Assembly: GCA_947488815.1 (NCBI GenBank)
Contig: CANLCC010000027.1
Span: forward strand, 1 to 28,886
Reading direction: 5' to 3'
Origin: Synechococcaceae cyanobacterium
GTDB taxonomy: Bacteria; Cyanobacteriota; Cyanobacteriia; PCC-6307; Cyanobiaceae
DNA: 28,886 bases
A program made the position numbers and the translations under genes. Shown here in pieces: positions 1 to 28,886 of the stretch. Numbering within the stretch: position 1 is the first letter of the stretch; each line of letters opens with the position of its first letter. The notes below the pieces were generated by a model. It worked only from the letters and a program-made list of their open reading frames with translations, was not told where the DNA came from and ran no database searches.

Positions 1-553
1 CATCCGCTGGAACTCCGGTGCTGCCGTCTACAGCACCACCCAGGACAACGTTTCCAGCTTCCTCAAGTCCCCCACCTTCGAAGCCCCCGACCGCGGTCTG
101 ACCGATGGTCTGGCCCGCTCCGGCTGGTCCGCCAAGGAAGTTCAGGCTGGCCTCAAGAAGGACTACAACGTTGACGTCGTCGGCGTGTCCCGCTTCCTGT
201 ATTCCAAGGATGGCGTGAAGTTCCTGCAGGATCAGACCCGCAGCTACTTCCCCTACTGGGGCATGAAGAAGACCGCCGTCCAGGCTCTCCGCTCGGCGAT
301 CATCCTCGACGCCGTTGACGGCAAGATCTCTTCCGCCGGCATCATGAAGAACCTGCCGGTCGACTTCCGTCTGGCCGACACCTGCAACACCTATGACGGC
401 AAGCAGAACATCTGCGCCAAGGGCAAGTGCAAGGGCGACGCCCAGTGCACCTCCCTGCTGTCCTGGTATGTGTTCCTGCCCGCCTGCGTCCAGGCCAACC
501 AGATCGTCGACAAGGAGCCCGTCAAGCCCAGCCCCGTGCGTGGCCTCTGGTGA
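1..553 (+). CDS. 3' portion of an unidentified protein (C-terminal 184 aa, Cys-rich tail ...CAKGKCKGDAQC...); 5' end lies outside the window
   Basis: Open frame from position 2 runs uninterrupted to TGA at 551-553 with protein-like composition (not R/P/A-biased like the GC artefacts). The listed ORF 185..553 is its in-frame C-terminal part. Terminator immediately downstream. Confidence 0.6.
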   Translation, partial: IRWNSGAAVYSTTQDNVSSFLKSPTFEAPDRGLTDGLARSGWSAKEVQAGLKKDYNVDVVGVSRFLYSKDGVKFLQDQTRSYFPYWGMKKTAVQALRSAIILDAVDGKISSAGIMKNLPVDFRLADTCNTYDGKQNICAKGKCKGDAQCTSLLSWYVFLPACVQANQIVDKEPVKPSPVRGLW

Positions 554-592
554 TCCAGGGAGCTTCTCCCTCACCGGTTTCTGTTCGTTCTT

Positions 593-621
593 TCACCCCG
601 CTTCGGCGGGGTTTTTTATTG
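593..621 (+). terminator. Rho-independent terminator shared by convergent genes (hairpin CCCCGC-TTCG-GCGGGG followed by TTTTTTATT)
   Basis: Perfect 6-bp GC stem with GNRA-like tetraloop 596-611 followed by a T-run 612-620. The TAA stop of minus-strand rarA (618-616) is embedded in the T-tract. Confidence 0.6.
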
Positions 622-2823
622 GCAGCCATCTGACTGTCCTGGCTCCTGGCGCGCTGTGATCCGCCGGTGGAGCAGGGGTTGCTCGACCCGACTGCCCAGT
701 CGCTGCCGCCAGCGCTGTTCAAGCTCGACCAGCGCCGCCGCCGGGGCGGCAGGGCCGAGGCGCTGGCGGTATCGCGACGTCGGCCCGAACCAGCGCTCCA
801 GCAGCGCCTCGGTGATGGGCAAGGGCACCTGTTCCGTCCATTCCTCTTCTTGCACCCCCCAGCCCCGCCCTCGGAGGGTGGTGCCCATCGCCTCCCAGCC
901 GGCTGCGGCCCGCAGGCCTTCGCCCTCCAGCTCTGCCAGCGATCCGGTCGGGGCCAGCAAGCCGGCCGGCCCGGCGGCCGGACGGCTGAACAGCAGGTCC
1001 AGCCGTCCGGCAGGGATCAGCAGTGCCTCCACCGCCGACAGCCACCCCCCACGCTCGGCCTCGCTGAGGGTCACCGGCGGAGCCAGCACGTTGCGACCCA
1101 CCATCCGTTCGAACCGCTGGCCGGCCGGCAGCCTCGACGGCAGCAGGGCCAGGTCCCGCCCCGGTAGCTGGCAGACCAGGGGGGCGACCAGGTCATCGAG
1201 CACCCCCAGCTGCTCCCTGAGGCCGGTGGCGGTGCTTTCTTCCTCGACCTGCAGCACGGTGCCCCCCTCCGGACACCCGTCCAGGGCCGGCAGCGCCCAC
1301 AGCAGTGAGCGGCAGTCGAGCACCAGCACGCGCTGGTGTCGCTCCAGGGGGATCGTGGCCCAGAAGCGCTGCTGCAGGGCCTGCAACCGTTCCCCCTCCT
1401 GGGCCAGCTGGCGCCGCTGCCAGCGTTCGAGCAGGGGGTCGGCGGGGCCGCTGCTCAGGCTCTCCCCCTGTTCACTGGCCCACTCGGCCGCGGCGGCCAG
1501 CTGGGCGGCGCGCTGGCGGTGCAGCTGGCCCCGGCGGGTTCCTTCCCAGCCGAGGCGGCCGGGTTGCCAGAACACTTCTCCCTGCAGCCGGGCCGGCAGG
1601 TAGGCCTGGGCCACCCAGTGCTCGGCGTAGGCATGGGGGTAGCGGTAACCCTGGCCGTCACCGAAGGCATTGCCGTCCCGGTGGGCATCGCGCAGGTGGG
1701 ACGGCACGGCGCTTGTCTTCTCCTGACGCACGCGCCGCACCGCGTCGAAGAAGCCGAGGGTGCTGTTGCTCTTGTCGGTGGCGGCCAGGTACAGGGTCGC
1801 CTGGGCCAGCGGATACAGCCCTTCGGGCAGTCCCATGCGTTCGAAGGCGGCGGCACAGGCCTCAACGACGACGATCGCCTGGGGATCCGCCAGGCCGATG
1901 TCCTCGCCGGCGGCGATCAGCAGGCGCCGGAACAGGAAGCGGGGGTTCTCACCGGCCTCCACCATCCGCGCCAGCCAGAACAGGGCGGCATCGGCATCGC
2001 TGCCGCGGATCGACTTGATGAAGGCGCTGATGGTGTCGAAGTGGGCGTCACCCTGCTTGTCGTAGAGCACCGCCTGTTGCTGGATGGACTCCTCCGCCAC
2101 CGTCAGGTCGATGCGGATGACGCCGTCGTCATCGGCAGGCGTGGTGTCGACCGCCAGTTCCAGGGCGTTGAGCAGCGTGCGGGCATCCCCCCCGGCCACG
2201 GCCACCAGGTGGTCGCGGGCGGCGCCGTCGACCAGCACCCGGCGCTCGCCATAGCCGCGCTCCCGGTCTGTCAGGGCCCGCTCCAGCAGCTGCTGCAGAT
2301 CGGCGGCTTCGAGGGCCTGCAGGCGGAACAGCCTGGAACGGCTCAGCAGGGCCTTGTTGACTTCGAAGAACGGGTTCTCGGTGGTGGCGCCGATGAGCAC
2401 CACGGTGCCGTTCTCGACCCAGGGCAGCAGGGCATCCTGCTGGGCCGTGTTGAAGCGATGCACCTCATCGACGAACAGCACCGTGCGCAGACCGTGGCGA
2501 CCCAGGCGTTCGCGGGCCCCGTCGATCGCCTCCCGCAGCTCACGGATGCCCGCCAGCACGGCGTTGAGGCTGGTGAAGCGGCAGCGGGTGGTGTTGGCGA
2601 TGATCTGCGCCAGGGTCGTCTTGCCGGTGCCGGGGGGGCCATGGAGGATCAGGCTGCCGAGGCGGTCGGCGCTGATGGCCCGGCGCAGCAGCCGACCGGG
2701 CCCGAGAATCGCCTCCTGACCGACGAACTCGTCGAGGGTGCGGGGCCGCAGCCGTTCCGCCAGGGGGGCGAGCTGCTGACGCCTGGCGTCGGCCTGGTGC
2801 TCGAAGAGGTCCATGGTCGCCAT
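616..2823 (-). CDS. rarA: Recombination factor RarA/MgsA (AAA+ ATPase) with an approximately 300-aa C-terminal extension of unknown function (fusion protein, about 736 aa)
   Basis: Walker A LHGPPGTGKTTLA, Walker B VLFVDEVHRF, MgsA-type helical lid and C-domain (...AYLPARLQGEVFWQP...). Start MATMDLFEH at 2823; upstream in-frame extension to 4587 is a GC artefact because MFP genes occupy the plus strand there. Confidence 0.8.
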   Translation of the reverse strand: MATMDLFEHQADARRQQLAPLAERLRPRTLDEFVGQEAILGPGRLLRRAISADRLGSLILHGPPGTGKTTLAQIIANTTRCRFTSLNAVLAGIRELREAIDGARERLGRHGLRTVLFVDEVHRFNTAQQDALLPWVENGTVVLIGATTENPFFEVNKALLSRSRLFRLQALEAADLQQLLERALTDRERGYGERRVLVDGAARDHLVAVAGGDARTLLNALELAVDTTPADDDGVIRIDLTVAEESIQQQAVLYDKQGDAHFDTISAFIKSIRGSDADAALFWLARMVEAGENPRFLFRRLLIAAGEDIGLADPQAIVVVEACAAAFERMGLPEGLYPLAQATLYLAATDKSNSTLGFFDAVRRVRQEKTSAVPSHLRDAHRDGNAFGDGQGYRYPHAYAEHWVAQAYLPARLQGEVFWQPGRLGWEGTRRGQLHRQRAAQLAAAAEWASEQGESLSSGPADPLLERWQRRQLAQEGERLQALQQRFWATIPLERHQRVLVLDCRSLLWALPALDGCPEGGTVLQVEEESTATGLREQLGVLDDLVAPLVCQLPGRDLALLPSRLPAGQRFERMVGRNVLAPPVTLSEAERGGWLSAVEALLIPAGRLDLLFSRPAAGPAGLLAPTGSLAELEGEGLRAAAGWEAMGTTLRGRGWGVQEEEWTEQVPLPITEALLERWFGPTSRYRQRLGPAAPAAALVELEQRWRQRLGSRVEQPLLHRRITARQEPGQSDGCQ

Positions 2824-2877
2824 GCTGGCGTCTCCGCCCCGGCCCCGGCACCCTGGGGGTCCCCCTGGTCTTGTTCC
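2824..2877. promoter_or_regulatory. 54-nt divergent intergenic region between rarA and the efflux operon (divergent promoters)
   Basis: Only non-coding gap between the two oppositely oriented start codons. No promoter boxes confidently recognised. Confidence 0.3.
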
Positions 2878-4035
2878 GTGCGCCGCCCCGCGCTCCTGCT
2901 GCTGGCCGTCCTGCCTGTGCTGGCCGCCTGCCGTCCGCGGACGGCGGAGCCCCCGCCGCGGGTGCCGCGGGTGGCGACGACGGCCCTGGCCCCGCGGCCC
3001 TTCAGTGACCGCCGGGAGGTGGTCTCCACCCTGGAAGCCGTGGATGACGTGCGCCTGGCCGCCACCTCGGCAGGCCGGGTGGATGCCCTGCCGATTCGGG
3101 AGGGGGACGTGGTTCCCGCCGGGGCATTGCTGCTGCGCCTGCGGGTGCAGGAGCGCCAGGCCGACGTCGGTCAGGTGCAGGGCCAGGTGGCGGCGGCCGA
3201 GGCGCGGGTGGTGGAGGAGCAGGCCAAGTTGGCCCGGGACCGGGCCAACTACCAGCGCTATCGCTACCTGCAGGGCCAGGGGGCCGCCAGCCAGCAGGAC
3301 CTGGACACCTATCGCACCCAGGCGATCGCCCAGGAAGCCCAGCTCAAGGCCAGTGAGGATGGTGTCCGTTCGGCGAGGGCCCAGCTGGCGGCGGCATCTG
3401 AACGGCTGCAGGATCGCCTGGTGCGGGCTCCCTTCGCTGGCCAGATCAGTGATCTGCGCGTGAAACCCGGAGATGTGCTGCGGGAGGGCGACCCGTTCAC
3501 GCGACTGCTGCGCAACGACCGGTTGCTCAGCCGCATCACCCTGCCATCGACCCTGGCGGACCGTGTGCAGCCGGGCCAGACCGTGACCCTGGCCGATCCG
3601 GTCAGCGGTCGGGTGCTGGCCACCGGAGCGCTCAGCTTCATCGACCCCACCGTTGACCCTGCCAGCCAGTCCCTGCTCGTGAAGGCTGAGGTGGGAAATC
3701 CGGAGGGGCGGCTGCGCAACGGGCAGCGGGTGCGGGCCTGGCTGGAATTCGGCCGCCGCGAGGCCCTGGCGGTGCCGTTCCAGGCCGTCACCCAGAGCGC
3801 CGGCCAGAGTTTCGTATACACCGTCGGACGTGGAGCAGGCGGTCGCCCCCAGGCCCTGAAGGTGCCGGTGCGGCTCGGCCCCCTGCAGGACGGCTGCTAC
3901 CCGCTGCTTGACGGTCTGCAGGCCGGCGACACCCTGATCACCAGCAACCTGCTCAACCTGCGGCACCGTGCCCCGGTGAAACCCCAGGCCGGGCCGCCGG
4001 TGCGTTGCCTTGACCCATCGGGGCCCACCCCCTAG
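2878..4035 (+). CDS. RND efflux membrane fusion protein / periplasmic adaptor subunit (HlyD/AcrA family) lipoprotein, copy 1
   Basis: GTG start then signal peptide with lipobox LAAC, coiled-coil (QAKLARDRANYQRYRYL...), beta-barrel/MP-proximal domains typical of AcrA-like adaptors. Only the C-terminal part of listed ORF 1336..4035 is real. Confidence 0.75.
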   Translation: MRRPALLLLAVLPVLAACRPRTAEPPPRVPRVATTALAPRPFSDRREVVSTLEAVDDVRLAATSAGRVDALPIREGDVVPAGALLLRLRVQERQADVGQVQGQVAAAEARVVEEQAKLARDRANYQRYRYLQGQGAASQQDLDTYRTQAIAQEAQLKASEDGVRSARAQLAAASERLQDRLVRAPFAGQISDLRVKPGDVLREGDPFTRLLRNDRLLSRITLPSTLADRVQPGQTVTLADPVSGRVLATGALSFIDPTVDPASQSLLVKAEVGNPEGRLRNGQRVRAWLEFGRREALAVPFQAVTQSAGQSFVYTVGRGAGGRPQALKVPVRLGPLQDGCYPLLDGLQAGDTLITSNLLNLRHRAPVKPQAGPPVRCLDPSGPTP

Positions 4036-4047
4036 GTTGCCAGCCTT

Positions 4048-5160
4048 GTGCGGGTGGTCGTGCCAAGCCCCTCTGCCCACCGTCACCTGCCCGCCCAGGC
4101 TGCTCTGCTCGTCGGGGCTCTGCTGCTGTCTGGCGGCTGTGCCCGTCGCCCGCCGATGGCGGCGGCCCCCGCCCCCAGCTTTGCCCTGGCGAGTCCCCAG
4201 AGCCGCCCTTTTCAGGATGAGGCGGTGTACCAGAGCACCCTGGAGGCCATCCGCAACGTCAACCTGTCGGCCGAGATCAGCGGCCGCATCGTCGCCATGG
4301 CCATGCAGGAGGGGCAGACGGTCCGGCCAGGGGAGCTGCTGTTCCGGCTGGATCAGGTGCAGCAGCAAGCCCAGGTCAATGCCACCGCCGCCGAAGCCCG
4401 CAAGGACCTCGTCAACGCAGAGCGATACATCTTTCTGAACAATGAGGGTGCGGTCTCCACCAAGGACCGCGACTATTACGTCACCCAGGCCATTCAGAGT
4501 GCCGACAAGCTGCGCGCCGATAAGGCCACCCTGGGATACAAGAATGTGCTGGCGCCCATCGGTGGACAGATCGGCAGCCTGCTTCACAAGCAGGGTGATG
4601 TTGTCAACCAGGGCGAGAAGATCGTCAATCTGATCGATAACAGTCAGCTCTGGCTGAGGCTGGATGTGCCGGCTGATCTTTCCAGCCGCATGCGTCTGGG
4701 GCTGCCGGTGCTGCTGCAGTCGCCCGACCGCTCACGCACCCTGGCCCAGGGCCGTGTCACCTTCCTGGGGCCGGCCATTGACCCCCAGAGCCAGACCCTG
4801 CTGGCGAAGGCCACCTTCGACAACCCCGACGGCAGCCTGCGCCACAACCAGCGGGTGAGCGCGATTCTGCAGTTCTCCAGCGGTGAGAACCTGGCGATCC
4901 CCGAGGGAGCCGTGTTTCTGCAGGCCGGCCAGAGCTTCGTCTTCCGGGCGGTGTCGGCCGCTGAGGCGCGCCGTGCCCTGGGGCGCCCCCTGCAGCCCGA
5001 GCCCCCGGCGGGTGCTCTGGTGGCCCTGCAGGTGCCCGTCACCGTGGGGGTTCCCCAGAACGGTCTCTACCCCGTCAGCCAGGGTCTGACCGCCCAGGAC
5101 CGGGTGGTGCTGGGCAACCTGGCCCAGCTGCGCAGTGGCATGGGGATCCGGACCCGATGA
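4048..5160 (+). CDS. RND efflux membrane fusion protein (AcrA/HlyD family) lipoprotein, copy 2 (paralog of copy 1)
   Basis: GTG start, lipobox LSGGC, same domain order and many identical motifs to copy 1 (e.g. DPxSQxLLxKAxxxNPxGxLRxxQRV). ATGA overlap with the downstream RND permease. Confidence 0.75.
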   Translation: MRVVVPSPSAHRHLPAQAALLVGALLLSGGCARRPPMAAAPAPSFALASPQSRPFQDEAVYQSTLEAIRNVNLSAEISGRIVAMAMQEGQTVRPGELLFRLDQVQQQAQVNATAAEARKDLVNAERYIFLNNEGAVSTKDRDYYVTQAIQSADKLRADKATLGYKNVLAPIGGQIGSLLHKQGDVVNQGEKIVNLIDNSQLWLRLDVPADLSSRMRLGLPVLLQSPDRSRTLAQGRVTFLGPAIDPQSQTLLAKATFDNPDGSLRHNQRVSAILQFSSGENLAIPEGAVFLQAGQSFVFRAVSAAEARRALGRPLQPEPPAGALVALQVPVTVGVPQNGLYPVSQGLTAQDRVVLGNLAQLRSGMGIRTR

Positions 5161-8100
5161 GCCTTTCGGACACCTTCATCCGCCGTCCGGTGCTCAGCAC
5201 CGTGTGCAGCATCCTCATCCTGCTGGCAGGGGTGATCGCTGTACCGCTGCTGCCGATTGAGTACTTGCCCAACATTGCGCCACCCACGATTCAGGTGAAC
5301 GCCAGCCTTCCCGGGGCCGATGCGCTCACCGTGGAGAGTGCGGTCACCGGACCGCTGGAGGAGCAGATCAATGGCGCTCCCGGCATGGACTACATCACCT
5401 CCTTCAGCACCAGTGAGGGGGTGAGCCAGATCAATGTCTATTTCACGGCAGACACGGATCCGGCCATTGATCAGGTCAATGTGCTGAATCGGGTGCAGAC
5501 TGCCAGCCCCCAGTTGCCCCAGCAGGTCAATGCCCAGGGGGTGACAGTGCAGCAGACCGCCAGCAGTTACCTTCTTGTCTACAACCTCACCTCCAATGAT
5601 GGTCAGTTTGATCGCAATTATCTGAACGGTCTGTATCAGCTCAACCTGGCCTATCCCCTCAGTCGGGCTGAAGGTGTGGGTCAGGTCAATGTGTTCGGCA
5701 GTAGCAATCCGGCCTATCGAATCTGGGTCGATCCGCTCAAACTGGCGCGCTTCAACCTGACTGTTTCGGATGTCACCAACGCTTTGCGTTCCCAGAATCG
5801 CATCGTCGTCGGTGGCACCATCGGCGGACCTCCCCAGGCCCCCTCCAATCGCACCACCTTTCCGATCCTGGTCGAAGGGAACCTGACCTCAGTTCAGGAA
5901 TTCGAAGATCTGATCCTCTCGCGCGGTGCGGCCACCGACAAGGGGCCTTCGGGAGGGTTAATCAGGCTTGGTGACGTGGGTCGTGCCGAGTATGCGTTCC
6001 AGAACTTCAACCAGTCAGCCATCGGCACCATTCAAGGGCATCCTTCAGTGGGATTCGGTGTGATTCAGCTGCCAGGCAGCAATGCCATCACCACTGCGAC
6101 GGCGGTCAATGAGGTGCTCAAGCAGTTCGAGGCCACCCTCCCGCCCGGGGTGGTGCTGGAGAAGGTGTTTGATCAGACCGACTTCATCCACGCCTCGATC
6201 GAAGGAGCCGTGGATGCGCTCCGTGATGCGGTGGTGCTCGTGCTGCTGATCATCTTTCTGTTCCTTCAGGACTGGAAGGCCACGGCGGTGCCAGCCCTGG
6301 CTCTGCCGATTGCCCTGTTGGGGGCCCTGGTGTTCGTCAAGGTGTTCGGATTCTCGATCAATGAACTCACCTTGCTTGGCATCATCCTGGCCACCGGCCT
6401 GGTGGTCGATGACGCCATCGTGGTTGTTGAGGCGGTGTCGGCGCGCATCGAGGCCGGGGACCGGCCATTCGCCGCCGCATCCAACGCGATGAAAGAACTC
6501 ACCGGCGCCATTCTCGCCACTGCCCTTGTGCTGCTGGCGGTGTTCATCCCGGTGACCTTCTTCCCAGGGCCAACCGGCGTGATTTATCGCCAGTTCGCCC
6601 TCACGATCGTTTTCTCGATCATTGTCTCCACGTTCAACGCCATCACCGGCAAGCCCCTGCAGGCGGCCCTGCTGCTCGGCGGTGGCAAGGCCGATCCGAG
6701 GGGATTGATCTGGACCCTCATCGGGGGTCTGTTCGGGGCGGGTTACGGCTGGTTGTTCGGCGGTCTGCCCTGGTGCATAGGCTTCGGTGTCCTTGGGGCC
6801 GTGGTCGGCACTTTCCTTGGGCCGATCTTCGCTGCCTTCAACGCTGCTTTTGAGAGGCTTTCTCGGGGCTATGCCGCGCTGCTGGCGGCCGCCATTCGCC
6901 TGCGCCGGCTGCTGGTGGCGGTGCTTCTGGGGGGGGTGGTGCTCACGGGGGTGGCGTTCCTGTCGGTGCCCAGCGGGTTTGTGCCCACCGAAGACCAGGG
7001 CTATGGCCTCGGCATCATTCAGTTGCCTCCCCAGGCCTCCCTCGAGGCCACCATGGCGGTGGCGGATCAGGCCCGTCGCATCGTCGCCAAGGAGCCGGAG
7101 GTGGTTAGCGGCGAGATGATCGGCGGGGCCGGTTTCAATGGGGGTTCCCTGAACCAGGGCCTGTTCTTCTTCGGCCTCAAGCCCATCGGTGAACGCACCA
7201 GCCCAGACCAGAACGCGAACCGCATCATCCGCCGTCTCAATCAGGCGTTCCAGCAGATCCAGGGCGCCAAGGTGCTGGCGATGCCGCCCGCGGCCGTGCC
7301 CGGCTTCAGCCCCCAGGGGGGCCTCTCGTTCCAGTTCAATGACCTCAGCAATGGTGGCTACACCCCCACCGATCTGGCACGCCTGGCCAACCAGGTGATT
7401 CAGCGCGCCCTGGCCAGCGGTGAGTTCTTCAATCTCTACACCCAGTTCGTCAGCGATGCACCGGTGTGGCGCCTTGAGCCTGACCGCGATCGTATGGCCT
7501 CACTGAACATTGATTTCGGTACGGCCATGGATGTGCTGGGTACACTGAACGGCGGCAGTTTTGTGAATCAGACCTACGAGAGTGGCCAGTATCGGCAGGT
7601 CTATGTGCAGGCGGAGGGCGACCGGCGCTCCATCGTGCAGGACCTTAATAACCTTTATGTCCCAACCGTTTCCGGTCAGCAGGTGCCGCTGGCGAATGTG
7701 ATCCAGGTGAAGCTCGACAGCGCTCCGCCGATCATCAGCCACTACGACCTCTACCGCACGGTGCTCATCCAGGGGGTTGAGGGCCTGGGCAAGAGCAGTG
7801 GCCAGGCGATTGATGCCTTGTTGAACAGCTTTCAGCAGCTTCAGTTCAGCAACATCGGTCAGGCGTGGTCGGCCCTGAGCCGCTCTGAGGTGGCGGCAGG
7901 GTCCCTGGCTGCCCTGGTGTTCGCCCTCGGCCTCGTGGTGGTCTATCTGGTGTTGTCGGCCCAGTACGGCAGCTACATCGACCCCTTGGTCATTCTGATG
8001 ACCGTGCCCCTGGCCATGCTCGGCGCCCTCGTGTTTCTCGTGAGCATGGGACAGGTGAACAATGTCTATGCCCAGGTGGGTCTGGTGACTCTCATCGGCC

Positions 8101-8438
8101 TGGCGGCCAAGAACGGCATTCTCATCGTTGACCTGGCCAACCAGCGCATGGAGGCCGGTCTTTCCGCGAGCGAGGCCGTCCGCGGCGCTGCCGAATCACG
8201 GCTTCGTCCGATTCTGATGACGGCTTCGGCGGCCCTCGCCGGTTTCTTTCCGCTGGTGGTGGCCAGTGGTGCCAGCGCCCTGGCCCAGCGCAGCATCGGT
8301 TCGGTGATCTTCGGTGGGCTGCTGGTGGCCACGGTGCTCAGCCTGTTCGTGGTGCCTTCCTTCTATGTCCTCATGAAGAACCTCGAGGCCAGCTGGTTCC
8401 CTGCCAGCGGCAACGAAGACCCCCTGCCGGAGGGTTGA
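5157..8438 (+). CDS. RND multidrug efflux permease, HAE1/AcrB-AcrD-AcrF family (1093 aa)
   Basis: N-terminus MSLSDTFIRRPVLSTV like AcrB MPNFFIDRPIFAWV. 12-TM architecture with two large periplasmic loops. Conserved VVDDAIVVVE and C-terminal GLxxKNxILIV-type motifs. Confidence 0.9.
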   Translation: MSLSDTFIRRPVLSTVCSILILLAGVIAVPLLPIEYLPNIAPPTIQVNASLPGADALTVESAVTGPLEEQINGAPGMDYITSFSTSEGVSQINVYFTADTDPAIDQVNVLNRVQTASPQLPQQVNAQGVTVQQTASSYLLVYNLTSNDGQFDRNYLNGLYQLNLAYPLSRAEGVGQVNVFGSSNPAYRIWVDPLKLARFNLTVSDVTNALRSQNRIVVGGTIGGPPQAPSNRTTFPILVEGNLTSVQEFEDLILSRGAATDKGPSGGLIRLGDVGRAEYAFQNFNQSAIGTIQGHPSVGFGVIQLPGSNAITTATAVNEVLKQFEATLPPGVVLEKVFDQTDFIHASIEGAVDALRDAVVLVLLIIFLFLQDWKATAVPALALPIALLGALVFVKVFGFSINELTLLGIILATGLVVDDAIVVVEAVSARIEAGDRPFAAASNAMKELTGAILATALVLLAVFIPVTFFPGPTGVIYRQFALTIVFSIIVSTFNAITGKPLQAALLLGGGKADPRGLIWTLIGGLFGAGYGWLFGGLPWCIGFGVLGAVVGTFLGPIFAAFNAAFERLSRGYAALLAAAIRLRRLLVAVLLGGVVLTGVAFLSVPSGFVPTEDQGYGLGIIQLPPQASLEATMAVADQARRIVAKEPEVVSGEMIGGAGFNGGSLNQGLFFFGLKPIGERTSPDQNANRIIRRLNQAFQQIQGAKVLAMPPAAVPGFSPQGGLSFQFNDLSNGGYTPTDLARLANQVIQRALASGEFFNLYTQFVSDAPVWRLEPDRDRMASLNIDFGTAMDVLGTLNGGSFVNQTYESGQYRQVYVQAEGDRRSIVQDLNNLYVPTVSGQQVPLANVIQVKLDSAPPIISHYDLYRTVLIQGVEGLGKSSGQAIDALLNSFQQLQFSNIGQAWSALSRSEVAAGSLAALVFALGLVVVYLVLSAQYGSYIDPLVILMTVPLAMLGALVFLVSMGQVNNVYAQVGLVTLIGLAAKNGILIVDLANQRMEAGLSASEAVRGAAESRLRPILMTASAALAGFFPLVVASGASALAQRSIGSVIFGGLLVATVLSLFVVPSFYVLMKNLEASWFPASGNEDPLPEG

Positions 8439-8441
8439 GCC

Positions 8442-10455
<2,014 letters not shown>

Positions 10456-10498
10456 TCATGGTCCCTAAGGTCATGGAAGATCATTCGAAACCTGAGCG

Positions 10499-10858
10499 AT
10501 GGCGCCTGCGCTGCTCCTGCGGGGGGTCGCCCTCGGTGTTCTGGTCGTGCTGGCCCCTGTCGTCGGTCGGTCGGCGCCGGCGCTGCCCTTCCCCCAGGCC
10601 ATCGAGATCTCCCGGGGGGCTGCCAATGCCGTGCTGCGGCAGACGGGCTCCGAGAACTGCCTGCGGGGCAAGCTCACCAATGCCATGGTCACCCTGTCCG
10701 ACAGCTGCGACGCCAGTGGCCGCCAGGATCCCCTCTGCCGTCTGGCGGATCAGGTGGTGATGGAAACCTCGAATCTCACCATGGCTGTGATGGAAGACAC
10801 CGCCCAGAAGTTGCTGAGCCTCACGGCCGCTTCTGACCGCCAGGGGGCTGGGCGCTAG
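10499..10858 (+). CDS. Hypothetical small secreted/periplasmic protein (119 aa, signal peptide, 3 Cys)
   Basis: ATG followed by hydrophobic signal LLLRGVALGVLVVLAPVVGRSA. Balanced amino-acid composition, unlike the overlapping R/P-rich ORF 10458..10760. Confidence 0.45.
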   Translation: MAPALLLRGVALGVLVVLAPVVGRSAPALPFPQAIEISRGAANAVLRQTGSENCLRGKLTNAMVTLSDSCDASGRQDPLCRLADQVVMETSNLTMAVMEDTAQKLLSLTAASDRQGAGR

Positions 10859-11192
10859 GGGGCTCCTTCGCCGTGCAGGTGGCCATCAGTTCGTCGGCCC
10901 GACGCAGCAGATCCTCCCGCCGCTCGTAGGGGTTGCCGACCACCGGCACCGCCCTGACCGTGACGGCAAAGGCATTGTCCTTGCAGAGGGCGGTGACGAA
11001 CTGTCGGTCGAGCAGCCGGTCGGCCCGTTGCCGAGCCTGCTGACAGCTGGCCTCGTCATTGCCTTGGGCACAGGCCACGACCGCGTCGTAGACGGGGCGC
11101 AGGTCAGCGCGGGTCAGCGGTTCCCCCGGGGCCTGGGCGACCCCCGCCATCAGCAGAAGCGGCAGCAGGGCCCCTGGAAGCTGGGCTGTCAC
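10821..11192 (-). CDS. Hypothetical small secreted/periplasmic protein (123 aa, signal peptide ...LLMAGVAQA, 4 Cys)
   Basis: GTG start overlapping the PLD stop as GTGA. Signal peptide with AQA cleavage site. 3' end overlaps the convergent 10499..10858 ORF by 38 nt. Confidence 0.45.
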   Translation of the reverse strand: MTAQLPGALLPLLLMAGVAQAPGEPLTRADLRPVYDAVVACAQGNDEASCQQARQRADRLLDRQFVTALCKDNAFAVTVRAVPVVGNPYERREDLLRRADELMATCTAKEPPSAQPPGGQKRP

Positions 11193-12640
11193 GGCAGGGA
11201 TGCAGGGAGCGGCAGTCTGGCGGAAGCCGCACTATCGGATGGCGGTGGAGTTGACACCTCCAGTCCTCGTCCACACCGCCGCCGTCCCTGCTGCAGCTTG
11301 CGGGCCAGCCGCGGCGTCACCCCCAGACTGGCCCCCCGCCACAGGCGCTGCATCTCCCGCTCCACCTCCGCCGCCACCGCCGGAGCGTGGACGATCAGCA
11401 GCGTTTCGTCGTTGGTGGTCGCCGCCGCCGGGCTCCAGTTGAAGCTGCCGCTGATCACCGTCGATCCGTCGATCACCGCGAGCTTGTGGTGCAGCTTGTC
11501 CCCCCGGGCAAGTTTCGGGATGCCCACGGACGCCAGGGGCTGGGCCCAGGGACGGTTGCTGTGTTCCAGTCGGCAGCGCTGGTCCGGCAGCGTCACCCCC
11601 ATCAGATCCAGGAGTTCGGAATAGCTGCGGTAGGCGAACCCGGGGTCCACCAGGGCACGGATGCTGACGCCGCTGCGGGCACGGGCGGCCAGCACGTCGG
11701 CGAGGGGCTGGGCTGAAAACACAAACAGGGCCAAGTCGATGCCCCGTTGGGCCGACCCAAGGCGCTCGCCGATCAAGGCCAGGCCATTGGCCGGGTCGTC
11801 GTCCGCATGGGGGGCGAAGAGCACCTCCACCTCAGCAGCACCGAGGTGGACCCGGCGGGCCGAGCCCTCGCCCTTGTCCCTGCCGAAATGCCCCGTCCAC
11901 AGCCGCTCGAATTCCCCCCGGAACAGGCCGGCCAGGGCGGTGCTGTCGAAGCGGAACAGATGGTTCGCGTTGCCGCTGGTCCGGCCACCGTCGGCATCGC
12001 CGTGGATGTCGGAACTGCTGAAGTTGGCTGAACCGGTGACGACCCAGCGGCCATCCACCACCAGAAATTTGTGATGCATCAGGCCACTGCCCCGGCTGCC
12101 ATCACTGGTGTCATCCCGCAGCGGCACCCCCGAGGCTTCGAGCAGCGCCATCGCATCACCCCGGAATCGCTCTTCGCTGCTCAACCGCCCATCCCGGTCG
12201 TGATCCGCCAGGGCCGTCAGTTGCTCCAGTCGGTCGCGACCGTGGATGTCGAGCTCACTGGCATGCAGACCTCCCCAGGGTTGGCGATAGGTGTTTTCCA
12301 CCACCACCCGTACCGTCACTCCCGCCCGCTGCCGTTCCACCAGGGCTTCGGCGATGGCGGGCAGCGACAGTTCCTGAACGGCCACGACCACCTCCCTGCG
12401 AGCCCTTCGGATCGTGTCGATGATCAGGGCCTCGAGGTTGCTGCCCTCGCGCCACCGGCCCGAGGTGGGACTGCGGTAGCGCTCCAGCGTGTCGTGGTTG
12501 AAGGCCAGTTCTACGCCCTCCGGCAGGGGCAGACGCCGGTGGATGCGGGGGGTGAAGCCGGCCTGGGCGGTGCAGCCGGCCAGGAGCAGGCTGAGCAGCA
12601 GCAGCCATGGAACGGACCACGGCGGCGACGTCTTCGGCAT
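11189..12640 (-). CDS. Phospholipase D-family (two HKD motifs) lipoprotein; periplasmic PLD/cardiolipin-synthase-like or Nuc-like phosphodiesterase
   Basis: Two HxKxxxxD motifs (HHKFLVVDGRWVVTGSANFS and HHKLAVIDGSTVISGSFNWS). Lipoprotein signal MPKTSPPWSVPWLLLLSLLLAGC; start taken at that ATG (12640) rather than the longer ORF start at 12700. Confidence 0.8.
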   Translation of the reverse strand: MPKTSPPWSVPWLLLLSLLLAGCTAQAGFTPRIHRRLPLPEGVELAFNHDTLERYRSPTSGRWREGSNLEALIIDTIRRARREVVVAVQELSLPAIAEALVERQRAGVTVRVVVENTYRQPWGGLHASELDIHGRDRLEQLTALADHDRDGRLSSEERFRGDAMALLEASGVPLRDDTSDGSRGSGLMHHKFLVVDGRWVVTGSANFSSSDIHGDADGGRTSGNANHLFRFDSTALAGLFRGEFERLWTGHFGRDKGEGSARRVHLGAAEVEVLFAPHADDDPANGLALIGERLGSAQRGIDLALFVFSAQPLADVLAARARSGVSIRALVDPGFAYRSYSELLDLMGVTLPDQRCRLEHSNRPWAQPLASVGIPKLARGDKLHHKLAVIDGSTVISGSFNWSPAAATTNDETLLIVHAPAVAAEVEREMQRLWRGASLGVTPRLARKLQQGRRRCGRGLEVSTPPPSDSAASARLPLPASLP

Positions 12641-12674
12641 CCGGTCTGGGGAAGGAATCCCCAGGGTTCCCCGC

Positions 12675-12878
12675 TCAGCTGTGTTCAGGCATCTCGGCAA
12701 ACCGCAGCATCAGTGCGAACCAGAGGCAGCTCACCACCAGGGTGAGCAGGACCCCAGAACCGATGCCCCAGCGCGAAATCACGAGGGGCACCAGGATCGG
12801 CAGTGAGAGTGAACCTGCCAGGGGAAGGCTCAGCACCAGCCAGCGCAGGCCGGCGGAGGGTTGCTGTTTCAGAACCAT
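12675..12878 (-). CDS. Small hypothetical membrane protein (67 aa, 2 TM helices)
   Basis: ATG overlaps the stop of the upstream DUF4912 gene (ATGGTTCTGA, 10-nt overlap). Two hydrophobic helices LRWLVLSLPLAGSLSLPILVPLVI and GVLLTLVVSCLWFALML. Confidence 0.4.
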   Translation of the reverse strand: MVLKQQPSAGLRWLVLSLPLAGSLSLPILVPLVISRWGIGSGVLLTLVVSCLWFALMLRFAEMPEHS

Positions 12879-13963
12879 TCGGCCTGGGCCTGTTCCGGGG
12901 TGTTGGTGTTGTCTTCGGGGGTCGAGCGGTTGAACTGGAGGGTGATGTGGCGGTTCTGTTCGCCATCGGCCGCCACCGCTTTGATCGGATACAGCTGGTG
13001 ACCGTCGCGGAAGGGAACCTGGATGCGGAAGGTGCCGTCGGCCGAGAGGGGAACGACCTCATCGCCGATCGTGAGCGTGGCCGAGGGATCGGTGGCGCCG
13101 TAGACGATCAACTCGGCATCGGCCACCAGCCAGAAGGCCCGCTGCCGGGGGGCCACACCACCGATGCCGCTCTCGCTGCGACCGCTGGCCCAGCGGCCGA
13201 TGCCGGAGTCGTTGAGGGCGCGGGAGAGGGCTCCCCCTTCTTCGCCTTCCTGGTAGGCCTCGGAGCCTGTGCCCAGGCGGCGCCAGCGAATGGTGGCCGT
13301 CTGGTACAGGCGCTCGTGGAGGCTCACATCACCGGTTTCGGCCGGAGTGGGCAGGGGGAGGGAGATCGGTGCCGCTTCGAGGGAGAAGGGGACGAACTGG
13401 TCGAGGATCTGCTCGCTGGGATGGAGGGCCGGCACCCGGGCGACGGCCGAGAAGGCCAGGGAGTACCAACCGCCATCGGCCAGGCGGAAGCCCAGCTCGA
13501 CCCGATAGTCACGATCGCTGAGGGGAACAGGGAGGTACCACTCGCTGGCGTGGGCATCCACCACCACTTCCTGGAGGGTGTGGGGATGGCTGGCGCCATC
13601 CTGCAGGCCGGTCACATCGGACACCCGCAGACAGAGCTGCCGGGCACCCACGGCTTCTGCGGCCTGACGGCTGGCGGCCGAGATTTCCCAGAACACATAG
13701 GCCCACTGGGGATCGCGGGGGAGGAAGACAACGCGGGTGTCCGCCAGGGGCAGGGGGGCATCAACCAGGGCCTCCTCGAGCTCCGCCAGGGTGATGGCCG
13801 CCTCGACGGTGCCGGGGGCGCTGAATTCCTGACGGTGGCTGATGGCATCCAGCAGCTCCTCCTTCGACTTGCGGCTGTAGAGCGCAACGCCGAGGTCGCT
13901 GGCCACACGGCGCAGCTGGCGCAGGGTGAGACGGGCCAGGGAGGAGAGGGATTTGGAGACCAC
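12869..13963 (-). CDS. DUF4912-domain protein with N-terminal Rho-N-like (SAP-like) motif
   Basis: N-terminus SLSSLARLTLRQLRRVASDLGVALYSRKSKEELLDAI resembles the Rho termination factor N-terminal domain, followed by the conserved DUF4912 region (...DPQWAYVFWEI...). This architecture is widespread in cyanobacteria. Confidence 0.75.
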   Translation of the reverse strand: MVSKSLSSLARLTLRQLRRVASDLGVALYSRKSKEELLDAISHRQEFSAPGTVEAAITLAELEEALVDAPLPLADTRVVFLPRDPQWAYVFWEISAASRQAAEAVGARQLCLRVSDVTGLQDGASHPHTLQEVVVDAHASEWYLPVPLSDRDYRVELGFRLADGGWYSLAFSAVARVPALHPSEQILDQFVPFSLEAAPISLPLPTPAETGDVSLHERLYQTATIRWRRLGTGSEAYQEGEEGGALSRALNDSGIGRWASGRSESGIGGVAPRQRAFWLVADAELIVYGATDPSATLTIGDEVVPLSADGTFRIQVPFRDGHQLYPIKAVAADGEQNRHITLQFNRSTPEDNTNTPEQAQAEWF

Positions 13964-14125
13964 GGCTTCCGATTAGCTTCGGGATCACTTTGAAGGGTGT
14001 TTCCAGTCGTTACAACGAATCCGGGCGGTCACGTCAGCAATCGCTGATCCGTCCCGGGCTGGGACTATGCAGAAACTGCAAGATTTTGAGGCACCCCTGC
14101 CGCCCGGCAGCGGCGGATCGGAGCC

Positions 14126-14150
14126 ATAAAAAAAGCGCCCCGAAGGGCGC
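14126..14150 (-). terminator. Rho-independent terminator of cpcG (minus strand: GCGCCC-TTCG-GGGCGC followed by TTTTTTTA)
   Basis: Plus-strand A-run 14127-14134 followed by GCGCCC CGAA GGGCGC 14135-14150, read on the minus strand 48 nt after the cpcG stop. Confidence 0.6.
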
Positions 14151-14198
14151 CCAAGGGACCTTGAAGGACCCTCATCGTGTGTGTGGTGGGGGGCTGGC

Positions 14199-14960
14199 TC
14201 AGCGGCCGACGCTGCGGTACGGCACTTTCGCCAGGTAGTTGCCGCCCACGCCACTGCCTGCCGCCGCGGGTGTGCGCAGGGCCGGCAGGGAGCGGACCCA
14301 GGGCAGGTAGTCCTCGGGGAAGCCGCCGCGCCGCTGGCGGGAGCGCTCGGGCAGGGTGCGGGCCGTGCCGGTGTAGATGATCTGCGGGAATCCCAGAATT
14401 CCCCTGTGGTAAGCGTCGTAACGGGGCGAGGTGATGTTGAAGGGGGTTTCGCCCAGGTCACGGGAGCCCACCACGCGGTTGCGATGGAAGGGAACGGTGT
14501 CGTAGCCGAAGTTCTCGAGGTACTCCTGGCTATCGAGGATGGCATCGACGACACCCTTGACCCCTTGGGTCATCAGCACCGCGGACCAGGCGATCTCCTC
14601 GCTCTTGCCGTGGGTGGGGCGTCCCAGCAGCTTTTCCACCAGGTGGCGCACCACCTTGTAGTTGCTGTTGAGGTTGTAGAAACTGCGGGTGAAGGTGTCC
14701 GACAGGCACAGGGAACGAATGAACTCCCTGACCGTGATCTGTCCGTCCCGCAGCTGGGATTCCAGCGTGCGGTCACGGTCGACCTTGAAGGCATGGAAGA
14801 AGATCTGACGGTAGGCCGCCTCGATCACGAAATTCTGGTCTTCGCGATCCAGTGCCTTGTCGAGGGAGATCGCCTTCGGGTCCTCGTCGGAACCCACGCG
14901 GAAGGCTTTCACCCGGGAGTTCTGGGTGGTGGGCGCGTACTTCAGAAGGGGCAGGGCCAC
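14199..14960 (-). CDS. cpcG: Phycobilisome rod-core linker polypeptide CpcG (254 aa, GTG start)
   Basis: PBS-linker domain motifs EAAYRQIF, REFIRSLCLSDTFTRSFY, NYKVVRHLVEKLLGR. The N-terminus from the GTG at 14960 reads (M)ALPLLKYAPTTQNSRV, the canonical CpcG start. The listed ORF start at 15032 adds 24 spurious residues. Confidence 0.85.
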   Translation of the reverse strand: MALPLLKYAPTTQNSRVKAFRVGSDEDPKAISLDKALDREDQNFVIEAAYRQIFFHAFKVDRDRTLESQLRDGQITVREFIRSLCLSDTFTRSFYNLNSNYKVVRHLVEKLLGRPTHGKSEEIAWSAVLMTQGVKGVVDAILDSQEYLENFGYDTVPFHRNRVVGSRDLGETPFNITSPRYDAYHRGILGFPQIIYTGTARTLPERSRQRRGGFPEDYLPWVRSLPALRTPAAAGSGVGGNYLAKVPYRSVGR

Positions 14961-15078
14961 GCGTGCTCGGCATCCGTCGCAGCCGATCGTAGAAGTCACG
15001 TCCTGCGGCATCCGCCGACGGGGCGCCGGCACTCACAGTCCGTAACCTTTTCGCAACCCCACCGGGGGGGGCATGGCC

Positions 15079-15669
15079 TCACCAGCCCAGCAGTGACACC
15101 GCCTCCTGCCCCCGGGCCGGGGCGGCGTCGGTGCCGTCGTCATCCCCAAGGCGGGTCTCGATGCAGAGGCTGGCGGTGTTCGACAGCCCCTCGACGGTGC
15201 TGCTGCGCAGCCGTCGGTCTGGCCCGGCAAACCAGAAGCGCTCAACCGTGGTCATTGTTTCGTAGCCGGTGCTCAGCCACAGTTCGTTCCTCTCGTCGAG
15301 GCGGAACCGACCCGCCACCGGAGCGGTTTCGGCATAGCCGCGATCGCGCAGCAGCAGGCCCCTGCGCCCGGCCCCGTCCTCGGGAATGAGGGCGAAGAGG
15401 CTCTCCCCCTGATGCTGTTCACCGGCCTTGTCCCAGGCCATCGAGCCGCTCCAGCGCACGTGGCAGCCGCCCACGACCGCTGCGGGCTCTTGGCCGTGCA
15501 GGCGGGCGATGGCCTCAAACCGCGGGTCGCCGGCCTCGACCATGGCCACCACGATCAGCGAGCCGCCGGCTTCGGCCTGGCGGTGCAGCAGATGGTGGCT
15601 GCTGCGCTGGGAGCGCCAGCGGCCGGCGCTCAGGCGGAAGAAGCTGAGGGCATCGACGATCGCGTCCAT
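15079..15669 (-). CDS. cpcS: Phycobiliprotein bilin lyase, CpcS/CpeS/CpcU family
   Basis: N-terminal signature FFRLSAGRWRSQRSSHHLLHRQAEAGGS (family consensus SAGxWxSQRTSHHLA...E.G.S) and lipocalin-like length (about 196 aa). ATG at 15669 preferred over GTG at 15684. Confidence 0.75.
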   Translation of the reverse strand: MDAIVDALSFFRLSAGRWRSQRSSHHLLHRQAEAGGSLIVVAMVEAGDPRFEAIARLHGQEPAAVVGGCHVRWSGSMAWDKAGEQHQGESLFALIPEDGAGRRGLLLRDRGYAETAPVAGRFRLDERNELWLSTGYETMTTVERFWFAGPDRRLRSSTVEGLSNTASLCIETRLGDDDGTDAAPARGQEAVSLLGW

Positions 15670-15680
15670 GGGGCGGGGGG

Positions 15681-16058
15681 TCACGGCTCCGGTGGCCCCA
15701 TGCTGACGGGTCCCGGGTCGGCGGTCGCCGTGGCGGCACTGATCAGTTGATCGAGGCTCAGGGCCAGGGCGCTCACCCCCAGGTCGGCGGCCAGATCTTC
15801 AATCTGGATGGCGGCACTGATCAGCTGATCCACCAGCAGCCCGCGAAAGACCGCGTCGTCCGCCAAAGGGGGCTGGGCTGCGGCCCAGGCCTCCAGTCGG
15901 GCGCGGTCGGGGGGCGGCCCTTCGCAGCGGCCGGCCGCCTCCTGGAGGCTGCGCAGGGCGTGGGCCAGCAGCCGCAGGTGCTGTCGTTCGTGCAGGGGCA
16001 GGGGCACCGCCTCCAGCTGCAGGGATTCCGCGGCGCTGAGGGGGCCGGCCTCAGCCAT
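15681..16058 (-). CDS. Hypothetical protein (125 aa, Ala/Leu-rich, internal DQLISAA repeat)
   Basis: ATG overlaps the sufR stop in the classic ATGGCTGA arrangement. No recognisable family. Confidence 0.4.
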   Translation of the reverse strand: MAEAGPLSAAESLQLEAVPLPLHERQHLRLLAHALRSLQEAAGRCEGPPPDRARLEAWAAAQPPLADDAVFRGLLVDQLISAAIQIEDLAADLGVSALALSLDQLISAATATADPGPVSMGPPEP

Positions 16059-16710
16059 CGGTCGGATGGGGGGCGATGCGGAAGCCACAGGCATGGTCAC
16101 CGTCGAGCCGCCAGTGCACCCGCTCCACCGTGCAGTCGGGAAAGGTGCGACGGATGAGCTGCAGCTCCTGATCGCAGATCAGGGGGAAGGCCTCCGCCAC
16201 CCGTGACACCGAACAGTGGTACTCGTGCAGAAGCCAGGTGTCGGGGCCGGGCGGGTCGGGATCGGGGAGGGCATCGGCCACGTAGCCCTCCCGCCGTCGC
16301 AGCTCCACCAGCTGGCGGATCCGCTCGGCCAGGGGGCCATCGCCGATCTGCGCCCTGTAGGTGTCCGCCAGCTGCTCAGCCTGGCTGCGCAGCAGGGCCT
16401 GCACCTGGTCAGGGGGCAACGACTGGCTCAGGGATTCGAGCAGGCCCAGGGCGAACTGTTCGCTGCCATCGGGGAAACGGCCGCGACCGGCGGGGGTGAG
16501 CCGCCAGCGGTTGCTGGGCCGCCCTGGGCCGTGGCTGAGGGGGCTGGCCTCCACCAGGCCCTGGTCTTCGAGGCTGCGCAGGTGTCGGCGCAGCACCTGC
16601 ACCGACAGGCCGAGGTCGTCGGCCAGGGAGGCGGCGGTGGCTTCACCCTGGCGCAGCAGCAGGGTCAGGGTTGCCTCATGGGTGCCTGGAACTGGCGGGG
16701 AGACGCTCAT
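16051..16710 (-). CDS. sufR: Fe-S cluster biogenesis transcriptional regulator SufR (DeoR-type wHTH plus C-terminal Cys cluster)
   Basis: N-terminal HTH (ATLTLLLRQGEATAASLADDLGLSVQVLRRHLRSLEDQGLV). C-terminal Cys residues (HCSVSRVAEAFPLICDQE...DCTVERVHWRLDGDHACGF). Divergent from sufBCDS as in other cyanobacteria. Confidence 0.85.
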   Translation of the reverse strand: MSVSPPVPGTHEATLTLLLRQGEATAASLADDLGLSVQVLRRHLRSLEDQGLVEASPLSHGPGRPSNRWRLTPAGRGRFPDGSEQFALGLLESLSQSLPPDQVQALLRSQAEQLADTYRAQIGDGPLAERIRQLVELRRREGYVADALPDPDPPGPDTWLLHEYHCSVSRVAEAFPLICDQELQLIRRTFPDCTVERVHWRLDGDHACGFRIAPHPTDG

Positions 16711-16831
16711 CAGCTCGGCATGGCCTGGGCAGAGGCTAGGGCTGCAGGCCCCGGCAGGTCATACCCTTGCCTTACCCTGGGGATAGGAAACCGGGGTGTT
16801 TCGTAATTCTCCCGTCCTGATCGAAGGTCCC
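16711..16831. promoter_or_regulatory. sufR / ftrC-sufBCDS divergent promoter region, expected to contain SufR operator(s)
   Basis: 121-nt intergenic region between divergent starts. Contains inverted repeat GGCCTG-N17-CAGGCC (16722-16750). I could not confirm a SufR box from sequence. Confidence 0.35.
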
Positions 16832-17212
16832 ATGGCCGCTTCCTCTGAGCCCACCGGTGAGCCCACCGGGCAGACCCCTGCCGCCTCCGACAGCCTGGAG
16901 GTCATCCGGCGGTTCGCCGAGACCTACGCCCAGCGCACCGGCACCTATTTCTGCAGTGATCCCGGTGTCACCGCGGTGGTGCTCGCCGGCCTTGCCCGCC
17001 ACAAGGACGAGCTGGGCGGTGCCCTCTGCCCCTGCCGTCACTACGAAGACAAGCAGGCGGAGGTTGAGCAGGCCTTCTGGAACTGCCCCTGCGTGCCCAT
17101 GCGTGAGCGCAAGGAATGCCACTGCATGCTCTTCCTCACCGAGGACAACCCCTTCCGCGGTGACCTGCAGACCATCTCCATCGAGGAGATCCAGTCCCTC
17201 AGCGCCGGCTGA
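16832..17212 (+). CDS. ftrC: Ferredoxin:thioredoxin reductase catalytic (beta) subunit FtrC
   Basis: Signature CPCRHYEDK...[21 protein letters not shown] (the 4Fe-4S/redox-disulfide motif of FtrC) and [16 protein letters not shown]. An in-frame GTG at 16796 is an alternative start. Confidence 0.85.
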
Positions 17213-17222
17213 CCCCTCTCCG

Positions 17223-18722
17223 ATGACCGCCCTGCCCCTCAGCGACCCCTCCAGCGCCGGCACTGACGCCACCGTCAGTGCCTCCGTCAGTGCGGGCGTC
17301 GATGCCCTTGTGGCCCAGCCCTACCGCTATGGCTTCGTCACCGACATCGAGACCGAGAAGATCGCCAAGGGCCTCAGCGAAGATGTGGTCCGGCTGATCT
17401 CGGCGAAGAAGAACGAGCCTGCGTTCCTCCTCGATTTCCGCCTGCGGGCCTTCCGCCTGTGGCAGCGCATGGAAGAACCCGACTGGGCGGCCGTCAGCCA
17501 TCCCCCCATCGACTTTCAGGACATCGTTTACTGGGCCGCTCCCCGGCAGCAGGCCCGCAAGGCCAGCCTGGACGAAGTGGATCCGGTGCTGCTTGAGACC
17601 TTCGACAAGCTCGGCATCCCCCTCACCGAGCAGAAGCGCCTAGCCAACGTGGCGGTGGATGCGGTCTTCGACAGTGTTTCGATCGCCACCACCTACCGCG
17701 AAAAGCTTGCCGAACACGGCGTGATCTTCTGCTCCTTCGGTGAGGCGGTGGCTGAGCACCCTGAGCTGATCGAGCGCTGGCTGGGCTCGGTGGTGCCCAT
17801 GGCCGACAACTACTTTGCGGCGCTGAATTCTGCTGTCTTCAGTGACGGGTCTTTTGTGTACATCCCCCGCGGTGTGACCTGTCCGATGGATCTGTCGACC
17901 TATTTCCGCATCAACAGTGGCGACACCGGGCAGTTTGAGCGCACCTTAATCGTGGCCGAAGAAGGTGCGTCTGTCACGTACCTGGAGGGCTGCACGGCCC
18001 CCATGTTTGACACCAATCAGCTCCATGCTGCTGTTGTGGAGCTGGTGGCGCTTGATGACGCCAGCATCCGTTACTCGACAGTCCAGAACTGGTATGCCGG
18101 CGACGAGAACGGCAAAGGCGGCATCTACAACTTCGTCACCAAGCGCGGCCTCTGCAAAGGACCCCGCAGCCACATCAGCTGGACCCAGGTCGAAACCGGG
18201 TCTGCCATCACATGGAAATATCCCAGCTGTGTGCTGGTGGGAGAAGACTCCGTCGGAGAGTTCTATTCCGTGGCGCTCACCAACAACCGTCAGCAGGCTG
18301 ACACCGGCACCAAGATGGTTCACGTCGGCCCCCGCACCCGCTCCACCATCGTCAGCAAGGGCATCAGCGCCGGCCATTCGAGCAACAGCTACCGCGGTCT
18401 CGTGCAGATGGGCCCCCGCGCCATCGGCGCCCGCAATTACAGCCAGTGCGACTCGATGCTGATCGGTGATCAGGCGGCGGCCAACACCTATCCGACCATC
18501 CGTTCCCAGCAGCCCGAGGCCATGGTCGAGCACGAAGCCAGCACCTGTCGACTGTCGGAGGATCAGCTGTTCTATCTCCAGAGCCGTGGGATCGCCTTTG
18601 AAGAGGCGGTGTCGATGATGGTGAGTGGGTTCTGCCGTGATGTCTTCAGCCAGCTGCCCCTCGAATTTGCTGCCGAGGCCGACAAGCTGCTGGCCCTCAA
18701 GCTTGAGGGATCGGTGGGCTGA
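17223..18722 (+). CDS. sufB: Fe-S cluster assembly scaffold protein SufB
   Basis: 499 aa with typical SufB beta-helix core and conserved segments (...[30 protein letters not shown]...). ATG 10 nt after the ftrC stop. The upstream part of listed ORF 16857..18722 overlaps ftrC and is not coding. Confidence 0.9.
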
Positions 18723-18767
18723 TCCGGCCTCGACACCCTTGTCTGCTCCTGTTCCCCTGCCCGTCCG

Positions 18768-19546
<779 letters not shown>

Positions 19547-19550
<4 letters not shown>

Positions 19551-20689
19551 GCGTCACCCGTGATCGCTGGGCTGAGGTCCTCACCCCCCCAACCCTCCCC
19601 AGGGAGTGCCGAGAGAGCTGGCGTTTCACTGACCTGGCCCCCCTCAAGGCCCTGGACCCCGGTCGCCTCGCCCCCCGGGCCGGTGCCCCCATCACCCTGC
19701 CGGCTCCAGCCGCAGGGGTCGTGCGCCTCTGTCTCGGTCCCGATGGCCTCAGCTTCAGCCCTGATCCGGCGGCCATCCCCTGGCCCGCCGGGGTGAGCTG
19801 CTGCCCTGTTCCGACACCGTCGGCCGAGGCCACGGTGCTGGCCGAGCGGCTGGCCGCCGTGCTGCCTGGTCCTGCCCTGGGGCTGAGGCTGGCGGCCGGT
19901 GCCCGGCTGCGGCTGGAGCTGCTGGTGCAGCCAGACCTGCCGCTGGCGGTGGCGGCCCCGCGGCTGTGGTTCGACCTGGGGGCAGAAGCTTCCCTCGAGC
20001 TGGCCCTGGGGCTCTGGGGCCCCGCCGACTCGTTGCTGGTGACCTGGCTGGGCGCAAAGCTGGCCGGCGGCGCTGAACTGCTGGTGGGCCAGCGCCTTGA
20101 AGGGGCCGACAGTGCTGTCGCCCTGGTCGGCGACCACGTGGAGCAGGACCCTGGAAGCCGTTATCACCGCACGGCCGTCGTCAGTGGCTGGGCCCTTGCG
20201 CGCCTGGAGCCCCAGGTGTGCCAGACCAGCGGCCAGGCCAGCACCACCTTCCGCGATCTGGCCCTGGCCCGGGGGCAGGCCACCGTCGATCTCCACAGCC
20301 GCGTGCGCTTCGAGGGGCCCGAGGGCCAGCTCGATCAGCTGCATCGGGCCCTTGTGGACGATGGCGGCCAGAGTGTCTTCAACGGCGTGGTGCAGGTGCC
20401 GCAGCAGGCCCAGCGCACCGACGCCGCCCAGCTGAGTCGCCATCTGCTGCTGAGCCCCCGCGGCCGCGTCGACACCATCCCGCAGCTCGAGATCGTCGCC
20501 GATGACGTGCGTTGCAGCCATGGGGCCACCGTGAGCAGCCTCAGTGATGACGAGCTGTTCTATCTGCAGAGCCGTGGCATCGACCGTGCCCTGGCCCGTC
20601 GCCTGCTCACCCGCGGCTTCTGCCGACCGATCCTCGATGACCTCCCCCCCCTGGCGGCCGCCTGGCCCGCTGCTGAGCTGCTGCCATGA
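19547..20689 (+). CDS. sufD: Fe-S cluster assembly protein SufD
   Basis: ATGA overlap with sufC. SufB/D-family C-terminal beta-helix (...[11 protein letters not shown]...). Confidence 0.85.
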
Positions 20690-21930
20690 CCACCGACCTC
20701 GCCACCCTGCACCGGCCCGACTTTCCCCTGCTTGACCAGCAGGTCCATGGACAACCCCTGATCTACCTCGACTATGCGGCCACCAGCCAGAAGCCGCGGG
20801 TGGTGATTGAGGCCCTGGAGCACTACTACAGCCAGGACAACGCCAATGTGCATCGGGGTGCCCACAGCCTGAGCGCCCGGGCCACCGAAGCCTTCGAGGC
20901 GGCCCGCGCCACCACCGCCCGATTTGTCGGGGCTGCCGATGCCGACGAGATTGTCTTCACCCGCAATGCAACCGAAGCCATCAATCTGGTGGCCTTCACC
21001 TGGGCCCTCGATCGCCTCCGGCCGGGGGATGAGATCCTCACCACCGCCATGGAGCACCACAGCAATCTGGTGCCCTGGCAGCTGGTGGCCGCCCGCACCG
21101 GCGCCGTGCTGCGGCATGTCGGCGTCACGGCCGAAGGGGAACTTGATCTGGCCGATCTTCAGCGTCAGCTGGGACCCCGCACGCGGCTGGTGACCCTGGT
21201 GCATGTGAGCAACACCCTGGGGTGCCTCAATCCCGTGGCGGAGGTGGCGGCCCTGGCCCATGGGGTGGGCGCGCGGGTGTTGCTGGATGCCTGCCAGAGC
21301 CTGCCCCATCTGCCCATCGCGGCGACCTCCCTCGGCTGCGACTGGCTGGTGGGTTCGAGCCACAAGCTCTGCGGTCCCACCGGCATGGGGTTCCTCTGGG
21401 GCCGTCGCGAGCTGCTGGAGGAGGCCCCACCGTTCCTGGGCGGTGGCGAGATGATCGACGAGGTCTTCCTCGACCGCAGCACCTGGGCGGCCCTGCCCCA
21501 CAAATTTGAAGCCGGCACTCCTGCCATCGGCGAGGCCATCGGCATGGGGGCGGCCCTCGACTACCTGAGTGCCATCGGCCTCGATCGCATCCACGCCTGG
21601 GAGCAGATCCTCACCCGCCAGCTCTGGGACGGACTGGCCCGCATCAAGGGGGTGCGCCCCCTCGGGCCGGATCCTGTCCGCCAGCCCGATCGGGGGGCCC
21701 TTGCGGCCTTTGCGGTGGACGGTGTCCATGCCCATGACCTGGCCGCCCTGCTCGATGTCGAGGGCATCTGCATCCGCAGCGGCCACCACTGCACCCAGCC
21801 GCTGCACCGTCAGCTTGGCCTGACGGCCTCGGCCCGGGCCAGCCTGGCGTTCACCACCACTCCTGCCGAGATCGAGCGCTTTCTTGAATGCCTCGACGAT
21901 GCCGTCGACCGGTTGCGCCTCCATGCCTGA
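20686..21930 (+). CDS. sufS: Cysteine desulfurase SufS (class V aminotransferase, PLP-dependent)
   Basis: ATGA overlap with sufD. Motifs YLDYAATSQKP, NVHRGAHSLS, PLP-lysine region SSHKLCGPTGMGFLW, active-site RSGHHCTQP. Confidence 0.9.
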   Translation: MTTDLATLHRPDFPLLDQQVHGQPLIYLDYAATSQKPRVVIEALEHYYSQDNANVHRGAHSLSARATEAFEAARATTARFVGAADADEIVFTRNATEAINLVAFTWALDRLRPGDEILTTAMEHHSNLVPWQLVAARTGAVLRHVGVTAEGELDLADLQRQLGPRTRLVTLVHVSNTLGCLNPVAEVAALAHGVGARVLLDACQSLPHLPIAATSLGCDWLVGSSHKLCGPTGMGFLWGRRELLEEAPPFLGGGEMIDEVFLDRSTWAALPHKFEAGTPAIGEAIGMGAALDYLSAIGLDRIHAWEQILTRQLWDGLARIKGVRPLGPDPVRQPDRGALAAFAVDGVHAHDLAALLDVEGICIRSGHHCTQPLHRQLGLTASARASLAFTTTPAEIERFLECLDDAVDRLRLHA

Positions 21931-22468
21931 GGCGGAGGCCGGGCCGCTGCTGTTCCTGGTGGTGCTCGGGGGCCGGGTCGACGGTGGGCTGATCGAGGTC
22001 CATGACGCCCGGCTGGTGGCCGGTGTCAGCCTTGAAGCGACTTTCCCGAGCCTGCGCCGGGGCTGGTTCGGTCGGCCCAGGGGTCTCCATCTCGACAGCT
22101 GGGCCCAGGTGCGTGGTGCCGATGGCCATGGGATTGCCCTGCGTCCCCAGCCCCCGTCGACCCCAGAGGAGGCCGCCGACAAGCTCTGGTTCGTCAATCT
22201 GGGTGCCTACGAGCTGACGGCGTTCCACGAACGCCACCGCTGTGGTCTGGTGGTTGCCCCCACGGCCCGGGCTGCCCGGTCGCGGGCCTTGCGTCTGCTG
22301 CCCCTGGGGGTGTGCCAGCGCCACCACGACGACCTGGCCGCCGTGGACGACTGCCTGGCGGTGGACCGGGTGGACCGCTGGCATGTGCATCTGCGGCCTG
22401 ATCCGGCCTTCGCCGCCGGGCCCCTCGAACCCGATTGGATCGGTTACCGCCGCATCGACCGTTCCTGA
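21923..22468 (+). CDS. Conserved hypothetical protein (181 aa), translationally coupled to sufS
   Basis: ATGCCTGA start/stop overlap with sufS. Protein-like composition with His/Cys patches (HERHRCG, CQRHHDD). Confidence 0.55.
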   Translation: MPEAEAGPLLFLVVLGGRVDGGLIEVHDARLVAGVSLEATFPSLRRGWFGRPRGLHLDSWAQVRGADGHGIALRPQPPSTPEEAADKLWFVNLGAYELTAFHERHRCGLVVAPTARAARSRALRLLPLGVCQRHHDDLAAVDDCLAVDRVDRWHVHLRPDPAFAAGPLEPDWIGYRRIDRS

Positions 22469-23829
22469 CGCGCGATCACGGCGGCGGCGGCCGCTTCCCC
22501 GGCCCGGATCGCCCCTTCGAAGTACCCGGGCCAGCGCCGGGCCATCTCGGTGCCGGCCCACACCACCCGGCCATGGGGGCGGCGCCAGGCGTCGCCGAAG
22601 GTGGTCCAGGTGCCCGGCACGGGAAAGGCGGTGAAGGCTCCACCGGTCCAGGGTTCAGCACCCCAGTCGTGCCAGATCAGGTCGATGGGCTGACCGGCCT
22701 CCGGGCCCCAGAGGCTTTCGAGTTCAGCCAGCAGGCAAGCCCGCTGGGCGGCGGGGGCCATGGTGCCGAAGGCCAGGGCCCGGTCGGCGGCGATGAACCC
22801 CGCCAGCACCCCTGGCTCCGCTTCGGGGGGGGAGGTGTCGGCCGTCAGTTCCAGCCAGGCCCGCTCCCCCAGGGCGAGGCCGTTGCGGCCGTCATCGCGC
22901 CAGAAGGCCCGCGGGTACACGGCCAGCACCTTCACCATCGCCCCCATCGGCCAGCGTTGCTGCAGCGCGGCCTGGTCGGCGGGCAGGGGGGGGTCGAACT
23001 GAAGCCGTTGCCGCTGACTCGGGGGCAGCGCCACCACCACGGCCTGACAGCGGTGGCGATCACCATCGGCTGTCATCACCGCGGCCCCGTCACTGTCCTG
23101 GTGGATGGCCACCGCCGGGCAGCCGCAGTGCACGGCCGCCCCCAGGTCGGCCGCCAGCCGCTCGGCCACCTGACCGGCTCCGCCGCGCAGCAGCCAGGCT
23201 TCGGGCACCTCCCGCTGGGGGGAGGCCGCCTGGGTCCAGGCCAGGTGCAGCATCGACACCTGATGCAGCTCGAAGCCGCCCGATCCCCCCACCCGACCCA
23301 GCCACTGCAGCGGCAGGCGGGCGGCGGCCGAGGCGCCGAGGCCCTGCAGCCAGGCGTCGGCCGTGATCGTGTCTAGGGCTGCGGCATCGGGGCTGCGCCA
23401 CGGCTCCTCGGGGTCGATGCTGGCCACCAGCCGGCGGAACTGCTCTTCCACGGCCGCGGCCTCGCGGCGCTCGTCGGCGCTGAGGGGCAGATCGTCGGGG
23501 TCGAAGAACAGCAGCGTGGCGTCGAAGTCGGCCCCGAGCCGCGCGCGCCGGGCCTCGTTCTGCCAGCGGAACAGCCCCTCACCGTCGTAGTGGCTCGCAA
23601 ACCGTTCCAGCCCCAGCTCGTCCACCAGGGCCAGCAAGCGGCTGTGGGTGTCGCCCCCCCACTGGCCCCCCAGGTCCACGGCCAGCCCCGGGGTCAGCTG
23701 CCGCCGTCGCATGCGGCCGCCGGCGGTCGGGGCCGCCTCAAGCACCTGCACCGTGCGCCCGGCGGCCTGCAGCTGACGGGCCGTCACCAGGCCCGACAGG
23801 CCGGCCCCCACCACCACTGCATCGAGCAT
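22444..23829 (-). CDS. FAD-dependent amine oxidase (flavin-containing amine oxidoreductase family)
   Basis: N-terminal dinucleotide fold MLDAVVVGAGLSGLVTARQL...VQVLEA and C-terminal amine-oxidase region. Start placed at the ATG preceding GxGxxG (23829), not the long GC-artefact extension to 24096. Confidence 0.8.
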   Translation of the reverse strand: MLDAVVVGAGLSGLVTARQLQAAGRTVQVLEAAPTAGGRMRRRQLTPGLAVDLGGQWGGDTHSRLLALVDELGLERFASHYDGEGLFRWQNEARRARLGADFDATLLFFDPDDLPLSADERREAAAVEEQFRRLVASIDPEEPWRSPDAAALDTITADAWLQGLGASAAARLPLQWLGRVGGSGGFELHQVSMLHLAWTQAASPQREVPEAWLLRGGAGQVAERLAADLGAAVHCGCPAVAIHQDSDGAAVMTADGDRHRCQAVVVALPPSQRQRLQFDPPLPADQAALQQRWPMGAMVKVLAVYPRAFWRDDGRNGLALGERAWLELTADTSPPEAEPGVLAGFIAADRALAFGTMAPAAQRACLLAELESLWGPEAGQPIDLIWHDWGAEPWTGGAFTAFPVPGTWTTFGDAWRRPHGRVVWAGTEMARRWPGYFEGAIRAGEAAAAAVIARQERSMRR

Positions 23830-23914
23830 CGGGTTCCCCGCCGCCGTTGGTTTCAGTGTGGCCGGCTCCCGTGGGGTCGGCAGGACATGATCGGGGCAGA
23901 GATCCCCCGCCGGC

Positions 23915-25009
23915 ATGAACATCGACGGTCGCCCCTGGCGCACGATCTGGCTCGAACCCGATGGCCGTGCCGTGGGGGTCATCGACCAGACCCGTCTGCC
24001 CCACGCCTTCGAGACCCGTCGCCTCGACAGCCTTGAGGCGGCCGCCGCCGCCATTCGCACCATGGTGGTGCGGGGGGCCCCGCTGATCGGTGTCACCGGC
24101 GCCTACGGGCTGATGCTGGCCCTGCAGGCGGATCCATCCGATGGCGCCCTGGCGGCCGCCGAGGCCCTGTTGCTGGCGACGCGGCCCACGGCGGTCAACC
24201 TGGCCTGGGCCCTGGAACGCACCCGTCGGCGGGTGCAGGCCCTGCCCCCCGCCGAACGGGCCGCCGCCGCCGCCGCCGAGGCCGCGACCATTGCCGATGA
24301 GGACGTGGCGATGTGCGAGGCCATCGGTGACCACGGCCTGGCGGAGTTCCGCCGCCTGCACGGGGCCCTGCCATCCGAGCGCCAGGGGCAGCCGCTGCAG
24401 GTGCTGACCCACTGCAATGCCGGCTGGCTGGCCACCGTCGACTGGGGCACGGCCCTGGCGCCGATCTACAAGGCCCACCGGTCGGGGCTGCCCATTCATG
24501 TCTGGGTCGACGAGACCCGCCCGCGCAACCAGGGGGCCAGCCTCACGGCCTATGAACTGGCCTGTGAAGGGGTTCCCCACACGGTCATCGTCGATAACGC
24601 CGGCGGCCATCTGATGCAGCACGGTCGGGTGGATGCCGTGATCGTCGGCACCGACCGCACCACCCGCCGCGGCGATGTCTGCAACAAGATCGGCACCTAT
24701 CTCAAGGCCCTCGCGGCCCACGACAACGGTGTGCCCTTCTACGTGGCCCTGCCGTCGTCCACCATCGACTGGACCCTGGAGGATGGCCTGGTGGAGATCC
24801 CGATCGAGGCCCGCGCCGCCGATGAGGTGACCCACATCCAGGGCCGCGACCCGTCGGGACAGCTGCTCAGTGTGCGCCTCACCCCGGACGCCTCAGCCGC
24901 CTTCAACCCTGCCTTCGATGTCACGCCGGCCCGGCTGGTGACCGCCCTGATCACGGAGCGGGGGCTGGCCGCGGCGAGTGAGCAGGGGCTGCGGGGTCTC
25001 TATGGCTGA
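23915..25009 (+). CDS. mtnA: S-methyl-5-thioribose-1-phosphate isomerase (eIF-2B alpha/beta/delta-like family)
   Basis: Family motifs [21 protein letters not shown]...[10 protein letters not shown]. 364 aa. Confidence 0.85.
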
Positions 25010-25911
25010 GATGGGGGCTGGGGCCGCAGGCCGCTGAGGGCCTGGGCCAGCTCGAGGGGGAACAGCACCACCGTGTTCGAGGGGCTGGCGCCGAGGCCGT
25101 CGATCGTCTGCAGGGTCCGCAGTTCGAGGGCGATGGGGTTGCCGGCCATGGTGGCGGCGGCCTGGGCGAGGTTCTCGGCCGCCAGCCGGTCCCCGTCGGC
25201 CTTGGTGATCGTCGCCCGTTTTTCCCGTTCCGCCGAAGCCTGGCGCGACATCATCCGCTTGAGATCCTCGGGCAGCTCGATGTCCTGCAGCTGGATCGAT
25301 TCGATCGTGATGCCCCACTGGCGCGACTGGGCTTCGACGGCTGTCTGCACCTGCTCCTGAATGCGTTCGCGTTCTGACAGCAGCTCATCGAGGGTCAGGC
25401 CGCCGACCACGTCCCGCAGGGCCGCCTGGCTGTACTGGGCGATGGCGAAGCGGTAGTCCTGAATCCGGTTCACGGCCGCGGCGGCATCGTCAACGCGAAA
25501 GAACACCGCGCTGTCGATGCTGGCGGGCACGTTGTCACGGGTGATCACCCGCTGGCTGGGGATGTTCAGCACCTGGGTGCGGGTGTCCAGAAAACGCGCG
25601 CTCTCCAGGATCGGGATCACGTACAGCACCCCGGGGCCCCGCACCCCCTGCAGGGTTCCCAGCCGCAGAATCACCGCCCGTTCCCACTGGGCCGCCACCC
25701 GCACCCCGCTCACCAGGCCGTTCCAGAGCAGCGCCAGGGCCCCCACGGCGGTGATGGCCCCGGGGCGTCGGGGTTCCGGCTGGGCCAGGGCCACCAGGGC
25801 CGCCAGGGCCAGCGGCACCACCAGCAGGGAGAGCCGCAGGCCCCCCCCCAGGGAGACGTGGCCTGGTTGCGGGATGGCGATGATCCGTTCAGGTCCGGGG
25901 CTGCTGGCCAT
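25000..25911 (-). CDS. SPFH/band-7 (stomatin/prohibitin-like) membrane protein
   Basis: N-terminal TM segment followed by the SPFH domain (...[27 protein letters not shown]...[19 protein letters not shown]...). Coiled-coil Ala/Glu-rich C-terminus. Confidence 0.85.
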
Positions 25912-26263
25912 GGCGCTAGCGAGGCTTGCTTTATTGTGATCGGTCCCTGCTGGCGCGGCAGGCTGGACCAGCTGGCCAGGGGGCCCGTTGAGCCCTTCGC
26001 CTTAAGTCGCCGCTGGGGGCAGAGCCCGAGGGAGCTGCTGGTGGTGGGTCTCAACCCCAGCCGGGCCGATGATGGCACTGTCGACGACCCGGCGGCGTTG
26101 CACCGGGTCCCGGACCCGGTGGACTCAGGGGGCGATCCCAGGTCGTCCGACCGCGGCTGCCGCTGGTGCAGGTGCTGCGGCTCACCCGTCTGGGGGAGCC
26201 GGCCCATCCCCTGTATCTGCCTGCCGCGTTGCGCCCCCAGCCCTGGCCCCCGCCATCGCCAGA

Positions 26264-27253
26264 ATGAGTGGCCTGCGCCACCTGGCCATGGTCACGGCAC
26301 CCCAGGCCCCCACGGCTCCCCCTAACTGGGTGGCGTCCCGCCATCCCCTCGGCTGGCTGATCGACCGGCTGCTGCAGGTGGGGCCCCTGCGGGCTCTGCT
26401 GTTTCTGCAGGCCCGCCGGCTGATCATCCGTACGGCCGAGTCCCGCGGCATCGCCTGGAGGGCCCGGCGTCAGACCCTTGTGGCCCAGGCTCAACCGCTG
26501 CTGGCTGCCGTGCAGCGGGCCGACCTGGAGCCACCGGCGTATTACCGGGTGCGCTTCCACGCCTATGACGAGGGCAACCTCTGCTGGGCGGCCGCCGGCG
26601 AGGCCGAGCAGGCCACCGATGCCATGGCCCTGCGGGTGTGGCCCGGTGAGGCCCTGTCGGCCGAGGCGGCCCAGCGGCGGCTGCGGCAGGCAATCTTCGC
26701 CGTGGTCGAACCGTCCCTCGACGGCCCCCTGCGGCGGGTGCTCGACGTGGGCTGTTCGGTCGGGGTCGGCACCCTGGCCCTGCGGGACTGGCTCGATCAG
26801 CGGGGGGACCACGGTGCGGTGGTCGAGGGGCTGGACCTGTCGGCCCCGATGCTGGCGGTGGCGCGGGTGCGCGACCGCGACGGACGCATCGCCGCCTGGC
26901 ACCACGCTGCGGCCGAAACAACGGGACTGGCCGCGGCGAGTGTTGATCTGATCACCCTGCAGTTCGTCTGCCACGAGCTGCCCCAGCGGGCCACCTTGGC
27001 GGTGCTGGCCGAAATGGCCCGGTTGCTGCGGCCTGGTGGCACCCTGGCCCTGGTCGATCAGGACCCCCAGTCGGCGGTGATCCGGCGGTTGCCGGCGCCG
27101 ATCGCGACTCTGCTCAAGAGCACCGAGCCCTATCTCGAGCAGTACTTCAGCCTTGACCTGCCTGCGGCCCTCACCCAGGCGGGGTTCGAGTGCCTGCGTG
27201 TCGCCCCCTGCGATCCCCGCCACCGGGTCGTGGTGGCGCAGAAGGCGCCATGA
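26264..27253 (+). CDS. Class I SAM-dependent methyltransferase
   Basis: Motif I VLDVGCSVGVGT, post-I acidic residue, motif LRPGGTLALVD. Start at ATG 26264 (alt 26288). The listed 5' extension to 26069 is A/G/P/R-rich artefact. Confidence 0.8.
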   Translation: MSGLRHLAMVTAPQAPTAPPNWVASRHPLGWLIDRLLQVGPLRALLFLQARRLIIRTAESRGIAWRARRQTLVAQAQPLLAAVQRADLEPPAYYRVRFHAYDEGNLCWAAAGEAEQATDAMALRVWPGEALSAEAAQRRLRQAIFAVVEPSLDGPLRRVLDVGCSVGVGTLALRDWLDQRGDHGAVVEGLDLSAPMLAVARVRDRDGRIAAWHHAAAETTGLAAASVDLITLQFVCHELPQRATLAVLAEMARLLRPGGTLALVDQDPQSAVIRRLPAPIATLLKSTEPYLEQYFSLDLPAALTQAGFECLRVAPCDPRHRVVVAQKAP

Positions 27254-27382
27254 ATGGACCTGAGTGAGCATCAAATTGGACTCCTGAGTCCCGGATCTGC
27301 GCCTGCTCGCTCTGGCGGTCAGGGGTGGGCCTAATCAGGGACTGGGCGTACGACCCACATTCCTTTGCACTCATCTCCTGTC

Positions 27383-27544
27383 ATGAAAACCCCAGTTCTC
27401 AAGACTCTGTCGGCCAAGCAAGCTGAATCCGTTTCCGGCGGCCTCTTCAACGGCGCCTTCGTGGTGAGCACCACCGGGACCAATTCCCAGCAGAGCGTCG
27501 GCTTCGTCGGCATTGGCCTGGTCGGCATCGGCCGGCTCCTCTGA
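27383..27544 (+). CDS. Double-glycine-leader peptide precursor (53 aa; bacteriocin/microcin-like), leader MKTPVLKTLSAKQAESVSGG, Gly-rich hydrophobic core
   Basis: Not in the ORF track (shorter than 60 aa). ATG...TGA open frame. Leader fits the GG-leader consensus Lxx(L)Sxx(E)xxxVxGG. Core LFNGAFVVSTTGTNSQQSVGFVGIGLVGIGRLL has GxxxG repeats. Followed by a terminator. Confidence 0.55.
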   Translation: MKTPVLKTLSAKQAESVSGGLFNGAFVVSTTGTNSQQSVGFVGIGLVGIGRLL

Positions 27545-27610
27545 ACCCTCACATTTCAGAGCCTGAACGGGCCCAGCAGTTCCTTCTGAACTGACACTGC
27601 GGCGCCATCA

Positions 27611-27645
27611 CCCATCCGGAGGCCTACGGATGGGTTTTCTTCATT
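27611..27645 (+). terminator. Rho-independent terminator after GG-peptide gene 1 (CCCATCCG-gaggccta-CGGATGGG followed by TTTTCTTCATT)
   Basis: 8-bp perfect stem 27611-27618 / 27627-27634 and a T-rich tail. Overlaps the listed 27630 start of the next ORF, which argues against that start. Confidence 0.5.
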
Positions 27646-27692
27646 CCCCTACTCAACAGATTGAAAGTCCCATGCATCCCAGCAGTTCCGTC

Positions 27693-27911
27693 ATGTCCCC
27701 CACTTGCTTGGAGACCCTCTCACCGGAGGCATGTGAAGCCGTCCAGGGAGGTGCAATCAGCATTCCGGTTCTCTCCCTGAAAACCCTGTTGTCCCGCTTC
27801 GGCAGCGATGGGCCTGCCCCCGCCCCGTCGCCGGATCCCGGTTCTTCCTCGATCACCAACATCGGCAGCATCGGCACCTCGTTGGTCAGCGTGGGCGCCA
27901 TCTACCTTTGA
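27693..27911 (+). CDS. Double-glycine-leader peptide precursor, paralog 2 (72 aa from ATG 27693; leader MSPTCLETLSPEACEAVQGG)
   Basis: 20-aa leader aligns position-for-position with peptide 1 (LKTLSAKQAESVSGG vs LETLSPEACEAVQGG). Core ends in a Gly/Ser-rich hydrophobic stretch ITNIGSIGTSLVSVGAIYL. Longer in-frame starts at 27630/27672 are possible. Confidence 0.5.
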   Translation: MSPTCLETLSPEACEAVQGGAISIPVLSLKTLLSRFGSDGPAPAPSPDPGSSSITNIGSIGTSLVSVGAIYL

Positions 27912-27929
27912 GCCCGTTGCCTGATCCCG

Positions 27930-28637
27930 ATGCCTGCCAGCTCCGACCCAGCCCCCTGCGAGGCCGAGCTGCGTCAGGAGCTGGTGCGGGTGGCCCGGGC
28001 CATGAATGCCGCCGGCATCAACCAGGGCACCTCCGGCAACCTGTCGGTCCGTTGCGGTGACGGGCTGCTGATCACGCCGTCATCGCTGCCCTATGAACGC
28101 ATGGGCGCCGACGACATCGTGCGGCTCGGTTTCGACGGCCACTGGCAGGGGAGTCGCCGGCCCTCCTCCGAGTGGCGTCTCCATGCCGATCTGCTGGCCC
28201 ACCGCCCCGGGGCACAGGCGGTTGTGCATTGCCATTCGGTCCATGCCACGGCCCTTGCCTGCCATGGCTTCGCCATTCCCGGGTTCCATTACATGGTTGT
28301 GGTGGCCGGAGGGTCATCGATTCGCTGTGCGCCCTATGCCACCTTCGGGACCCAGGAGCTGAGCGATCTGGCCCTGCGGGCCCTTGAAGATCGTCAGGCC
28401 TGCCTGCTGGCGCAGCATGGGCAGGTGGCCCTGGGCAGCAGTCCCGAAGGGGCCCTGCGGCTGGCCATCGAAGTCGAGACCCTGGCTCGGATGTACCTGC
28501 AGGCGAGGTTGATCGGAGAGCCGCCCCGGTTGTCGGAGGTCGAGCTGGCCAGGGTGGCTGAACGGATGCGCGCGATCCATTACGGCCGCGACCCCGAGGA
28601 GCGACCGCATCAGGCCGTGTCTCCCGAGACTCCTTAG
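27930..28637 (+). CDS. Class II aldolase/adducin-family protein (L-fuculose-phosphate aldolase-like; possible MtnB-type methylthioribulose-1-phosphate dehydratase)
   Basis: Family motifs GTSGNLSVR, HxH metal site (VVHCHSVHATALA), C-terminal QHGQVALGSSPEGA. 235 aa. Confidence 0.8.
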   Translation: MPASSDPAPCEAELRQELVRVARAMNAAGINQGTSGNLSVRCGDGLLITPSSLPYERMGADDIVRLGFDGHWQGSRRPSSEWRLHADLLAHRPGAQAVVHCHSVHATALACHGFAIPGFHYMVVVAGGSSIRCAPYATFGTQELSDLALRALEDRQACLLAQHGQVALGSSPEGALRLAIEVETLARMYLQARLIGEPPRLSEVELARVAERMRAIHYGRDPEERPHQAVSPETP

Positions 28638-28717
28638 AAGTGGGTCACACTCCGCAATGATCCGTTACGATGCGACAGAGCGGATTACCGCTCTTCATTC
28701 CGTCTCACCTCGGACTC
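28638..28717 (+). promoter_or_regulatory. psbA promoter / 5' leader with stem-loop GAGCGG-ATTA-CCGCTC (28678-28693) 25 nt upstream of the start codon
   Basis: Perfect 6-bp inverted repeat in the leader. Possible -10-like TACGAT at 28666-28671. Promoter boxes not confidently assigned. Confidence 0.35.
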
Positions 28718-28886
28718 ATGCAAACCACTCTTCAGCAGCGCTCCGGCGCTTCTGTGTGGAACCAGTTCTGTGAGTGGGTCACCAGCACCGACAACCGCCT
28801 CTACGTGGGCTGGTTCGGCGTTCTGATGATCCCCACCCTGCTGGCCGCCACCACCTGCTTCGTCGTTGCCTTCATCGCCGCTCCCC
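28718..28886 (+). CDS. psbA: Photosystem II reaction-centre protein D1 (N-terminal 56 aa; continues beyond window)
   Basis: [56 protein letters not shown] closely matches the conserved D1 N-terminus (MTT.LQ.RES.S.W..FC.W.TST.NR.Y.GWFGV.MIPTLL.AT.CF..AFIAAP). Confidence 0.95.

What the first reader, a model, noticed from the sequence alone, without database searches (positions are those of the whole stretch)
27383..27911. Pair of paralogous double-glycine-leader peptide genes (one invisible to the ORF track) in a low-GC patch next to psbA
Two adjacent small genes encode 20-aa leaders that match position-for-position and end in GG (MKTPVLKTLSAKQAESVSGG / MSPTCLETLSPEACEAVQGG). The leaders are followed by divergent Gly/Ser-rich hydrophobic cores with GxxxG repeats and no Cys. 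That is the architecture of class II bacteriocin/microcin-like GG-leader precursors, which are exported and cleaved by C39-peptidase ABC transporters. The local GC content drops visibly relative to flanking genes. The first gene (53 aa) is below the 60-aa cutoff and would be missed by standard annotation. No C39-peptidase/ABC exporter or immunity gene is present in the window, and the two HlyD-family proteins at 2878-5160 belong to an RND system, so the processing and export machinery must be encoded elsewhere. The cores are unlike lanthipeptide (Cys-rich) prochlorosins.
Basis: partly seen in the sequence, partly recalled or inferred. Interest (0 to 1): 0.75.

Follow-up and report, generated by a model that had tools for sequence, protein, structure and literature searches.

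The report
Paired double-glycine leader peptide genes
Two small neighbouring genes in a freshwater-type picocyanobacterium are real, conserved genes that look like precursors of secreted peptides cut after a Gly-Gly export tag (a known kind of system), but their exporter was not found and their role, toxin or surface/matrix material, is unproven.

Summary
Both ORFs exist and are real coding genes. dN/dS is 0.13-0.48, GC3 is 0.75-0.80, and both are present in every syntenic relative.

They are paralogues over leader and C-terminus (hhalign E 1.2e-5). Each carries an invariant Phi(-15)..L(-12)-S/T..E(-6)..V/I/L(-4)-x-G-G motif, followed by a Cys-free core that ends in a Gly-rich hydrophobic tail. 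A 26-nt terminator hairpin between them is 96% invariant, while its flanks are 3-8% invariant. A distant ~48% GC contig carries the same A-terminator-B module, so the pairing is old.

- pepB most likely starts at 27672 (27-aa leader).
- There are no GxxxG repeats, only GxxG and GxG.
- Gene callers do call pepA.
- The GC dip is small.
- The locus is a fixed, clade-restricted site among housekeeping genes, not a variable island.

Curated GG-leader models score only below threshold: NF038167 at 14-17 bits against a cutoff of 32, and TIGR03949 at 13.9 against 21.5. No C39 ABC exporter lies within 27 kb upstream or 10 kb downstream, and there is no adjacent immunity gene.

Best reading: two secreted GG-leader peptides processed by an exporter encoded elsewhere, with the role unresolved. 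This is a new member of a known kind, of moderate interest.

The parts
27332..27358 (+). Conserved element upstream of pepA (TAATCAGG-N4-GGGCGTACGACCCAC). It is a candidate promoter, operator or 5'-UTR element.
   Evidence: 20 of 27 positions are invariant across 9 distinct haplotypes, against 3 of 24 in the rest of the 5' region. The 15-mer GGGCGTACGACCCAC is exact in 8 loci and occurs once in the window. The consensus scan found no sigma-70 promoter. Its function is inferred only.
27383..27544 (+). pepA, a 53-aa precursor. The leader is 27383-27442 (20 aa, ending in GG). The predicted mature peptide is 27443-27541 (33 aa, net charge +1, tail VGFVGIGLVGIGRLL).
   Evidence: ORF. Ten homologue clusters at 67-100% identity. 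dN/dS 0.19-0.46 and GC3 0.80. Leader motif. Weak hits to TIGR03949 and NF038167.
27610..27645 (+). Intrinsic-terminator-like hairpin between pepA and pepB: 9-bp stem, 8-nt loop, then TTTTCTTC.
   Evidence: Terminator scan and RNA fold. The 24-nt core is identical in all 15 related loci that carry the pair. 25 of 26 positions are invariant, against 2 of 65 and 3 of 36 in the flanking spacer. The distant pair in L096 also has terminator-like hairpins between its two genes, with a different sequence.
27672..27911 (+). pepB, a 79-aa precursor from the conserved Met. An alternative, clade-specific start at 27693 gives 72 aa. The leader is 27672-27752 (27 aa, ending in GG). The predicted mature peptide is 27753-27908 (52 aa, net charge 0, invariant tail TNIGSIGTSLVSVGAIYL).
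   Evidence: ORF. Homologues. M1 invariant and N-terminal leader hypervariable. dN/dS 0.13-0.48 and GC3 0.75. Synonymous changes at the conserved P, E, G, G and A codons of the leader. Paralogy to pepA.

Best explanation
pepA and pepB are a duplicated pair of genes for small, ribosomally made, probably unmodified secreted peptides.

**Proposed mechanism**
- Each precursor has an N-terminal double-glycine leader. Its last ~15 residues would form a short amphipathic helix, with hydrophobic residues at -15, -12 and -4.
[quoted passage not shown] The PCAT is encoded elsewhere in the genome and would work with an HlyD-type adaptor and an outer-membrane channel.
- Cleavage after G20 (pepA) and G27 (pepB) during export would release a 33-aa and a 52-aa peptide. 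Their conserved Gly-rich hydrophobic C-termini would be the active parts, either inserting into membranes or self-associating.
- The strong terminator between the genes probably makes pepA mRNA more abundant than pepB. Read-through would supply pepB and possibly the aldolase gene 18 nt downstream.

**What is shown and what is inferred**
- Shown: both genes are real and conserved, they are paralogues, and the leader motif and terminator are conserved.
- Inferred by analogy: cleavage, export, stoichiometry and extracellular action.

**Role**
The role is unresolved. I lean slightly (about 55:45) towards a non-toxic, EbfG-like secreted surface or matrix function over a classical bacteriocin. There is no immunity gene, and the pair behaves like a fixed, purified core locus of its clade.
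For: **Real genes**
- dN/dS is 0.13-0.48.
- Substitutions concentrate at third codon positions (6/5/18 for pepA, window against L010). GC3 is 0.75-0.80.

**Conservation pattern typical of leader plus core**
- GG is invariant, as are L-12, S/T-11, E-6 and Phi-4, in A1 and A2.
- The N-terminal part of the pepB leader is hypervariable.
- Five conserved leader codons change synonymously between clades.

**Paralogy**
- hhalign A1 against A2: E 1.2e-5 over leader and tail.
- In the distant pair, A-like against B-like: BLASTP E 2e-8.
- A natural pepA-N/pepB-C chimera exists.

**The module is old**
- The same A-terminator-B order occurs in a ~48% GC contig.
- Its A-like peptide matches the pepA profile at 97.6% probability.

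**Leader tests**
- Both peptides fit the published signal regex [RKEQI]x[IL]x9G[GAS] (PMC12219008).
- The strict form occurs in 1 of 4330 background small ORFs.
- pepA ends ...ESVSGG; the MccV signal ends ...DSVSGG.
- The bacteriocin families NF038167 and TIGR03949 recur among the few weak NCBIfam hits. They hit 5 of the 10 pepA-family members, and NF038167 is the only hit of the distant A-like peptide. None of 10 shuffled controls had any hit.
- AF2 puts a helix at residues 11-23 of pepA, at low confidence.

**Exporter plausibility**
- Group I C39-ABC/HlyD clusters were found in the picocyanobacterial genomes listed in Table 1 of Wang 2011, including Cyanobium PCC 7001, WH 5701 and RCC307 (PMC3140520).
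- Thirteen to fourteen C-terminal leader residues suffice for C39 recognition, and -4, -7 and -12 are the contacts (PMC6363468).
Against: - No curated GG-leader model is passed. NF038167 scores 14-17 bits against a cutoff of 32. TIGR03949 scores 13.9 against 21.5. Pfam gives nothing. pepB has no hit at all.
- Equally weak hits to unrelated families (XDP2, PncC) occur for the same sequences.
- Positions -8/-7 are Q-A or A-C(S), not the consensus E-L.
- No PCAT lies within 27 kb upstream or 10 kb downstream. The rest of the genome could not be searched.
- No adjacent immunity-like small membrane protein is present on either strand.
- There are no expression or proteomic data.
- The AF2 models are uninformative (pLDDT 50 and 57).
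Confidence: 0.55

Rival explanations
1. The pair is a true antimicrobial, a two-peptide (class IIb-like) or class II microcin-like bacteriocin. It would use the same GG-leader/PCAT export, and both mature peptides would act together on the membranes of competing cyanobacteria. It is a sub-case of the secretion model with a toxin role.
For: - Two different GG-leader peptides are kept side by side across a large evolutionary distance.
- The mature tails are hydrophobic and Gly-rich.
- Weak hits go to 'class IIb bacteriocin, lactobin A/cerein 7B' and to 'CTB family bacteriocin'.
- Tandem CTB bacteriocin genes are known in cyanobacteria (PMC9846622).
Against: - The hydrophobic segments have no GxxxG.
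- There is no adjacent immunity gene, although verified microcin immunity genes lie immediately next to the toxin gene (PMC12219008; ORFs).
- The genes sit at a fixed locus among housekeeping genes, and the mature tail is almost invariant (46 of 57 nt invariant). Bacteriocins usually show patchy, diversifying evolution.
- A strong terminator separates the two genes.
Confidence: 0.25
2. The peptides are neither cleaved nor exported. They would be small membrane-associated proteins held by their hydrophobic C-termini, and the GG would be a conserved hinge rather than a cleavage site.
For: - The best 15-residue hydropathy window is 1.95 for pepA and 1.46 for pepB.
- No exporter or immunity gene lies nearby.
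- The pair behaves like a core locus next to photosynthesis and housekeeping genes.
- No curated leader model is passed.
Against: - The hydrophobic stretches are short (about 15-16 residues in pepA) or polar-interrupted (pepB: TNIGSIGTSLVSVGAIYL). The 19-residue windows score only 1.09 and 1.37.
- The conservation pattern is what a recognition and cleavage signal predicts, not a linker: L-12, S-11, E-6, V-4 and GG are shared by both paralogues and by the distant pair, while the N-terminal part of the pepB leader is hypervariable.
- The order-dependent weak hits go to bacteriocin families.
Confidence: 0.15
3. The peptides are RiPP precursors, tailored by the SAM-dependent methyltransferase encoded immediately upstream before export.
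For: The methyltransferase (26264-27253) is the upstream neighbour in every locus with the pair. It matches no specific equivalog; only generic class I methyltransferase models hit.
Against: - A ~130-bp spacer separates the methyltransferase from pepA, which has its own conserved upstream element.
- The methyltransferase stays intact where the peptide pair has collapsed into a degenerate chimera.
- There are no other RiPP hallmarks: no recognition element, cyclase, dehydratase or Cys-rich core.
Confidence: 0.04
4. The ORFs are chance reading frames in a regulatory or non-coding RNA region upstream of the aldolase and psbA genes.
For: The hairpin and the upstream element are more conserved than the coding sequence. 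The genes are very short.
Against: - dN/dS is well below 1, with an excess of third-position changes.
- The frames stay open in all loci, including a ~48% GC relative.
- Rfam finds nothing there.
- The spacers between the elements are essentially unconserved.
Confidence: 0.01

Closest known systems
Cyanobacterial double-glycine-leader 'bacteriocin' precursors (Dirix 2004; Wang, Fewer & Sivonen 2011), including NCBIfam NF038167 'CTB family bacteriocin' (cyan_ocin_like)
   Same: - Small, tandem, paralogous genes.
- A short N-terminal leader ending in GG, with L at -12 and V/I at -4.
- Gly/Ser/Thr-rich cores.
- NF038167 recurs among the few weak NCBIfam hits of A-type peptides (4 of 10 family members) and is the only hit of the distant A-like one.
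   Different: - Scores are about half the curated cutoff (14-17 against 32 bits), and pepB does not hit at all.
- The genes are not next to a C39-ABC/HlyD cluster, whereas Wang et al. found their precursors around such clusters.
- An exhaustive HMMER search of 1.84 billion representatives found no wider family.
EbfG1-4 / PteB of Synechococcus elongatus PCC 7942 (small GG-motif secreted proteins that enable biofilm; EbfG1-3 are amyloid-prone)
   Same: - Tandem paralogous small proteins with a microcin-like GG motif in a unicellular cyanobacterium.
- No toxin or immunity logic.
- A hydrophobic, aggregation-prone segment. The EbfG hotspot motif is A-Phi-N-I-(G/S); the invariant pepB segment is T-N-I-G-S (PMC9981879).
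   Different: - The ebfG genes lie next to their PCAT (pteB), but no PCAT is near this pair.
- EbfG precursors are 9-10 kDa, whereas PepA is 53 aa.
- Homology could not be tested because no EbfG sequences were available. The motif match covers 3 of 5 positions, so it is a lead only.
Class II microcins of Gram-negative bacteria (MccV and others; Parker et al. 2025)
   Same: - Unmodified small proteins with a 15-20-aa GG signal. pepA ends ...ESVSGG and MccV ends ...DSVSGG.
- Both peptides fit the published signal regex.
- Gly/Ser-rich hydrophobic mature parts.
- Export is expected through PCAT, MFP and an outer-membrane channel.
   Different: - There is no adjacent membrane immunity gene and no adjacent PCAT/MFP.
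- Mature PepA (33 aa, about 3.3 kDa) is below the usual 5-10 kDa.
- The host is a cyanobacterium, not an enterobacterium.
- No sequence homology to known microcins was detected.
Class IIb two-peptide bacteriocins of Firmicutes (lactobin A/cerein 7B family, TIGR03949)
   Same: Two different GG-leader peptides are encoded side by side. pepA gives one weak TIGR03949 hit (E 0.034).
   Different: - There are no GxxxG motifs.
- There is no immunity gene.
- A strong terminator lies between the two genes.
- Only 1 of 10 family members hits TIGR03949, below its cutoff.
Prochlorosins and other Nif11/NHLP-leader lanthipeptide precursors of picocyanobacteria
   Same: The same host group. The leader ends in a similar ...LS-x4-E-x-V-x-GG stretch; the comparison with ProcA leaders is from memory and is a lead only.
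   Different: - There is no long Nif11/NHLP leader domain (no Pfam or NCBIfam hit).
- The cores have no Cys.
- The window holds no LanM.

Membership tests
Double-glycine (GG) leader peptides, substrates of C39-peptidase ABC transporters | G-G (or G-A/G-S) at -2/-1, at the end of a 15-30-aa N-terminal leader in a protein shorter than 150 aa | tested here: met
   GG is invariant in 10 of 10 pepA-type and 9 of 9 pepB-type sequences and in both peptides of the distant pair. The leaders are 20 aa and 27 aa (or 20 aa) long.
Double-glycine (GG) leader peptides, substrates of C39-peptidase ABC transporters | Hydrophobic residues at -4 and -12 (and -15) on one face of a short helix | tested here: met
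   Position -4 is V/I/L, -12 is L/I and -15 is L/F/I in all A and B types. AF2 predicts a helix at residues 11-23 of pepA, at low confidence.
Double-glycine (GG) leader peptides, substrates of C39-peptidase ABC transporters | Glu at -8 and Leu/Ile at -7 (ComA consensus L-12 x3 E-8 L-7; Dirix consensus M(R/K)ELx3E(I/L)x2(I/V)xG(G/A)) | tested here: not met
   Positions -8/-7 are Q-A (Q-S) in pepA and A-C (A-S, D-C) in pepB. The conserved Glu sits at -6 instead (consensus as cited).
Double-glycine (GG) leader peptides, substrates of C39-peptidase ABC transporters | Match to the published signal regex (Parker 2025, Motif 1/2: [R or KEQI]-x-[IL]-x9-G-[GAS]) | tested here: met
   pepA K7-T-L9-x9-GG. 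pepB E14-T-L16-x9-GG, with R-P-L in relatives. The background rate is 44 of 4330 small ORFs for the broad form and 1 of 4330 for the strict form.
Double-glycine (GG) leader peptides, substrates of C39-peptidase ABC transporters | Score above the curated threshold on a GG-leader/bacteriocin HMM (TIGR03949, NF038167, Pfam Bacteriocin_IIc and similar) | tested here: not met
   The best scores are 16.9 bits against 32 (NF038167) and 13.9 against 21.5 (TIGR03949). Pfam gives none, and pepB has no hit. The weak hits depend on residue order: 0 of 10 shuffled controls hit anything.
Double-glycine (GG) leader peptides, substrates of C39-peptidase ABC transporters | A cognate C39-peptidase ABC transporter in the same genome | not testable with these tools
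   None lies in the 27 kb upstream or the 10 kb downstream of psbA. The literature shows such transporters in the picocyanobacterial genomes listed in Table 1 of Wang 2011 (PMC3140520).
Double-glycine (GG) leader peptides, substrates of C39-peptidase ABC transporters | Cleavage after GG, with the mature peptide appearing outside the cell | not testable with these tools
   This needs peptidomics or an in vitro protease assay.
Class IIb two-peptide bacteriocins | Two different precursor genes adjacent in one operon | tested here: inconclusive
   The genes are adjacent, on the same strand and always together. A conserved strong terminator lies between them.
Class IIb two-peptide bacteriocins | GxxxG helix-helix motifs in the mature peptides | tested here: not met
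   A regex scan finds only GxxG and GxG in the tails.
Class IIb two-peptide bacteriocins / class II microcins | A small membrane immunity protein encoded immediately adjacent | tested here: not met
   The neighbours are a SAM methyltransferase and a class II aldolase. The only other ORFs at the locus are antisense overlaps without hydrophobic segments.
Class II microcins | PCAT and MFP genes in the same cluster | tested here: not met
   The two HlyD-type genes of the window flank an AcrB-type RND pump, not an ABC transporter.
EbfG-type secreted biofilm proteins (S. elongatus) | Sequence homology to EbfG1-4, and adjacency to pteB | not tested
   No EbfG sequences could be obtained. Adjacency to a PCAT is not met. 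The only resemblance is a 3-of-5 match to the A-Phi-N-I-(G/S) hotspot.
Nif11/NHLP-leader lanthipeptide precursors (prochlorosins) | A long Nif11- or NHLP-type leader domain, a Cys-containing core, and LanM | tested here: not met
   There is no Pfam or NCBIfam hit to these leader families. The cores have 0 Cys. The window has no LanM.

The most novel reading that the evidence does not exclude
pepA-terminator-pepB would be an ancient, obligately two-component secreted peptide module of cyanobacteria. Its parts are a short abundant partner and a longer, rarer partner that share a recognition leader and a homologous Gly-rich tail. The genes are kept away from their exporter.

The two peptides would co-assemble outside the cell. 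The assembly would be either a two-peptide pore-former without a dedicated immunity gene, or a nucleator/subunit amyloid pair in the manner of CsgB/CsgA or EbfG.

This would be the first such paired system described in planktonic picocyanobacteria. The invariant hairpin would set the stoichiometry.
Probability: 0.2. Interest if true: 0.6.

Novelty: new member of a known kind. Interest (0 to 1): 0.38.

Why it matters
Double-glycine peptides are common in cyanobacterial genomes, but almost none has a known role. The one tested case (EbfG) turned out to build biofilm rather than kill.

This locus offers a compact, conserved and unnamed two-gene family in freshwater-type picocyanobacteria, with:
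- clear predicted cleavage sites;
- a built-in terminator that may set the ratio of the two products;
- a natural 'collapsed' chimera;
- a distant relative for comparison.

It is a tractable case for asking what orphan GG peptides do in planktonic cyanobacteria. It also shows that public gene calls often start pepB after the leader (the 40- and 49-aa calls), which hides its nature.

The kind of system is already known and the exporter link is unproven, so the interest is moderate.

Tried and rejected
- **Pfam** scans of both peptides and of all pepA family members found nothing relevant.
- **Sequence search against PDB** with both profiles returned only noise.
- **AlphaFold2** of both families gave pLDDT 50 and 57, so no fold search was run.
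- **Rfam** on the locus found no family.
- **tblastn against plasmids** with pepA and the distant A-like peptide found no match.
- **Viral contig scans** with both profiles found no relatives, so there is no sign of phage carriage despite the nearby psbA.
- **Metagenome scan** with a profile led by the distant pepB-like sequence returned one more close relative (L098) and no longer contig for the distant branch.
- **Genome-collection scan with the aldolase.** Beyond the two nearest species (L010, L011), other Cyanobium, Synechococcus, Vulcanococcus and Prochlorococcus loci have a different gene upstream of the aldolase and no pepA or pepB. A clean insertion/empty-site comparison was therefore impossible.
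- **PEP-CTERM/exosortase sorting signal**, suggested by weak XDP2 hits, was rejected. pepA has no PEP motif, pepB has no terminal basic cluster, and the hits fall outside the anchor region of the profile.
- **Attenuation-type leader peptide for the aldolase** was rejected. The hairpin lies 65 nt after the pepA stop, and both peptides are under purifying selection along their whole length.
- **EbfG sequences** were sought in two papers' supplements and not found.
- **Promoter assignment** for the upstream element failed. There is no sigma-70 match, and NtcA-, LexA- and SigF-like readings by eye were unconvincing and are not claimed.
Full report
**1. What is in the sequence**

The window is a complete 28,886-bp contig of 68% GC. 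Its genes are:
- a RarA/MgsA ATPase;
- two HlyD-type adaptors next to an AcrB-type RND pump;
- phosphoglucomutase;
- a PLD-family enzyme;
- a phycobilisome linker and CpeS;
- the suf operon;
- MtnA;
- a Band-7 protein;
- DUF1643;
- a SAM methyltransferase;
- a class II aldolase;
- the start of psbA.

The content is that of a phycoerythrin-type picocyanobacterium of the Cyanobium/Synechococcus group. Sources name related records 'Synechococcus sp.', 'Prochlorococcaceae cyanobacterium' and 'Cyanobacteriota bacterium'.

- pepA, 27383-27544, 53 aa.
- pepB, ending at 27911.

**2. Are they genes?**

Yes.
- Both are found as predicted proteins in public collections: 10 clusters for pepA at 67-100% identity and 11-12 for pepB.
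- In every contig examined they sit in the same order: DUF1643, methyltransferase, pepA, pepB, aldolase, psbA.
- Pairwise Nei-Gojobori estimates among five divergent loci give dN/dS of 0.19-0.46 for pepA and 0.13-0.48 for pepB, at dS up to about 1.
- Third-position changes are in excess.
- GC3 is 0.80 and 0.75, close to the 0.80-0.89 of neighbouring genes.

The visible GC dip (0.57-0.62) therefore comes from the spacers and the amino-acid composition. It is not evidence of foreign origin.

**3. Where pepB starts**

Public gene calls vary: 93, 79, 72, 67, 49 and 40 aa.
- The ATG at 27630 (93 aa) lies inside the 3' arm of the terminator stem (ACGG-ATG-GGT-TTT), and the residues after it are not conserved.
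- The ATG at 27672 is invariant in all nine aligned homologues.

I therefore take 27672 as the start, giving 79 aa and a 27-aa leader. The start at 27693 remains a possible clade-specific alternative. Some NCBI calls (40 and 49 aa) begin after the GG and miss the leader altogether.

**4. The leader**

Counting back from the GG, the A and B families and a distant pair share this pattern:

Phi(-15) x x [L/I](-12) [S/T](-11) x x x [A/S/C](-7) E(-6) x [V/I/L](-4) x G G

Further observations:
- In pepB the 12-15 residues before this block are hypervariable. Within the block, the conserved P, E, G, G and A codons change synonymously between clades. A translated recognition signal would behave this way.
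- Both peptides fit the regex that Parker et al. used for microcin signals.
- pepA ends ...ESVSGG; the MccV signal is MRTLTLNELDSVSGG.
- In 4330 small ORFs from unrelated loci, the broad regex hit 44 and a strict version (hydrophobic -4 plus GG) hit 1.
- The classical E(-8)-L(-7) is not present. The structural work on LahT shows -4, -7 and -12 as the hydrophobic contacts, so the small residue at -7 is a real departure.

**5. Curated models**

Pfam gives nothing. NCBIfam gives only sub-threshold hits:

| Query | Family | Score |
|---|---|---|
| Window's pepA | TIGR03949 (class IIb bacteriocin, lactobin A/cerein 7B) | 13.9 bits (cutoff 21.5), E 0.034 |
| 4 of 10 pepA relatives | NF038167 (CTB family bacteriocin, 'cyan_ocin_like') | 14.7-16.9 bits (cutoff 32), E 0.005-0.03, over leader and first half of core |

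- The distant A-like peptide has NF038167 as its only hit (E 0.042).
- Ten shuffled pepA sequences hit nothing at all, so the signal is not purely compositional.
- Equally weak hits to an exosortase-dependent surface protein and to PncC occur.
- pepB hits nothing.

This is a consistent lead. It is not membership.

**6. Paralogy and age of the pair**

- Profile-profile comparison of the two families aligns leader with leader and tail with tail (QQSVGFVGIGLVGIGRL against ITNIGSIGTSLVSVGAI), with two insertions in pepB. Probability is 81% and E is 1.2e-5.
- An exhaustive HMMER search of 1.84 billion representatives with the pepA profile found only the family itself and one 52-aa protein, P0022. 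P0022 is a pepA N-terminus joined to a pepB C-terminus.
- P0022 is the only gene between the methyltransferase and the aldolase in two contigs. It has lost the hairpin, and its leader (E-6 to V, SGG to PGG) and tail are degraded. The pair can therefore collapse and decay in a lineage.
- A profile search with pepB found a 38%-identical relative, P0024, on 1.1-kb contigs of about 48% GC.
- Immediately upstream of P0024 lies a 64-aa A-like gene (MHAFHEISDKSAESLSGG|FLNTTFNQSSTG...GIALIGIGKFF), followed by terminator-like hairpins.
- That A-like peptide matches the pepA profile at 97.6% probability, E 2.6e-12.
- It is paralogous to its own partner along its whole length, E 2e-8. The shared segment reads GG[TA]NV[QV]NVGNTG.

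The A-terminator-B module is therefore much older than the high-GC clade.

**7. Non-coding elements**

| Segment | Invariant positions across nine distinct haplotypes |
|---|---|
| Hairpin 27610-27635 | 25 of 26 |
| Spacers on either side of the hairpin | 2 of 65 and 3 of 36 |
| Upstream element 27332-27358 | 20 of 27 |
| Rest of the 5' region | 3 of 24 |

- The hairpin has a 9-bp stem, an 8-nt loop and then TTTTCTTC.
- Its 24-nt core is identical in all 15 related loci with the pair.
- That the loop is conserved as well as the stem suggests more than a generic terminator. I could not say what.
- The upstream element has no sigma-70 match.
- pepB's stop is 18 nt from the aldolase start, so read-through transcripts may continue into the aldolase gene.

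**8. Context and distribution**

- No C39-ABC transporter lies in the 27 kb upstream or the 10 kb beyond psbA on the one contig that continues.
- Most contigs break at psbA.
- No small membrane protein that could be an immunity factor is encoded at the locus.
- Among 80 loci fetched with the aldolase from one genome per species, only the two nearest (74-75% aldolase identity) carry the pair. Other picocyanobacteria have a different neighbour upstream of the aldolase and no pepA or pepB.
- The pair is absent from viral contigs and plasmids.

It is thus a clade-restricted but fixed chromosomal locus, not a mobile island.

**9. Interpretation**

The best-supported mechanism is PCAT-dependent cleavage and export of two unmodified peptides.

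*Shown:* the genes are real, they are paralogues, and the leader-like motif and the terminator are conserved.

*Inferred from established knowledge of GG leaders:* cleavage, export and extracellular action. The basis is:
- the work cited;
- the presence of C39-ABC/HlyD clusters in the picocyanobacterial genomes listed in Wang's Table 1, including Cyanobium PCC 7001, WH 5701 and RCC307.

*The role is open.*
- Against a classical bacteriocin: no immunity gene, no GxxxG, a core-like fixed position, and strong purifying selection on the mature tail.
- For a non-toxic secreted role: in S. elongatus, tandem GG-motif proteins (EbfG1-4) are exported by the PCAT PteB and build the biofilm matrix, and EbfG1-3 form amyloid around an A-Phi-N-I-(G/S) hotspot. 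pepB's invariant TNIGS recalls that hotspot in part.
- Against that analogy: ebfG lies next to pteB, and homology could not be tested.

*Rivals.* A non-exported membrane-peptide reading remains possible at about 0.15. RiPP tailoring by the neighbouring methyltransferase is unlikely, and a non-coding reading is effectively excluded.

**10. Verdict**

The GG-leader interpretation is plausible and partly supported, but it does not pass curated thresholds and lacks the exporter link. The 'bacteriocin' label is not established.

The family is unnamed and narrow, and the kind of system is well known in cyanobacteria. I rate it a new member of a known kind, interest about 0.38.

Noticed in passing
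window 27610-27635 and 27630-27632: The ATG that opens the longest (93-aa) form of pepB lies inside the 3' arm of the terminator hairpin. The conserved 'MGF' at the start of many public 93-aa calls is just the hairpin plus T-tract read as codons.
   Followed up: yes
L094 2666-2824; L095 226-384: In one lineage a single 52-aa chimeric gene (pepA N-terminus joined to pepB C-terminus) replaces the pair between the methyltransferase and the aldolase. The hairpin is lost, and the leader (E-6 to V, SGG to PGG) and the upstream element are degraded. It looks like a recombination or deletion followed by decay.
   Followed up: partly
L096 125-319 and 408-710 (also L097): A distant A-like and B-like pair, separated by terminator-like hairpins, lies on a 1.1-kb contig of about 48% GC from an unidentified organism. 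The two paralogues are more alike here (shared GG[TA]NV[QV]NVGNTG). No flanking genes are available.
   Followed up: partly
window 27332-27358: A conserved element (TAATCAGG-N4-GGGCGTACGACCCAC, containing the palindrome CGTACG) lies 25-50 nt upstream of pepA. It has no sigma-70 match and occurs once in the window. It may be a regulator site or a structured 5' UTR.
   Followed up: partly
window 27610-27635: The loop of the hairpin (GAGGCCTA) is as invariant as the stem across loci whose flanking spacers are saturated with changes. That is unusual for a plain intrinsic terminator.
   Followed up: partly
L011 3471-3473: In this genome the pepA start codon is ATA instead of ATG; a close relative, L098, has ATG. 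Either an in-frame GTG four codons downstream is used, or the gene is impaired there.
   Followed up: no
P0018, P0020, P0021 (NCBI gene calls in related MAGs): Annotation pipelines start pepB at internal codons, giving 40 and 49 aa. This removes the whole GG leader from the deposited protein.
   Followed up: yes
window 28719-28886 and ends of L001-L011, L090: Almost all contigs carrying the locus end inside psbA. That is consistent with assembly breaks at a multicopy gene. One 65.9-kb contig continues into pyrophosphatase, DUF4336, signal peptidase and menD/menB-like genes.
   Followed up: partly
window 616-8438: Two consecutive HlyD-type membrane-fusion genes (within 1336-4035, and 4048-5160) precede an AcrB-type RND pump (5157-8438). 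A long antisense ORF (616-4587, - strand) contains a genuine RarA/MgsA ATPase domain. The true gene boundaries in 616-4035 are therefore ambiguous in this high-GC DNA.
   Followed up: no
window 27911-27930: Only 18 nt separate the pepB stop from the start of the class II aldolase gene, and no terminator lies between them. The aldolase may be co-transcribed with pepB.
   Followed up: no
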